From a virus (lineage: Duplodnaviria > Caudoviricetes): a DNA stretch of 60,088 bases. The notes below the pieces were generated by a model. The model saw only the letters and a program-made list of their open reading frames with translations, was not told the DNA's origin and did not search any database. Where the stretch lies: positions 1 through 60,088 of IMG/VR virus record IMGVR_UViG_3300005758_000016. One strand, written 5' to 3'. A program made the position numbers and the translations under genes. Below, one piece after another: positions 1 through 60,088 of this stretch (position 1 is its first letter; each line of letters opens with the position of its first letter).

Positions 1-420
1 AGTTGACTGGCTGGTACTAACTGTAGTAGTTTTTGTAGTACTCCAACTTGTAGTCCATGCAGAGTTCCAGCTAGTGGTCCAGGTTGTCGTTGTTGCCTGA
101 CTAGTTGACTGGCTGGTACTAACTGTAGTAGTTTTTGTAGTACTCCAGCTGGTAGCCCAATCTGTGGTCCAGCTGGTTGACCAGCTGGTGTTTGTTGATT
201 GACTTGTTACTTGTGTTGTTGATTGGGTAGTGCTTTTTGTTGTACTCCACACCGTTGTCCAACTAGTATTCCAACTAGTTGCCCAACTAGTATTAGTTGC
301 CTGACTAGTTGACTGACTGGTACTAACTGTAGTGGTTTTTGTAGTACTCCAGCTGGTAGTCCAGCTACTAGTCCACGTTGTTAGCCTGGTCCAACTTCCC
401 AGTAGAATTCTGGATGTCAT
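1..420 (-). CDS. Thr/Ser/Trp-rich repetitive protein (truncated by window edge; not in ORF track)
   Basis: ATG at 420 overlaps the stop of the upstream gene (ATGA). Frame is open to base 1: MTSRILLGSWTRLTTWTSSWTTSWSTTKTTTVSTSQSTSQATNTSWATSWNTSW... Confidence 0.75.
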   Translation of the reverse strand, partial: MTSRILLGSWTRLTTWTSSWTTSWSTTKTTTVSTSQSTSQATNTSWATSWNTSWTTVWSTTKSTTQSTTQVTSQSTNTSWSTSWTTDWATSWSTTKTTTVSTSQSTSQATTTTWTTSWNSAWTTSWSTTKTTTVSTSQST

Positions 421-2639
421 TTTGCATCCTTTGCCAGTATAAATCCTGTCCAAGTAAGTCCAGCATCGTGTGTATAAAAGCCCAATACATCACGTCCACT
501 AACTGTTAAGGTTGGTGCTACACCACCGGGCCACGTAATTCCAGTCCACCAAGTAATAACGTAAGCCCCAGCATTTGTTAACTCTAACACAAAACTGTGA
601 GTTGTTCCTGCTGCGGCCATGTTTGTTACAGTAAATGTAGTATTTGCAGTTATGGTTTTTGTAAATACATTACCAGCCGTTAGATTAATAGAGCTGTCAC
701 CTAAAGCTACCCGTACTTCTCTTAGTCCTGCAATTGTTGGTGCGGTTTCGTATACAACACCGTCAGAACCTGTTCCAGTAGATGGTTGAATGGTTATTGT
801 AACTGGACCGTAAACTTCTGAACCAACTTTAAAGCGCATTACGTATGTGCCTGTTAGTCCAAACTCGCTTCCAGGTAGTAACGAGTCAGCACTTCCAGTA
901 AAGTCAGTAGTAGTACTAGTTGTGGTGTAACTTCCACCATTAATACTCTTAAATATCTCTGTGTTAGGTGCTACATTTGTAAATGATATTTTTATATACG
1001 ACGCGGTGTCTAGTGTAGCTGTTGGATTTGTTACTTGTATCTTGCCTTTATACGGCATAAACCAGTTATCTGGATTGTACTTACGGAAATTCCCTGATTC
1101 AAAGGTTACAATATCGTGATCGCCGCCACTAACCGTAGTGTACCCGTCACCACTAGAAGTTAGCACAGTTTCAAACGTGCTTGCTGACGTGCCTAATATA
1201 GACCCTGCGTTGGAATAAAAATTAGGTAATAGTGTACTAATGCTTGAGTTTGCTAACAGTCCGTACGCTACGTCGTTTGCAATTAGTTTAGACCCTTCAG
1301 CATTGTGATGTAATCCGTCAGGTATAAACAGCCCCAGTCTTCCCACTTTCCAATGGTTGTAAGTAAAGTGTCCGTTTATAGTTGACAGCGCTTTAATACT
1401 GGTGTCAAGTGCTACCCAATTTGTGGCTTGAGTTTGTATTGTACTAGACACAGAGTTATCCGCGATTTCGCTGGTAAAACAGTTTGCTAAAATTCCGCTG
1501 GAGTTTAGGGTCCATTTAATAGGAATTACACCTTTGTTTTTTAAGGTGGTTGGCGTGAAATTAACATTATCGTACCACACCTCACTGCCGTATATTATTT
1601 TTGCGTTAGGTAGTCCGTTGCGTAGGGCCTGATATAAGCTAGTACTGTCTGCGATAATTTGTGCTTGAGTTCTTCCGCTTGCTACATCGTTTAGCCCTAA
1701 CATAACAATAACTATGTCTGGGTTTTGTTCAATACACTCCTGTACCATAGTATTACTACCGTACAAGGCATTAGTGTATGCGGTATAGTAAGTACTACCG
1801 CCTTTTGCCAAATCTGTAAACTCGCAGCGATCACCAAATTGATTTATATAGTTGCTTAAATACTCAACCCAATGTCCTGTTCTAGCGGGATTTTGCGCAC
1901 TAAGAGAATCTCCTATAACCGCTATCTTTACCAGATTTAAAATTGAGGCACCAGTAATGTTACCGCTTCCTAGTAGACTGGTATTATTTATTCTTTTTAA
2001 CTGTGAATTTTCGAATCTACTAGTAGTTGCGTTATACGCTAGTGTATCTCCACTAGACAATGAGCTTAGCTGTACTAATTCGTCATTTTGTAGTTTGCTA
2101 CCTAGGCTAACTCGGACCTGTAGTACACCTGCGCTACTATGCGAGTTAACTACAGCAGCAACAGTAATCTTGTTATTAGGCGCAGCCGGCATAGTTGACG
2201 TAAAGGCACCTGCAGTAGTTGCGCTTGCATACAGTACAGTACTAGCAGCCCAGGCGGAGGTATTTAAGTTATAGATTGTTCCGTGATCTATTACAAAGCC
2301 GTCGCCACCATCAGGTATAGTTTCTGATACAACACCCATAAAATATTCGCTGGGTGTTGTGCCATTTGCTAAAAATGGTGCGATCAGCAGCTTACCGCTG
2401 CTGCCGACTGTACCTACAAAACCAACTAATGTGCCTTTGCTAATTGATGAGCCGGTTTGGTTTTTTACATAAAAACCCTGATTGCCGCCAACTTCTACAA
2501 TATACTGTGATATACCATTATCTCGTTTTAAGAAAAGTTTGCCGTCATATGTATTAACAGCAAACTCTCCTAAATCCAAATCTGTAGTAAGAGGTACTTT
2601 TCCTTCTACACTGCTACGTTTTACTGTTATTTTTGCCAT
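417..2639 (-). CDS. Tail fibre/spike-like protein with SGNH (GDSL) esterase domain
   Basis: Fibre-type N-terminus (KITVKRS..GEFAVN..DGKLF); SGNH blocks IGDSLS, LGLND, DGLH. Confidence 0.75.
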   Translation of the reverse strand: MAKITVKRSSVEGKVPLTTDLDLGEFAVNTYDGKLFLKRDNGISQYIVEVGGNQGFYVKNQTGSSISKGTLVGFVGTVGSSGKLLIAPFLANGTTPSEYFMGVVSETIPDGGDGFVIDHGTIYNLNTSAWAASTVLYASATTAGAFTSTMPAAPNNKITVAAVVNSHSSAGVLQVRVSLGSKLQNDELVQLSSLSSGDTLAYNATTSRFENSQLKRINNTSLLGSGNITGASILNLVKIAVIGDSLSAQNPARTGHWVEYLSNYINQFGDRCEFTDLAKGGSTYYTAYTNALYGSNTMVQECIEQNPDIVIVMLGLNDVASGRTQAQIIADSTSLYQALRNGLPNAKIIYGSEVWYDNVNFTPTTLKNKGVIPIKWTLNSSGILANCFTSEIADNSVSSTIQTQATNWVALDTSIKALSTINGHFTYNHWKVGRLGLFIPDGLHHNAEGSKLIANDVAYGLLANSSISTLLPNFYSNAGSILGTSASTFETVLTSSGDGYTTVSGGDHDIVTFESGNFRKYNPDNWFMPYKGKIQVTNPTATLDTASYIKISFTNVAPNTEIFKSINGGSYTTTSTTTDFTGSADSLLPGSEFGLTGTYVMRFKVGSEVYGPVTITIQPSTGTGSDGVVYETAPTIAGLREVRVALGDSSINLTAGNVFTKTITANTTFTVTNMAAAGTTHSFVLELTNAGAYVITWWTGITWPGGVAPTLTVSGRDVLGFYTHDAGLTWTGFILAKDAK

Positions 2640-2678
2640 ACGGCTACCTTTCTTGCTTATATAAGCACGGTAAATTAA

Positions 2679-3995
2679 TTAGTATGTACCACCATCAATA
2701 GCACTAATTGTAGCCAAACCTGATGTTACTGTAAATTGATTAATATCAAACTGTGCTAACCCTTTTACGGAAGTGCTTGCTGTTGGAATTGCAGCAGAAC
2801 TGATTGCAGTAATCAAACCTTTGGCATTTACTGTCACAGTTGGTACTGTTACAGTGTCACCAAAGCTGCCTACATTACTATTAACTGTAGCTAATGTTAG
2901 TGCTGCACTTACGTTAGTACTGCCGTCAAAAGAACTTAGTGTTGCTGTGGCATCGCCAGTTAAACTTAAATTACGTGCTGTAGCTAGTTTAGTTGTGGTG
3001 TCAGCATTACCTTTTAATGCACCATACACGTTAGCAACATTTAAATCTTTGTTTAAATTCCAACGATCGTCTGCGCTTGTGTAAGTGAGCGTAGCAGCAG
3101 CCCCACCGATTGTAATACCCGCACCATTGGCTTGAGCAGAGTTTGCAGCGTCTTTTGCTAGTAAAATATTAATATCAGATACTGATACTTCTGTAGAATT
3201 AACAGTGGTTGTTGTTCCTTGAACTGTTAAATTACCTGTAATTACAGCATTACCAGATATATTAATATTTGTAGAAGTAATGTCATCACTGTTTAAGGAA
3301 CCATTAACAGTGACATTATTAAAGGTTACATTGTCAGTTGTTCCAACAGCTTGGCCGATTGCAAAACTTACTTGATTATTTGTTACAGTAGTGGTTACTC
3401 CAGTACCGCCGGCAAAAGTTAGTGTATCAGTACCAAGAGTAACTGAATCAGTGCCAGTAGTACCAGCAATATTCAATGACGTAGCTATACTAATAGAGGC
3501 TGTACTTACGGCGGTAATAAGACCTTTGGCGTTGACAGTTATTACAGGTACAGTAGTAGTGTTACCATACGTACCCACATCACTATTAACTGTAGCTAAT
3601 GTTACTGCAGCGCTTATATTAGCACTACCGTCAAAAGAGCTTAGTGTTGCTGAGGCATCACCAATTAAACTCAAGTTACGAGCTGTGGCCAGTTTAGTCG
3701 CCGTGTCAGCATTGCCAGTAATATTAGCTGCTAAATTACCACTACCATCACGCTTAGCCAAAGTATTCGGTGTTGCTAAACTAGTAGCGGCTGTAATCAT
3801 GTCAGTAAAGTATTTACCTCCGATTACAACGTGGTTAACGGCGTTGCCGGCCGTTTCTGTACCCATACCGATGTATAGTCTGTCTCCACCATTACTACCA
3901 TTATCGGCTAAAGCACTGTAAGCTAGCTCACCTGCGGCTAATACTGCTGGATTCCCACTAACTTCGCTGCGCTTAATTCTTAATATTGAACTCAT
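2679..3995 (-). CDS. Fibre-like structural protein with internal duplication
   Basis: IKRS..GELA N-terminus; two copies of GNADTxTKLATARNLSL...VPxxTVNAKGLITA; C-terminal DGGTY. Confidence 0.7.
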   Translation of the reverse strand: MSSILRIKRSEVSGNPAVLAAGELAYSALADNGSNGGDRLYIGMGTETAGNAVNHVVIGGKYFTDMITAATSLATPNTLAKRDGSGNLAANITGNADTATKLATARNLSLIGDASATLSSFDGSANISAAVTLATVNSDVGTYGNTTTVPVITVNAKGLITAVSTASISIATSLNIAGTTGTDSVTLGTDTLTFAGGTGVTTTVTNNQVSFAIGQAVGTTDNVTFNNVTVNGSLNSDDITSTNINISGNAVITGNLTVQGTTTTVNSTEVSVSDINILLAKDAANSAQANGAGITIGGAAATLTYTSADDRWNLNKDLNVANVYGALKGNADTTTKLATARNLSLTGDATATLSSFDGSTNVSAALTLATVNSNVGSFGDTVTVPTVTVNAKGLITAISSAAIPTASTSVKGLAQFDINQFTVTSGLATISAIDGGTY

Positions 3996-4007
3996 TTAAA
4001 ATTCTCC

Positions 4008-4247
4008 TTAGAACTGACCAGCTTCGAAAATTTGATTTTCTAACTTGTTAGTTGCTGTCCAGGTTTGTGTGGCGCTATCATATACTAGTACACCACCATT
4101 CTGTAAGTTTGTAAGGTCTATATCCGCTAAATTACTAACTGATATAGCTTGAGGAGGCGGCATAAGTCCAGTAACTACAGTTGTAGCTTTTTTATCTTCT
4201 ACAATAACCGTGCCATTATCACATGATGTCACTACTATCTTGGTCAT
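4008..4247 (-). CDS. Small virion-associated hypothetical protein
   Basis: ORF in the fibre operon with short-fibre motif L.D.DL..L..G.VLVYD...W. Confidence 0.6.
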   Translation of the reverse strand: MTKIVVTSCDNGTVIVEDKKATTVVTGLMPPPQAISVSNLADIDLTNLQNGGVLVYDSATQTWTATNKLENQIFEAGQF

Positions 4248-4834
4248 CTTGTTACCTCCGGCACTAGAGTAAGATTACCTACTAGGAAAGGTACTACTTC
4301 ATTTGCAGTATACAGCTCTACACTATATACTGCTGTTACGAAATTAAATTGACTAGTAGTATTGGCGGAAAGCCGTACTGTGATAACTTTCTGAACATTG
4401 TCTATTAATATTTGACCACTATCACTAGTAGCTTCGTAGATAACCTCAGGACTATCTACAGTTTCTCTTATTTGCATTCTAGCTTTGTAGTTGGCTATAG
4501 GTACTGGCATATTATACTCAACTACTCCACCACTAGTATATGCTGAGTAAAGCAAACTATTAACTTGATTTATTGTGATAGTATCGTTTGTTGTAGAAGT
4601 ACCAATATAGTACCCATCTCCTACACTGTTTATTTCTTTCATACCACCTGCACCAACTACTTTAAATCTCCAATTAGTTGGCATATCGTGATTGTTACTT
4701 GTGGTAATTACACAAGGAGCACTTTTAGATATGTTGCTGATAGGTGCATAAACCTTTGTTAATGATTCCCATCTGTACGTTTCTTCAAATGTGCTGCCTT
4801 GATACATTTTATAGTTAATTTTAGCTGGCTGCAT
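4244..4834 (-). CDS. Putative fibre adaptor/baseplate-type structural protein
   Basis: QGSTF...ARMQIR...AVYSVEL pattern typical of phage fibre adaptor proteins; operon context. Confidence 0.55.
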   Translation of the reverse strand: MQPAKINYKMYQGSTFEETYRWESLTKVYAPISNISKSAPCVITTSNNHDMPTNWRFKVVGAGGMKEINSVGDGYYIGTSTTNDTITINQVNSLLYSAYTSGGVVEYNMPVPIANYKARMQIRETVDSPEVIYEATSDSGQILIDNVQKVITVRLSANTTSQFNFVTAVYSVELYTANEVVPFLVGNLTLVPEVTR

Positions 4835-5180
4835 TTGCTGCCTCCTTAGCTTCTTGTAATATAGCTAGTTGTTTAAAGGCATTTAGTTGATTAGTCAAAG
4901 CTACTACCTCTGTTTGTAGCTTGTCATTTTCAATACATAATTTACGAAGTTGCGTATTTAACTGAATTATTTCTTGTTGAAGCTTGCTTAATTCTTTGCT
5001 AAGTGTAAGGTTTTGCGCACTCATGCGGTTAAGTTCTTCATGCATTAATTCTAGCACACTAGTTTCAGTACTTGATATAAGCCAGTCCTTCATAAGTTTT
5101 TTTATACCAAATACTAGTGCAATTACTGCTAATGCCACCACAGAGATAGTTTGTAGTACTGTATTGCTATCTACTTCCAT
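4821..5180 (-). CDS. Membrane-anchored coiled-coil protein
   Basis: N-terminal hydrophobic helix followed by heptad coiled coil; GGAG RBS. Confidence 0.6.
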   Translation of the reverse strand: MEVDSNTVLQTISVVALAVIALVFGIKKLMKDWLISSTETSVLELMHEELNRMSAQNLTLSKELSKLQQEIIQLNTQLRKLCIENDKLQTEVVALTNQLNAFKQLAILQEAKEAANAAS

Positions 5181-5305
5181 ATTTTACAGTCTCCTATACT
5201 AGCAGTAATATAAATATTTCTGCGATTTATAATCTATGTTATGCCGATTATAACTGTCTGCTGCTTGATTAGAGCTTTTGCAGACACTTATAAACATTTT
5301 TGTAT

Positions 5306-5334
5306 ATTATACCATAAGGGCATGTTTTTGTCAA
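5306..5334 (-). promoter_or_regulatory. Sigma70 promoter for fibre operon
   Basis: TTGACA-17 nt-TATAAT perfect consensus. Confidence 0.8.
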
Positions 5335-5337
5335 TGC

Positions 5338-5368
5338 AAAAAATACCCTGCCCATTTTCATGGGCAGG
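5338..5368 (-). terminator. Intrinsic terminator
   Basis: CTGCCCAT/ATGGGCAG hairpin followed by U-rich tract on the minus strand. Confidence 0.6.
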
Positions 5369-5403
5369 ATTATTAGTACTTATTATATTGTATTGTAATA
5401 TGT

Positions 5404-5753
5404 CTATTGCGATATATTGACACCAACGTTAGGTTGGCTTAATTCAGCTGTATCACGCTCTACAGCAGTTTTTATATATAAAGAATATAGTATGTTATAT
5501 AAATATAAATGTGTTGCAGTTTTGCCGGTTTCAAGACCTGTACTTGGATCTAGAATAGGAAAACTGGCCTCTGGATCAAATTTTTTAGATATATATATCC
5601 AACGTATTTAGTTATTTGTGTATCTTGAAGCGGTATAATGTCTTGTTCATCAAACCTAATCCACTTGTCGCTTGAATTTAGCGAATTATAAATATGTATT
5701 TCATGACAACGTCTCCACATTGTACCAATAATGTCTTGTTCTTTATAATTCAT
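5404..5753 (-). pseudogene. Fibre-associated protein frameshifted in an (AT)5 tract
   Basis: Removing one AT at 5589-5598 extends the 67-aa ORF to 115 aa ending FDPEASFPILDPSTGLETGKTATHLYLYNILYSLYIKTAVERD... Confidence 0.65.
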
Positions 5754-8700
5754 TATACATCCTTAGATTCTAAAACCGCCAATTTCAGTAAAGCTACATC
5801 AATTTTTTGTTTTAACATTTCGTTTTCATCAATTAGTTCTTGTACTGCTTTTACAAGGTGAACATGAATTGTGTCAGGTGTAATTGCTAATAGGTCTTGA
5901 GAATCTTGAGGTAGGTTGGGTAAAGGTATTACAGCTTCTGGAATGTAGTCTTTTACATTTTGCGCAAAATATCCAATATGTACCTTTTTTCGTACGTCTT
6001 GTTTAAATGTAAAGTATCTTGGAATTAATCCACGTATCCTTGCACAAGCATTGTCTGCAACTAACCCTACTTCATCCTTTAAGCTTTCATCGGAGCCAGC
6101 AGACCAGCTCTGGGCCCCACTAGCTATATACATACCTACCGAGTTATTATTATATACTAGAAAGTTGCCTCCGCTATCAGGTCCGAAAAACCATTTCGAA
6201 CCTGGGAGGCTACCACTACGATTTTCAATAGTAGCAGTGCTTCCTCCACTAATAGAAACGGAACTGGAGCTGTAAAGTGAGCTTACTTCTATCCATGTTC
6301 CATCTGCTCTCATGTACTTGGTAACACTACCATCTGGAATAGTATATGTATAGTTACCCCACTTCAATCTACCGGCACACTCCACAGCTATACCCCCTGA
6401 AGCGTGGGAATTAATAGCCCTAACCGCAATCCCTGTGGATTGGGAACAGCTAAAGTATCCGCCTACTATGGTTCCTTGTCCTAGTACTCCGATGCCTTTA
6501 TCAGTTTGAGTACCTATACCCATTACGCCGACATTATACGCTACAGAGGCTGCACTAGCACCTGCCTGTCCAAGAAACCCGGCTCTAACACTACTTGAAC
6601 TAAAGGGGTTTGTTAGTGCTAATGCTCTAGAACTGTAGTCTACGTCGTAAACTTGAGTATTAATTAAGGTTAGTTGTGTAGAAGTGCTTCTGCCTTCAAA
6701 TGAAGAATCTCCTGATGTGATAATACTACCGGAAAAAATCGCATCACCATTTATACCGACAGTTACGGTAGCTACACCATTTTTTGCAGCTATTAACCCT
6801 TGTGAAGTAATAGCTAAACCACTACCTCCAGTAATTGCTCCGGTAGAACTATTCCAAGTGATACTACCTACTTTCAAGCTACCACTATCATTAGGCTGTA
6901 TAGACCCTGTTAATATAGTATTTGCAGTTTTATCTATTAGATTATCTATATTAGGTATTTCGCCGTCTAACCCACCAATACCTACTATAGTTGCAGTACT
7001 CCATTCACCTATGCTAATAGTATCGGTATTAGTACTGGAACTAGCTACTGCTTGTCTAACCCATAGATACTCTCCTTTAGAGATACTAGGGGCTGATCTA
7101 GTCCAGGAACCTAGTGTTAGTCCTGTTAAGCTATTAGTACTAAAGGTATATGTTGCTGTTCCACTAAAAGCTGCAGGTGCTGTACTAGAACTAGTATTTT
7201 TTGCGTATAGTTCTACAGTAGCTGTATTGATACCGTTAGTACCGTTAACACCCCCAACACTTGTTACAACAGCTCCAGAAAACTCAGCAGAGTCTATAGT
7301 ATCCGTAGTTGAGCTACTAGCTGCTGTAGCATATCGTACCCATAAGTACTCACCGTTACTAATACTAGGTGCTGTAGTACTCCAGCCATTTAGTGTACCA
7401 CCACTTAGTGTTGAGGTACTAAATGTATAAGTAAAAGTTCCACTAAAAGCTGCAGGTGCTGTACTAGAACTAGTATTTTTTGCGTATAGTGCTACAGTAG
7501 CTGTATTGATACCGTTAGTACCGTTAACACCCCCAACACTTGTTACAACAGCTCCAGAAAATTCAGCAGAGTCTATTGAATCAGTTGTTGAGCTACTAGC
7601 TGCTGTAGCATATCGTACCCATAAGTACTCACCGTTACTAATACTAGGTGCTGTAGTACTCCAGCCATTTAGTGTACCACCACTTAGTGTTGAGGTACTA
7701 AATGTATAAGTAAAGGTTCCACTAAAAGCTGCAGGTGGAGCACTAGAACTAGTATTTTTTGCGTATAGTGCTACAGTAGCTGTATTGATACCGCTTAAAC
7801 CAGGTGCCCCTTCACGACTCTTACTTAAAGTTAATACTTTTACAAGGGTAACATCACCTATACTAGCTGCGAGTTCTACTTCTGCAAAGTCTGATATAAC
7901 TCCACCACTAGAAATACTCAGTGATCCTGTACTACTTAACAGTACCTTTGATGAATCGGTTCCTGTTTGCGATACAATAGAGTAAGTTACACCACTTGTT
8001 AATAGTTCCGACCCTCTCAACAATACCATCTGACAGGTAATTGGATATTGACCGGCTGCGACTATGCCAAGACTATCAGCTGTTAGTGTTTGATTTTCAT
8101 TGCTTAAAGTAAGGACTAGAGTATCATCACCTTCCTTGACATTGTACAAAGAAATAAAATCGAATACAAAAAGTGCTGGATTTGCTGTACTAGTTACTTC
8201 ACACTTAATCAGTTTTCGTGCATCACTAAAGGCTGGTACAACAATTGATAAATCATCTTGATACTGTGGCTGTTGTATATTATCAATATACCACGTATAT
8301 ACAGCATCTGCTACATTTTGTGCAGTAGCTGTAATAGTAGTATTAGCAGGAGTTATTTGACCGGTATTTTTTAATGTTGTAAATATTTGATTAGTTGTAG
8401 TTAAATTAACTTGTGGAGCACTATCACCATCTACAGTTTTATTAAAACGTACTTGTTTGTATAAAGTTACACCAGCATATGTAAATGCCAACGTAAATCC
8501 GGCAAACTTTTTAGTAACATCAACTACACGTACACGACCTGGTGTAACTGTATCCATTGTTGCAACTACACCATCTAGGTCTTGTAGTTGGTAGAGTATA
8601 TTTTGTGGTGAAATAATCTCTATACCACGAACAAGAAAGGTATCTAAAAGCAAAGGAAATTGTGTTGCGTCCGGAATTCCTTGGCTATCACAAGTAATTA

Positions 8701-10381
8701 CGTTTACATCTGGAGATACTGTGGCGACTAATGCATCACTACCTTCTTGTAAATAATACAATGTCCACTGATCTGTTAACGTAATTGTTTCACCAAAACT
8801 ATTCAGACCAGTTATACTTACTTCCACAGTTTTAGATACTTGGGTAGAAAATTTTGGTATACGAATAAAACTATTGGTTTCTGTAGGTTGTAGTATACCG
8901 TCAATACGCCAATCGTATTCTAATGCGCCACCAGGTACAAGCGGATCAATATTGCTAACGCTCACTGCTACATCAATATATTCTGGCCAAATATCTCCTA
9001 CATCACCATTAGCAGGCTTGACAAAGGCTAGTCGTTCAGAATTTAGTTTAACTTGAGGTGCGCTGGCTCCAGTTACGCCTTGTTTGCTTTTAGACAAGTT
9101 TTGACGTACAACACGCGTATCAACTAATCCGGCACGAGTCACATATCTAATCGTATAGTCTATATGGGCCGTATCTGTTGTCATATTGGCGTGTTCAGGA
9201 AATTCAACATAGTTTAAAGCTACTATTGGTTGATCTTCTGGTACAATACCAACACCTGTAATTGAATCGATTCTCCAACTACCTTTTAGGACACCCTGTA
9301 AATCTGTTCGTAATAATTGAGCTCCTTCATATACTCGTATCTGAGTACCGGATTCCAAATACTCACCCTGGTCAACAACACCGTTTTCATCAGCCTGCAG
9401 CTGTGCTACCGGATTGCTAAGCTCTACTGTAATTTGACTTGTACCATTATTTAGGCGATTTATGGTAAGCTGATCAAAAACATTGCCAATCCTTGCTTCA
9501 ACAACTATGTAACCAATAGTATTATTAACATGAAATTGTTGGTTGGTAATTGTGATGGTATTATCTTGTTGCGTAAACTGTACAGGCGAAAGTATTTCTA
9601 TACCTTCGCGAGTATATGCCTTTATCAAGAAAGTTGGTATACCACTTAAATTAAATAGCAAGGCTGTTACAGTAGTACTTGTGGTTTGTGCTAAAACAGC
9701 ATTTTCATCTAGATAAATAAAATTTGCTGGCGACGCACTAATGCGAATTTGTGGGGCTTCTTGCCCCACACCGTAAACTAGATTAAGGTCACGAATAACA
9801 GTAACTCCGGAGTACTCGGCACTAAACGACACACTGGCAACTGTGGTGCCAGTGTCCCATCCTGTTACGTTATACACACCTGTTTGTGCATCAATAGTTA
9901 CTTGTAATCCGTTAGTGGCAGTATTTGGTATAATACTATAAACTGGGCCTGTTCCGGTTACTTCTAAACTAGCATCCCAGACTCTAAAAATACCTGTAGC
10001 CTGGCTCCAGTCAATTTCTCCGGTTTCTAAATTCTGTAGAAATACAGGATCATTTGTTAGTTCGCCGTAAACAGTGGTAAGTTCGTCATACGTTTTTGCA
10101 ACAAGTTCATCAGAAATAGTGTATACATCGGGATCAATTTTACTAATAAACGCATAGCGCACATAGTAGTATGTATTGATCTCTAACTCGTCTAAACTAA
10201 CTGAACTGCCAATACCAAAATCTTTAGAAACTAGCAGTTGAGGGTCAAAACCTGATGTTTTACTTATCCATACACGTATACCAAGTAAGTCGTCACGAAC
10301 ATCTTCGGTTCTAATAGTGTCATACCTGGTACTATAGATTAGGTGGAGTTTTCTAATACCAGGGTATAGATTTACTGACAT
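5753..10381 (-). CDS. Long tail fibre with C-terminal intramolecular chaperone (peptidase S74-like)
   Basis: Ig-like repeats; C-terminal SDESLK..GYFAQ..LVKAVQEL motif. Confidence 0.8.
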   Translation of the reverse strand: MSVNLYPGIRKLHLIYSTRYDTIRTEDVRDDLLGIRVWISKTSGFDPQLLVSKDFGIGSSVSLDELEINTYYYVRYAFISKIDPDVYTISDELVAKTYDELTTVYGELTNDPVFLQNLETGEIDWSQATGIFRVWDASLEVTGTGPVYSIIPNTATNGLQVTIDAQTGVYNVTGWDTGTTVASVSFSAEYSGVTVIRDLNLVYGVGQEAPQIRISASPANFIYLDENAVLAQTTSTTVTALLFNLSGIPTFLIKAYTREGIEILSPVQFTQQDNTITITNQQFHVNNTIGYIVVEARIGNVFDQLTINRLNNGTSQITVELSNPVAQLQADENGVVDQGEYLESGTQIRVYEGAQLLRTDLQGVLKGSWRIDSITGVGIVPEDQPIVALNYVEFPEHANMTTDTAHIDYTIRYVTRAGLVDTRVVRQNLSKSKQGVTGASAPQVKLNSERLAFVKPANGDVGDIWPEYIDVAVSVSNIDPLVPGGALEYDWRIDGILQPTETNSFIRIPKFSTQVSKTVEVSITGLNSFGETITLTDQWTLYYLQEGSDALVATVSPDVNVITCDSQGIPDATQFPLLLDTFLVRGIEIISPQNILYQLQDLDGVVATMDTVTPGRVRVVDVTKKFAGFTLAFTYAGVTLYKQVRFNKTVDGDSAPQVNLTTTNQIFTTLKNTGQITPANTTITATAQNVADAVYTWYIDNIQQPQYQDDLSIVVPAFSDARKLIKCEVTSTANPALFVFDFISLYNVKEGDDTLVLTLSNENQTLTADSLGIVAAGQYPITCQMVLLRGSELLTSGVTYSIVSQTGTDSSKVLLSSTGSLSISSGGVISDFAEVELAASIGDVTLVKVLTLSKSREGAPGLSGINTATVALYAKNTSSSAPPAAFSGTFTYTFSTSTLSGGTLNGWSTTAPSISNGEYLWVRYATAASSSTTDSIDSAEFSGAVVTSVGGVNGTNGINTATVALYAKNTSSSTAPAAFSGTFTYTFSTSTLSGGTLNGWSTTAPSISNGEYLWVRYATAASSSTTDTIDSAEFSGAVVTSVGGVNGTNGINTATVELYAKNTSSSTAPAAFSGTATYTFSTNSLTGLTLGSWTRSAPSISKGEYLWVRQAVASSSTNTDTISIGEWSTATIVGIGGLDGEIPNIDNLIDKTANTILTGSIQPNDSGSLKVGSITWNSSTGAITGGSGLAITSQGLIAAKNGVATVTVGINGDAIFSGSIITSGDSSFEGRSTSTQLTLINTQVYDVDYSSRALALTNPFSSSSVRAGFLGQAGASAASVAYNVGVMGIGTQTDKGIGVLGQGTIVGGYFSCSQSTGIAVRAINSHASGGIAVECAGRLKWGNYTYTIPDGSVTKYMRADGTWIEVSSLYSSSSVSISGGSTATIENRSGSLPGSKWFFGPDSGGNFLVYNNNSVGMYIASGAQSWSAGSDESLKDEVGLVADNACARIRGLIPRYFTFKQDVRKKVHIGYFAQNVKDYIPEAVIPLPNLPQDSQDLLAITPDTIHVHLVKAVQELIDENEMLKQKIDVALLKLAVLESKDV
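6977..7793 (-). repeat. Three tandem 279-bp (93-aa) repeats in tail fibre
   Basis: TGTATTGATACCG at 7223, 7502 and 7781; two copies near-identical at DNA level. Confidence 0.9.
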
Positions 10382-10390
10382 AGGTATCCT

Positions 10391-13300
10391 TTATGTTATG
10401 GTTGTAACAACTATTGTGCCGAGTGCACTTACAGTTCCGTAGTTTTCATTATTGTCTACTGCGCGACATGCTACTCTATATGTTATACCTGATTCTGATA
10501 TTCTTGGAGGAGGTATATCTAATAGGTTGAATCTAGCGATGTTTGGCGCTCGCAGTACTTTAATATTATTTTCTTCATTGGGCTCTATATCCCAGAAATC
10601 TTCAATACCAGTATCTTTATATAGTCGGAATTCAAAACTCTTAAAATCTTTTGGATTTGAGAGATTAATAAACTCTTCGTCTAATATATACTCATTTGGT
10701 ATACTGGCCACGATATAAGTACCCTCTAAATCCATATTAAGCACTGGAGGCACATAGTAATTTGAAGTTTTGCCAGTATTAACAAAATAATAAACTTGCG
10801 ACCACGGACCACTAACACTACCAGTAGCATTAGTATATCTAGCACGTAGTTTATATGTAGTTAAGGAACGTAATCCACGTATATTTATACTACCTGTAAA
10901 CCGTTTGGCCTCGTATAGATTATCTAGATTTGAATTAGAAAAATCACCGTTGCCTAATACTACTTGAACTTGTATAATTTCTGCTTGCTGTGTTAGATCT
11001 GGAAAATCGGCGAAACTAACCACAGCATAGTTTTCATATATACCTGTGCTAATTTCTTCCGCAAATTCATTAGCACTAGCAACATCGGTTATTACTGGTG
11101 CTACTGTTATAGCATTTTTCAACACTTCCGGACTGCGTCCGGAGATGTTAGGGTCAAAAGAAGGTAGCTCAGCTTCACTGGTTAAATTTACGCTGTAAAT
11201 TTGTGGCGAATAATCCACTAACGTTAGTCGTGCGGTTACATTAGAGCTTGGTTCAATACCAATTACAATTAGTTCTTGTGATTCTTTAGATACTTCACCG
11301 ATCATAAATAGGTTATCGGTTTCTACACCACTACCGTCCAATGAAGTTGTAACCGTAACAGTATCGTACCAGCCAGACGTAGCTGGAGATAGTGTACGTA
11401 GCACACTAGCACCGGTATTAGTACGGATGCGAACTTGATACGTTGTCCCAGTTGTTAGATACACAGGCTCAGTTAAGTCCAGTGTAGTAGCACCAACAGA
11501 CTTTAGTCGGCCACTACCAGTTCCCCATAGTGGTACGTCATGATTAACGCGTACTAAGTCACCACGGTTACATACTAGGTACTCGAAGTCTACATTTAGT
11601 GTGTATACTTCAGGACGTAGCTTGAGTTGTGCTAGGTGCCAGCGTGCTAGCTTTTTAGCTTGTAGCGCATTAGTAACACCAGGTAAACTTAGTTCTTCAA
11701 ACACGGTAGCAGTAGACTGATTTTTACCGTAGTTATACACAATTGTTTCGTCCGCCTGATACGCACGATCACGGTTTGGGAAAGTAACGCGGAACGCGTC
11801 AGGTAAACGAGGTAACAGCTTAGTAGATTCAAATCCCCAACTATTGTGTGGAGTAAAATGCTGAGTTACTACAGTGCGAGGTCTATCAACAATCACTGTC
11901 CAACGTCCATCAACAAAAGCAGGACTTGCTAAAGCAGCTGCACAAATATCGCGTAATGTGTCCAGCACACTTTGTGTTTGCGTCACCACAGCATTATACT
12001 CGTATGAGTTTAGTCTGCAAAAGTCATGCCAGCTTTTAACAGCAGCTAGATCAACACGTTGTGAGACTTCAGCTACTGGTATAGGGTATGCGTTTGCTGG
12101 ATGTGTTAGTACGTGTAAGAATAAGCTTGCTGGATTTGAGCTAGCGCGGTAAACCCAACTATCAGTAGTGTGTTCGTAATCCCACACAATTGAGTGTACT
12201 AGTGCATTTACACCATCAATGCTACCGTTGGCTTTGTTAGTGCTTTGAATACGTATTGCTGTGCGTGCTAAATTACCTCGTGGTAGTTTGTTTAGTGGTC
12301 TTTGTATTAATTTGTCTCCAGTAACTGGATCTGTTTTAGGATCGCCGTTGGCATCTAATATATCTGGGTTACCGTACCCGGTTACACTTAATAAGCTAAC
12401 TGTGTGGTAGTTGCGTAGTGATTCTTCTGGTTCTGTTTCGTCGTCATTTGCGCGACGTACACGAACTTCATAACGACCTGGTTCCAAGTCTTTTGTTTTG
12501 TACACAAAGTTAAAGGCATCGCGACGCATGTAGTACAACCCAGGGCTACCAAACTGTATAATAGTATTTGGAGTAGCAAGATTATTTAACCCGCCATTTT
12601 CGGTATACGTAATTTTACAAGCAACACCAGCTGCACCTCCAAGAGTATTACGTGCAGTTACTTTTACTGGATAAGTACCACTTTCTAGGTATACCAAGTT
12701 GCTAACACTTTCTTTGTAGCCTGGTCGAGGCATTGCAACTGCTAAACGATTGTCTATGTAGATCGCACCTTCGTCATCTGCTGCTGCTTCAATGCGGTAA
12801 TATCCTGAATATTTAAAAGTTGCTGTATAGGTTTCAATAAACTCTGTGCTTGTACCTTTCCAAACAGCGTTGTTATTTAAAAATTGAGACCAAACCTTAT
12901 TTGTAGGAGTCGTTGTGCCAGGAATGCTACGTGCATTAAATACTATATCTTCTGCACCTGTAGCCGGCTGGTTTACTGAAAATTGTGATACGCTACCAGC
13001 ACTGATACGAACAATGGTACTAATGCTAGTAACATTACCTTCATAATCTGTTTGGGTATTATTCTGAGACGTTAGAACCAACCCACTACGGCCTACATAA
13101 TCTTGAACATGTGTAACGGTATTTACTATCTGCCCACCACCATTACATATAGTATACAGTTTTATAAATCCAGCTTGTGGTACTGTTGGTAACCTTGAGG
13201 CCGAATGCCCCTCACTAATTAAACTAGCGTATTGGCTAGTCTTAAGTTTGTTTATTAATTCTTGACTTGGCTCGCTGTCTTGTTGTTCAGTAGGAAATCC

Positions 13301-14992
13301 GTCAAACCGCTTTACTTCGCCACTAGAGTTAAGTGCGTATGTATACCACTGATACAATGTTACACCATAAGTGTAACTTCCGTCACCTGTATCTTCCGTT
13401 TTTTGATACGTAACTGGAGTTATTTCGTCAGTGTATGCACGACTAGTTCCTTGCAATCCTGGTGCCCTGTTTAAGGTATAAGACGCCAGAGGTGCCCAAG
13501 ACGGCCAAGTAGTATCACTATTCTGTTTTCGTATCTGAATTTCCACAGCTGCTGTTGCTGGGCGAATTTTACCAGCATCACCGCCACTAATTACTAGCTG
13601 GCGCATACCAACCGGAAACGTCAGTGCTACGTCAATGGCAGTGGTGTTGGTTTGCTGCAACACAACTTCTTGCCACGGATTACCGTCTTCGGTATTATTT
13701 ACGAGCTCAACACCTACCTGCTGCTGCTCTACGTCTCGCGGATACAGCCTGTTAAATGCATCTGTTTGTTCTTGTGGCTCGCTACCTGTTCCTGGTAGTG
13801 TAACTGGACGTGGTATTTCTTGTGCAAATTCCGGAGTTTGGTTAGCAGTATCTTTACGATTCCAGTCAATGGTTGGATCGCCTTGCTCGGCTTGTGTTAA
13901 TGGCAGATTGTAGTAGTTCGATAGTGGATTAATACCAACACAAATGTCCACAATCTCCAGTGGACCAAATCCCCAGATGATTAACAAGTTAAGTAAGCTG
14001 GTATCGGTTAAGGTATCCACATACGGAGTGGCTCCTAGTGTGCCGGTTACGCGTAGGCGTCCAAGCACCACCGGAATGGCACCAAAGCGGTTGGCCTGAT
14101 TACTAGCACCAGTAAACAGGTTAAGCCCACGAGCCTGTCCAGGGTCGTTTTGGCCTGGCATACGAATTGGTGCAATAGCATTAACCAGGGCCATGCCGGC
14201 CATGTTTATGGCGGCAGTTGTAGCAGCTAAAGTAGCTGTTTGTGCAAAAGTAGCTGTACCTGCTTTTACTGCAGCTGCTGCTTCCGGAGCTAGCATTGGT
14301 GCAAAATATGCAGCAGCTACTACAACAGCTAGTGTTAATAGCAGCCTTGTACCTCCACGTCCTTCTGCCACACTTTTATACGCCAGTTTTTGATCGGCCT
14401 TTAGTACTGTGGTGCTCCACTCGTCTCGTGGAATGGGCACACCATCAACTAACACAACCAGTTTACTAGCAAGGCGCTCACTTATCTGGTATTTGTTGTT
14501 AACGTAGTCGGCGAAATCTTGAACTGTGGTTCCGGCTGGCATCCAATCCAGTTCAACTTGTGTACGTAGTGGGTGCGGTAACCCGGTAGCAGGCACTGCT
14601 TGTGCTTGTGAACTATAGCGATAGAATCCGCCAAAACGACGCGACCACTGTGGCGAGTCTAGTGACTCAACCACACTATCACGACCTTCGCGTGCGTGCA
14701 GGAACCGGCGAGCACCAACGTACACACCAACGTGTGCTGGTTCGCCGTAGATGTTGAAAAGGCACACGTCACCAGGCTGTGCGTCGCTAGTCTCAGTCCA
14801 GCCACTTTTGTGCAGGTTGATAACCTCACTCAGTTGAGGGTCCCACGCACCGCTATACAGTTCACTGTAGTCTGGTAATTCAATGTCTAGCTGTTCAGCA
14901 TAAAAAAGACGTACTAATCCCCAGCAATCAACTCCACTACGAGTTCTACCGTTAGACTCATAAGGTAAGCCAATATAGTTATTGTAATCCAT
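10391..14992 (-). CDS. Tail tip/central hub protein: NlpC/P60 fused to lambda gpI/gpJ-like domains
   Basis: DCWGLV..HVG..FLH NlpC/P60 triad; IPVVLG, SSNPA and GDLVRV TipJ motifs; FN3-like C-terminal region. Confidence 0.8.
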   Translation of the reverse strand: MDYNNYIGLPYESNGRTRSGVDCWGLVRLFYAEQLDIELPDYSELYSGAWDPQLSEVINLHKSGWTETSDAQPGDVCLFNIYGEPAHVGVYVGARRFLHAREGRDSVVESLDSPQWSRRFGGFYRYSSQAQAVPATGLPHPLRTQVELDWMPAGTTVQDFADYVNNKYQISERLASKLVVLVDGVPIPRDEWSTTVLKADQKLAYKSVAEGRGGTRLLLTLAVVVAAAYFAPMLAPEAAAAVKAGTATFAQTATLAATTAAINMAGMALVNAIAPIRMPGQNDPGQARGLNLFTGASNQANRFGAIPVVLGRLRVTGTLGATPYVDTLTDTSLLNLLIIWGFGPLEIVDICVGINPLSNYYNLPLTQAEQGDPTIDWNRKDTANQTPEFAQEIPRPVTLPGTGSEPQEQTDAFNRLYPRDVEQQQVGVELVNNTEDGNPWQEVVLQQTNTTAIDVALTFPVGMRQLVISGGDAGKIRPATAAVEIQIRKQNSDTTWPSWAPLASYTLNRAPGLQGTSRAYTDEITPVTYQKTEDTGDGSYTYGVTLYQWYTYALNSSGEVKRFDGFPTEQQDSEPSQELINKLKTSQYASLISEGHSASRLPTVPQAGFIKLYTICNGGGQIVNTVTHVQDYVGRSGLVLTSQNNTQTDYEGNVTSISTIVRISAGSVSQFSVNQPATGAEDIVFNARSIPGTTTPTNKVWSQFLNNNAVWKGTSTEFIETYTATFKYSGYYRIEAAADDEGAIYIDNRLAVAMPRPGYKESVSNLVYLESGTYPVKVTARNTLGGAAGVACKITYTENGGLNNLATPNTIIQFGSPGLYYMRRDAFNFVYKTKDLEPGRYEVRVRRANDDETEPEESLRNYHTVSLLSVTGYGNPDILDANGDPKTDPVTGDKLIQRPLNKLPRGNLARTAIRIQSTNKANGSIDGVNALVHSIVWDYEHTTDSWVYRASSNPASLFLHVLTHPANAYPIPVAEVSQRVDLAAVKSWHDFCRLNSYEYNAVVTQTQSVLDTLRDICAAALASPAFVDGRWTVIVDRPRTVVTQHFTPHNSWGFESTKLLPRLPDAFRVTFPNRDRAYQADETIVYNYGKNQSTATVFEELSLPGVTNALQAKKLARWHLAQLKLRPEVYTLNVDFEYLVCNRGDLVRVNHDVPLWGTGSGRLKSVGATTLDLTEPVYLTTGTTYQVRIRTNTGASVLRTLSPATSGWYDTVTVTTSLDGSGVETDNLFMIGEVSKESQELIVIGIEPSSNVTARLTLVDYSPQIYSVNLTSEAELPSFDPNISGRSPEVLKNAITVAPVITDVASANEFAEEISTGIYENYAVVSFADFPDLTQQAEIIQVQVVLGNGDFSNSNLDNLYEAKRFTGSINIRGLRSLTTYKLRARYTNATGSVSGPWSQVYYFVNTGKTSNYYVPPVLNMDLEGTYIVASIPNEYILDEEFINLSNPKDFKSFEFRLYKDTGIEDFWDIEPNEENNIKVLRAPNIARFNLLDIPPPRISESGITYRVACRAVDNNENYGTVSALGTIVVTTIT

Positions 14993-15522
14993 TAGAATAG
15001 TCCCGGAAAGTACGTTGGTATAAAATTATAGCACGGAAAAGGCTCGCGTGCTAAATTTATCATAGTTAGGTCAAAACTAACTGTATCGCTATTGTAAGTA
15101 GCAGACGTAATATAAAAATCAGGAAAGCTTGCTTCCACCACGTCTGGCGAACCGCTTAATACTAGTTCAATTTTTACTCGTGTAGGTTTAGTTAGCTGCA
15201 CACGAACTAGTTCAATAGCTTCTCGTGTTACATACTGTAGTGTTACGCGACACTGACCTACGCCTGTATCTTGTTCTTCTGGCAGGTCAATTTGTAGTGG
15301 TAAAAACACATAATCACTGCCACGGCTAGGCACTCCGTACACTACTTCCTCGTCCGTGGTAAGCGCAGCCAATCTTTGAGTATAACTATCTGCTAGCTTA
15401 AAAATTGGCGTGTTTGGTGCATCTGGATCATATATTGTAAGCAACATTATAAGATTCTCGTCAGTTTCTGACGAGAACATAGCACGAATAGCCGAGGCAC
15501 TTAGTGTACTTAATCTGCTCAT
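14992..15522 (-). CDS. Minor tail protein (gpL/DUF1833-like)
   Basis: Position and motifs (YVFLPLQIDLP..EPFP..F.P..FPGLF). Confidence 0.7.
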   Translation of the reverse strand: MSRLSTLSASAIRAMFSSETDENLIMLLTIYDPDAPNTPIFKLADSYTQRLAALTTDEEVVYGVPSRGSDYVFLPLQIDLPEEQDTGVGQCRVTLQYVTREAIELVRVQLTKPTRVKIELVLSGSPDVVEASFPDFYITSATYNSDTVSFDLTMINLAREPFPCYNFIPTYFPGLF

Positions 15523-15887
15523 GGTAATACTTCTAGGTTAAGCTGTGTTGTCCAGTATCCTGGTGCAAGATACTGTAGCTGATACAAGTCCCCACTACCT
15601 TGTGGTACAATACGTACTTCTACTTGTTGGTTGGTACGTGGATGTGGGAATAGAAATCGTCGTGTACCACGCAGGTCGTTGGTAATAAAATTTTGTAATG
15701 TAGTTACCTGCTGAGTACTAAGTATAAAGCTAACACTTAGTGTGCTTGGTCGGTTACCACGATAGCGTTGTTTGGCTGGACCGCTATCCATGGGCGAACG
15801 TAGTATGTTCGCACCATGGTTTTCGGTATAGCCTTTTTGTACGCTTTGTGGAAACCCACCGGCTGTTGGCCAAGTGGGTATTGCCAT
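15519..15887 (-). CDS. Distal tail protein (gpM-like)
   Basis: LRSPMDSGPAKQR..F.FPHP motif; follows tape measure gene. Confidence 0.7.
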   Translation of the reverse strand: MAIPTWPTAGGFPQSVQKGYTENHGANILRSPMDSGPAKQRYRGNRPSTLSVSFILSTQQVTTLQNFITNDLRGTRRFLFPHPRTNQQVEVRIVPQGSGDLYQLQYLAPGYWTTQLNLEVLP

Positions 15888-15891
15888 AGTT

Positions 15892-18800
15892 TTATCTCCT
15901 TGCTAGTGCTGGGCGAGAGCCGAATGTGTTCATAAATGCTTGCTGAGTTTGGGAGCCTGTGCGAGATACCTCGCCAGCAACCATTTCACCAACTACTACC
16001 TCAATACGGCGGTTGCCACGGCTGTCGGTAGTTTCGCTAGTTGTAGCTTGTGCAGTGCTGTAGTTGTTTACCACGACTTCCACATTGCCACCACCGCCGG
16101 CGCGAACGCCCAAGTTTCCATTGGCATCACGCTTTAGCGGCATAATGGCTTCTGGGCCGGCTTCGCCCATTAGGCCTGTACCTTTAGCAAACTTAAACAG
16201 TGTTGGGCTGTCTACAATTTGATTGGTAAATGCACCGCCTTTGGCAAACTTACGTACTCCGTAGTCGTAGGCTCCTCCTTTAGCAGAGTATTCACTAATA
16301 CCGGAAAAATCATAGGCTGTACCAGTAGCTCCTGTAGGACCAAGACTAGCCATACCAGGAGCAGTGATATTGCCTAACAATTTGCCTAGCCAATTAGACG
16401 CGGTACCTGACCAACCCTTACCAAATAAACCTTCAAATACATTACTTAGCTGAGCTCGAAGCGCAATACGTAATAAATCTGAAATAATGGAGTTAGCTAG
16501 ATCCTTGAAACTAGATTTACCGGTTTTTGCAAATTCTACGAAAGCATCGGTCAACCCATCAATGCTGTTTTTGAACACATTAGAGTAGTCTTTAAGTAAT
16601 TTAGTTTGCTCACTATTACTAAAACGATCTAAGTCCAGTAGTCTTAGTTTAGCATTATAGTCATCTACAGCTTGTTGGGCACGTAAATCTGAATTTCTAA
16701 TAATACCGTCTTGTTCTGTTTGCAGACTATCTGTCATAATCTGGTTATTTGCAACAAAACGTTTAGTCCAGTCGCTTAGGGCGTTGGCTCTATCACGAGA
16801 AATATCCAACTGAGCCTGTTCTAATGCAATTTGTGCACGCTGCTGTTCAAGTACGATTCGCTGTGCTTGCGCATCCCGCTCAGTTACTTGACCTAGCTCT
16901 GTACGTAACTGTAAATCACGTTCTTGATACTCTAGCGCAGCTAATTGGGAGGCTGCCGCACCTTGTTGTTCAAGCTTTTGTGTTTCCTGCAGTATTCTTT
17001 GATCTTCCAGTAGCTTATTAAAACGACTTTGTATGTCTAGTCGTGACTGTGCAACTTGCCTATTTTCTTCCGCTACTTGCTTTAAATTAGACGCAACAAT
17101 GTACTCCTGTATAGCACGATCCAGGGCAGACTGTGCCAGAGGTATTTTTTCTTTGTCTTTTGCATTTTGAGCCGCAACTAATACAGATAAGGCTGCGGTA
17201 ATGTCTTTAGACTTTTCTAGACGAGTGTTATACAGGTCTAGTTCGGCTTGTTGACGTCTATAACCTTCTAGTACCTGTTGCTGGTCTTCTAAAGACATAC
17301 CCAAGAATTCTGCGCCAGACATATATCGCTTTTCTTGTTCTTGTAACAACTGTTTCTCGTTTGACACTTGTTTTTGAATGTCCGAAATTTTTAACTTTTG
17401 CAGTCTTGCTTGAGCTTCAGTCTCTTTAACGTATCGCTCCAACCCTATAGCACTTAGTTGCGCTTGTAGATTATTTTCTAAGCGAAGTCTCTGTGCGGCG
17501 GCGGCTCGCTCTTCTGGAGTATTGTCTTTAGTCATTAAAGATCTATGGTCTCGTATAGCTCTTTCTTCTAAGTCTAGAGCTGCTAGCCTGTTTTGTGACT
17601 CTTGGAATCCACGTACATCGCGAGGATCTGTTATATTTTTAGCCTTTTCTTCTTGACGTTCGCGAGATATTCTGTCTAGTGCAATTTGATCAGTTAATCT
17701 CCTGGTTTCGACTAGTTCTGATCGTTTTAGCTCTAGCATTTGAATATCTAAACGTAACTGCTCTTTAATAGTGGCTTCAGATTCGGGTAAAATACTAACA
17801 ATACTCTTAGATGCTTCTAATGAAGCTTTTGTTAGAATTCGTGAAGATTCTAACTGAATTAGCTTGAATCCCCTATCTATTGTCTTATTTAAGGCGTCAC
17901 CAAGATTTACTCGTATATACTCTATCTGCTTACGGATTGACGCTTCTTTCATGCGGTCATTCGCGTCAACTGCTGCTTCTAATTGAATATTTAATTCATT
18001 AACTTGTGTTGCCGCTGAAATCAATGCTTGTTGGGTTTTTAAGTCAAAAGCACTTATTTTACTAGTGTCCTCTAGTATAGTATTTAGTACGGCTGCCATG
18101 TCTTTGGCATTAGTAAATGCGCTAGCTATATTAGTAGTTTGAGCCACCAAGGATGCCCCAAAATCTCCAATTACAGATTTTTGCATTAAACTATTTTCAA
18201 GAGCTTGAAACTTATTCTGAATGTCAGCAAAACCTTCACCAACATTTGACAACCTTCTCACACTATTTTGACTAGCTTGATCTGTTGATTTGAACAAGTT
18301 TAGTATAGCGTTTTGAAAGCTTACTATTTCTGCCTCTGATTTAAATCCTAAATAGGTCGTTATAGATTCTGCATCTGTTCCGCCGCCGCCAACTAACCTC
18401 TTTATCTCACTAGCTAACGCTTTACGCTCGCCAGGATCTTTTATTAGCTTAAGCTGCTGAGTTATATTTTCGGCTAGACTTTTTGCTTGTTTGGACGCTC
18501 TGTCTGCCCCAAAAATACCTTTTGCGGCATTCACAATATTGTCAAAAGTACTAGCCGCACGGGAAGCTTCTTCGTAGCTGTCCACTAAACTTCGAAGATT
18601 TGTATTTAAATCCTGCGTGGCATTAGCTTGTGCAAGTATACTGTCTATTGTTACAGTATCTTTGTACTTTTTAAGAGTTTGTTCTGCAGCCTTAACACTA
18701 TCTTTATTGGCGTCAATGGCTGAATTAAACTTAGCCATTTCTTCCGCATTTTTTCCAAACAACATTTCTAATATGGGAAAGGCTATTAAAAAAGCTGTTA

Positions 18801-20463
18801 GCGGTCCAGATATTAAACTCATCATACCGCTAGCTAAAGTAGATATTCCTCGTGCTGCTATTAAGCTTCCTGCCTGTATATTAGTATACCATTTAGTAGT
18901 GGTACCTAACTTGTCTAGTCTTCCTTGTACGTCTTTTAGTCTTTGTACTGCCGGTCCAAACCCTTGAGTATCGTAAACTCTATTAACACTGCCAATTGTT
19001 CTTGTAGATATAGAACTACGTCTAGCCGCAGTAGCTTCTCTTTGTAGTTCCGCAGCTCGCGTAAATGTTCCTGGAGCAGCTTCAGCTAGTCGCTCTTGTT
19101 CTTGGCGTATTCTTATAAAGTTTTGTTCTTCTGTTTGATAATTCCGTATGCTTGTGGCTAAATGTCTATATGTAGCACTTACTTTTGTGTTCGCCTTACC
19201 AAGTCTGTCCAAATTAGCAAGCTCTTTTTCAGTCCAATCATTGGCCTGCTCTTTAGTACGTATTAGATTTTTTACTTCTTTATTAACATATCTATTAGCT
19301 AAAGCTGCTTCTTCTGCATCTTCCCATGCTTGTTGGGCAACAGTAGCCGGCTTTTCTGCCTGAGTAAGGAATGTGGTTTTATTTGCTTCACGAAACTTTT
19401 TAAGTGCTGCGTCCGCTTCTTTGGCCTTGTCGCGCGCTTTAACAGCAGCCATTTCAGTTGTTTCGTTTAATTTTTGACGATACTCTAATAGTGCAGGTAA
19501 GGCCTGATTTACAATTCGTACGCCTACTAAACCAATTGCTGCAGCCATCCCTGTAGGGCTTGTTCCTAATAGCTCTACTAGTGGCTTTACTGCCACATTA
19601 ACAATATTAAGTATCTCGAAACCAACGTCTTTTAATGTAGCTAGAAACTTATCATACGGATTAGTGTCTAGCTTAATTTCGCTAAATTTCTTTTCGCCTT
19701 CCTCAAGCACAGCATTAGCAAAAGCCTGACGTCGTTCAAAATCTGTTAAACTATTAGCTGTTTTACCTATGCTTTTTGCATAGTCTTCTGTAGCTTTTCC
19801 TACTTTTGTAAAAATACCAAGTTCGTCTAATAATTCTGGCTCTAGTTTTGTAATACCGCGAGTAAGACGACTTACAGCGTCACTCATACCAACACCCAAT
19901 GCCTGCGACGCTTGACGAGCAACATTACCAAGTCTAATAAACTGTTCGGAGCTTAATCCACTACTAGTAGCTTTTGCTGTGGCTTCAATAGCTTCACGAG
20001 TACTAATTGCGAATCCGGTGGCTTCCTGAAACTGCTTTGACAATCCTGCTAGGTTTTTACCTCCGGCTGCTCCGATTTGGTCCAAACCTCTAATCATATT
20101 GGAGGTATTTACTGCTTCACTTAGGGCAGTAAACGCTGCGGTTGCTGCAAACAAATTAGCAGCATATGTAGCATACAGACGCACTAATCCACCAAGACCC
20201 TGTGACTGATTAGCAAAGTCTCGACCGGCTGCCCCAGTTGCTCCCATACTGCCGCGAGCGCGGCTATAGTCTTCTGCTTCTGCTCCGGCACCAGCCTTTC
20301 GATAGCTGGCCGCTACAGCCTTACTGCCACTACGAGTACCTGTTGCAAGTTGCTGTGTTTTTTCAAGCTCAGCGTTAAGCTTTTGAGCTTGCTTTGTGTT
20401 CTTTTCGATTGTCTTGTTTTTGTCCTCTAGACGAAACTCGACTTCTGCAACTGTTTTTTGCAT
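15892..20463 (-). CDS. Tape measure protein
   Basis: 1523 aa, helical; KLEPELLDELGI (T5 pb2-like) and GEAGPEAIMPL motifs. Confidence 0.9.
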   Translation of the reverse strand: MQKTVAEVEFRLEDKNKTIEKNTKQAQKLNAELEKTQQLATGTRSGSKAVAASYRKAGAGAEAEDYSRARGSMGATGAAGRDFANQSQGLGGLVRLYATYAANLFAATAAFTALSEAVNTSNMIRGLDQIGAAGGKNLAGLSKQFQEATGFAISTREAIEATAKATSSGLSSEQFIRLGNVARQASQALGVGMSDAVSRLTRGITKLEPELLDELGIFTKVGKATEDYAKSIGKTANSLTDFERRQAFANAVLEEGEKKFSEIKLDTNPYDKFLATLKDVGFEILNIVNVAVKPLVELLGTSPTGMAAAIGLVGVRIVNQALPALLEYRQKLNETTEMAAVKARDKAKEADAALKKFREANKTTFLTQAEKPATVAQQAWEDAEEAALANRYVNKEVKNLIRTKEQANDWTEKELANLDRLGKANTKVSATYRHLATSIRNYQTEEQNFIRIRQEQERLAEAAPGTFTRAAELQREATAARRSSISTRTIGSVNRVYDTQGFGPAVQRLKDVQGRLDKLGTTTKWYTNIQAGSLIAARGISTLASGMMSLISGPLTAFLIAFPILEMLFGKNAEEMAKFNSAIDANKDSVKAAEQTLKKYKDTVTIDSILAQANATQDLNTNLRSLVDSYEEASRAASTFDNIVNAAKGIFGADRASKQAKSLAENITQQLKLIKDPGERKALASEIKRLVGGGGTDAESITTYLGFKSEAEIVSFQNAILNLFKSTDQASQNSVRRLSNVGEGFADIQNKFQALENSLMQKSVIGDFGASLVAQTTNIASAFTNAKDMAAVLNTILEDTSKISAFDLKTQQALISAATQVNELNIQLEAAVDANDRMKEASIRKQIEYIRVNLGDALNKTIDRGFKLIQLESSRILTKASLEASKSIVSILPESEATIKEQLRLDIQMLELKRSELVETRRLTDQIALDRISRERQEEKAKNITDPRDVRGFQESQNRLAALDLEERAIRDHRSLMTKDNTPEERAAAAQRLRLENNLQAQLSAIGLERYVKETEAQARLQKLKISDIQKQVSNEKQLLQEQEKRYMSGAEFLGMSLEDQQQVLEGYRRQQAELDLYNTRLEKSKDITAALSVLVAAQNAKDKEKIPLAQSALDRAIQEYIVASNLKQVAEENRQVAQSRLDIQSRFNKLLEDQRILQETQKLEQQGAAASQLAALEYQERDLQLRTELGQVTERDAQAQRIVLEQQRAQIALEQAQLDISRDRANALSDWTKRFVANNQIMTDSLQTEQDGIIRNSDLRAQQAVDDYNAKLRLLDLDRFSNSEQTKLLKDYSNVFKNSIDGLTDAFVEFAKTGKSSFKDLANSIISDLLRIALRAQLSNVFEGLFGKGWSGTASNWLGKLLGNITAPGMASLGPTGATGTAYDFSGISEYSAKGGAYDYGVRKFAKGGAFTNQIVDSPTLFKFAKGTGLMGEAGPEAIMPLKRDANGNLGVRAGGGGNVEVVVNNYSTAQATTSETTDSRGNRRIEVVVGEMVAGEVSRTGSQTQQAFMNTFGSRPALARR

Positions 20464-20520
20464 AATCTCTCCTGTGTAGGATTATACTTGCTGAATTTAG
20501 CAATAGTATTTTATTGCACC

Positions 20521-20549
20521 ATTATAACATAAGTGGATGATGCTGTCAA
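20521..20549 (-). promoter_or_regulatory. Sigma70 promoter upstream of tape measure gene
   Basis: TTGACA-17 nt-TATAAT. Confidence 0.75.
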
Positions 20550-20568
20550 ACCAAAAAATTTTAAACGT

Positions 20569-20602
20569 AAAAAAACCCGCTGCTTTTACACAGCGGGTTT
20601 TT
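20569..20602 (-). terminator. Intrinsic terminator
   Basis: AAAAACCCGCTG/CAGCGGGTTTTT hairpin with U-tract. Confidence 0.75.
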
Positions 20603-20975
20603 CACGTAGCTTCTTGTTGATTTCTTCACTGCGAACATCATCAATCATTCGCACTAACATAATTGTTAACTTATATTCGCTAGGATCTATTTCTGCAGCT
20701 TCTAACAAGTCCTTTATACCTATAAGACTTTTACCTAAATAATTACCGTTCATAGTATCCCACTCGTCTCGTAACATTCGGTATACTACAAAGGCTTGTT
20801 GTACTTCTAGAGGAAAGTCTTCAAAATCAACAGGTATTTCACTATCTATAGGCTCAGTACCCATCATTTCACACATTTCGTAATATGTGTCTTTGGTAAC
20901 GCCTACATGCTGATTTTGTATATAATTAACAAGCTGTAAATTTACTTGCTGGAGCTGCTTGTCGAAAAGTTTCCC
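20586..20975 (-). CDS. Tail assembly chaperone frameshift extension (gpT-like)
   Basis: -1 frame is open from slippery G GGA AAC (20969-20975) into the 96-aa ORF. Confidence 0.75.
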   Translation of the reverse strand, partial: GKLFDKQLQQVNLQLVNYIQNQHVGVTKDTYYEMCEMMGTEPIDSEIPVDFEDFPLEVQQAFVVYRMLRDEWDTMNGNYLGKSLIGIKDLLEAAEIDPSEYKLTIMLVRMIDDVRSEEINKKLREKPAV

Positions 20976-21361
20976 AGGTCACTTACCTGGTCACTAATAA
21001 AGCTGTCAAAATCTCCGCTATTTTTCATTAAATAAAGCGCATTTTCTGCAGTGTATTTAAGCTCAGCTTCCATATCTTGGCCGCTTAGGTCTACTGGGGC
21101 TAATTGTTCTAGATACTTTAATTTTAGTCCAGACCAACCCTTGACCGCATTTTCTACGTATAGTTGTAAAAATAGCTCGTCATTGAATTCTTCTACAGGC
21201 TGTCGATTTTTAAAGCTAGTTTTAGTAGATTTTTTGCGAATATTTAACAAGGTTTCGCGTGATAAAAAGGCAACTTGAACCACAAACCCAGGCAGTCCCG
21301 GATACTCAACTTCTACACTTTTAGAAGGCACTAAGAGACTTTTTAAAGAAATATCTGTCAT
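20942..21361 (-). CDS. Tail assembly chaperone (gpG-like)
   Basis: Between tail tube and tape measure genes; VKGWSGL motif; slippery site near its end. Confidence 0.8.
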   Translation of the reverse strand: MTDISLKSLLVPSKSVEVEYPGLPGFVVQVAFLSRETLLNIRKKSTKTSFKNRQPVEEFNDELFLQLYVENAVKGWSGLKLKYLEQLAPVDLSGQDMEAELKYTAENALYLMKNSGDFDSFISDQVSDLGNFSTSSSSK

Positions 21362-21416
21362 TTTTATAGATAAATAAGAGGCCCAAGTTAAGGGCCTCGT
21401 TAAGAAAAAACAATAA

Positions 21417-22553
21417 TTAAGCTGCGTTTACAGTAACGTACTCGATCTCTAGTTCGTTAGCTTGTGCAATATCAAATGCACCTGTTGCAGAACCTTGAGC
21501 AGTAAAGTTAATTGTTGTAGACACAACCTGTTCTGCGTTTACGGCTGGAATACTCAGCACAACTGCTGGCATAGTAAAGTCAACGTGTGTTAGGCTGCTT
21601 GCACCACCAACTGCAATCTTCATGTAGAAAGCAGGATTAACTTCAGTGCTGCTACCGGCCAACATTGTACTCATAAGGTCAGCGGTATTACCACTACCAG
21701 TACGTAAGTAAGCGTTTAAGCTGCCTGTGATACTGCGAGTACTTGTAAAGTATGTAAACGGTTTGTTAACAACTGCCAAGTTAGCTGGTGTTAGGTACGT
21801 AACATTATTACTGATAGTTAAACTGCCGCCTGTAATTGGCAAGTTGTACGCTGTGCCGCCTGCACCAATACCAGCATCTAGTGTAACTGTACTTAGCTTG
21901 TTGGCAATATATGGAGCAGTTGTATTCTTGCCTAGTGCGCTGCCTGTTAAGCTGCCACTGAAGGTTACTGTGGTTGTGCCGGACAGCGTTGGTGTGGTAA
22001 TCTGACGTAGGATAGCACCTTGACCAGCCCACTGAACAGACGCAATTGCGTCTAGACCAAAATCGATAGTAGCGGTGTTTAGCACACAGTTATCGATAAT
22101 GAATGTGGTTGTGTCGATGGTAATAATCATACCAAACTTTTGCAAGTTGTGTACGTCACTGTTTGCTAGTGTACACACTGCGCTGGCAATACCGTCAACC
22201 CAAGCTGCGTCGGGACTACCGATTGCAGCGTCACTGAACATTGCGTTCCACAACACACTTTCTTCACACGTAATATTTGTACCGCCGTCGGCAGGGCGCA
22301 TATACGTAGTAAACGAAAAGTCTGCTGGATCTAGTGAGGTATTAAAGCTACGCTGGCCACGAACTGGTGCTGCACCTGCTTCGTTTAGCGTAACTGTTTC
22401 TTGTGTTGTATTTTGGCTAAAGCTGAAGCCGTCTAGCACTTGAATTTCGCGAGTATTATCTGTAGTAAAACCACTACTCAATACTACTCCGCTTACTGGA
22501 TTAACGTTAGTCGTGAAGAAAACACGACTATTACGAATTAAGTTAAATGACAT
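21417..22553 (-). CDS. Major tail tube protein (T5 pb6-like)
   Basis: LIRNSRVF..EAG..P.RG.RSFN.SL.PA..SFTTY resembles the T5 pb6 N-terminus. Confidence 0.85.
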   Translation of the reverse strand: MSFNLIRNSRVFFTTNVNPVSGVVLSSGFTTDNTREIQVLDGFSFSQNTTQETVTLNEAGAAPVRGQRSFNTSLDPADFSFTTYMRPADGGTNITCEESVLWNAMFSDAAIGSPDAAWVDGIASAVCTLANSDVHNLQKFGMIITIDTTTFIIDNCVLNTATIDFGLDAIASVQWAGQGAILRQITTPTLSGTTTVTFSGSLTGSALGKNTTAPYIANKLSTVTLDAGIGAGGTAYNLPITGGSLTISNNVTYLTPANLAVVNKPFTYFTSTRSITGSLNAYLRTGSGNTADLMSTMLAGSSTEVNPAFYMKIAVGGASSLTHVDFTMPAVVLSIPAVNAEQVVSTTINFTAQGSATGAFDIAQANELEIEYVTVNAA

Positions 22554-22628
22554 ATCTCATTCCTTATAGTTAGTGCTTAAGCATGTGAACAAGACATTTA
22601 TCTGTTACCTATGCCGCCAGCACGGATA

Positions 22629-23063
22629 TTACATGGTCGCATATCGAACCTGTAAGTTAACTTCACCTACAGCGTACGGAGCTAGCAAGCCTTCGTCTGT
22701 GGTAATAGAAGTTATTAAAATTTCTGTGGTTTCGTAACCACGGTCGTCATACACTAGCACACGGTTAGCATCAACAACGCGTTCAACGTCTTCTAGTAAG
22801 GCTTCTAATTGTTCTTGTGAGGTTTCTCCTCTACAGTACACTTTTACACTGATGTTTAGAAACGTCCAACTAAAGTCGGCTGGGTGGTACTCTCGTGTTT
22901 CCATGCCTGGTGTCATGTATACGCACGGGAAATCTTGCACTTCGTCCCAAAATTTTAGTTTTGGATAGCTGTTGTTAAAAATATTGGAGTTGTATGGTGG
23001 TTGACCATCAATTTGCTTAAACTTTTCGCTGAGTGCTTTAACTATACTTGTTCTTTTACTCAT
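22629..23063 (-). CDS. Tail terminator (T5 p142-like)
   Basis: ITTDEGLLAPY.VGE motif; synteny. Confidence 0.75.
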   Translation of the reverse strand: MSKRTSIVKALSEKFKQIDGQPPYNSNIFNNSYPKLKFWDEVQDFPCVYMTPGMETREYHPADFSWTFLNISVKVYCRGETSQEQLEALLEDVERVVDANRVLVYDDRGYETTEILITSITTDEGLLAPYAVGEVNLQVRYATM

Positions 23064-24847
23064 AAGGCTACGGCCCTTAATCTATTAGCAACTTCTTGCT
23101 GTACGATTTCACGAATTGATTTTGCAATCAGCAGTTTAGGATCACGACTGCGTGGACTAGACTGCGCACCACTCTCACTAAACGTTGCGTAAGGATTTCG
23201 CATGTAACTGTAAAAGGCTGTTATCATTCCTGCTCTACTCTCGCTTAATCTCTCTACCTTGACACTTTCAGCAAATCTGCCAGTACGTAAATTTAATATA
23301 TCCCTACGTGAGCCGTCCCCCATATTTTCTTTTATTTTTTGGGTTAGATTTGCGTTTATTAGTGAAAGCAGATCCAGCAAACTAGTTTTTGCTAGTTCGG
23401 GAACTTGTCTTTTTACTCGTTTTGGGGCACTTAAATCCTTTTTTCCGGACTTTTTTACAGGTACAGGCTTAACTCCTGAATTTTTACGCACAGGCTTTTT
23501 ATTTTTTCCAGCCAGTCTCTTATCAACGGAAGTATCGCTTGGTGTGGGCAGTACTTTTTTAGTTATTGCCGACACAACCCTATTAACTGCCGCCGTTTTT
23601 ACAGAGTCAGAGCCTTCTGAGTTTAGCAGCACGTCTGCAAAAATATCTATCTGGCTTGTAATGCGCTTTACGTACTCACCTAATATCTTATTTTCTGCCG
23701 CATTAATAGACTGTGCTATTTGTTGGGCAACTTGTGCGATAGTACCTATCTCTTTGAACAGACCTTCTAGCTGTGCGGCAAAATTTGACGACTTAGGGTC
23801 ACGTACTTGTTCTGTACCGCCAGCTAGTGTTACAAACTTTGCACTTTGTGCCGACTCTATTAGTTTTTCTAATTTTTTTCCAGCGTCTCTAAGTAAGTTT
23901 CCTGTACCCGTATTATCCATAGATAACTGTATTTCTGCGGCTGACGTCGGTTTATCTGGGTTTAGGTAAACTTGTTTAGAAAGCTGTACAAATATTTCTG
24001 GATTAGTTTTTATAGACGAGGACAAAAAGTCTATACTTTCCATTAGATTAAATGCGGCAGAGAAAGTACTGTTCAATCTACGGATAGCCTCAATATCTTC
24101 CTTTTCGTTTTCTTGTATATTGGAAAATATGTCGACGGATAGCTCACCTAGAGTATAATTGTTATCCGAAGTGGCTCCAAAAGCTCGAAATAGCTTTTGA
24201 TTAAAAATACCTAACAAGTGTCCTGCATCAGTATTTGCAGAAATAAATTCTACTAGAGGCGGAGGGGTTTTGATACTTAGTAAATAACTGTCGAATAGCT
24301 TATTTATAGTACCGTGTTGAGTTTCTGGTATTAAAAATGTTGAACTATCTTCTAGCTCTTTTACTTGTAGATTCTGAGATTTTACGTATTCCATAAAATC
24401 AGTGTACAAATTAGTATTTGATAATACTAAATCCGCTTGTCTGGCTAAGTCTCTAACAGCAGTTTCTAACACTGATTTTTGATCTGGGTTATTAGACTGC
24501 TTGATAATACTTTTTAAATAAGCTTTTAATTTAGAATATCCCGCTTGCTTAGATATTTCGCCGTTTTTATCAAGTACACGATACCCTACAGAGCCAATGC
24601 CTTGAGATAAATTTCTAAATCCTGCAGCTAGTTCTTGTAACCCGTTTAATCCAAATATACCGGTTTGATTTGGGTCAGTAATTATACGAGTTACATTAGA
24701 GGACGTAACTTTGGTCTCAATAAAACTTCCGCCAAAACGCTTACCTGGTAGCAAAGCGGTAGCTTTTGCTATATCTTCCTGTACTTTGGTAACTAAATTG
24801 TTTAGTATACGCTGCTGCAGTGTTTGGCTGAGACTACTTACGCTCAT
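23060..24847 (-). CDS. Tail completion protein (T5 p143-like C-terminus) with long N-terminal extension
   Basis: RTGRFAESV..YMRNPY.TF..RDPK.LI..SIR motif; synteny. Confidence 0.65.
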   Translation of the reverse strand: MSVSSLSQTLQQRILNNLVTKVQEDIAKATALLPGKRFGGSFIETKVTSSNVTRIITDPNQTGIFGLNGLQELAAGFRNLSQGIGSVGYRVLDKNGEISKQAGYSKLKAYLKSIIKQSNNPDQKSVLETAVRDLARQADLVLSNTNLYTDFMEYVKSQNLQVKELEDSSTFLIPETQHGTINKLFDSYLLSIKTPPPLVEFISANTDAGHLLGIFNQKLFRAFGATSDNNYTLGELSVDIFSNIQENEKEDIEAIRRLNSTFSAAFNLMESIDFLSSSIKTNPEIFVQLSKQVYLNPDKPTSAAEIQLSMDNTGTGNLLRDAGKKLEKLIESAQSAKFVTLAGGTEQVRDPKSSNFAAQLEGLFKEIGTIAQVAQQIAQSINAAENKILGEYVKRITSQIDIFADVLLNSEGSDSVKTAAVNRVVSAITKKVLPTPSDTSVDKRLAGKNKKPVRKNSGVKPVPVKKSGKKDLSAPKRVKRQVPELAKTSLLDLLSLINANLTQKIKENMGDGSRRDILNLRTGRFAESVKVERLSESRAGMITAFYSYMRNPYATFSESGAQSSPRSRDPKLLIAKSIREIVQQEVANRLRAVAL

Positions 24848-25410
24848 GTATAATCCGCCACGTACTGATCAAGCACACGTTTAATGTGTGCTGGTAAACT
24901 AGTTGTGCTAATGTACTCTATTTGCACACTGTTTGTACCAGGTGCTTTGTTGCTGTGAATAGCCCCGTCATTTTTACGGTAGTACGTAACTAAGTCGAGT
25001 ACTGCTAGTTTTAAATCTTCTGGTACTAACTCGTAACCACCAAAGTACGATACTTTGTAACCATTAATGTGTGGCTCAAAGCCTGCTGGATTAATCGACA
25101 CAATGTAATCACCGTCTTGTACCCAGTCTACAAACTTCGTTAATTTAGTATAGCTTTGACCGTAGTTTGTGCTTTTTTCTACGCTGATAACTTGTACTAG
25201 CGGTGTTTCGCTTAGTATAAAGCTGCCGAATCCGCCACGAAAAATTTCAGTTTTAATCTCGTCGTAGAAATCAATGAAAGTTCTCCGGCAATAGGTTTTT
25301 ACCAGCTCCGAGACTTTTGGGATCAACAAGTCGATTTCTGCGTCGTGATTAGTACTAGTAATACTTGCGTAGGCTTTGTACTCGGCTTTTGTAATTAAAT
25401 TTGCACCCAT
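24844..25410 (-). CDS. Head completion/head-tail connector (T5 p144-like)
   Basis: VPEDLKLA..LV.YY and PAHIKRVLD motifs; synteny. Confidence 0.75.
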   Translation of the reverse strand: MGANLITKAEYKAYASITSTNHDAEIDLLIPKVSELVKTYCRRTFIDFYDEIKTEIFRGGFGSFILSETPLVQVISVEKSTNYGQSYTKLTKFVDWVQDGDYIVSINPAGFEPHINGYKVSYFGGYELVPEDLKLAVLDLVTYYRKNDGAIHSNKAPGTNSVQIEYISTTSLPAHIKRVLDQYVADYT

Positions 25411-25491
25411 AGTCTGCCTTTCTTGTCTTTTAATGTAGCTTGTGTAAACTACATTAAAAGACAGGGATCATTAGATCCCTGTCACATTACA

Positions 25492-27420
25492 TTAAGCTAC
25501 GTAACGTAGTGCGCTTACGCCAGCACCGTTGTTAGTTGTAACTTGTGTTAGACCTGTGCGTAGGCTTGCAACCATAACACGACGCTGTGTTTCCACTAGA
25601 TCGTCGGTGTCAACGCGTAGACCGCGCTGGTTACCTGCCAGGAAGTTCATTGGAGCAAAAGCGATTGCACCAACTTCACCGTCTGCTGGAGAAGCAAATT
25701 CAGCACTTACTAGCACTGGTGTGTTAGCAACGCTACCGATTTGACCAGTTAACAGAGTAGCTTGGCTACCGATTTTGTCAACAGTCTGGAAATCAGCATC
25801 GTCTAGTAGGTCATAGTAACCTTCTGTGCTTACGATATAGATCATTTCGGCTGGGTCTAGACCCCATGCGCCTAGATCACGACGCATAGCGCGTAGACGT
25901 GCAACAGTTAGTTTGTCAGCATTGCTGATATCTAGGGTGACTGCGCTTACTGCATCGTAACCAGCTAGACCTTTAACTGGGTCAGCGCCTGCACCTGCAC
26001 CGCGTAGATATGCGCGGTCAACAGCGCGAGCAACACGGCGAACCATGGCGTCACGGATAACAGGCATAATTGCTAGTAGCGCGTCTTCCTCTTCTTCGAA
26101 CGCAACATACTCGTTTGTAGCAACTTTGTATGCGTTCAGAGTGATTTCTTTTAGTTGGTGAGTAGCGTTGTTACCAGCACTGTTTGCTGTACCAAACTGT
26201 GCGTTTTGTACCCATGTTGCAACACCAGCTTCTGGGTTTACAGGGATAGTCATAACGTTAGTTTGCATCTGGATGCTACGTAGAGTAGGAGCAACAACTA
26301 GACGACGGCGAACTTCGTTTTCCATGTTTAGGCTAACTTCTAGTTCCCAGGTTGCGCTTGGAACGTGAGCACCAGCTTTTTCAACCATTTGACGACCAAA
26401 CTTGGTGTCGGCTAGAGCCTTACCGCTCATCTTGGCCAGCATAACTGCCTTTTCTTTGTCAGCGTAGCTTAGTTCACCAGCCTTGCTGTCGTTGAACTGC
26501 ATTTTGCTCTTTTGAATAGCTTCTAGTTCAGCAGCTTTTTCTTTTAGAGCAGCCTCTAGACCCTCTAGGGCTTTCTTGCTGGACTCTTGGGTCTCAGCAA
26601 GACGCTTTTCAACTTCGGCTAGCAGTTTGTCAGCGCCAGTTTCGCTTGGTGTAACAGCAGCAACTGCAGCTTTGATGCGTGCTTGTAGTTCGGCTTCTGC
26701 TTTTTCAGCAGCAGCTTTTTCAGCAGCAGCTTTCTCTTGGGCTTCAACTAAAGCCTTGGCAGCTTGTGTAGCGGCTTTTTCAGCAGCAGCAGCCAACATT
26801 TGTTCTAATTCTTTTGGATCCATTTTCCATTCCTTATTAACAGTACTGTTTGCTGTACCAGAGGCTTCTAGCCCTTTAGCTGAGTCGCTACTAGCTGCAA
26901 ACTGCATTTTAAAAGATTTAAATTCTTCGGCACTTTCAAACGCCTTAGAGAGACTAAATAGAGTATTTTGATTTGCTGGTACAGAAACTACACTAATTTC
27001 GTGCAGTTCCAACTCTTTGACCATAAACACTTCTGCGGCTGAATTGTATTCTGCATCTACGATGCGGAATCCAATACTAAAAGCTGTTAAGACGCCATCT
27101 TTAACTAAATTAAACACGTCTTCGGCGGCTGCGGAAACTCTGGCTTTGATCCAAAGTCCTTTTTCGTCGATTCTGTGTTCTACCATTCTGCCAATCGGCT
27201 CGTCGTGTTTGTGGTACGCAAGAATTACTGGATTCTTCAAGTAATTCTGCATGCCTTTTTCCCAAACACCCGCCGGGACTACGTCACCGTGTCGATCAAT
27301 ATCGTTGGTACTTGCGTAGCCTTCGATAGTGATGGAATCAACAGTGCCTTCAGCAGTTGGTAGTTCGCTTTTAGTTACAAGGGCACCTGTTAAGTGCAGT
27401 AACTTATTTTTATCTACCAT
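25492..27420 (-). CDS. HK97-type prohead protease fused to major capsid protein
   Basis: IEGYAST..DR.GD, FSIGF, EISVVSVPAN protease motifs; then coiled-coil delta domain and HK97 capsid fold; internal AAGGA-7 nt-ATG at 26823. Confidence 0.9.
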   Translation of the reverse strand: MVDKNKLLHLTGALVTKSELPTAEGTVDSITIEGYASTNDIDRHGDVVPAGVWEKGMQNYLKNPVILAYHKHDEPIGRMVEHRIDEKGLWIKARVSAAAEDVFNLVKDGVLTAFSIGFRIVDAEYNSAAEVFMVKELELHEISVVSVPANQNTLFSLSKAFESAEEFKSFKMQFAASSDSAKGLEASGTANSTVNKEWKMDPKELEQMLAAAAEKAATQAAKALVEAQEKAAAEKAAAEKAEAELQARIKAAVAAVTPSETGADKLLAEVEKRLAETQESSKKALEGLEAALKEKAAELEAIQKSKMQFNDSKAGELSYADKEKAVMLAKMSGKALADTKFGRQMVEKAGAHVPSATWELEVSLNMENEVRRRLVVAPTLRSIQMQTNVMTIPVNPEAGVATWVQNAQFGTANSAGNNATHQLKEITLNAYKVATNEYVAFEEEEDALLAIMPVIRDAMVRRVARAVDRAYLRGAGAGADPVKGLAGYDAVSAVTLDISNADKLTVARLRAMRRDLGAWGLDPAEMIYIVSTEGYYDLLDDADFQTVDKIGSQATLLTGQIGSVANTPVLVSAEFASPADGEVGAIAFAPMNFLAGNQRGLRVDTDDLVETQRRVMVASLRTGLTQVTTNNGAGVSALRYVA

Positions 27421-27433
27421 AATTTACCCTTTA

Positions 27434-28618
27434 TTATTCCCGATCAGAGGCGGGTCGTCCTCCTGTTGCCGGGTTTGCGGCCGATCCAGCTATGTTAGCT
27501 GGAATTCGTAAATCGTCGTTGCCGTCAATTGGATCGTAGCGTAGCTCTTGGCGAGCCTCATTAGCAGTAATAATACCAGCATTTACTAGTGTACTATGAT
27601 ACTGTGCTATATCTTTCATTTCAGGCTGTAATGCAGATACGCTTGCTGTAATTGGTTCCACGTCATATCCGAAGTATCGCTCGATAGCAGACACAAACTT
27701 GCGGTTAATTGGAAGCACTGTTTCCAGGTAAAATAAGCGTAAATTAGGGGAAATATTAGCATTGTTGCCCCCTGCTAGCAAGATTGGTGGTACTCCGATT
27801 GCTTGCATAATTTTCTCACCGTGAGTTTTTATGCTTTGATCAAAGTCCATGTCCTTGAAGTTTGTTTCGGCTAGTTGGTGCGGCTTTAGTCCGCTATCCA
27901 AGATTACTGGACGTTTTCCACCTTGCTTAACATTGTATTTTTGTAGCCAGTATTGAATTGTTTTTTCTTTGGCTACCTGTGACAGCGTATTGTCCGTTGT
28001 TAATACTAATCCAAATACAGCTCCGTTATCAAAGAAACTTTCTTGAAACGTTTGCATTGAATACAACAACTTAATAGATTTATCTGCTGCTTGCAGTCTG
28101 CTAGCGCCACGATAAATACTCTCACTGCTTAAGTCCCGGAAGTAAAATACTTCTGATTCCTTAAAGTCCACTAGTCCGTTGTACCTGAAGCCTTTGATAA
28201 ACGTTTTTTCGTCTGTTAAGATTTCCACATTTTGTGCAGGCAAGTGGTACATAAATACACCGTCAAAGTGTACAAATGCATTACCCTCTAGTACAAAGTC
28301 TGTGAACAGTGCAGTTCGAAAATCTTGTGCACTTTGATACGGATTAGGACGAAAGTTAAGTAGCGTATTTAGTGTTTTTTGACGAACGCCAACAACAACA
28401 CCATCGTGTACTTTGTCTTTCACGTCGTAGTCTAGGCTACTACAAGCACTTACCAACATGCTAACGCCGCGGTTTACTGCTTCTAGCTTTTGAAAACTTT
28501 GAAAGTACGTAATTGGTGCGGTTGTGCCTACCAACGTACCTTCTTCTTGTGCGATTCGCACCTGTGCAGGATTCAGTTTCTCGCGAATCCAATTTGTGCC
28601 TTTAGTTATCCAACTCAT
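27434..28618 (-). CDS. Portal protein
   Basis: RPNPYQ, LEGNAF, GVPP.LL, IT.NEAR motifs of HK97/T5 portals. Confidence 0.92.
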   Translation of the reverse strand: MSWITKGTNWIREKLNPAQVRIAQEEGTLVGTTAPITYFQSFQKLEAVNRGVSMLVSACSSLDYDVKDKVHDGVVVGVRQKTLNTLLNFRPNPYQSAQDFRTALFTDFVLEGNAFVHFDGVFMYHLPAQNVEILTDEKTFIKGFRYNGLVDFKESEVFYFRDLSSESIYRGASRLQAADKSIKLLYSMQTFQESFFDNGAVFGLVLTTDNTLSQVAKEKTIQYWLQKYNVKQGGKRPVILDSGLKPHQLAETNFKDMDFDQSIKTHGEKIMQAIGVPPILLAGGNNANISPNLRLFYLETVLPINRKFVSAIERYFGYDVEPITASVSALQPEMKDIAQYHSTLVNAGIITANEARQELRYDPIDGNDDLRIPANIAGSAANPATGGRPASDRE

Positions 28619-28626
28619 ATTTTCCC

Positions 28627-29058
28627 TTAGTAAAGCCCCGAGAAAAATGATCCATAACTACTGGTTGTTTTGACACTACCACCTGACAAATGTTTTTCTC
28701 GCTGTAGATTGATCCAGCGAGCTTGTTTAGGCTCGGAACCTGGTTGAGGCGCTTTTCCGTAAACACTATGTAGCGCTACATGGTGGTGATTACAAAGGGT
28801 GTAAACCTGGTCATATAGTTCCACATGGTGTTCAGCGATAAACTCGTCTCGTACAGCTAAAATACCTTCGTCGGTACTTATGTCGTAGCCTTTTCGTTGT
28901 GCCCACTTTTCCAACAGGATTGTGATTGAGTGTAGGTGATGTAGTTCTAAGTCAGCTGTGGTATCGCAGATAAAACAGGAACCTTTCTTTTCGTATGCTG
29001 CTTTTGCGCGATCACGCACCCACTTAACAGGAATGCGTTTGTTGGTGTTTTTTGCCAT
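28627..29058 (-). CDS. HNH nicking endonuclease (T5-like)
   Basis: CFIC..LELHH..TLC.HH..LH; synteny next to portal; start taken at MAKNT. Confidence 0.75.
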   Translation of the reverse strand: MAKNTNKRIPVKWVRDRAKAAYEKKGSCFICDTTADLELHHLHSITILLEKWAQRKGYDISTDEGILAVRDEFIAEHHVELYDQVYTLCNHHHVALHSVYGKAPQPGSEPKQARWINLQREKHLSGGSVKTTSSYGSFFSGLY

Positions 29059-29200
29059 AAAATTTTTGGACTTATAACTAATACTGTTATTGTAGCCGAA
29101 ATGTTCACAAAAGTCAAGTACCAAATTTTTTGTGCAGGTGTTAAAAAGTATCTTGATGGTTCGGCAGGGTTGTGGTATAATGTATTTTTAAAGGGTAAAT

Positions 29201-29773
29201 ATGGATTCGGGAATTTACAAAATAACTTTTTATACTGGACACTTTTATATTGGCAAGAGTGACAATATACCAGGCCGATGGAAAAACCACCAAAAGGCTT
29301 TTGAGCAGCGTAAACACACCAAGAAAATGCAAGCACTCTACGACCAGTGTGGTGAACCGCAATACGAGGTAGTGTTGCAAGTACACCCAGACCACGTGCA
29401 CATCTACGAAACTGTGTTAATACACCAGTTGTGGGGCGACAAGATCCTAAACACCACAAAACCCAAACCACTGAGTGCGGCGGACGCCCAACGCTACCTG
29501 GAGCTGTACGACGAAGTAACATTTAACGGCAGCAGTGCTATGCTGTTCTCCACGTTGCAACATCTAGAGGCTATTAAAACTACATTTCAAGAGCTGCAGC
29601 AAGCCAACCAGCGCGTCGAGCAGTTAGAGACTGCGGGCGTTGTGTTGCCACACGAAACTGAACAGCAGCTGCAACAACTGCGAGAAACTAAGTACAAGTA
29701 CTACAGCGAACTGCAACGACTCAAGCACCTAAGCTGGTGGGATCGACTCCTCAATTACAGGGTGTACGTATAA
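29201..29773 (+). CDS. GIY-YIG endonuclease with coiled-coil tail
   Basis: SGIY..FYIGKS..R..H; own promoter TTGATG..TATAAT at ~29153-29181; opposite strand to the operon. Confidence 0.75.
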   Translation: MDSGIYKITFYTGHFYIGKSDNIPGRWKNHQKAFEQRKHTKKMQALYDQCGEPQYEVVLQVHPDHVHIYETVLIHQLWGDKILNTTKPKPLSAADAQRYLELYDEVTFNGSSAMLFSTLQHLEAIKTTFQELQQANQRVEQLETAGVVLPHETEQQLQQLRETKYKYYSELQRLKHLSWWDRLLNYRVYV

Positions 29774-31056
29774 AGAGCGTAACGTAATGCGTCGGCCATA
29801 TGAGAATATTGGTTATGTTTAGGACGCTCCTTAGTTAAACCTTCTTTATTATCCCAAGCATATTGATCCATCATCTCCAGTACATGGCGGCAATGTGCAG
29901 CTACCCTCAACCTACCCTGAGCCACAAGGGTTTGGGTATACGCAATACCTGGTAAGACGTCTTTTTTGGCCTTAGTAGTAGCCAAGTCATATTGGTACGC
30001 AAGATCAGCACTAAACTGTGCTGCGGCGCTATCAATAAAGATGGTTTCTACGCCCCAACGCTCACATAGCTCACGAAACTTTGCTGCGTGTTGTTCTGTT
30101 GTTGCTTCGCTTTCTAGGTATTCATCCACTACATAGAAGGTATCTGTATCCCAACTATAGCATACTACAACAAAAGCTGTTGCATCGCGGTAGCCAGGGT
30201 CACAACCAGCAAAGAATTCACAATTACGAGCTTCCCTAATTTCAGGCGGCAACTCACTAAATGTATCAGAGTCTTTAAAATCATAAATCTGACCCTCGTA
30301 TGTGGTGAACGAAGCCATGTATTCTTGCTCGAACTCGGCTCGCGACATTGACCGGCGAGCCTCAGCCACGTCCGATTCCGCCATGCGAGTGTTCTCACTA
30401 TAATCCGCTTGTAAGCTAACCCACTCTGGAAAGTTAGGGTCAAACCCACGGTTCCAAAATTGACTAAACCAGTTTTGTTTACCACGGGGCGTGGAGATAA
30501 AAATGGCTTTGCTATTCGGCTTGTCTAGGGTAGGACGTAGTGCAACGTTAAAGGCTGCTTCACCACCTTCACCTAGTGCAGCTTCGTCAAAGATAATTAA
30601 GTCGTAGCTACGTCCAACGCAACTATCCACAGTGGATAAGGAACCCATGCGAATGGTACTTCCATTCTCCAGCTCAATAATTTTATCCTTTAAGTTGTCG
30701 CGTGCCACCTCCAGGTCAAAATGGCGGATCAGCTTGCGTTGTAGCTCAAACGAGATACCCGATAAGTTGTAGTTTGGGGATATGATGAGCACATTAGACC
30801 CAGGTACAAGTGTCACCAACTGCCCAATCACGTTGGCAATGTAGGTTTTGCCTAGGCGGCGCGCTAGCGCGGCGCACACAAAGCGGTAGCGGGGCGAGTT
30901 GACTGCGTTGATTAGGGCCAGTTGTGGACGGTTTACACTGTCCCAGATGTCTAGTAGCTTTAAGTAGTTGACGATTGGTAACTTAATAAATCGTGTCTCA
31001 CTAGGAAACTCGGTGATTGCGTCGCAATCAACGTCAGGGCGTGATACTACAAGCAT
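29755..31056 (-). CDS. terL: Terminase large subunit
   Basis: ARRLGKT Walker A, IIFDEAA Walker B, ISTP, DPG and H..DALRY nuclease motifs. Confidence 0.95.
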   Translation of the reverse strand: MLVVSRPDVDCDAITEFPSETRFIKLPIVNYLKLLDIWDSVNRPQLALINAVNSPRYRFVCAALARRLGKTYIANVIGQLVTLVPGSNVLIISPNYNLSGISFELQRKLIRHFDLEVARDNLKDKIIELENGSTIRMGSLSTVDSCVGRSYDLIIFDEAALGEGGEAAFNVALRPTLDKPNSKAIFISTPRGKQNWFSQFWNRGFDPNFPEWVSLQADYSENTRMAESDVAEARRSMSRAEFEQEYMASFTTYEGQIYDFKDSDTFSELPPEIREARNCEFFAGCDPGYRDATAFVVVCYSWDTDTFYVVDEYLESEATTEQHAAKFRELCERWGVETIFIDSAAAQFSADLAYQYDLATTKAKKDVLPGIAYTQTLVAQGRLRVAAHCRHVLEMMDQYAWDNKEGLTKERPKHNQYSHMADALRYALYTYTL

Positions 31057-31532
31057 TAAATACCCTCACCCGACACCAGTCGCTGCACAAGTTGCGAGTA
31101 CTTCGACCCGTCTAGCTCATTAATCTGCACATTCACCTGCTTTTGCGGGCCGGTGCTGCTACCTTGGCGTAGCTTTTCCAGCTGAATTTGTCGGTCTAGC
31201 AGGTCCATCGACATTTTATGCGACAGCTGTAGTAGGTCAGCAATGTCCTTATTGGATCCCACACCACCTTCCTCCAGCTCACTAAACTTTTGCTTTATAA
31301 GTGCGTCCATTGCACGGCGTAGTAAGAATCGGTTGTTGTAGCCTGTATCCATGAATACGGCGTCGATGTATCCACGCACTTCACGGCGTGCCAAGATGTT
31401 GGTAACCGCTTCGGGGCTTAGGTCTAGCTGGTTAGCCACTTCCCGGGGGTCTTGACATTGCAGGTAGCAATTGGCTACCTCCAGGGCCTCGGGGCTTATA
31501 TTGAGTGTTTCGGCAGGTAGGTTTTGCGTCAT
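31056..31532 (-). CDS. terS: Terminase small subunit (T5-like)
   Basis: ISPEALEVAN.YL..GYNNRF; GGAG RBS before MTQNL; immediately upstream of terL. Confidence 0.8.
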   Translation of the reverse strand: MTQNLPAETLNISPEALEVANCYLQCQDPREVANQLDLSPEAVTNILARREVRGYIDAVFMDTGYNNRFLLRRAMDALIKQKFSELEEGGVGSNKDIADLLQLSHKMSMDLLDRQIQLEKLRQGSSTGPQKQVNVQINELDGSKYSQLVQRLVSGEGI

Positions 31533-31935
31533 GTGTACTCCTTTTGGGTCAATTATAACACGTTGGGGTGTTGGGGGCAAGTACAAAATTTGGGTGGGTT
31601 AGCTGGGTTTAGTGTCGGGTTGGGGTCGACTTGCGTAAGTTTAGGGTCAGGGGGATACTTGGGACAATTGGACAATTTAGGGTCAGGCCGTGCCATGGTG
31701 TGGTATGGCACCGTAGCGATTGTCAAAAAATCCCATATAGGCCGCATGTGGGTGGGCTGTAAGCGAAAAAGTAATCAGTAAGTCTACTAACCGCCCCTGT
31801 CTGTAATACTTTTGTTTTCAAAGTATTTTGTGAACCAAATAGCTAATATGTAACAGATTGTAAAAATTCTAGAAAATGCTTGTGCGACTGTAAAAAGCCT
31901 GTATAATAGATCACATGGACAGCAAGGAAACACAA

Positions 31936-32112
31936 ATGACCGACACTCAAAAACTCGCTTTGGCATACGCTGAAAAACTGGTAGAATACTATCGTGCTGT
32001 GAATAGCGATGTATGCGACAGAGATCGTTGGGTTCGTACTGCTACCAATGAGATGTATGATGCTCAAAATGCACTGGCTTATGCCGCTGAATGTGAGGCT
32101 AAAAATGACTAA
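31936..32112 (+). CDS. Pre-early hypothetical protein
   Basis: AAGGA RBS; promoter TTGTGC..TATAAT upstream. Confidence 0.55.
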   Translation: MTDTQKLALAYAEKLVEYYRAVNSDVCDRDRWVRTATNEMYDAQNALAYAAECEAKND

Positions 32113-32222
32113 ACGTGAATTTTTCGATGCGCTTGGCTTTGCCGCTTGCATAGCCCTTCCGTTTGTGATATACTTCACACTCGTGATGAAACCTTAAACC
32201 CTTGACTTTTCAGGAGAAAACC

Positions 32223-32546
32223 ATGACTAGCAAAACTGTTAACTACACTCCCGAGCAAACTGCCAAGATGGTTGCCGACTATAACGCCGGCGTGACTGTT
32301 GAGGCAATGGCTGAGGCACTGGGCAAATCGGTGCGTTCGATTGTTGCCAAACTGAGCCGCGAGGGCGTATATCGTAAGAAAACCTACACCACCAAAACTG
32401 GTGAGGCTGTTGTGAAAAAGGACGCCTGGGCTGACTACATCGGTGAGGCACTGGGCCTGACTGAGGCTGATACGGAAAGCCTGACCAAGGCCAACAAAAC
32501 TGCACTGGCTAAGATTGCCGATTTTATCAAAGCTGAAAAGGCTTGA
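32223..32546 (+). CDS. T5 A2-like DNA-binding protein, paralog 1
   Basis: NYT.E..GKSVRSIVAKLSREGVY.KK..ESL.KA.K resembles T5 A2; AGGAG RBS. Confidence 0.7.
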   Translation: MTSKTVNYTPEQTAKMVADYNAGVTVEAMAEALGKSVRSIVAKLSREGVYRKKTYTTKTGEAVVKKDAWADYIGEALGLTEADTESLTKANKTALAKIADFIKAEKA

Positions 32547-32567
32547 TCGCAAGGGCTTCGGCCCCTT

Positions 32568-32688
32568 GTAATACTTTTGTTTTCAGATGGAATTGAAAAC
32601 AAAAGTATTACCCTGCAGGCGCCAATATTATACCATAATATTGGCTGGCGTGTCAATAGGTACATGTACCTATGTTGTATTTTTGCAC
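32568..32688. repeat. Pre-early intergenic module: 18-8-18 palindrome + leftward promoter + TGTTGTATTT box
   Basis: GTAATACTTTTGTTTTCA-N8-TGAAAACAAAAGTATTAC, GGCGCC, then minus-strand TTGACA-18 nt-TATAAT. Confidence 0.9.
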
Positions 32689-32727
32689 GGGTGCTTGTAG
32701 CGTGTGAAACCTGATATAATTGGCAGC

Positions 32728-32868
32728 ATGATAAACGAACAACGCAACGCAATAATCTGGGGCTTGTCAGGCGCATACTATGATGCTATAATGAATAGCA
32801 TTCCGGCATGGGTTTTGCAAAACCCGGATATGTTGGAAGATTGGTTTTTTGCCGAATTGGGGATTTAA
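32728..32868 (+). CDS. 46-aa hypothetical protein, possibly leaderless
   Basis: ATG 8 nt after TATAAT; stop abuts the next ATG. Confidence 0.45.
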   Translation: MINEQRNAIIWGLSGAYYDAIMNSIPAWVLQNPDMLEDWFFAELGI

Positions 32869-33189
32869 ATGCGTGAATATATCCAATATCTGAAACTGAA
32901 AAAGCCGGTACAATTAACCGTGGTTAATCGTCAGCATAAATCGACCGATGCGGAATATGAAACAGATTATCGTGATAATGGGCAAATTAATTGCCACTTA
33001 ATCACAATCTGGAATAATCCCCATTCGCGTGATTTTAATACACTGGTTGCCCATGAGTTAATTCATGCATGGCAGGCTGAGAATAACAAAACTGAAATTC
33101 ATGGCCCGTATTTTGTAAAACTGGCTCGCAAAATGGAAACCAAATTTGGTTTGCGTGAAGTTTATTTACCCGGAATTGATGAGGAATAA
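32869..33189 (+). CDS. SprT-like zinc metalloprotease domain protein
   Basis: AHELIH..HG..F motif. Confidence 0.7.
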   Translation: MREYIQYLKLKKPVQLTVVNRQHKSTDAEYETDYRDNGQINCHLITIWNNPHSRDFNTLVAHELIHAWQAENNKTEIHGPYFVKLARKMETKFGLREVYLPGIDEE

Positions 33190-33191
33190 TG

Positions 33192-33310
33192 AATACCTTG
33201 GTTTTCAGATAAGATTGAAAACCAAGGCATTACTTTGTGGGCGCCAAAATTATACCACATAATTTTGGGCTGTGTCAATAGGGGTTTCCACCTATGTTGT
33301 ATTTTTGCAC
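33192..33310. repeat. Pre-early intergenic module copy
   Basis: AATACCTTGGTTTTCA-N8-TGAAAACCAAGGCATT with compensatory changes, plus leftward promoter. Confidence 0.85.
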
Positions 33311-33376
33311 TGGTGGTCTGGTGGGCGAAAACGTGGTACAATACACCCATGTTCAACGAAACTGAGGTTTCACAAA

Positions 33377-33853
33377 ATGGCTAAAATCAAGCGTGTTGCA
33401 ATTTACGATATGGACGGAACCATTGTAGATTCCAGTCACCGTTACCGTACCATTACAGATGAAAATGGAACCCGTATTGATTTGGATTACTGGCGTGAAA
33501 ATGAATATCGCGCAATGGAAGACGGATTATTGCCCATGTTTGAGCAATATCGCCGTGATTTGGCTGATCCTGAAACGTACGTTATTATTGCCACTGCCAG
33601 GGTAATGAATGAACCCGATTGGCAATTTGTAAATGAGATTCTCGGGATGCCTGATTATTTTATTAGCCGCCCGAAAGATTCCAGCGTATCAGGCAAAACC
33701 CTGAAAACCAATGGCTTGGCTAAATTCTTTAATTTGGTTAATTTCAAAGATGCGGATTTTGTTTTTTATGAGGACAATATCCAGTATTTAAAAGCGGTTT
33801 GTGATCGCTTTAATATCCGGGGCGTTTATATTCCCTCGGTTCAGGGTCACTGA
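33377..33853 (+). CDS. HAD-family phosphatase (PNK phosphatase-like)
   Basis: DMDGT, TAR, K and FYEDN motifs. Confidence 0.8.
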   Translation: MAKIKRVAIYDMDGTIVDSSHRYRTITDENGTRIDLDYWRENEYRAMEDGLLPMFEQYRRDLADPETYVIIATARVMNEPDWQFVNEILGMPDYFISRPKDSSVSGKTLKTNGLAKFFNLVNFKDADFVFYEDNIQYLKAVCDRFNIRGVYIPSVQGH

Positions 33854-33900
33854 TAATGGGCGAAAGCCCATTATTTAAGATTAACTTTTTGGAGAAAATC

Positions 33901-34092
33901 ATGCAAATTGGAAAATTGAATATCACCGAATGGACTTGGAATAATATGAAATTGGCTAATCCGTTTCTGATAATCTGGAAACTAATCTGGATTATTCCGG
34001 TGTATATTGCCGTGATTATCTTTGCCATTATTATGACTGTATACAATTTTGATATGGGCGCATTTGGGAAAACTATTAGAAATAATATCTAA
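33901..34092 (+). CDS. Small membrane protein
   Basis: GGAG RBS; hydrophobic helix. Confidence 0.55.
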   Translation: MQIGKLNITEWTWNNMKLANPFLIIWKLIWIIPVYIAVIIFAIIMTVYNFDMGAFGKTIRNNI

Positions 34093-34338
34093 TACTTTGG
34101 TTCCCAAACAAAAATGAATACTTTGGTATTCATTTTTGGCGCCAAAATTATACCATATAATTTTGGCCCGTGTCAACCCCTTTTTGCACAAAAACAACAA
34201 AAACAATTGTAACAGTCACGGCAAACTGTTACAAACCTGACGCCACTCTGACAGGTTTTGGGGTTATAATATGGGCATGTTGCAGGGTTGCAGCATCTGC
34301 GAATTCCGGCAGACTCCGGTAATACTTTGGTTCACAAA

Positions 34339-35037
34339 ATGGCTAAAAAGCAATTCTTTGCGATTCTCGACACTGAAACTACCATTAACGATACTGTGGC
34401 TGATTTTGCTATCATTATCGTTGACCGTAATGGCGCGATTCATAATCAATGCGCGGTTTTGGTTAAAAATCATTTTGACACAATGGAATTATTCCATGAT
34501 AAAAATGCAAATGATATTTGGGGTTATGCTGGCCTGAATAAACGTAAAGCCAATTATAATACCATGCTTGATAATGGCGTGCGTATGCTTGCCTCAGTTA
34601 GCGCAATTAATCGTTGGATCAATCAAGCCATTGGCAAATATAACCCGACATTAACCGCATATAATCTGGCATTTGATACTGCAAAATGTGCAAATACTGG
34701 TATTGACCTCACTGGGTTTACCTCACGATTTTGTCTTTGGCAAGCTGCCATTGGTAATATTTGCAATACCCGCAAATTCAAACAATTTGCCCTTGATAAT
34801 CACGCATTTAATGCGGTTACCGCACATGGTAATATGACATTCAAAACTAATGCCGAGATTGTTTGCGGGTTTATTAATGGCGAATTCAAAACCGAACCAC
34901 ATACTGCCCTTGAAGATGCGCGGGATTTTGAATTGCCGATTTTGACCCAGATTATTAAAAAGCGCGACTGGCGCGATAATATCAAGCCGTATAACTGGAA
35001 AGAATTTCAAACCAAGGATCATTTTAAACCCGTTTAA
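34339..35037 (+). CDS. DEDDh 3'-5' exonuclease
   Basis: LDTET, AYN..FD, HTALEDA. Confidence 0.85.
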   Translation: MAKKQFFAILDTETTINDTVADFAIIIVDRNGAIHNQCAVLVKNHFDTMELFHDKNANDIWGYAGLNKRKANYNTMLDNGVRMLASVSAINRWINQAIGKYNPTLTAYNLAFDTAKCANTGIDLTGFTSRFCLWQAAIGNICNTRKFKQFALDNHAFNAVTAHGNMTFKTNAEIVCGFINGEFKTEPHTALEDARDFELPILTQIIKKRDWRDNIKPYNWKEFQTKDHFKPV

Positions 35038-35168
35038 TATGTGGGGGTGATTATGTGGAAAATGCTCTGGATAATCGCCCTTTGTTTTCACCTACTGGAA
35101 ACAAAACGGGTTGATTTTAAAATGGTTACAACTGGTTTTTGGATTCAAACTGACGCAAGGATTATATA

Positions 35169-35417
35169 ATGGAAACTATCGGCTGGATTGGCGGGATTTT
35201 ATTGGCATTTTGTGGATTACCCCAAGCGTGGGAATCGTATAGGACAAAATCATCGGCAGGATTAACCTGGGGATTTTTGAGTATGTGGTTTTTGGGTGAG
35301 ATATTCACCATCATATACATAATCCCGAAATGGCATTGGCCCTTAATTTTCAATTACACGGCTAATATATTCTTCCTGCTGATAATCATTTACTACAAAA
35401 TTAAGCCCAGTAAATAA
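35169..35417 (+). CDS. PQ-loop (SemiSWEET-like) membrane protein
   Basis: IGWIGG..LPQ..RTKS..GL; three predicted TM helices. Confidence 0.8.
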   Translation: METIGWIGGILLAFCGLPQAWESYRTKSSAGLTWGFLSMWFLGEIFTIIYIIPKWHWPLIFNYTANIFFLLIIIYYKIKPSK

Positions 35418-35450
35418 AAATAAACCCCGAGATAATCGGGGTTTATTTTT
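35416..35450 (+). terminator. Intrinsic terminator (near-identical copy at 37057-37090)
   Basis: AAACCCCGA-GATAA-TCGGGGTTT followed by U-tract. Confidence 0.8.
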
Positions 35451-35601
35451 GCTGCTTATATAAGCACATGCATATATAAGCAACTGCTTATATATGGGCG
35501 CCAATTATACACCTATAATTGTGCCCGTGTCAAGAAAAATCAAAAAACATATTTTGCGTGTGTGGTTGCAAAACAACAGTCTGGTGGTGTATAATATGGA
35601 C

Positions 35602-35982
35602 ATGGACAAAACCACACTTTTAAACATCCTACGGCGTGAAACTATAATGCTTTGGGATACACTTTGCGAGATTTATACTCCATTGGTTCACAGAAACGAA
35701 CCCATGGTAGAACTTAATCCCTACTGCTGGCGTACTGCTGGACTGTGTTTTCAGGACGAAAACCGCATACAATTGAGTTACAAATTTTTTGTGGCTAATA
35801 CAAAATATCGCGATTACATGCTGAATGTAATACTACCGCATGAGGTTGCACATCAGGCTGACTGGTTTTTATATGGCGAAAGCGAAAAAACCTGTGGGCA
35901 TGGCGTGCGCTGGTGCGAAATTATGGTACAATTAGGGCTTGAGCCTAACCCGTTTCACAACATGGAGATTCCCCGAAAATGA
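35602..35982 (+). CDS. SprT-like metalloprotease
   Basis: RTAG.C..PHEVAH..HG.RW..IM motif; start may be 35596 or 35602. Confidence 0.8.
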   Translation: MDKTTLLNILRRETIMLWDTLCEIYTPLVHRNEPMVELNPYCWRTAGLCFQDENRIQLSYKFFVANTKYRDYMLNVILPHEVAHQADWFLYGESEKTCGHGVRWCEIMVQLGLEPNPFHNMEIPRK

Positions 35983-36191
35983 TTACTTTTGTTTCTTGGT
36001 TCGGTACAGTTGCCTCAATTTTGGGCAGTTTTGCCGTTGCAACCAAAATGTTTCAAATTGGGTATGTACTGTTTACTTTTGGTTCGCTGGCTTGGTTGTT
36101 TGTGGCCTGGACGCGCAAAGATCGTGCGCTTGGTGTACTAAACGGCACATTTTTTGTTGCAAATGTAATCGGATTGGTTAACTTTTTTTAA
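35979..36191 (+). CDS. Small three-TM membrane protein
   Basis: Hydrophobic profile; ATGA coupling. Confidence 0.6.
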   Translation: MITFVSWFGTVASILGSFAVATKMFQIGYVLFTFGSLAWLFVAWTRKDRALGVLNGTFFVANVIGLVNFF

Positions 36192-36224
36192 AAGGGCGCA
36201 AGCCCTTTTTATTTTGCCCCAATA

Positions 36225-36343
36225 TAATACTTTTGTTTTCAGGTGGAATTGAAAACAAAAGTATTACAGGCGGTGCGCCAAAATTATATCATAATTTTGC
36301 GGCCCCGGTCAATAGGTGTTTCCCCCTATGTTGTATTTGTACA
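36225..36343. repeat. Pre-early intergenic module copy
   Basis: TAATACTTTTGTTTTCA-N8-TGAAAACAAAAGTATTA plus leftward TTGACC..TATAAT. Confidence 0.9.
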
Positions 36344-36438
36344 AATTGCAAAAAAGTCTTGTTTGTGGGGCTGGTTTGCGTTATAATAATCCCATACCGC
36401 AGCGAAGGGCGCAGCGGAATAACCCGAAAGGTAACACT

Positions 36439-36771
36439 ATGGAAAAGACTAGCAAAACTGTCAACTATTCCCCTGAAATGACTGCAAAAATGGTTGCCGA
36501 TTATGCGGCTGGCGTGACTGTGGAAGCAATCGCTAGCGAACTGGGCAAATCGGTTCGCTCGATTGTTGCTAAACTGTCGCGCGAGGGTGTTTACCAGAAA
36601 AAGACCTACAAAACTAAAACTGGCGAGCCAGTCGTGAAAAAAGACGCTCACGCGGACGCTATCGGCGCGATTTTGCGGTTGCCTGAAAATGATATTGAAT
36701 CACTGACAAAAGCGAACAAATCGGCACTGAAGGCGATTTTCGAAGCCCTTGCAAATAGCAAGCCACTGTAA
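36439..36771 (+). CDS. T5 A2-like DNA-binding protein, paralog 2
   Basis: Highly similar to 32223-32546. Confidence 0.7.
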   Translation: MEKTSKTVNYSPEMTAKMVADYAAGVTVEAIASELGKSVRSIVAKLSREGVYQKKTYKTKTGEPVVKKDAHADAIGAILRLPENDIESLTKANKSALKAIFEALANSKPL

Positions 36772-36820
36772 ATAATGGGGCATAATGCCCCATTTACCGT
36801 TCAATCAAAAAGGATTTAAA

Positions 36821-37057
36821 ATGATTTTCACATTTGAAGAATTGCACGTTAATCTGGCAGACTATAATGGTTTTCAGGTTGCCACTATTAATGCGGTTAT
36901 TATTGACCGGGCTGCAAACTATTATAAGGATATTTGCGGTTTTGAAGGTTGGCCTGATGAAGAACTATTTAAAAATTTTGATTGGGGGGTTGACTTGGTG
37001 CAACGATTAATTTATATTCCAGATAATGCGCTAGTTATTCAGCCGCTTTATCATTAA
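36821..37057 (+). CDS. Hypothetical protein
   Basis: AAGGA RBS; ORF track. Confidence 0.55.
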   Translation: MIFTFEELHVNLADYNGFQVATINAVIIDRAANYYKDICGFEGWPDEELFKNFDWGVDLVQRLIYIPDNALVIQPLYH

Positions 37058-37104
37058 AATAAAACCCCGAGATAATCGGGGTTTTATTTTGCCCAAAATC
37101 GGTT

Positions 37105-37231
37105 GTAATACTTGGTTTTCAGAAAAAATTGAAAACAAAAGTATTACAAACTTGCGCCAAAATTATATCATAATTTTGGAGCGCGTGTCAAGCGTCTTTA
37201 CAAATCTTTACACTGTGTTGTATTTTCGCAC
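37105..37231. repeat. Pre-early intergenic module copy
   Basis: GTAATACTTGGTTTTCA-N8-TGAAAACAAAAGTATTAC plus leftward TTGACA..TATAAT. Confidence 0.85.
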
Positions 37232-37319
37232 TTGCGCATATATGCATGCGCTTATATAAGCACCCACGAATATAAGCCACCGCGCATATGTGTACTTTTG
37301 TACTACACGCAGCGCAGCA

Positions 37320-37396
37320 GCGCCAGTGGCTAATCAAGTGCAAAAACTCCCACGTGCCGCGCGCCAGTGGCCAATCAAGTGCAAAAACTCCCACGT
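37320..37396. repeat. 36-bp direct repeat x2
   Basis: GCGCCAGTGGCYAATCAAGTGCAAAAACTCCCACGT at 37320 and 37361. Confidence 0.9.
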
Positions 37397-37538
37397 AGGT
37401 CGCGTGCGCCCATTATACAGTGGAAAACCTTTCCAAGTCAAGTGTATTTTCACCGCGGCTTACCAAACACAAAAATCTTGTCTTGTTGTCTGCAACCCAT
37501 TGGGCTATAATAACTATATTGATTGAAAGGAATCCCAC

Positions 37539-37673
37539 ATGACTGACAATGAATTTTTTAGGCTGGATCAGGAGGCGTGGTACGCGGAGTGGGTGGACCA
37601 CGAAGTCCGCGAAATTGTGAGTGATACCTACCCCCACACCGAAAACTTTGCATTTGACGACATTCCGTTTTGA
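37539..37673 (+). CDS. 44-aa acidic peptide ending in SSB-like tail FDDIPF (not in ORF track)
   Basis: GAAAGGA RBS, own promoter; MTDNEFFRLDQEAWYAEWVDHEVREIVSDTYPHTENFAFDDIPF. Confidence 0.65.
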   Translation: MTDNEFFRLDQEAWYAEWVDHEVREIVSDTYPHTENFAFDDIPF

Positions 37674-37720
37674 GTATATAATAATCTTTTAATCAGCGCA
37701 GAAACCAAACGAAAGGACAT

Positions 37721-38032
37721 ATGATGACTGACGCAACTAAAACCAACTACACCGAAGCACAAACCCTGGAACTGGTGACTCGCTACCAAGCGGGTGAAAC
37801 TGTAGAAGCCTTGGCCGAGGCTGTGGGCAAGAGTGTACGCAGCGTGGTAGCCAAGCTCAGCCGCGAAGGTGTGTATCAAGCCAAGACCAAGAGCAAGGGC
37901 ACTGCTCGCGTTACCAAGGCTGCACTGACCGGTTTGCTGGAAAGCAAGCTGGGCATGGACCCCGGCAGCCTGGAAAGCCTGCAAAAGGCTTCACACGACC
38001 AACTGGAAGCACTGGTTGACCGGGTAGTTTAA
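37721..38032 (+). CDS. T5 A2-like DNA-binding protein, paralog 3
   Basis: NYT..GKSVRSVVAKLSREGVY..ESL.KA. Confidence 0.7.
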   Translation: MMTDATKTNYTEAQTLELVTRYQAGETVEALAEAVGKSVRSVVAKLSREGVYQAKTKSKGTARVTKAALTGLLESKLGMDPGSLESLQKASHDQLEALVDRVV

Positions 38033-38230
38033 GTTTAGGGTCAGAAAATCCATACTTGATCTTCTGACCCAAACCCGGTATAATAATATCTTAGACAGTT
38101 GAGAAGGGCCTTGTTAAATGGCAAGCAATTGCCGGCCTGTTCAGCTCAGCAGCCCACCTCGCTAATCAGTGATTACTCGACGTCGTATCTGTGTGGCTAG
38201 TCTGTTTGCGGCAACTGTCTAATTTTCGAC

Positions 38231-38259
38231 TTGAACTTATACTTAAACTACTGTATAAT
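38231..38259 (+). promoter_or_regulatory. Sigma70 promoter of RNA operon
   Basis: TTGAAC-17 nt-TATAAT; a second one, TTGATC-17 nt-TATAAT, at 38056-38084. Confidence 0.7.
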
Positions 38260-38358
38260 TTATATATATATATTGAAGACAGGGTGACAGCGGGCAGCGT
38301 CAAGCTGATACGTCTTAATTGTGGAGAAAATGCACTCCGAGCCACAGCCCCGAGCACA

Positions 38359-38541
38359 CTAAAGCGAAAGCTATCAGCTACTTGCTGGTAGTGCTAAGCA
38401 AAAACAGAAGTTACCGTTGTGCCAACCCCTATGCGATCTTAGTTCAGACAGTGCAATCGCCGCACTAGCGTTAGGATGTACCGGCAGTGTGGGCCAGTTC
38501 GCAGCTCAGGGTTTTGCTTGCAGTGATAGCTTTCGCTTTAG
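38359..38541 (+). ncRNA. Stem-closed structured RNA
   Basis: Perfect 18-bp inverted repeat CTAAAGCGAAAGCTATCA/TGATAGCTTTCGCTTTAG with nested AAGCAAAA/TTTTGCTT; no credible ORF. Confidence 0.6.
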
Positions 38542-38618
38542 GGTGTTATGAGATCATGTTTGATGAATAACAACTTAATGGCCACCGAATACTTCTCTAG
38601 TGGCCGCCCAACCAATAT

Positions 38619-38694
38619 GCTTCCATCGTCTATCGGCTAGGACACCGCCCTTTCACGGCGGGAAGGAGGGGTTCGATTCCCCCTGGAAGTACCA
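38619..38694 (+). tRNA. tRNA-Glu(UUC)
   Basis: Cloverleaf, loop CTTTCAC, encoded CCA. Confidence 0.92.
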
Positions 38695-38696
38695 AA

Positions 38697-38799
38697 ATCC
38701 ACTGATGAGCACCCTGCAATGGGGCGAAACTCTCAGGAGCGCAGTGCAAGTGTACGGACCCTAGACCCAGTCCTGCTTGCAACGCCTGAGGGTCTGGAT
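38697..38799 (+). ncRNA. Type I hammerhead ribozyme
   Basis: Stem I ATCCA/TGGAT, core CTGATGA, stem II, GAAA, stem III CTCTCAGG/CCTGAGGG, GUC cleavage triplet at 38792-38794. Confidence 0.85.
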
Positions 38800-39310
38800 G
38801 AAAACCCAGCGAAACCAGGACGCCTGTCCCTCCCGAAGCCTAGTAGCCATGCGCGAACACCGGACGGAGCTATGGCTGAAAGTGAGTAACTGGAAATGAG
38901 TAACTCCAAGGCCCGCACGGTCTATATCCAGTGCCGCCTTATCCTGTACCGGCGTTAAATGGTCTTGATGTATAGTGTGGCTACTAATCGGCCCGAGATG
39001 GTGAGGCTCCTGAAACTCGTTAAAACAGAGTTCAATAAAGTATGGTTGTGCGTAGCCAACCCGACCCTAAACCGGCGTGGTCGTTAAAGTGCGGAACCCC
39101 TCAAAGCGTAAAGAGGCAAAAAATGTACAGTGCAGGCGTTGATAGCGTAGCACAACAAGTCTCCCCTGCTGCAGATACCCAGGTTATTGTCCACAAAACC
39201 TGTTAATGTGCTGCGGTTTAGGGTCAGTGCAGTAAAACGGTGTTGGTACAGCCGGTGTAAGTCGCTGTTTGAGCAAACTAAAAACTTAAGGCTGTTGCAA
39301 CAGCCGGTGT
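38795..39310 (+). ncRNA. Candidate large structured ncRNA
   Basis: ORF-poor; long-range stems TAGTAGCCATGC/GTGTGGCTACTA and GACCCTAAACCG/CGGTTTAGGGTC; ends at a terminator. Confidence 0.45.
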
Positions 39311-39312
39311 TC

Positions 39313-39353
39313 AAAGCCCACCACAGGTCGCTCCTGTGGTGGGCTTTGTTTTG
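39313..39353 (+). terminator. Strong intrinsic terminator
   Basis: AAAGCCCACCACAGG/CCTGTGGTGGGCTTT followed by GTTTT. Confidence 0.8.
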
Positions 39354-39540
39354 CCCACACCAAGCTCACCACCAAAATTTCACACCCGGTCTGCGCCAAT
39401 TATACAGTGGTAAACCTGCAGGGTCAAGTGCATTTTCTGCATTTTGCTCGCCTGACCCTAAATTGGGGTAGTCTCCCGCAGGCACAAAAAAGCCCCCATT
39501 ATCGTCATGATAGTGGGGGCTTACTTGTTTTAAGTGGAGA

Positions 39541-39858
39541 TTACTCCGCATGGTGCGGTTTAGGGTCGAGTTTGGTCTCAATAAGTAGGAGCACGGTTTT
39601 GTTGACCTTTTCTAGACTCTCCAGTCGTTCACTATCCACCTGGAGCAGAGTGGCAAGGCGTTCGATGATCTCGCTTTTCTTTTGTGGCAGCTCACCACGC
39701 TTGTTGGTGTACACTTTTCGCTGGTAGACACCCAAACTTGAGAGCTTAGCAATTATGCTGCGACTTGGCACCTGCAGGGTTGTGGCCAGTTCCTCCACGG
39801 TCAGACCCCGCTTGTAGTCCTCGACCAGTTTATTTGTGATTTCGTTTGTGTATTTCAT
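39541..39858 (-). CDS. T5 A2-like DNA-binding protein, paralog 4 (divergent)
   Basis: YT.E..RSIIAKLSSLGVYQRK.Y..K.GE..K..ESLEKVNK. Confidence 0.65.
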   Translation of the reverse strand: MKYTNEITNKLVEDYKRGLTVEELATTLQVPSRSIIAKLSSLGVYQRKVYTNKRGELPQKKSEIIERLATLLQVDSERLESLEKVNKTVLLLIETKLDPKPHHAE

Positions 39859-40652
39859 AGCCAGGGTAATTCTGCTGTGTCAGGTTGTTTTAGTTTGTGT
39901 TTTAACTCTACATGGCGATCTGGTCGTCCCACTGGTTTAAAAATCTCACCAGAGACAAGTGGGTCTGGCATATGATCCCAGTTCTTGAAATCTAGAATCA
40001 TGTAAGGTGTTCGTTTTGTTGGGTGAGCTAACCAAATCTGTGTAAGAATTGTTTGAGTGAGTTTTGGCAGGTGACCAATTTCTGTGGCCTGAACTCCTGT
40101 TAGTGCCCAAGTAGAATCAGCAGGTTTTAGTGTACCCGCTTTCTCACCAGCTTTGTTAAGTAGCCCCTGATTACGTAGCTCCAGCAGCCGTTCTGACCCT
40201 AAATCGCACCAACTGTAGTCGTCGTGGTGGAGGGCTTCATAGAGTTTGGGTTCTAGAATGTACTCCAGGTTTGGTAGTCCACGCCATGACTGGTAAGGCA
40301 CATTCTGATACCGCTTAAATCCCATTAGGATAAGCGGAGTAAGTTGACCGTAATCTGGATTCTTGGCTTGTAGGTCTAGTATCTTACTGCGTGTTAGCCT
40401 GCTCAACTTCCATAACACCAGCGGTTTAGGATCAGTTCCGCAATTTTGTTTTAGTGTAGCTAAAATATCTGGACTACCTGCTGCATCCCGAACTAGGGTC
40501 CATGACCCAAAATATGCTACCATCTGAGGTAGCAACCAGCCGGAGTAGGTGGACAGCTTATGCAATTTAACCCAGTCTTCCAGCTCACTTTGAGTTAAAC
40601 CACTTAACATTTTGTAGTCAAGTGCATCCAAGTCTTGTTTCTTTATTAACAT
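39855..40652 (-). CDS. Hypothetical protein
   Basis: 265-aa ORF coupled to the A2-like gene. Confidence 0.7.
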   Translation of the reverse strand: MLIKKQDLDALDYKMLSGLTQSELEDWVKLHKLSTYSGWLLPQMVAYFGSWTLVRDAAGSPDILATLKQNCGTDPKPLVLWKLSRLTRSKILDLQAKNPDYGQLTPLILMGFKRYQNVPYQSWRGLPNLEYILEPKLYEALHHDDYSWCDLGSERLLELRNQGLLNKAGEKAGTLKPADSTWALTGVQATEIGHLPKLTQTILTQIWLAHPTKRTPYMILDFKNWDHMPDPLVSGEIFKPVGRPDRHVELKHKLKQPDTAELPWL

Positions 40653-40915
40653 TATTTTAGCTTTAGTGATTATTTTAATAAAACAATTTGCCCAATTAAG
40701 CAGTTGCTATCGGTTTGTAAATTCATTTATGATTGACCCTAAATCGAAAAAATTTGCCCTGTCTCTGGGCCCCTCCGACGTAGCGGATCCTCACCAGTAC
40801 ATGACAATTTCTATGATTGAGTGCAATCATATGAATTCAAACCGAGTATTAAATCTTTAGAATTTATACTAAATTATAGCATACTCGGCATATAGAACAC
40901 AAGTGCAGATTTCTA

Positions 40916-41312
40916 TCACCCCATGAGGGCTTGATATTTCCGAATAGTGCTGGTAGTCGACGGTTTAGGGTCCAGGTACTGCACTTCTTCTAGTGCCCAG
41001 ATAATAGCTTGAAAATCTTCTAGTTCACCTGTGAGTTCTTGGAGATTAGTGGTGGTTGTGTGGCCCAAATCGTCTGATCTTGCTCACAGCTTGGATAACC
41101 TCAGCGGCCTCTTCTTGCAGTTTATCTAGCAACCACTGATGGTCGGGCATGTGTGGCGGTAAGTCTTGTAGCAGTGGAGGCAGGGTAGGTGGAATGGGAG
41201 TGCACTCGTCACGGTCTTCTTGGGGCACATGTGCATCACACCAGTAGTGTGTGCCGGCGTGTTGTGTGTGGTTGACCAGTGTGGCTGGTTTGTCGCAGCG
41301 AAAACATTTCAT
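40916..41312 (-). pseudogene. MazG-like pyrophosphohydrolase, frameshifted
   Basis: EEAAEVIQAVSKIRRFG then stop at 41046; the expected second motif TNLQELTGELED continues in another frame to 40916. Confidence 0.65.
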
Positions 41313-41501
41313 TTATCGTCCCATACTTTCTGGTTGCAACATCCAGCCTAGGTCGCTGGCGTATTTGGTGAGTTCGGCTACGCGGTATCGTAGTTTGCAG
41401 ATTTCGTCTAGGAGTTGGTCTTGTGTAGCTGTACCAAACTCCTCTTGCACTGCAATCTGAATAGTGAGTTTTTGTCGTAGTGTTAGTTGAGCGGGAATCA
41501 T
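41313..41501 (-). CDS. Hypothetical protein
   Basis: ORF in a tightly packed operon. Confidence 0.5.
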   Translation of the reverse strand: MIPAQLTLRQKLTIQIAVQEEFGTATQDQLLDEICKLRYRVAELTKYASDLGWMLQPESMGR

Positions 41502-41669
41502 TGTTCAAACCTTTGCTGAATTTTGGTGAGTAGTTGGGCATATGCTTGTGGGTGTAGTTCTTGGTAAGCAATGACTAGCACTTCACTAACGGCAAGCATG
41601 ATAAGATGCTGCGCTTGAGTGTGTTCGGTTGTGCTGAAGCCGGCGTAGTCCAGCAGACGTTTAATTGTG

Positions 41670-42251
41670 TTACTCACAAGTCAACTCCCAGAATTTAAGA
41701 AAGGTCATATCAGTGGTGGTATAAGCCACGTGGTTGATGCGGAACTCACGGGGCTGGCGACCGTAGTCGCACTCCCAACACCACCACGAGATCCAGTCCC
41801 AGGCTTGTGGGCCAACCAGTTGTTGGACTAGACGTGTATAGTGGGGGTTGACCACGTCAAGATCAAGCACCTGATTGTCGGGTGAGATAGCTTGAAATGC
41901 TTGGTTAAGTTGCGTCTGTCGTGCGTCCGCTACTAGTTGAGCACCGACCCAGTCGTATGCAATTTGTCTGAGATCTAGTTTCATGTTATTTCCAGTTTTG
42001 TGTGTGTGTTGGTCCCAGTGCCTGTTGTCGCACAGCACCAGGACGATATTAAAACCCAGCAATCCAAGCTCTAGAGCCAGGCCTGCGTGGGAAACCTTGT
42101 GTGTAGCTTCAATACGCACACACAGTATGTCGGATGTGTGCATAACTTGTAGTTCCCACGATTTGTGTGTGCTTAGACTGCCACACCAAGTACATCCGGG
42201 ATTGAAGCGGTTGCTGTACGGGTTGGTTAACTGTAGGTTTAAGCGTATCAC
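41670..42251 (-). CDS. Hypothetical protein (possibly two in-frame genes)
   Basis: ORF track; internal GGA-ATG at MKLDLRQ. Confidence 0.55.
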   Translation of the reverse strand: MIRLNLQLTNPYSNRFNPGCTWCGSLSTHKSWELQVMHTSDILCVRIEATHKVSHAGLALELGLLGFNIVLVLCDNRHWDQHTHKTGNNMKLDLRQIAYDWVGAQLVADARQTQLNQAFQAISPDNQVLDLDVVNPHYTRLVQQLVGPQAWDWISWWCWECDYGRQPREFRINHVAYTTTDMTFLKFWELTCE

Positions 42252-42448
42252 TTGCTGTAGCCTTGTAGATAAGCTAGGACTCGTGCTAGAGCTGGACGGT
42301 TTAGTGGGCGGTTGGGTTCCTCATTTAGCCACTTGGCTAGTTCACGTACATCGGGTTCTGGGTTGTACGGTCGTGGCTGTAGTGGAATGCAGCCGTGTTT
42401 GCGGCAGTACACAACTGTTTCGCAGCTATCGCAGATGGTGTGGTTCAT
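42248..42448 (-). CDS. Hypothetical protein
   Basis: Coupled ORF with CxxC. Confidence 0.5.
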   Translation of the reverse strand: MNHTICDSCETVVYCRKHGCIPLQPRPYNPEPDVRELAKWLNEEPNRPLNRPALARVLAYLQGYSK

Positions 42449-42750
42449 ACTTTACTCAGTTCACGTTCAAGGGTTTCACGAAAGGTGCGTTCCAGTACTT
42501 CGTCTAGTGCTTCGTGTGCCAGCTCGTCGTGGAAGTCGTCTAGCGGGTACAGGTAGCGGGCTTCGCTAAGGTCAATGGTTGCACTAGTCTGTTTGCCGTG
42601 TGGAGCTTTCCACGTAGTGCGCAGTGCTGGCTCAAACCGCCACAAGACTCCAAACTGCTCTTTAGCTTGGACAATCTTGCCATTGCAGTCCCAGCCGGGA
42701 GTGTTGGTGGGTACGCCACGAACCATGCACAGTGTATTGGGTTTAATCAT
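42445..42750 (-). CDS. Hypothetical protein
   Basis: ATGA-coupled ORF. Confidence 0.55.
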   Translation of the reverse strand: MIKPNTLCMVRGVPTNTPGWDCNGKIVQAKEQFGVLWRFEPALRTTWKAPHGKQTSATIDLSEARYLYPLDDFHDELAHEALDEVLERTFRETLERELSKV

Positions 42751-42950
42751 TTCTTAGCCTCCAGAACTTCTAGTGTGTATGCACAAATTGCACACAGGTT
42801 TTTTACACGACTATTTAACAGCTCTATCATAGCCTCTTGCTCAGTTTTGGTTTTTGACTCCACTGCTTGTGCAAAAGTTTCTTGGTCTTTGTTGTCACGA
42901 TCAATAAATCGTTTTAGCACTTCTGCTGGTGTTACATTGTGATTAGTCAT
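42747..42950 (-). CDS. Hypothetical protein
   Basis: AAGGAG RBS before MTNHNV. Confidence 0.55.
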   Translation of the reverse strand: MTNHNVTPAEVLKRFIDRDNKDQETFAQAVESKTKTEQEAMIELLNSRVKNLCAICAYTLEVLEAKK

Positions 42951-43152
42951 TGTCGGACTCCTTGTGGGATACGTTGCATAGGACGGTAATAGCTTGCAGC
43001 TCGCCGTTGGTAAGCGGAAAGGTCTTGTCACCGATGGTAATGTCCCAGCCTTCACCGTTGTACCACTCACACACTTCTACTACTTCGTGTTTGCTAAGGT
43101 GGCAGTAGTTACGGAGTTCGGCGTAGACCGCGCGGCGTTTGTAAAATTTCAT
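42943..43152 (-). CDS. Hypothetical protein
   Basis: AGGAG RBS; upstream promoter TTGAAT..TATAAT. Confidence 0.6.
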   Translation of the reverse strand: MKFYKRRAVYAELRNYCHLSKHEVVEVCEWYNGEGWDITIGDKTFPLTNGELQAITVLCNVSHKESDND

Positions 43153-43406
43153 GGTTTTCTCCTGTGTAATACAACTATTATACCGCAAAACAAAAGGGCA
43201 TTCAAGCCGATAATAATCAGCGTGAATGCCCTTGTGGTGTTAAGCACATTATGGCTTGGAGTCTGGAAAAGGCCAGTTGTCCGGTACGGGGTACGGTTCA
43301 GGTGCTGGAGCTGCACTTTTACACACCATGTAAAATGCAAACGCACTGATCACGCCTAGTACTAAGAAGCACAGTGCAATAAATACTAGTAATTCAGTTG
43401 TCATGT

Positions 43407-44045
43407 TTAATCCCAAAGAGTTTCATAGTACTTGCCGAATAAGCGATAAGCGTTTGATAGGCGAGCGTGGTAGGCTTCCAACCCCTCACGATCCACCTTT
43501 AGCTGGCTAACCTGTGTGTTTAGGTTTTTGGTGCGATCTACCGCACTGTGGTCGTAGAAGCCGGACTCCACTGCTTCTTTGTCGTGACCAAACGCCCAGA
43601 TTAGTTCGTCCAGCAGCCAGTCGTAGCGTGGGTGCAGATTGTGGTCACTGTCCCACGGATTCTCACAGCCGTCACGAGCACCCGGTGCAGTGCTCTGCAA
43701 GGGGTCCGGTACGTCGGCATCATCCACAAAACCACTGCCATGCTTGGTCTGCTTGAGCCGGACCAGCATGGGGTGGATGATTAGCCTGAGTGTGTCGTCC
43801 ATGTTCCACACGTCGTAGTTGTCAATGTGCACATACACCTGACGCTTACGTTTGTCGTGAATCCACTGGCACAGATCAGCAAACCGGGTATTAGCCAGCC
43901 AATCACCGAGCCGGTCAGCCATACGAGCACGCCACCCAGGTTTGTAGTCCATGCAAAAACGATCTTTGTCAGGATTGCCTAGCAGTAGTTCAGCAATTTG
44001 ATAAGGCCCCCACCAGTTAAGGTACGGGCCAATTTTAACTTTCAT
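43407..44045 (-). CDS. Conserved phage hypothetical protein
   Basis: MKVKIGPY..W.MD.TL..LFGKYY..LWD pattern common in phages. Confidence 0.7.
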   Translation of the reverse strand: MKVKIGPYLNWWGPYQIAELLLGNPDKDRFCMDYKPGWRARMADRLGDWLANTRFADLCQWIHDKRKRQVYVHIDNYDVWNMDDTLRLIIHPMLVRLKQTKHGSGFVDDADVPDPLQSTAPGARDGCENPWDSDHNLHPRYDWLLDELIWAFGHDKEAVESGFYDHSAVDRTKNLNTQVSQLKVDREGLEAYHARLSNAYRLFGKYYETLWD

Positions 44046-44299
44046 GATGTATATACCTTAGTAACTTGTGCTGGTTTAGGTTTGCGCGTTGCTGCAAGCA
44101 GTTGTTTGGCTTCGTCTAATGTGGCAACAAGAAGCCACTTACCTGCAAAGCCCACATAGGTCCACCAGTAGTGGTCTGGGTGCACTCGTTGTGCGTCAAA
44201 ATACACCCAGCCCAGCATACTCAAGCTAAACCGGCGAACTGCATAAGCACGGCCACCGCCAAACTCCACAATGTGTGGTCGTAGTGGGTTATACAGCAT
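44042..44299 (-). CDS. Hypothetical protein
   Basis: GGAG RBS before MLYNP. Confidence 0.5.
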   Translation of the reverse strand: MLYNPLRPHIVEFGGGRAYAVRRFSLSMLGWVYFDAQRVHPDHYWWTYVGFAGKWLLVATLDEAKQLLAATRKPKPAQVTKVYTS

Positions 44300-44597
44300 C
44301 AAACAACTCCAGTTGGGCCACGTGGCTGTGAAGGTTTTCACGAGCACGATCATAGATTTCACACGGCTCTAGCAGTTCTGGCTCAAGACCCTCAACTGCA
44401 CAGGCGTACTGGGCTAGCGTGTGGTTGATTTCATCCCACATGGCTTCTGCACCGGCTTTGTAGGCCGCACGCATCCACCAGTTCCAGTTGTTGGCGTCGA
44501 TTGCATACATCTCACGAGTAGCTCCATATCCACTGTAGTCGTCGTGGTGATACCACTGGACAAATTCACGATCAAGGTTAAAGATTGGCTTCCGCAT
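44289..44597 (-). CDS. Hypothetical protein
   Basis: Coupled ORF. Confidence 0.55.
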   Translation of the reverse strand: MRKPIFNLDREFVQWYHHDDYSGYGATREMYAIDANNWNWWMRAAYKAGAEAMWDEINHTLAQYACAVEGLEPELLEPCEIYDRARENLHSHVAQLELFDAV

Positions 44598-44803
44598 TAG
44601 TAGGCTCCGGTTGAGTTGTCGATAGCGTTGCACAGGTCCGGCATCCAGGTGTCTACAACACGCAGCACCGCATCGTCGTCGCCGTGCTTGCGTGCACCGC
44701 GCAGTGCGTTATACAGGTCGCTGATGAGATTATGGTACTGGTGTGCATTAAGGTATACACGTGCTTCGTCGTGTGATTCGCAAGTAACTTCAAGTTTTAG
44801 CAT
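44597..44803 (-). CDS. Hypothetical protein
   Basis: Coupled ORF. Confidence 0.55.
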   Translation of the reverse strand: MLKLEVTCESHDEARVYLNAHQYHNLISDLYNALRGARKHGDDDAVLRVVDTWMPDLCNAIDNSTGAY

Positions 44804-44984
44804 ATTTGTTTAGTTGTTTGAGTGTGTTAAGATCAGTAACTGGCTGATAGTTTGACTTAGCCAGTGGTACAATAGTGTGTTTGTAGTCTCGTGCCACACG
44901 CTCACCACACGGCAAACAAGTATGGCGACCCAGTGCCCAACGTCTGGGATTTACTTCATCACTGCATCGGACGCAAAAATACAT
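44790..44984 (-). CDS. Small zinc-finger protein (TraR/DksA C4-like)
   Basis: CxxC..R..LG..TCLPC; GGAG RBS and upstream promoter. Confidence 0.6.
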   Translation of the reverse strand: MYFCVRCSDEVNPRRWALGRHTCLPCGERVARDYKHTIVPLAKSNYQPVTDLNTLKQLNKYAKT

Positions 44985-45043
44985 AATTGATCTCCAACTG
45001 AATAAAGATTATTATACCCGGAGTCAGTTGGCAAATCAACTGT

Positions 45044-45400
45044 TTATTTTCGCATTGCCTTTACTAACTGCTGTGTTAGACTACGAATAGCTTGCTTGTA
45101 ACTGTGCACAGCTTGTAGCTGACCAGGCAACCACTCGGGCTTTAGGCTCAGTGCCAGCTCTTCGTCATCGGTGATCAGTATGGGCTTGAGCGTGCCGTCG
45201 CGCCAACGCAGCTTTTCACAGCGAATGGTTACTGTTTCAGGCGGCTCAAAGTTCGGCGGTTTAGTTAAGTCTTCCCAGCTTGGCGGCTTGAGTGCAGCTA
45301 TTCGCACTGCACCTTGACGCTCTAGTTGGTCCAGCAACCATAGTGGGAGATCCAGCACTGTAATCGGCTCAAAGTCCGCGGTGTATAGTACTACGTTCAT
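45044..45400 (-). CDS. Hypothetical protein
   Basis: ATGA-coupled ORF. Confidence 0.6.
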   Translation of the reverse strand: MNVVLYTADFEPITVLDLPLWLLDQLERQGAVRIAALKPPSWEDLTKPPNFEPPETVTIRCEKLRWRDGTLKPILITDDEELALSLKPEWLPGQLQAVHSYKQAIRSLTQQLVKAMRK

Positions 45401-45552
45401 GTTTTCTTACTAAGCACCCATGTATTTGTAGTATTTTCGTGTTGTGACCACTCAATCGTATCGCCCACACTCCAGCCTACCTGGTCTAATAATTCCGGCG
45501 GTAGTTCTATGTAGAATTCGCCGCTTTCGTCTTGTTGTACTTTGATTACCAT
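45397..45552 (-). CDS. AbrB/MazE-like small DNA-binding protein
   Basis: IELP.ELL..VGW..GD.IEW. Confidence 0.6.
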   Translation of the reverse strand: MVIKVQQDESGEFYIELPPELLDQVGWSVGDTIEWSQHENTTNTWVLSKKT

Positions 45553-46466
45553 TGTGCTTCTCCTGGAATAAGTTTGCGATGCTGAATCCAGCCACGCAGG
45601 TTGCCACTCCACAGGTCGCCATTAGCACTTACGTGAGTAACTCCGTATTCCCACGTTTCTGGTTCGTAGTTGCAATAGGTACGTAAGTCCATTGGTGTAG
45701 CCTGGTGCTCAACTGGAGAGGCGTGACACGGCTGTGAATTGATTAACTGGTCAAAGATTTTTTGAGCCTTCTCGATACTATCATCGTTCTTACGATACGA
45801 CACTTGAGCACAACAGCTAGCGCTGATAATACGTGCCGTTTCTGCACTAATATACTGATCGTTGCTATCAACGTAATGCAGCACGCCAGTATGAGAATCG
45901 CGATAGGTAGTGACATAGGGAACATGCCATTCTCCAGGTTGTAAGTGTTGCGGTGTGGAGGCATTGTAGGCATCCCACATAGCTACCGCAAGTTGGTGAA
46001 TTTCAGGCTGTGCATCAGCATGTGCACGCAGCCAAAAGAAGTTACGCCACTCAGTACCACTAATAACCGTTTTCATTGTCATCCACGGTTCAGTAATCCT
46101 GTTAGCAATTTGTTTGTGCAAGCCTACACGGTCTGCAAGTGCCCATGCCCAGTGAATAGCATCGTCCATTGCTCGACGCCAGATAAACTTGGCATCAGCC
46201 AGGTCGTTATCTGTTAGTTCCGCCTTGGCTTGCATTCCAGGCTGATTTTTACCCCAGTGAACTGGTGTAGCTGGGTGGTTGCGAATATGTTCGTGCATAG
46301 TCTTGACTGGAATAGCACGACTACTGGCACTATTCTTAGACAGCATACGATGAGTATTCAACTCCGCCAGGATAAATCGTGGATACTCAATCTCCATGGT
46401 GGTCATTCGAGTACCTTGGGGACTAACTGAATCAGCTAGGATTTTCGCAGAGATCTGTGATTGCAT
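45546..46466 (-). CDS. thyX: Flavin-dependent thymidylate synthase
   Basis: AELNTHR..S.NSASSRAIP, HKQ.ANR..EP, LR.H.DAQPEI. Confidence 0.85.
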   Translation of the reverse strand: MQSQISAKILADSVSPQGTRMTTMEIEYPRFILAELNTHRMLSKNSASSRAIPVKTMHEHIRNHPATPVHWGKNQPGMQAKAELTDNDLADAKFIWRRAMDDAIHWAWALADRVGLHKQIANRITEPWMTMKTVISGTEWRNFFWLRAHADAQPEIHQLAVAMWDAYNASTPQHLQPGEWHVPYVTTYRDSHTGVLHYVDSNDQYISAETARIISASCCAQVSYRKNDDSIEKAQKIFDQLINSQPCHASPVEHQATPMDLRTYCNYEPETWEYGVTHVSANGDLWSGNLRGWIQHRKLIPGEAQW

Positions 46467-46638
46467 ATTGTGTAATAGTAAGTGGAAATGGTGAAGTAGA
46501 GTCTAGTGTGAATAAGGCATTGTACTCGTGAGTATCGTCACGATACGTTTCGATGTATAGTGGGCGGCCTGCGGCTAGTTTACGTTCGTAACTAACTAGC
46601 CTGCAGGTTGCACGAATTTCAAGGTAACCTTCGTTCAT
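46432..46638 (-). CDS. Hypothetical protein
   Basis: Coupled ORF. Confidence 0.45.
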   Translation of the reverse strand: MNEGYLEIRATCRLVSYERKLAAGRPLYIETYRDDTHEYNALFTLDSTSPFPLTITQYAITDLCENPS

Positions 46639-47387
46639 ATTGTGATAGTTTTGTATGGATCAAAATGCTGACCCTCATCCGCAGCAGTCCAGTAACCGTG
46701 AGGGTTTGCAACAACACGGGTCTCGCCCAACCACAAGTCTACCGGGTCGTGAGTGTGTCCAAACATCCACGTGGTGTCACGCAAGTCCCAGATCCAGTCA
46801 CCTAGGTTGTTGGCAAAGTAGTCGTTTAGGCCACTGTTATCAGATTTAAAACGTGGGCTAATGCACTCACGAGCTGGTAAGAAGTGTGTAACAATCACCT
46901 TGGGTCCCACAAAATTTTCGTAAGCCATCTTCAGATACTCACGATCAAGGTAGTACTGCTCCACCGCGTCCCCTGGCTTAAAGTCACGAATTAAACGAAA
47001 GTCTGCAATCATCTTGCGTGCAGCGTGTTCACTCAGTGGGTCTTTGTTGAAGTTAGTCCATAAGGTAGCTCCAATAAACCACACACCACCAAGCTGCACA
47101 GTGTCACGGTGCAAGAAGTGCACATTGTCTAGCTTTGCACACTTAGCAATCATCTTGCTATTGAATTCGTCAAAGCTGCTGCCGTAGTACTCGTGATTGC
47201 CAGGTACGTACACAACTTGGGGAAAGATGTTGGCAAAGTGCTGCAACACTTCCACAGTGTTCTTGCTTCCGCTGGCAATATCGCCAGCTAACACTAGCAC
47301 ATCTTCGCCGTGATAGTCGTTAAACGGCTGAGACTTATACGGTAGCCGGAACTCCGTATGCAGGTCGCTCATTAGTCGTATTTTCAT
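46635..47387 (-). CDS. Metallophosphoesterase
   Basis: DLH, GD, GNHE, TH, GHTH motifs. Confidence 0.9.
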   Translation of the reverse strand: MKIRLMSDLHTEFRLPYKSQPFNDYHGEDVLVLAGDIASGSKNTVEVLQHFANIFPQVVYVPGNHEYYGSSFDEFNSKMIAKCAKLDNVHFLHRDTVQLGGVWFIGATLWTNFNKDPLSEHAARKMIADFRLIRDFKPGDAVEQYYLDREYLKMAYENFVGPKVIVTHFLPARECISPRFKSDNSGLNDYFANNLGDWIWDLRDTTWMFGHTHDPVDLWLGETRVVANPHGYWTAADEGQHFDPYKTITI

Positions 47388-47464
47388 AATTTTATCCTTT
47401 AATCACATATTATAACACATAAAGCAAAGGCCAGCAAGTCTAAAACAACTTGACTGGCCCTGCT

Positions 47465-47950
47465 TTAGTGATAAAAAATGTGGTTGCCAATAGTGGCTGC
47501 TACCTGCATGCTGCGACGCCACCGTGGCTTTACCTGTTTGGTGTGAAAGTGTGTGGCGTGAAAGTTTGGTATGTGTAGTGTACCACGCAACACAGCTCGT
47601 GCAATAATCATGCTTTCACGCCAGGCTTTGGTATCCCGTACAGGTTTGCGCTTGGTTAGCGTCCAAGAAAACTGTGCGTGCTGGTATACAACCGCGCACA
47701 GGTTACTTGGCCACAGTTTATGTTTAGCGCGATTTAGTGTGACTTGTGCTACTGCTACCTGACCCCAAAATGACTCACCACGACTTTCGTGGTAGATGTT
47801 ACGTGCTAGGCAATCTACCTGTCGGGCATCAGCTGCCGCGGTGTGGATACCCAAGGTGCGATCCGCCGGCGCCTGTACTAGTAAACGTCCAGGGAGGAGT
47901 AGGGGCAGTAGGCACAAACACACCAGTACTTTTTTGCTGAGTGTGCTCAT
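47465..47950 (-). CDS. Cell wall hydrolase (SleB/Hydrolase_2)
   Basis: CLARNIYHESRGE..VAQV.LNR..QFSW..IGNHIFY. Confidence 0.9.
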   Translation of the reverse strand: MSTLSKKVLVCLCLLPLLLPGRLLVQAPADRTLGIHTAAADARQVDCLARNIYHESRGESFWGQVAVAQVTLNRAKHKLWPSNLCAVVYQHAQFSWTLTKRKPVRDTKAWRESMIIARAVLRGTLHIPNFHATHFHTKQVKPRWRRSMQVAATIGNHIFYH

Positions 47951-48006
47951 GTTGTTGTCCTTTGAGTTGTGCAATCAGTTCTAGTATAACGTCGACAGCT
48001 TCGGCT

Positions 48007-48294
48007 TCATCCTTGGTTGCTAGACTCAGTTCCGCTTTGTGTGCTAGACGCCCCGCTAGATTGATTGCTTTGTAAAAATTGTATTTGCTCATGTAGCTGG
48101 GCATTATCACGTTGAAGTTGAGTGATTACTCGTGCATTTGCTTGGTCAATTTCCAGCAGCTTTTGTAGTGCGCGAGCAGCTTGTAGGCTTGTGCTAGTAG
48201 GCGCGCGGCGTTCTTCACGACGAACGCCCGCAGCATCAGTTACAATAACAGTTTCGCCTGAGACCAGGCGTTGAATTAATTGTTGTGCGTCCAT
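48007..48294 (-). CDS. Hypothetical coiled-coil protein
   Basis: ORF with upstream promoter. Confidence 0.55.
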   Translation of the reverse strand: MDAQQLIQRLVSGETVIVTDAAGVRREERRAPTSTSLQAARALQKLLEIDQANARVITQLQRDNAQLHEQIQFLQSNQSSGASSTQSGTESSNQG

Positions 48295-48582
48295 AGTAGT
48301 TTGTGGCGTAATGTGTTATTATAACACAGCAACCACTGCACGGCAAGTGTAAAATTTTGTGTGGGGGTTGCGCCAAACCGCAAAAATTTGTGCTTGATAG
48401 TGTGGTGGTGTAGTGTTATAATTAACACATCCCATACTACGAGGTCAGCCAGATGACATTTAGTGAATACATGGCCAAGTACGGTTGGCGAGACTATACA
48501 GAATACTGTTATGCACGAGGCATAAAGCCTGTGCTAGACGCACCCATAAAACCACAGAAGATTTGCAGACTTTGCACACACT

Positions 48583-49107
48583 ATGAAGAAACCACACAAA
48601 CCAGGACCACAACAGGCAGCACGAATGAACAACATCCGCGAACAAATTGAACTAGATACAGTTGTAGGTAAGATCGAACAACTAAACAAGCCGTTTGACC
48701 TAAGCAAACACTTGCCAGGCACTAGTGCTAGTGATTTACCAAAAGCAATTCCAGATAACGTACAGATTTCGCCAGAAACATTAGCTGCAATCCAAAAACA
48801 ATTTGGTGCAGTTAAACACGATCAAGATAAACTACCACTACACCTTCTTTCCACAGAAGCACTAAACCAAACTGCGGCAGTATTAAAGTTTGGAGCACAA
48901 AAGTATGCTGAACATAACTGGCGCAAAGGCTTTGCATGGAGCCGACCCTTAGCTGCAGCAATGCGTCATCTTACCGCGTTTAATGCTGGTGAAGACCGTG
49001 ACCCAGAATCGGGAATATCACACCTTGCACATGCAGCTTGTTGCATTATGTTTTTATTGGAGTTCGAAAAAACTCACCCACACTTAGATGACAGATACAA
49101 ACCATAA
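48583..49107 (+). CDS. dATP/dGTP diphosphohydrolase (DUF5664-like)
   Basis: K.D..K..L..FGA.KY..NW.KG..AA.RH..DPESG..HLAHA.C...FL. Confidence 0.85.
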   Translation: MKKPHKPGPQQAARMNNIREQIELDTVVGKIEQLNKPFDLSKHLPGTSASDLPKAIPDNVQISPETLAAIQKQFGAVKHDQDKLPLHLLSTEALNQTAAVLKFGAQKYAEHNWRKGFAWSRPLAAAMRHLTAFNAGEDRDPESGISHLAHAACCIMFLLEFEKTHPHLDDRYKP

Positions 49108-49321
49108 CTATAAGCGGCTAGCCAAGTACCTCGGCCGTACCCGTAAAACCCTGTGGGAAGCCTGCCGCGACCTAGACATTGACATGGACTACATAGACGA
49201 CGCCACGCTAGACCAGCACGTGCAGGAGTGTTCACACTGCGGTATCTGGGGCAGTGACCACCAGCATGATACCGACGATTTTCCTGTGTGCAAGCTGTGC
49301 CTTTCGCTAGTAGGCCGATAA
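49088..49321 (+). CDS. Zinc-ribbon hypothetical protein
   Basis: CxxC..CxxC. Confidence 0.55.
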   Translation: MTDTNHNYKRLAKYLGRTRKTLWEACRDLDIDMDYIDDATLDQHVQECSHCGIWGSDHQHDTDDFPVCKLCLSLVGR

Positions 49322-49364
49322 ATTTGCCGTTGAAACCCGCAGCCCAATCCACTATAATAATCAC

Positions 49365-49826
49365 ATGATTTACCAAAACAGTTATATGAATACCAATCCT
49401 TTTGCTAGTGGAACTAAAAATGCTGCAATCTTTGACACAAATGCTCCATACTCAAATCCTTATCAAGGCACTGCTCCTCGCTGGCTTTTTGTGTGTAGTG
49501 CTGGCCTCCTGCGAAGCCCAACCGGTGCCGCTTTAGCGGTTCAGCGCGGCATTAATGCTCGTAGTTGTGGTTCGAACTTTAACTACGCGTTAATCCCTTG
49601 CAGTGCCAACCTGGTTAACTGGGCTGACAAGATCGTATTTGTTAATCGTGAGAACCTGTGGCAGCTAGAGGACAACTTCCTGGGCCATAAAGACTTGCTG
49701 GAGCAAATTGAGCGCAAGCAAATTGTGCTGGACATTCCAGACAACTACGAGTACATGGACCCTCAACTGGTGCAACTCTACGAAACCGAGCTGTTCCAGG
49801 TATACGGTCCAGTTACCACCAAATAA
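49365..49826 (+). CDS. Low-molecular-weight phosphotyrosine phosphatase-like protein
   Basis: FVCSAGLLRS (CX5R) and LDIPD. Confidence 0.8.
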   Translation: MIYQNSYMNTNPFASGTKNAAIFDTNAPYSNPYQGTAPRWLFVCSAGLLRSPTGAALAVQRGINARSCGSNFNYALIPCSANLVNWADKIVFVNRENLWQLEDNFLGHKDLLEQIERKQIVLDIPDNYEYMDPQLVQLYETELFQVYGPVTTK

Positions 49827-49902
49827 CCGTCTGTAGCTCAGAGGATAGAGCAGGAATCTTCTAAGTTCTTGGTCGGGCGTTCGAATCGCTCCAGACGGGC
49901 CA
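49827..49902 (+). tRNA. tRNA-Arg(UCU)
   Basis: Cloverleaf, loop CTTCTAA, CCA. Confidence 0.92.
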
Positions 49903-49965
49903 AATTTTACACTTGCGTTATTTGCCTGAATCAGTTTATAATATAGACTGATTTGGAGAAATAAT

Positions 49966-50295
49966 ATGAGCACATACACACCAGACACCTGGGTAGTACT
50001 AGAATTCGACGCTCCAGAACTGGACACACCAACACGCAAAGTTTTTGCTGGCTGGTACGGTGGATATGCCGGCTCGAATTCGTGGAAACTGAATAGTGGC
50101 ATTACCAACGTTCGCCAGGTAGACGGCTGGTGGGAGTTTGATGGGTACAGTGGCAGTGTGTACCGTTGCCACCCCGACAACTACCACATGAGTAGCCTAA
50201 TGCAAGGCGTGCTGTCGCGCTGGCTAAAAGACGCCGAGACTCGTGGTGATATAACAATCCGAATTTTGAGTCTTGACGAGATCGCCGAAAGTTGA
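49966..50295 (+). CDS. Conserved phage hypothetical protein
   Basis: PD.WV..W.GGY..SW.LNSGI..G.SGS.Y.C; RBS and promoter. Confidence 0.7.
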   Translation: MSTYTPDTWVVLEFDAPELDTPTRKVFAGWYGGYAGSNSWKLNSGITNVRQVDGWWEFDGYSGSVYRCHPDNYHMSSLMQGVLSRWLKDAETRGDITIRILSLDEIAES

Positions 50296-50322
50296 TATAA
50301 TATAGGCTGATTTGGAGAAAAC

Positions 50323-50520
50323 ATGGCAGGCTACACAAAACAGTTTTTAATTGACGCTTTTATGTCACGGTACGTTGCCTGCTCGCTGATTAGCATCGAA
50401 AAGCTGGAAGCATTGGAGCAAATGGCTAGTGACTTCTACGATCAAGTTGGCCGCGACAAGTTTCGCACTTATGCATCGCTAGATGCTGATGCCATTCGAC
50501 TCTACAAACAATCACAATAA
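50323..50520 (+). CDS. Hypothetical protein
   Basis: GGAG RBS; promoter TTGACG..TATAAT. Confidence 0.6.
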   Translation: MAGYTKQFLIDAFMSRYVACSLISIEKLEALEQMASDFYDQVGRDKFRTYASLDADAIRLYKQSQ

Positions 50521-50531
50521 GTCCCGCGACA

Positions 50532-50670
50532 CTTGTTGCCACAGTCCCTAGTGGTCAGCAGTGCACCAGCGCGCTGTATGTGTCCGGCACATACAGGTAA
50601 AACATACGAGTGATGGTGGACTACGTATGCGGACATCTAGACCTGAGGGCTGTCGCCCAACAGTAGCAAG
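50532..50670 (+). ncRNA. Candidate rod-like structured RNA
   Basis: Nested pairings CTTGTTGC/GTAGCAAG, ACAGTCC/GGGCTGT, GGTC/GACC; apical hairpin TGTATGTG/CACATACA. Confidence 0.45.
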
Positions 50671-50698
50671 ACTATATGATGACGCTTTAGGGAGCGTC

Positions 50699-50785
50699 CC
50701 CATATATTAGCACTATGACTAATAAGAAGGAAACCAACACAGTATTGTGTGGCTGGGCCTCACCTGCATAGTGCTAATATATGGG
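50699..50785 (+). ncRNA. Stem-closed inter-tRNA cassette
   Basis: Perfect 19-bp CCCATATATTAGCACTATG/CATAGTGCTAATATATGGG. Confidence 0.6.
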
Positions 50786-50967
50786 CCGGTAGCTTTAAGT
50801 GGTAAAAGCACTAATCCGGAATACCACATCGTACAGACAATACTGTGACTAGTTTAACCTCTACCGCAATTGGGGTCTCGGCATTGACGTCTGGGCTGAA
50901 TTCGAATATATGCTTACGCGATTGGTATAATTTATGGTTGCAGGTTCGAATCCTGCCTGGCCCACCA
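50783..50967 (+). ncRNA. tRNA-like RNA with ~110-nt insertion replacing the anticodon arm
   Basis: Acceptor GGGCCGG/CTGGCCC-A-CCA, D arm GCTT/AAGC, T arm GCAGG-TTCGAAT-CCTGC; 185 nt long. Confidence 0.8.
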
Positions 50968-51079
50968 TATATTAGCATAATTGACGGGTATGGCGGTAGA
51001 GAAGCTGTATTCGGTTATTTTGACGAATAGCGAAAGGTATAGCGTCAACTATACTGATATTGATTGTGCTAATATATGG
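50965..51079 (+). ncRNA. Stem-closed inter-tRNA cassette
   Basis: ~20-bp CCATATATTAGCATAATTGA/TTGATTGTGCTAATATATGG. Confidence 0.6.
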
Positions 51080-51159
51080 TTGCAACCAGGAATAAAGCCT
51101 GTCTTAGACAGTTACTCAAGGCTCTACCCCATCCGTTAAATGTGGTTAGGAGAGTAACA

Positions 51160-51288
51160 CCATATTTAAACACTCTCACCGTAGGTTCAAGTGACAGTCT
51201 GCTTGACTAGCAGGGCACACGGAACGGTACAGCTTAGTCAGCGTTACGGAGTATGAACTGGTAACACCAGTAGAGTGTTTAAATATGG
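51160..51288 (+). ncRNA. Stem-closed cassette
   Basis: Perfect 17-bp CCATATTTAAACACTCT/AGAGTGTTTAAATATGG. Confidence 0.6.
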
Positions 51289-51372
51289 TCTGAACTTGAC
51301 GGTGGGCGCGACCGCCGAATCCAGTAGCAATAGGTCAGTAACTACGGGCATGTTGCGACCCGCAGACCATAA

Positions 51373-51519
51373 CCCACAAGTAAGTAACCTCGATATACTA
51401 CACTGCCTAGACCTGTCGCTGCTTCACTGCCCTGAGGGAGTACGCTGAGTGCAAGGCCACTGAGTACAAGCCTGTAGAACCGGCAGATAACTACAGGATG
51501 GAGGTTACTTTCTTGTGGG
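51373..51519 (+). ncRNA. Stem-closed structured RNA
   Basis: CCCACAAG-T-AAGTAACCTC/GAGGTTACTT-T-CTTGTGGG. Confidence 0.55.
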
Positions 51520-51609
51520 CACTTCACTGATAAGGAAGACTGGTCGCCTGTATTCAAGCGGCTAGTGCCCACAACACTTTTACCCAACAACCAACGGTTG
51601 CCTGGGCTG

Positions 51610-51644
51610 GGCCAACACCTAACCGTGTTGGCCTTTTGTTTTTT
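51610..51644 (+). terminator. Intrinsic terminator
   Basis: GGCCAACAC/GTGTTGGCC followed by TTTTGTTTTTT. Confidence 0.8.
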
Positions 51645-51684
51645 GGGCTTGATCCTAAACCGCAAATGTTATATAATAGTGGCT

Positions 51685-52689
51685 ATGAATATGTTTAATC
51701 AATCCGTTAATCGCATCGGCTTTGCGTGCAAAATCAACGAGTCACACGACAAGGCCTGGCCGGGTCTTAATACCGGCACGACCACTATTACCTGGCTTAA
51801 CAACCAGCCTAAGCAAAAAGCTGAAGAACGGCTGTGGAGTATCATGCGTAAAAATACTGCTGCGGTGTTGGAACAAGTGCGTTGGCTTAGTAAACAGCCT
51901 CCACACCTACGTATGATGCGTATTAGCAGCGATTTGCTGCCAGCATACACCCACGACGACTGGGCCTACTTTTACTGGCAAAATGATGTGCTGGGTGAAC
52001 TAGAGTCCAGATTTGGCAAGATTGGTGCACTAGCTCGTGAACACGATGTGCGACTCTCATTCCACCCCGGCCAGTTCTGTGTGCTTGCTAGTGAAAATCC
52101 ACAGATTGTGGAAAACTCAATTATGGAGTTTGAGTATCACTGCGACCTGATTCGTTACATGGGTTACGGTCGGCAGTTTCAGGACTTTAAGTGCAACGTG
52201 CACATTGGCGGCAAGCGTGGCCCTGACGGTATCAAAGCCGCTATGCGTAAGCTCAGTCCCGAAGCACGTAACACTCTTACCATCGAAAACGCCGAATTTA
52301 CGTGGGGTCTGGACGCTAGTCTGGAACTAGTCGATACTTGTGCACTTGTGCTAGATATTCACCACCACTGGATTCACAGTGGAGAATATATCACACCGGA
52401 CGACCAACGCTTTAAGCGGGTATGCGATAGCTGGCGTGGTGTACGTCCGGTAATTCACTACAGCGTAAGCCGTGAAGACTGTTTAGTTGACCACGATCCT
52501 ACGGTGAAACCAGACTTGAAACAACTCAAGTCGCTAGGCTTTACCTCCGCCAAGCTGCGTGCTCACAGTGAATACTACTGGAATACCGCTTGTAATGAGT
52601 GGGCACTCAGCTTTGTTCCACATGCGGATATTATGTGTGAGAGCAAGCAAAAGAATTTGGCTAGTTTCAAGTTGGCCGAACAGCTGTAA
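51685..52689 (+). CDS. uvsE: UV damage endonuclease
   Basis: RIGFAC, RISSDLLP, RLSFHPGQF.VL.S, IEN, LDIHHH, HYS, RAHS, DIM.ESK.KN. Confidence 0.9.
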   Translation: MNMFNQSVNRIGFACKINESHDKAWPGLNTGTTTITWLNNQPKQKAEERLWSIMRKNTAAVLEQVRWLSKQPPHLRMMRISSDLLPAYTHDDWAYFYWQNDVLGELESRFGKIGALAREHDVRLSFHPGQFCVLASENPQIVENSIMEFEYHCDLIRYMGYGRQFQDFKCNVHIGGKRGPDGIKAAMRKLSPEARNTLTIENAEFTWGLDASLELVDTCALVLDIHHHWIHSGEYITPDDQRFKRVCDSWRGVRPVIHYSVSREDCLVDHDPTVKPDLKQLKSLGFTSAKLRAHSEYYWNTACNEWALSFVPHADIMCESKQKNLASFKLAEQL

Positions 52690-52753
52690 AAATTTAGCGT
52701 TGATGCCCCAGTGCTTGTCGTGTATAATAATACTTTATTGATTAGGAAAGACC

Positions 52754-52894
52754 ATGAGAGTTTTCACAAAAGTTAATGACAAGCTGGCTTGTTGGGATGT
52801 ACCGGGTTGTGACTACGAAACTGCTATTGGTCTAGTGCGCGATGAACTTGGTGTTGGTCATAAACCTGTTATCCTAGCACTTGTAAAATACTGA
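52754..52894 (+). CDS. 46-aa hypothetical protein
   Basis: AGGAAAG RBS; promoter TTGATG..TATAAT. Confidence 0.5.
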   Translation: MRVFTKVNDKLACWDVPGCDYETAIGLVRDELGVGHKPVILALVKY

Positions 52895-52998
52895 TGTTGA
52901 CGCACACTGCTTAACATAGTATAATAATGTTTCTGATCTTGCTTCCACCGACAGATCCTTATATCGGGGAGATTTCGCACTACTCTAAAAAGTGCTAT

Positions 52999-53077
52999 CC
53001 GAGTGTGGGAAAGTCTGGTTTAATCCGTCACTTTTGGGAAGTGAAGATCGAAGGTTCGAATCCTTCCACTCGGACCA
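52999..53077 (+). tRNA. tRNA-Pro(UGG)
   Basis: Cloverleaf, loop TTTGGGA, CCA. Confidence 0.9.
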
Positions 53078-53260
53078 TTTTAGATTGCTCGCTGCTCGAT
53101 TCCGATTCAGTTACGGAACCTTGCAGACCTGAGACACCTAACACCCGGGAAGGTTAGGTGGTATGGTTTGAGTTCTAGTATAGGTGGGCGTCATGAACCT
53201 GGTAAGCTAGAACCACAGGCTTAGCGGCCTGGGTAGTAAACAGCCAGCAATCTAAAATGG
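53075..53260 (+). ncRNA. Stem-closed inter-tRNA structured RNA
   Basis: CCATTTTAGATTGCT/AGCAATCTAAAATGG enclosing hairpins TTCCG/CGGAA, CACCTAAC/GTTAGGTG, GTTCTAG/CTAGAAC, CAGGC/GCCTG. Confidence 0.65.
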
Positions 53261-53341
53261 GCGTGTGGTGTAATTGGTAGCCACGCTGGTCTTAGAAGCC
53301 AGTGCGCAAGCGTGTGAGTTCGAGTCTCACCATGCCCACCA
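53259..53341 (+). tRNA. tRNA-Leu(UAG)
   Basis: Cloverleaf with variable arm, loop CTTAGAA. Confidence 0.92.
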
Positions 53342-53345
53342 ATTC

Positions 53346-53419
53346 GGGGATGTAGTTAAATGGGATAACACTAGCTTTGCAAGCTTGGGTTGAGAGTTCG
53401 ATTCTCTCCTTCTCCACCA
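53346..53419 (+). tRNA. tRNA-Ala(UGC)
   Basis: G3:U70 pair, loop TTTGCAA. Confidence 0.92.
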
Positions 53420-53429
53420 AAGGATTTAT

Positions 53430-53552
53430 ATGAAAACACGAAAACCACGGAACCACGTTGCTCTAGCGTTAATGAAACGCGGTGGCGCTGGTTCACATAA
53501 GAAAACCCACAAGCAGCTTCGTGGACCCTGGAAGCGCAATCTGGATCGGTAA
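53430..53552 (+). CDS. 40-aa basic peptide
   Basis: AAGGA RBS; MKTRKPRNHVALALMKRGGAGSHKKTHKQLRGPWKRNLDR. Confidence 0.55.
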   Translation: MKTRKPRNHVALALMKRGGAGSHKKTHKQLRGPWKRNLDR

Positions 53553-53617
53553 CTCAATGGTAGAGTACCCGGCTTTTAACCGGTAAGTTGTGAGTTCGAG
53601 TCTCACCCGTTCCACCA
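53543..53617 (+). tRNA. tRNA-Lys(UUU)
   Basis: Cloverleaf, loop CTTTTAA. Confidence 0.9.
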
Positions 53618-53651
53618 TATAAAAGTACATTTTAACAGTGTATTTCTATAT

Positions 53652-53739
53652 GGAACATTGGCCGAGCGGTTAAGGCAAGGGATTGCTAATCCCTCATCCA
53701 GTAATGGGTGGATAGGTTCGACTCCTATATGTTCCGCCA
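53652..53739 (+). tRNA. tRNA-Ser(GCU)
   Basis: Long variable arm, loop TTGCTAA, G73. Confidence 0.92.
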
Positions 53740-53745
53740 AATAAT

Positions 53746-53822
53746 GCAGGGAATAGTGTCAGTGGCAAGCACACTTGTCTGTGAAACAAGAAGTTAGGGA
53801 TCGAAACCCGTTCACCTGCCCA
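53746..53822 (+). tRNA. tRNA-His(GUG)
   Basis: G-1:C73, loop CTGTGAA; irregular acceptor and T arm. Confidence 0.8.
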
Positions 53823-53883
53823 AAAGTATACTTGTTTTTCGAATACTCATATGCTATAATATAGTAAAGTGAGGATTCGAAAA

Positions 53884-54513
53884 ATGATAGTTTTTGCAAA
53901 ACAAATATGTATAAAGTTAGGTATAGAACCTTCCATACAACTAAAGAAGCCTATTAGAGGTTTACCTGGGTTTACTTCTGTACAATTAATAGAAGCATTA
54001 ATATCTACAGACTCTATTAAGGAAGCAGCTGAGTTTCTAGACTATAGCGAAGGGCCTGTAAAAACATCAATTAGGTCACTTTTACAACCTCACTTTCCAG
54101 ATAGGAAATCCAAGTTTGGTACAGGATTTGTTGCTAGATCTTGGAAGTATACACTATTATCAGAAATTGGTTATAAACAATGTACTTGCTGTAATAAAGT
54201 CTTACCAGTAGAAGATTTTAAAGCAAGAGCTAAAAATACTGATAACCTAGGCGAAGCGTGTAGAAACTGTATTAAAGCTAAAAAATCTTTGGAGAGGCAT
54301 TATATTCAAGAAAGGACACCAGAGTGGTCTGATCTTGAGCTTATCTCCAAATTCTACAGTAATTGTCCCAAAGGTTATCATGTAGACCATATAATACCAT
54401 TACGTGGTGTTTTGATTAGTGGACTCCACGTTATAGAGAATTTACAGTATTTACCAGCAATGGAAAATATTGCTAAGAATAATGCTTTCAATATTGAAAT
54501 ATTTAATACCTAG
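53884..54513 (+). CDS. HNH endonuclease
   Basis: CxxC..CxxC; HVDHIIPL..GLHV..NLQYL..N. Confidence 0.85.
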   Translation: MIVFAKQICIKLGIEPSIQLKKPIRGLPGFTSVQLIEALISTDSIKEAAEFLDYSEGPVKTSIRSLLQPHFPDRKSKFGTGFVARSWKYTLLSEIGYKQCTCCNKVLPVEDFKARAKNTDNLGEACRNCIKAKKSLERHYIQERTPEWSDLELISKFYSNCPKGYHVDHIIPLRGVLISGLHVIENLQYLPAMENIAKNNAFNIEIFNT

Positions 54514-54519
54514 GTTTAT

Positions 54520-54738
54520 ATGTCTGACCCTAAGCTGCAGGAATTGCTAGACAAAGAAGCTAATCTTGCAAATCGTCGTGAATTAGTTCACAAGCAGATC
54601 AAAGCGGCGCGTGGTACTACACCGCCACTGTGCTGGGGACTAGACGATTGCAGTACACAAATCATGAGTACGTGCCCTTGGCGCATTGATTGCGACGGCT
54701 ATGAGGCTGTACACTGGCAAGAAAAACGTCCTTGGTAA
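54520..54738 (+). CDS. Hypothetical protein
   Basis: ORF with CWG.DDCS..CPWR.DC. Confidence 0.55.
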   Translation: MSDPKLQELLDKEANLANRRELVHKQIKAARGTTPPLCWGLDDCSTQIMSTCPWRIDCDGYEAVHWQEKRPW

Positions 54739-54742
54739 TCTC

Positions 54743-54818
54743 GCCGCGGTAGCTCATCAGGTAGAGCAGCAGACTGAAAATCTGTGTGTGGCTGGTTCGA
54801 GTCCAGCTCGTGGCACCA
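54743..54818 (+). tRNA. tRNA-Phe(GAA)
   Basis: Cloverleaf, loop CTGAAAA. Confidence 0.92.
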
Positions 54819-54842
54819 CCTATAACATAAAAGAACTATAAT

Positions 54843-55064
54843 ATGCCCTGTTATAAATGCAGCAACGGTAAGTACCGTTACGGTAATCGTGGTCGTTGTC
54901 AGTTTGACACACTCCAAGCCTGCCGAGCAGCAGAAGCTGCCATCCACGCACGTAAACCCAAAAAAGACATGACAGACAGCAACAGCACTACTAAAGGTGA
55001 CTGTGGTAGCTGTGGTGGTTGCCAACATTGCGACTGCCGTGATGACTGTAAGAACAAAAGCTGA
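54843..55064 (+). CDS. Small Cys-rich basic protein
   Basis: MP..KC..GKY..G..G motif; metallothionein-like Cys tail. Confidence 0.55.
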   Translation: MPCYKCSNGKYRYGNRGRCQFDTLQACRAAEAAIHARKPKKDMTDSNSTTKGDCGSCGGCQHCDCRDDCKNKS

Positions 55065-55134
55065 CGTAGCTCAAAGGCAGAGCAGGGTCTTGATAAGGCC
55101 CAGGTTGAGATCTCGGAATTCTCCGTCAGTACCA
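55060..55134 (+). tRNA. tRNA-Ile(GAU), atypical T loop
   Basis: Loop TTGATAA; T loop CTCGGAA. Confidence 0.8.
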
Positions 55135-55241
55135 AATCCGCCTTCTCCCGAGGTACGGTAAGTCCAGGACACGCGGACTCAAAAACGAAGTGGGAGCCAG
55201 TGGAAGCCTGGCACCCCTACACACAACACACAGGAGGTCAC

Positions 55242-55499
55242 ATGACCAATAAAGAATATCTTAAAAGCGAACGCAATCCGTTCGAAATTCGCACCCGTAT
55301 GCTAGAATTGGCTCAAGAATACTTGGAGTCACAGTACGAGGCCAACATGGAGTTTGCTCGTCAGGCCTGGCTAGAAGCCATGAAGATCGGAGCAGCTAGT
55401 CTAAAAGATTGGGAGCAGTTTGCTCCACAAAAGTACGACTTTGCAGAAATCACAAAGAAAGCACAGGAGCTGTACGGTTTTGTACAGAACAAAGCGTGA
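55242..55499 (+). CDS. Conserved phage hypothetical protein
   Basis: AGGAGG RBS; NPFEIR..ML..A..Y..A.ELY.FV. Confidence 0.7.
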   Translation: MTNKEYLKSERNPFEIRTRMLELAQEYLESQYEANMEFARQAWLEAMKIGAASLKDWEQFAPQKYDFAEITKKAQELYGFVQNKA

Positions 55500-55675
55500 G
55501 CGCACTACAAGGCGTGTTGCGAGTGCTAAAGGCGGCATTCAGCGACACAGACGACTTGGAGTCGTGGCTACGTGATCGTAATCCACAAAACGAAGCAGAG
55601 CTAAACTACTGGATTGACCAGTACGAGCGTTATCAGCGCAACAAGCAAAGTTTTGGTAACGACAACATGATTTAA
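55496..55675 (+). CDS. DUF3563-like small protein
   Basis: GTGA coupling; LE.WL..RNPQ..AEL.YW..QY. Confidence 0.5.
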   Translation: MSALQGVLRVLKAAFSDTDDLESWLRDRNPQNEAELNYWIDQYERYQRNKQSFGNDNMI

Positions 55676-55746
55676 CGCGGTGAGTCAGGGTAGAGGCAAG
55701 TCTCATAAGCTCCGCCTAGTTGGTTCGAGTCCAACCACCGCAACCA
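55676..55746 (+). tRNA. tRNA-fMet(CAU)-like, degenerate
   Basis: C1:A72 mismatch, loop CTCATAA, good T arm; reduced D arm and weak anticodon stem. Confidence 0.65.
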
Positions 55747-55747
55747 C

Positions 55748-55822
55748 GGTTTTGTAGCACAGTGGTAGTGCAGCGTCTTCATACGGCGTTGGTCGTTAGT
55801 TCGAATCTAGCCAAAACCACCA
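55748..55822 (+). tRNA. tRNA-Met/Ile2(CAU)
   Basis: Cloverleaf, loop TTCATAC. Confidence 0.85.
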
Positions 55823-55952
55823 ACAAAAATTTAAACTTGTTATGCGGTGCAAAACACTGTATAATTATTGTTTTCAGTGAGAGAGTTATGCAATCGCATA
55901 CTATGATTTAGAAATTTGCATTTGCTCTCTCCCTGTTTTCCATGTATAATAC

Positions 55953-56136
55953 ATACTTAAATTAAACATTCTGACCATAGCGACAGAAGCCAGTTACTTC
56001 ATAACTTAACGTACTATGATGTAACGACTTTACCGCCGAATTGGTCGCGGCAGTGGTTTAGGCGTACAACCACTCTAATCCAAAGACACCAGAACTGTTT
56101 TCGAACATTCTTGGTCAGTGTGTTTAATTTAGGTAT
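55953..56136 (+). ncRNA. Y RNA-like (Yrl-like) RNA 1
   Basis: ~25-bp terminal stem; inner GAAGCCAGTTACTTC...AACTGTTTTCGA; promoter TTGCTC-17 nt-TATAAT at 55922-55950; upstream of Ro60. Confidence 0.65.
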
Positions 56137-56210
56137 AGTGACGAAAAGGGTAGCTCCCCTGCCACTGCTGATCCAGTGGCTAGTCCAATTTTCTCGATCA
56201 GGAGGTTCCA

Positions 56211-56915
56211 ATGAATATTGGAATTTATGCTCTATATTGGTGGGAGCAAGACATAGTGTATGTCGGAAAAAGCAAAGATTTAAATCTTCGTAAGTACGAA
56301 CATTTAAGACTAATGCAAACTGGAAAGCATACAAAAAAGGTACAAAGTGCTTTTGACTTGTACGGGTTACCAGATTTCATCACAGTACAGCTTTGTGATA
56401 TTGCACAATTAGATGAATTAGAAGTATTTTGGATACAAGAACTAGATGCTTTGGGTTTATCTGGATTAAATAAATGTCCAGGAGGGCAAGATGTTGGTAG
56501 AGATACAACGCACTCAGCCTCCAAGTTTTCTCACCACCAAATACTACAGGTAGTAGACTTATTAATACAAGGTGTACAATACAAAGATATTGTAGATATT
56601 ACCGGAGTATCTAAACCAGTAGTAAGTACCATACTAAATCAATCAAAACACACTTGGATACCAGCAGAGCTAAAAACTGCACTAGATATAGAAAAGTCTA
56701 GAAGAATGTTGTTACCTGCACTGGATAGTTCTACTAAAAACTACTTTATAAAGAGTCCTAATGGTCGTATCTATAAAGTAGATAATATATCCGAATTTGC
56801 CAGAAATCATAACCTTTTGGGCACAAAACTAAACGAAGTTTTGAGAGAAAAACGTAACCAACATTGTGGCTGGACACGGCCTACTGAAAAGGATTTGCTA
56901 AATGTCGTCAATTAA
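56211..56915 (+). CDS. GIY-YIG endonuclease
   Basis: GIY..YVGKS..R..H..E..N; C-terminal DNA-binding-like region. Confidence 0.8.
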   Translation: MNIGIYALYWWEQDIVYVGKSKDLNLRKYEHLRLMQTGKHTKKVQSAFDLYGLPDFITVQLCDIAQLDELEVFWIQELDALGLSGLNKCPGGQDVGRDTTHSASKFSHHQILQVVDLLIQGVQYKDIVDITGVSKPVVSTILNQSKHTWIPAELKTALDIEKSRRMLLPALDSSTKNYFIKSPNGRIYKVDNISEFARNHNLLGTKLNEVLREKRNQHCGWTRPTEKDLLNVVN

Positions 56916-58212
56916 TCGTAAAAATAAATTTGCTGCCGCTAATAGCGTGGGAACACAAGTACCAAGTATTAGTGCAGAAAATCAATTGCGTAGGGTGACG
57001 TTAGCATCAATGTTATACGAAAACCAGTTCTACCTAGACGGTAAGTCCCACGCAGAATTGGTGCGAGATCTTGTAGCCCGAGTTAGCCCAGAAAAGGTTG
57101 CCGACTTGGCTGAAGTGGCGCGAAGCAAATTTAAGCTGCGTCATATTCCTCTGCTGCTTGCCCGTGAACTGGCTCGCAGTGGTCGCCTACAAGCACAAAC
57201 GCTGACTAATATCATTCAGCGTCCGGACGAAATGTCCGAGTTCCTGTCAATCTACTGGCAGGAAGGCAAAACTGCTGTGTCTAACCAAATCAAAAAAGGT
57301 TTGGCGGCTTGTTTCCACAAGTTTAACGAGTACCAGCTTGCCAAGTGGAACAAGAACCGTGCCGCGATTAAGCTACGCGACGTGATGTTCTTGACCCACC
57401 CTAAACCGCAGAGTGCTCAACAAGCTGAACTTTTCAAGCGAATTGCTAGTGATACGCTTGAAACCCCAGATACCTGGGAGGTGCAACTGAGCGCAGGCGC
57501 AGACAAGTGTGAAACATTCACACGACTTATCCAAGAAAACAAACTTGGTGCTCTAGCTTTCTTGCGTAACTTGCGTAACATGACACAGAGTGGCGTAGCG
57601 GAGTCCCTTATCCGTAGTTACGGCTCCAACGTAGATGTGTCACGAGTACTGCCGTTTCGCTTTATTGCGGCGGCACGCATTGTTCCTCAATACGAGGATA
57701 TGTTGGAACAAATGATGTTCCGAGCACTTGCCACAGTACCTAAACTGCCTGGCAAGACTGTGTTAGTTATCGACGTGAGTGGCTCCATGTTTGGTACTAA
57801 CATCAGTGCAAAAAGTGACCTAGACCGCTTTGACGCGGCCGCAGCACTGGCAATTCTTTGCCGTGAAATCTGCGAGACTGTAGAAATCTACTCGTTTAGC
57901 TACGATGCCGTACGAGTCGCACCTCGTCGTGGATTTGCGCTGGTAGAAGCAATTAGTGCTTCGCAGCCTCACGGAGGCACACAGCTAGGCACAGCAATGC
58001 GTACAATTGACTCACAAACTGCTTACGATCGTGTAATCGTATTTACCGACGAGCAAAGCTATGACCGCCCACAATCGCCGCGCGGCAAGGGTTATCTGGT
58101 GAACGTGGCCAGCTACCAACACGGCGTGAATCATAGTGCTTGGCATGAGATCAATGGCTTTAGTGAAGCCATCATTGACTACATTCAAGCGTTTGAGGAG
58201 TCAAACCAGTAA
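56902..58212 (+). CDS. Ro60/Rsr TROVE-vWA RNA-binding protein
   Basis: E..FY, RPDE, KF.EYQLAK, TWE..LS, LRNLRN, LPFRF, DVSGSM (MIDAS), TDEQ. Confidence 0.92.
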   Translation: MSSINRKNKFAAANSVGTQVPSISAENQLRRVTLASMLYENQFYLDGKSHAELVRDLVARVSPEKVADLAEVARSKFKLRHIPLLLARELARSGRLQAQTLTNIIQRPDEMSEFLSIYWQEGKTAVSNQIKKGLAACFHKFNEYQLAKWNKNRAAIKLRDVMFLTHPKPQSAQQAELFKRIASDTLETPDTWEVQLSAGADKCETFTRLIQENKLGALAFLRNLRNMTQSGVAESLIRSYGSNVDVSRVLPFRFIAAARIVPQYEDMLEQMMFRALATVPKLPGKTVLVIDVSGSMFGTNISAKSDLDRFDAAAALAILCREICETVEIYSFSYDAVRVAPRRGFALVEAISASQPHGGTQLGTAMRTIDSQTAYDRVIVFTDEQSYDRPQSPRGKGYLVNVASYQHGVNHSAWHEINGFSEAIIDYIQAFEESNQ

Positions 58213-58272
58213 TGGTCTAAATCCACACTAACAACCGTAGCCAGTCGGTGTTTCGCAGTGGTGCTCTAAGCT

Positions 58273-58373
58273 AAGGGCTTAGATTTGTATATGGTGATAG
58301 AAACGGTTACTTCTTCAATTGAGCTGAAACCAACGTTCCGTTTCGATTTGTTCCTATACAAATCTAAGCCCTT
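58273..58373 (+). ncRNA. Y RNA-like RNA 2
   Basis: 19-bp stem AAGGGCTTAGATTTGTATA/TATACAAATCTAAGCCCTT; inner GAAACGG-TTACTTC...CCGTTTCGA. Confidence 0.7.
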
Positions 58374-58443
58374 TGCACTTTTAGCGGTTACTTCTAGACT
58401 TGTAATCTAACCATAATGTCCGCTAATACTTATTCAAGGGCTT
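58366..58443 (+). ncRNA. Y RNA-like RNA 3
   Basis: TTAGCGG-TTACTTC-TAGA-CTTGTAA-TCTA...CCGCTAA; outer AAGCCCTT/AAGGGCTT. Confidence 0.6.
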
Positions 58444-58447
58444 TTAT

Positions 58448-58521
58448 ATCTCGCTAGTGTAATGGCAGCATACCAGTCTCCAAAACTGTTGGTCGGGGTT
58501 CGAGTCCCTGGCGGGATGCCA
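58448..58521 (+). tRNA. tRNA-Trp(CCA)
   Basis: Cloverleaf, loop CTCCAAA, G73. Confidence 0.9.
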
Positions 58522-58574
58522 AAATTTGTATTTGATTTGTTTTGCAAATCTTGATATAATTATTCTTTTAAATC

Positions 58575-58657
58575 GGAGTAGATGGAACAATGGCGTTCTA
58601 GCCGGCTGTAACCCGGTGGCCTCTGGCAGGTAGGTTCGATCCCTACCTACTCCACCA
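58575..58657 (+). tRNA. tRNA-Tyr(GUA)
   Basis: Variable arm, loop CTGTAAC. Confidence 0.88.
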
Positions 58658-58714
58658 AAATTTAACTTGATTTTTGTTTCCTTATATAGTATAATATATT
58701 TTTGGGAGACAGAA

Positions 58715-59386
58715 ATGACTGAAATTTTATCAAAAGTCATAGAAGCTCTTGGATTTGCCCCTAATGATACTATAAAAAAGAGGCACGGAGATTCAAGAGA
58801 GCTAACTAATAAAGAGTTTGTAGAAGCAATACTAGAGACTGATTCTGTACCAGAATTGGCAAATAGATTAAATATTGGTGAGCAAACAGCTAATAGAATT
58901 ATTGCAAGAGTATTTATTCCGCTATTCGGTAAACGTACTGGTGGAGGAGATACTTGGAAGTTAGCATTGTTAAATAATGCTGAATTAAAAAAGTGTTCCT
59001 GTTGTAGCTCTATATTAGAACATACTTGCTTTAGTAAAGACTTACATAACTTTGATGGACTATCTGCAACGTGTAAAACTTGCAAATCAGATTTAAATGC
59101 TGAGTACTATAATAGGCACAAAGATACTTACCATAAAAAGTATATAGACGAGCACAGAGAAGAGTATAATGCTAGAACGGCATTACGTAGAGCTGCTAAA
59201 TTAAGAGCCACACCTAATTGGGCCAATTTAGAAAATATAAAGCAAATATATGTAAATTGTCCAAAAGGACACCATGTAGATCATATTTATCCTTTAACCA
59301 GTGATTGGGTGTGCGGTCTACACGTAGAAGATAATTTACAATACCTTACAGCAGAAGAGAATTTGCGTAAGGGAAATAGAAGATAA
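58715..59386 (+). CDS. HNH endonuclease (paralog of 53884-54513)
   Basis: ATP.W..Y.NCPKG.HVDHI.PL..GLHV..NLQYL. Confidence 0.85.
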   Translation: MTEILSKVIEALGFAPNDTIKKRHGDSRELTNKEFVEAILETDSVPELANRLNIGEQTANRIIARVFIPLFGKRTGGGDTWKLALLNNAELKKCSCCSSILEHTCFSKDLHNFDGLSATCKTCKSDLNAEYYNRHKDTYHKKYIDEHREEYNARTALRRAAKLRATPNWANLENIKQIYVNCPKGHHVDHIYPLTSDWVCGLHVEDNLQYLTAEENLRKGNRR

Positions 59387-59387
59387 T

Positions 59388-59471
59388 GCGGCTGTGGTGG
59401 AATGGTATACACATCAGACTTAAACCCTGATGCCTTCGGGATTGAGAGTTCGAGTCTCTCCAGCCGCACCA
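59388..59471 (+). tRNA. tRNA-Leu(UAA)
   Basis: Variable arm, loop CTTAAAC. Confidence 0.9.
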
Positions 59472-59475
59472 AAAC

Positions 59476-59549
59476 GCGTGCATAGTTTAATGGTAAAATC
59501 AGTGCTTGCCAAGCATTAGTTGAGAGTTCGATTCTCTCTGCCCGCACCA
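59476..59549 (+). tRNA. tRNA-Gly(GCC)
   Basis: Cloverleaf, loop TTGCCAA. Confidence 0.9.
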
Positions 59550-59558
59550 GGAGATAGC

Positions 59559-59741
59559 ATGACCCACAACTTAGACGAGTTACTGCTCTCAATGTTAGGC
59601 TCATACGAACTGGTACAACAGTGGTGGAATTCACCAAACACTGCGTTTGGTGGTGATACACCACAGCAGTGGTTTCAGGATCAGGCCCTGCAAGCACAAG
59701 TTGTGAGTTATATATACAAACACAGCGGTTATTGGATCTAA
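59559..59741 (+). CDS. Small protein resembling Xre/MbcA/ParS antitoxin C-terminal domain
   Basis: WW.SPN.AFGG.TP motif; AGGAG RBS. Confidence 0.55.
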   Translation: MTHNLDELLLSMLGSYELVQQWWNSPNTAFGGDTPQQWFQDQALQAQVVSYIYKHSGYWI

Positions 59742-59808
59742 AGTGTTCATGGACGCACGTATGCCTGTCACGCATAAAGAAGGGGATCGTTACCCCTTAG
59801 ATCCGCCA
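59734..59808 (+). tRNA. tRNA-Asp(GUC), atypical T loop
   Basis: Loop CTGTCAC, G73, T loop ATCGTTA. Confidence 0.88.
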
Positions 59809-59887
59809 GTATTTGGTAGTTAGTATTAAACTACCCGTAGCCCACCCGTTGGATACGACAAGTCCAAGCTGGAGCCGTAACCAGCAC

Positions 59888-59988
59888 TATTATTTTAGCA
59901 TACTACTATCCATTATAAATAAGCAGGAGAGATACCTGTTGTCCAGCGATTGTCTCAACGGGGTAAGGGGTAGTGTGCTAAACTAATA
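59888..59988 (+). ncRNA. Stem-closed inter-tRNA cassette
   Basis: TTTAGCATACTACT/GGTAGTGTGCTAAA ending just before tRNA-Val. Confidence 0.5.
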
Positions 59989-59989
59989 T

Positions 59990-60064
59990 GCATCCTTAGC
60001 TCAGCGGTAGAGCGTCTCCCTTACAAGGAGAGGGTCGGCGGTTCAATCCCGTCAGGATGTACCA
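59990..60064 (+). tRNA. tRNA-Val(UAC)
   Basis: Cloverleaf, loop CTTACAA. Confidence 0.92.
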
Positions 60065-60069
60065 CATAT

Positions 60070-60088
60070 TCCACAGTAGCACAGCGGT
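60070..60088 (+). tRNA. Partial tRNA 5' end (window edge)
   Basis: TCCACAG-TA-GCAC-AGCGGT acceptor and D arm start. Confidence 0.55.

What the first reader, a model, noticed from the sequence alone, without database searches (positions are those of the whole stretch)
50783..50967. tRNA body whose anticodon arm is replaced by a ~110-nt domain
Seen: canonical acceptor, D and T arms and CCA, but the anticodon position holds a long insert closed by ATACCA-C-ATCG/CGAT-TGGTAT. It lacks G3:U70, so it is not tmRNA-like, and the insert is too short for a group I intron. Inference: a novel tRNA-like RNA, such as a decoy for anticodon nucleases, a non-permuted counterpart of YrlA-type Ro ligands, or a tRNA with an unusual intron needing a ligase.
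Basis: partly seen in the sequence, partly recalled or inferred. Interest (0 to 1): 0.8.

Follow-up and report, generated by a model that had tools for sequence, protein, structure and literature searches.

The report
Phage tRNA-shaped RNA with self-pairing arm
A family of T5-like freshwater phages carries, inside its tRNA gene cluster, a conserved RNA that has a normal tRNA top half but, where the anticodon should be, a folded 110-base domain with two self-complementary sites that probably let copies of the RNA stick to each other; it fits no described RNA family.

Summary
Window 50783-50967 (+) matches the Rfam tRNA model (35.8 bits, cut-off 29) with a 114-nt insertion at the anticodon loop. 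It has a 7-bp acceptor stem, D and T arms, A73 and an encoded CCA.

It is neither chance nor decay. I found 27 distinct homologues in viral and metagenome contigs. Compensatory changes support the acceptor, D stem, insert-closing helix P1 and inner helix P2, and P4 and P5.

The insert is a three-way junction. P4 carries a conserved YGCAA loop and P5 is a hairpin. Two hexamers stay palindromic while their sequences change: UCCGGA/GCCGGC/GUCGAC, and UUCGAA/UUGCAA. This is the signature used to infer intermolecular kissing contacts in OLE and GOLLD RNAs (PMC12286853).

Splicing to a working tRNA is unlikely. The anticodon stem is only 3-4 A-U pairs, excision would give different anticodons in different members, and no splicing genes or spliced joints were seen.

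A Ro60-ligand role is weakened. The element occurs in two 94-95% complete genomes without Ro60. Relatives carry a separate YrlA-like RNA directly upstream of Ro60.

Best reading: a new, non-decoding, self-associating tRNA-like RNA of unknown cellular role.

The parts
50783..50967 (+). Whole tRNA-like RNA, 185 nt
   Evidence: Rfam tRNA 35.8 bits with a 114-nt insertion. Own covariance model R1 scores it at 135 bits. 27 distinct homologues.
50783..50789 (+). Acceptor stem, 5' strand (pairs with 50957-50963)
   Evidence: 7 pairs, 100% of cells paired, 3 pairs changed on both sides.
50792..50809 (+). D arm (stem GCTT/AAGC; loop contains GG)
   Evidence: 4 pairs, 100% paired, 2 pairs changed on both sides.
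50813..50815 (+). Remnant of the anticodon stem, 5' strand (pairs with 50930-50932); only 3-4 A-U pairs across the family
   Evidence: Helix 3: 70.6% and 76.1% of cells paired, with no compensatory change.
50815..50820 (+). Pal1: palindromic hexamer TCCGGA in the 5' side of the internal loop between the anticodon-stem remnant and P1
   Evidence: Outer pair U..A 15 / G..C 11; second pair C..G 24 / U..A 2; 97.5% of cells complementary. One misaligned row (L113) accounts for the exceptions.
50821..50831 (+). P1, 5' strand, with bulged C 50827 (pairs with 50919-50928); closes the insert
   Evidence: 9 modelled pairs; 6 or 7 changed on both sides; 91-94% paired.
50834..50838 (+). P2, 5' strand CAGAC (pairs with GTCTG 50889-50893)
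   Evidence: 5 of 6 modelled pairs changed on both sides.
50859..50875 (+). P4 hairpin: CTCTA / TGGGG with loop CCGCAAT (50864-50870). GCAA is conserved in the family.
   Evidence: A script found a 3-7 bp stem flanking a GCAA-containing loop in 27 of 27 sequences, with 14 different stem sequences.
50894..50914 (+). P5 hairpin: stem GGC/GCT closing a 15-nt loop
   Evidence: Stem pair C-G 15 / G-C 12; neighbouring pair invariant C-G in 27 of 27.
50901..50906 (+). Pal2: palindromic hexamer TTCGAA in the P5 loop
   Evidence: Centre dinucleotide CG 23 / GC 4 (UUCGAA to UUGCAA); 100% of cells complementary.
50919..50928 (+). P1, 3' strand
   Evidence: See the P1 5' strand entry.
50935..50939 (+). 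Variable loop TGGTT
   Evidence: Alignment to the Rfam tRNA model.
50940..50956 (+). T arm GCAGG-TTCGAAT-CCTGC
   Evidence: 5 pairs, 100% paired; 2 pairs changed on both sides in the wider set.
50957..50967 (+). Acceptor 3' strand, discriminator A (50964) and encoded CCA (50965-50967)
   Evidence: ACCA ends 25 of the 27 distinct sequences; the other two end CUA and CCG.
50771..50784 (+). Leader motif GTGCTAATATATGG. It overlaps G1-G2. Its reverse complement follows the CCA at 50965-50978.
   Evidence: 20 matches at up to 3 mismatches against 6.75 expected. The 4 matches with 0 or 1 mismatch lie between 50700 and 51079. Leader and trailer pair at 6-15 of 16 positions across homologues.
50273..50301 (+). 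Promoter-like site (TTGACG-17-TATAAT with TG) upstream of the 65-aa ORF and the non-coding cluster
   Evidence: Consensus scan, 11 of 12 matches. Context only.
51609..51634 (+). Terminator-like hairpin plus T run that would end the unit
   Evidence: Consensus scan. Context only.
56902..58212 (+). Ro60/Rsr orthologue (TROVE + vWA), 5.9 kb downstream on the same strand
   Evidence: Pfam TROVE 2.4e-12, vWA_Ro60 6.5e-6; phrog_850 1.3e-39.

Best explanation
This is a gene for a stable, non-decoding tRNA-like RNA of a clade of distant T5-like phages. It sits as an autonomous cassette in the phage tRNA array.

Shown:
- The RNA keeps a complete tRNA top half: 7-bp acceptor, D and T arms with the G18G19 and T-loop residues, A73 and an encoded CCA.
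- The anticodon arm is replaced. A 3-4 bp A-U stem leads into an internal loop holding a palindromic hexamer (Pal1), then helix P1.
- P1 opens into a three-way junction. One arm (P2 to P4) ends in a conserved YGCAA loop. The other is a short hairpin (P5) that displays a second palindromic hexamer (Pal2) in its loop.

Inferred:
- It is co-transcribed with neighbouring genes.
- It is cut out by the tRNA-processing enzymes (RNase P at G1, 3' trimming to CCA), so it accumulates like a tRNA.
- It cannot read codons.
- Pal1 and Pal2 each pair with the same site on another copy, giving homodimers or longer assemblies that display several tRNA elbows and CCA ends.

Speculative:
- Such an assembly acts as a tRNA mimic that binds or sequesters a tRNA-recognising factor of the host or phage. 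The alternative is an RNA-only scaffold, like the far larger phage RNAs GOLLD and ROOL.
For: 1. Real and conserved. There are 27 distinct sequences. All 13 metagenome hits to a pattern that left both palindromes unspecified are full-length members at 108-190 bits.

2. Both halves are under RNA-level selection. The acceptor has 3 compensatory pairs, the D stem 2, P1 6-7 of 9, P2 5 of 6. Paired cells are 92.7-94.6%, reached by 0 of 500 shuffles; sliding the partner by one column drops pairing to 45-48%. P4 has 14 different stems under a conserved GCAA-containing loop. A P5 stem pair is C-G in 15 and G-C in 12.

3. The palindromes are kept as palindromes. Pal1 is UCCGGA, GCCGGC or GUCGAC. Pal2 is UUCGAA or UUGCAA. 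No row in the 26 well-aligned sequences has a change on one side only. Pairing between the two adjacent centre nucleotides is sterically impossible within one chain. The same argument was used for the intermolecular kissing loops of OLE and GOLLD (passages of PMC12286853 read). Self-duplex energies are -4 to -12 kcal/mol.

4. It is not a decoder. The anticodon-stem remnant is only 70-76% paired and never compensated. There is no 7-nt loop at the anticodon position.

5. It is an autonomous cassette. At least four different upstream and downstream contexts occur among homologues. A 94-kb DNA contig of a close relative lacks 50679-50964 while matching 50965-51289 without a difference.

6. It is found in RNA libraries with the insert. 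Contigs cover 50846-50970 and 50771-50839. This is weak evidence because DNA carry-over is not excluded.
Against: - No experiment shows the RNA, its ends or any dimer.
- The palindrome switches are few events. I count about three in the well-aligned family. One 5' haplotype (GGAUCGG...GCCGGC) is recombined onto different inserts, so 11 rows may reflect one change.
- The divergent member L113 (GUGCAC, GACGUC) is a singleton. Its alignment is uncertain, and its minimum-energy fold pairs part of the second palindrome differently.
- Pal1 lies in an internal loop, not a hairpin loop, which is a less usual kissing site.
- Single-sequence folding is no better than shuffles.
- The element is dispensable in at least one close relative.
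- The biological role is not constrained by any result here.
Confidence: 0.55

Rival explanations
1. Ro60 (Rsr) ligand. It would be a Y-RNA analogue in which the tRNA-like module has free ends and the Ro-binding helix lies in the extended anticodon arm, tethering the phage Ro60 to a partner as YrlA does in bacteria.
For: - The window encodes a Ro60 orthologue 5.9 kb downstream on the same strand.
- 7 of 15 Ro60 loci hold a full-length element 4-6 kb upstream. An eighth (L113) has the divergent member. A ninth contig (L110/L124) has the element elsewhere on the record.
- Bacterial YrlA RNAs are tRNA mimics. M. smegmatis YrlA is cut by RNase P and receives CCA (PMC4201824, passages read).
- The window itself lacks the YrlA-like RNA that relatives carry.
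Against: - The element is present but TROVE/Ro60 is absent in two genomes that are 94% and 95% complete.
- A Ro60-bearing relative that is 89% complete has no element.
- 7 relatives have a separate YrlA-like RNA ending 0-30 nt before the Ro60 start. Its Rfam YrlA score is 35 bits, below the cut-off of 69, but the topology is the permuted YrlA one.
- There is no Rfam YrlA match on the element at E<=10.
- The GNCGAAN0-1G motif is not present. The nearest stretch reads UUCGAAUA and changes to UUGCAAUA in 4 members.
- All co-occurrence comes from one phage lineage, so it is not independent evidence.
Confidence: 0.12
2. An interrupted tRNA gene. The 110-nt insert would be an intron removed by self-splicing or by host enzymes to give a decoding tRNA.
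For: - The insert sits where bacterial tRNA introns sit.
- It is closed by a helix, P1.
- The tRNA body is intact and carries CCA.
Against: - There is no group I, group II or small-ribozyme match in Rfam at E<=10. At about 110 nt it is far shorter than known group I introns (recalled: about 200 nt at least).
- After removing P1 and everything inside it, the stem has 3-4 A-U pairs. The loop would read CCGGAAA, CCGGCAA or UCGACAA, that is C33 instead of U33 and anticodons GGA, GGC or GAC on nearly the same body (read).
- The loop residues evolve as a palindrome. An anticodon would not.
- No RtcB, PF09414 ligase or EndA is found in 4 near-complete element-bearing genomes.
- No joint skipping only the insert appears in 3 RNA-library runs. 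These are contigs only, so the evidence is weak.
Confidence: 0.07
3. One module of a larger composite non-coding RNA spanning about 50521-51608. The tRNA-like part would be embedded, as tRNAs sometimes are in GOLLD.
For: - A promoter-like site at 50273-50301 and a terminator-like site at 51609-51634 bracket a 1.1-kb region without convincing ORFs.
- Neighbouring units share the same flanking motifs.
- An RNA-library contig joins the element's end to 51279.
Against: - The element occurs with at least four different upstream and downstream neighbours.
- It can be absent while its neighbours stay.
- There is no GOLLD or ROOL match.
- The flanks look like ordinary tRNA processing sites: U at -1 and an A/U-rich trailer.
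Confidence: 0.08
4. A decayed pseudo-tRNA carrying a selfish or neutral DNA insertion, with no function.
For: - Presence/absence polymorphism among close relatives.
- The array is rich in homing-endonuclease genes.
Against: - Compensatory changes occur in six helices of both the body and the insert.
- Loop motifs are conserved across 27 variants.
Confidence: 0.02

Closest known systems
YrlA-type bacterial and phage Y RNAs (Rfam RF02553; Chen et al. 2014, PMC4201824)
   Same: Both are non-coding RNAs whose main module mimics the tRNA acceptor/T/D core. Both are found in phages that also encode Ro60. In both, the stem at the anticodon-arm position leads to a second functional module. M. smegmatis YrlA is even cut by RNase P and given CCA.
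   Different: - YrlA is circularly permuted: its ends lie in the distal stem and its acceptor is closed by a loop. Here the ends are the tRNA's own and the distal module is closed.
- There is no sequence or model match and no GNCGAAN0-1G motif.
- The element occurs without Ro60.
- These phages have their own YrlA-like RNA next to Ro60.
GOLLD, ROOL and OLE RNAs (Kretsch et al. 2025, PMC12286853)
   Same: GOLLD and ROOL are phage or prophage RNAs of unknown function found near tRNA islands. Palindromic loop sequences covary at adjacent nucleotides (GC/CG, GGCC/GAUC), which was taken as evidence of symmetric intermolecular kissing contacts. GNRA-type loops and A-minor contacts are common in them.
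   Different: - They are 580-800 nt or longer and have no tRNA body of their own. This RNA is 164-188 nt and is built on a tRNA.
- No Rfam match.
- Oligomerisation here is inferred only.
Phage T4 species 1 RNA (rnaC) in the T4 tRNA cluster
   Same: It is a small stable RNA of unknown function encoded inside a phage tRNA cluster. Its 3' part has a T arm and an acceptor-like stem (tRNA-Sec model 17.5 bits, E 0.92; annotation and sequence).
   Different: - No similarity to this family: R1 gives no match on rnaC.
- The tRNA-like part of rnaC is only the 3' domain, with extra sequence at the 5' end rather than in the anticodon arm.
tmRNA
   Same: A tRNA-like acceptor/T module with CCA plus a large inserted domain. 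It is encoded in the same phage arrays in relatives.
   Different: - tmRNA has G3.U70, a reduced D arm, pseudoknots and a tag reading frame.
- Here 3-70 is G-C or A-U and the D arm is complete.
- No conserved reading frame was seen (by eye). ARAGORN does not call it.
tRNA genes with group I introns in the anticodon loop
   Same: The position of the insertion, and a closing helix.
   Different: No intron core and no Rfam match. Excision would not give a consistent anticodon loop.

Membership tests
Canonical decoding tRNA | 7-bp acceptor stem, discriminator, CCA end | tested here: met
   100% of cells paired, 3 compensatory pairs. ACCA ends 25 of 27 sequences.
Canonical decoding tRNA | D and T arms with conserved tertiary residues | tested here: met
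   Alignment to Rfam tRNA at 35.8 bits. D and T stems 100% paired.
Canonical decoding tRNA | 5-bp anticodon stem and 7-nt loop with U33 and an anticodon | tested here: not met
   114 nt stand in place of the loop. The stem remnant is 70-76% paired at 3-4 A-U pairs.
tRNA with group I intron | Group I catalytic core | tested here: not met
   No intron family among Rfam matches at E<=10 in 49500-53000.
tRNA with group I intron | Excision restores one consistent anticodon stem-loop | tested here: not met
   Reading of the 27 sequences: the loops would be CCGGAAA, CCGGCAA or UCGACAA, with C33.
tRNA with group I intron | Spliced product exists | tested here: inconclusive
   No insert-only joint in 3 RNA-library runs. 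These are assembled contigs of relatives, not reads.
tmRNA | G3.U70 alanine identity pair | tested here: not met
   Pair 3-70 is G-C in 11 and A-U in 7 of 18 rows.
tmRNA | Tag reading frame with resume codon and stop | tested here: not met
   ARAGORN finds no tmRNA here. By eye, insert lengths differ by non-multiples of 3 and no frame is shared.
YrlA / Y RNA | Match to the Rfam YrlA model at its gathering score | tested here: not met
   No YrlA match on the element at E<=10.
YrlA / Y RNA | Permuted topology: RNA ends in the distal stem, acceptor closed by a loop | tested here: not met
   The ends are the acceptor ends. The YrlA-like RNA of relatives does show the permuted topology.
YrlA / Y RNA | GNCGAAN0-1G motif near the 5' end (PMC4201824) | tested here: not met
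   The nearest stretch is UUCGAAUA in the P5 loop. It becomes UUGCAAUA in 4 of 27 (listing).
YrlA / Y RNA | Encoded within 4 kb of Ro60, same strand, and co-occurring with it | tested here: inconclusive
   Same strand, but 5.9 kb away in the window. Of four element-bearing genomes that are at least 94% complete, two have Ro60 and two do not. One Ro60-bearing genome at 89% has no element.
YrlA / Y RNA | Bound by Ro60 | not testable with these tools
   Needs EMSA or co-immunoprecipitation.
Homo-oligomeric ornate phage RNAs (GOLLD/ROOL type) | Match to the Rfam GOLLD or ROOL models | tested here: not met
   No such match.
Homo-oligomeric ornate phage RNAs (GOLLD/ROOL type) | Palindromic sites that covary at adjacent nucleotides | tested here: met
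   Pal2 centre is CG in 23 and GC in 4. Pal1 has two pairs with changes on both sides.
Homo-oligomeric ornate phage RNAs (GOLLD/ROOL type) | Forms RNA-only multimers | not testable with these tools
   Needs native gel, SEC-MALS or cryo-EM.

The most novel reading that the evidence does not exclude
The RNA is a small, tRNA-based member of the emerging class of phage RNAs with quaternary structure. Through two independent symmetric contacts (Pal1-Pal1 and Pal2-Pal2), copies assemble into closed dimers, rings or chains that display an array of tRNA elbows and CCA ends. The phage uses this multivalent tRNA mimic to trap or relocate a host factor that recognises tRNA, for example a tRNA-targeting defence enzyme, a processing enzyme or a translation factor.
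Probability: 0.3. Interest if true: 0.85.

Novelty: new variant of a known kind. Interest (0 to 1): 0.66.

Why it matters
Phage tRNA arrays are usually read as spare parts for translation or as replacements for tRNAs cut by host defences. This family shows that such arrays also carry a conserved RNA that keeps everything a tRNA needs to be processed and recognised but cannot decode. Instead it carries a folded domain with the evolutionary signature of self-association.

It is short (164-188 nt), easy to transcribe, and has clear mutational handles in two hexamers. That makes it a tractable test of two ideas. The first is whether RNA-only oligomers, so far seen in 600-800-nt RNAs, also exist in small RNAs. 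The second is what tRNA mimicry does for a phage.

It also separates two tRNA-like RNAs in Ro60-encoding phages: a permuted YrlA-like RNA next to Ro60, and this non-permuted one. That sharpens the question of what phage Ro60 binds.

Tried and rejected
- Megablast of 49500-53000 against cultured phages found only a tRNA-Arg match in 2 Arthrobacter phages.
- Sensitive blastn of the element found only 42-nt T-arm/acceptor matches to ordinary tRNAs, for example in phiKZ-like phages. 0 of 51 records cover 80% of the query.
- A pattern scan of GTDB genomes gave 5 stretches. None matches model R1, so they are chance hits.
- Single-sequence minimum-energy folds are no better than shuffles and do not recover the comparative structure.
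- The idea that the conserved UUCGAAU is a second T loop, or pairs with the molecule's own T loop, was rejected. The members with UUGCAA keep UUCGAG in their T loops.
- A possible pseudoknot between UUGACCCUG and CAUGGYC in one subgroup was seen by eye and not pursued.
- A tag-peptide frame was looked for by eye and not found.
- The 65-aa ORF upstream was tested as a possible partner. It accompanies the element in all 20 element-bearing loci searched. It is also present in 22 of the tested loci in which R1 finds no element, so it is not specific.
- Two scans for relatives of the divergent member L113 found none.
- Neighbouring units (51078-51164, 51287-51400 and the spacers) were folded singly without a clear result.
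- Stretches of the window not covered by contigs are not evidence of anything.
Full report
**1. What is there**

Window 50783-50967 (+) reads as a tRNA whose anticodon loop is replaced by about 114 nt.
- The Rfam tRNA model aligns both halves end to end at 35.8 bits (gathering score 29; E 4.5e-5 for the 3.5 kb searched), with 114 inserted nucleotides.
- ARAGORN, which finds 15 ordinary tRNAs between 38.6 and 60.1 kb on the same strand, does not report it.
- Read directly from the sequence: acceptor GGGCCGG/CUGGCCC with G3-C70, D arm 50792-50809, T arm 50940-50956, discriminator A, encoded CCA.
- The minimum-energy fold of the single sequence is no better than shuffles (z -0.28). The case therefore rests on comparison.

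**2. The genome**

The window is a 60-kb viral contig estimated 57% complete.
- Its portal protein is about 40% identical to those of T5-like phages. Its head, tail and terminase genes have the usual PHROG matches.
- Complete relatives are about 100-104 kb with direct terminal repeats.
- Relatives carry 16-26 tRNAs and a tmRNA. The tmRNA scores best with the betaproteobacterial model (105 bits, cut-off 84). This is a hint to the host, not a demonstration.
- The array also holds three homing-endonuclease-like ORFs and a Ro60/Rsr orthologue at 56902-58212.

**3. Homologues**

- Searching around relatives of the neighbouring UvdE gene gave two copies.
- A conserved 17-nt motif of the insert found 14 viral loci with the full element among 24 hits; the other 10 are coding chance matches.
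- A broader pattern added more.
- A pattern anchored only on the D arm and T arm, which left the whole insert free, found 13 metagenome contigs. All 13 are full-length members at 108-190 bits with my model R1.
- In all there are 27 distinct sequences of 164-188 nt. One of them (L113:5023-5210) is highly divergent at 34 bits.
- The element is absent from the cultured-phage collection and from GTDB species genomes.

**4. Structure**

On 13 sequences aligned by MAFFT, a structure of acceptor, D stem, anticodon-stem remnant, P1, P2 and T stem gives these figures:
- 92.7% of cells paired, against 82.6% in shuffles (0 of 500 reach it).
- 16 of 35 pairs changed on both sides.
- Pairing falls to 45-47% when partners are slid by one column.

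On 18 distinct rows aligned to the model the figures are 94.6% and 19 of 35. That alignment leans towards the model.

| Helix | Compensatory pairs |
|---|---|
| Acceptor | 3 of 7 |
| D stem | 2 of 4 |
| P1 | 6-7 of 9 |
| P2 | 5 of 6 |
| T stem | 0-2 of 5 |
| Anticodon-stem remnant | 0 of 4 (70-76% paired; 3-4 A-U pairs) |

Inside P2 the sequences fall into three subgroups.
- All end in a hairpin, P4, whose loop contains GCAA (CGCAA, CCGCAA, CUGCAA and similar).
- A script found a 3-7 bp stem around that loop in 27 of 27 sequences, using 14 different stem sequences.

Between the 3' strand of P2 and the 3' strand of P1 lies a conserved stretch, G(C/G)CUGANUU(CG/GC)AAUAYAYG(G/C)Y.
- Its ends form a 3-4 bp stem, P5. 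One pair is C-G in 15 and G-C in 12 sequences, and the next is invariant.
- The insert is therefore a three-way junction of P1, P2 to P4, and P5.

**5. The two palindromes**

Immediately after the anticodon-stem remnant, on the 5' side of an asymmetric internal loop, every member has a self-complementary hexamer (Pal1). The 3' side of that loop is 1-2 A residues.
- UCCGGA in 15 sequences.
- GCCGGC in 9.
- GUCGAC in 2.
- GUGCAC at the corresponding place in L113.

The P5 loop holds a second self-complementary hexamer (Pal2).
- UUCGAA in 22 sequences.
- UUGCAA in 4.
- GACGUC nearby in L113.

Counted as if the hexamers were helices, 97.5% and 100% of cells are complementary.
- Changes on both sides occur at the outer and second pairs of Pal1 and at the centre of Pal2.
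- No one-sided change occurs in the 26 well-aligned rows.
- The only exceptions are the misaligned L113 row.

The centre of a palindrome consists of two adjacent nucleotides, which cannot pair within one chain. Kretsch et al. used this same observation (GC/CG and GGCC/GAUC/AGCU switches) as evolutionary evidence for the symmetric intermolecular kissing loops seen by cryo-EM in OLE and GOLLD (PMC12286853; passages read).

An intramolecular alternative for Pal2, pairing with the molecule's own T loop, is excluded. The UUGCAA members keep UUCGAG T loops.

Nearest-neighbour self-duplex energies are -4 to -12 kcal/mol.

Caveats:
- The number of independent events is small, about three in the close family, because one 5' haplotype carrying GCCGGC is recombined onto all three insert subgroups.
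- L113 is a singleton. Its fold is uncertain and no relatives of it were found.

**6. Not a spliced tRNA**

- If P1 and everything inside it were removed, the remaining loop would read CCGGAAA, CCGGCAA or UCGACAA. That means C33 instead of U33, and anticodons GGA, GGC or GAC on an almost identical body.
- The stem would have 3-4 A-U pairs.
- Rfam finds no intron or ribozyme.
- Four element-bearing genomes that are 94-100% complete contain no RtcB, no PF09414 RNA ligase and no splicing endonuclease. The control genomes do give matches for these families.
- In contigs of three RNA libraries, pieces cover 50846-50970 (insert joined to the 3' tRNA half, 8 differences) and 50771-50839. No joint removes the insert alone. 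These are assembled contigs of relatives and could include DNA, so this is weak evidence.

**7. Ro60**

The attraction of the Ro60 idea is real. YrlA RNAs mimic tRNA, and in M. smegmatis YrlA is cut by RNase P and given CCA (PMC4201824). That product has the topology of this RNA opened at the other end. Three results weaken it.
- **Occurrence without Ro60.** Of four element-bearing genomes at least 94% complete, two have Ro60 (both with terminal repeats) and two (94% and 95%) have neither a Ro60 homologue nor a TROVE domain. In one of these, the 10 kb downstream of the element, where Ro60 lies in relatives, is present in the locus. A Ro60-bearing relative at 89% completeness has no element.
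- **A separate Y RNA.** Seven relatives carry a conserved RNA of about 105 nt directly upstream of the Ro60 start. It has a 5'/3' stem, a T arm, a closed acceptor-like hairpin and a D arm, which is the permuted YrlA topology. Rfam YrlA scores it at 35.1 bits in L109:9867-9972, below the cut-off of 69. In the window this RNA is missing. A GIY-YIG endonuclease gene (56211-56915) lies there, and only 19 nt of the upstream promoter-like sequence remain at 56123-56141.
- **No motif.** The element has no YrlA model match and no conserved GNCGAAN0-1G motif.

A role with Ro60 is not excluded, since bacteria have several Y RNAs. It is no longer the leading reading.

**8. Cassette behaviour**

The element is flanked by GTGCTAATATATGG, which overlaps G1-G2, and by its reverse complement after CCA.
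- The same motifs flank neighbouring units between 50700 and 51288.
- Across homologues the leader and trailer are conserved A/U-rich motifs, pairing at 6-15 of 16 positions, with U at -1. The sequences further out differ in at least four ways on each side.
- A 94-kb DNA contig of a close relative passes from 50678 through 20 other letters straight to 50965, and then matches 50965-51289 without a difference. The element and its upstream spacer are missing there.
- Another relative has 50966-51065 directly before 50771-50839.

The element is therefore an autonomous, exchangeable and dispensable module, not part of a fixed larger RNA. A promoter-like site (50273-50301) and a terminator-like site (51609-51634) suggest it is transcribed with a conserved 65-aa ORF and other small non-coding units. 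That ORF also occurs in relatives without the element.

**9. How it most likely works**

- **Shown:** conserved tRNA core, conserved three-way-junction domain, two sites that stay self-complementary, no anticodon loop, cassette polymorphism.
- **Inferred from general knowledge of tRNA maturation:** RNase P cleavage at G1 (7-bp acceptor, U at -1), 3' trimming to the encoded CCA, T- and D-loop modification, and hence tRNA-like stability.
- **Inferred from covariation:** Pal1 and Pal2 each pair with the same site on another copy. Two independent symmetric sites allow closed dimers or longer assemblies.
- **Speculative:** the assembly is a multivalent tRNA mimic that binds a tRNA-recognising protein, or an RNA-only scaffold.

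My confidence:
- About 0.8 that it is a functional, non-decoding tRNA-like RNA.
- About 0.55 for the statement that includes self-association.
- Under 0.3 for any particular cellular role.

**10. Comparison and novelty**

It works like a tRNA mimic (YrlA, the tmRNA tRNA-like domain, T4 species 1 RNA), and perhaps like the self-assembling phage RNAs GOLLD and ROOL. It fails the defining tests of each family (see the membership table).
- T4 rnaC, fetched for comparison, has a tRNA-like 3' domain but no similarity to this family.
- Literature searches for a description of such an RNA found none. I saw search listings and abstracts, plus passages of PMC4201824, PMC12286853 and PMC7609411.
- Supplementary tables were closed and subscription journals are not covered, so prior description cannot be excluded.

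I rate it a new variant of a known kind (tRNA-like non-coding RNA). The self-pairing signature is the unexpected part.

Noticed in passing
L109:9867-9972 (also L110:5993-6151, L112:9838-10000, L116:98-252, L117:9846-9996, L108:9848-10000, L106:9844-9985); window 56123-56141: A conserved YrlA-like (permuted tRNA-like) RNA lies directly upstream of the Ro60 gene in 7 relatives. Rfam YrlA scores it at 35.1 bits, below the cut-off of 69. In the window it is missing: a GIY-YIG endonuclease gene (56211-56915) takes its place and only a 19-nt upstream remnant is left. In L107 it seems to be cleanly deleted.
   Followed up: partly
window 50700-51288: There is a run of small non-coding units, each bracketed by GTGCTAATATATGG-like and CCATATATTAGCAC-like motifs. 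Close relatives differ in which units are present and in their order (contig joints). This looks like cassette shuffling by recombination at the shared flanks. The other units (for example 51078-51164 and 51287-51400) are unexplained.
   Followed up: partly
window 55060-55131 and 55676-55746: Rfam finds an extra tRNA at 55060-55131 (45.4 bits) that ARAGORN missed. A weak tRNA-like stretch (12-18 bits) lies just before tRNA-Met. Together with tRNA-Met it produces a spurious 25-bit YrlA match at 55691-55801.
   Followed up: no
L106:7510-7609, L109:7592-7683, L118:8064-8165: Relatives carry 92-102-nt tRNAs with a long variable arm that ARAGORN reads as Ile(tat) or as a four-base anticodon (tacc). 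These are unusual tRNAs worth a separate look.
   Followed up: no
L093:5739-5838: A 100-nt tRNA-like sequence lies 10 nt downstream of the element in one relative. It has an acceptor, D and T arms, an enlarged middle and no CCA. It is a second irregular tRNA-like gene.
   Followed up: no
L109:13965-14331, L113:13084-13548: The phage-encoded tmRNA of relatives scores best with the betaproteobacterial tmRNA model (105 and 91 bits, cut-off 84). This is a hint that the hosts are Betaproteobacteria.
   Followed up: no
window 51565-51690: The listed UvdE ORF start (GTG 51565) is probably too early. Homologues align only from residue 18-50 or later. A terminator-like hairpin (51609-51634) and a promoter-like site (51649-51677) lie inside the first 40 codons.
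   Followed up: no
window 53869-54513, 56211-56915, 58667-59386: Three homing-endonuclease-like ORFs (two HNH/endonuclease VII-like, one GIY-YIG) are interspersed among the tRNA genes, as in the T4 and T5 arrays.
   Followed up: no
L147:2909-3047 (-), phage T4 rnaC: The 3' 93 nt of T4 species 1 RNA align weakly to a tRNA model (tRNA-Sec 17.5 bits, E 0.92), with a clear T arm and an acceptor-like stem.
   Followed up: partly
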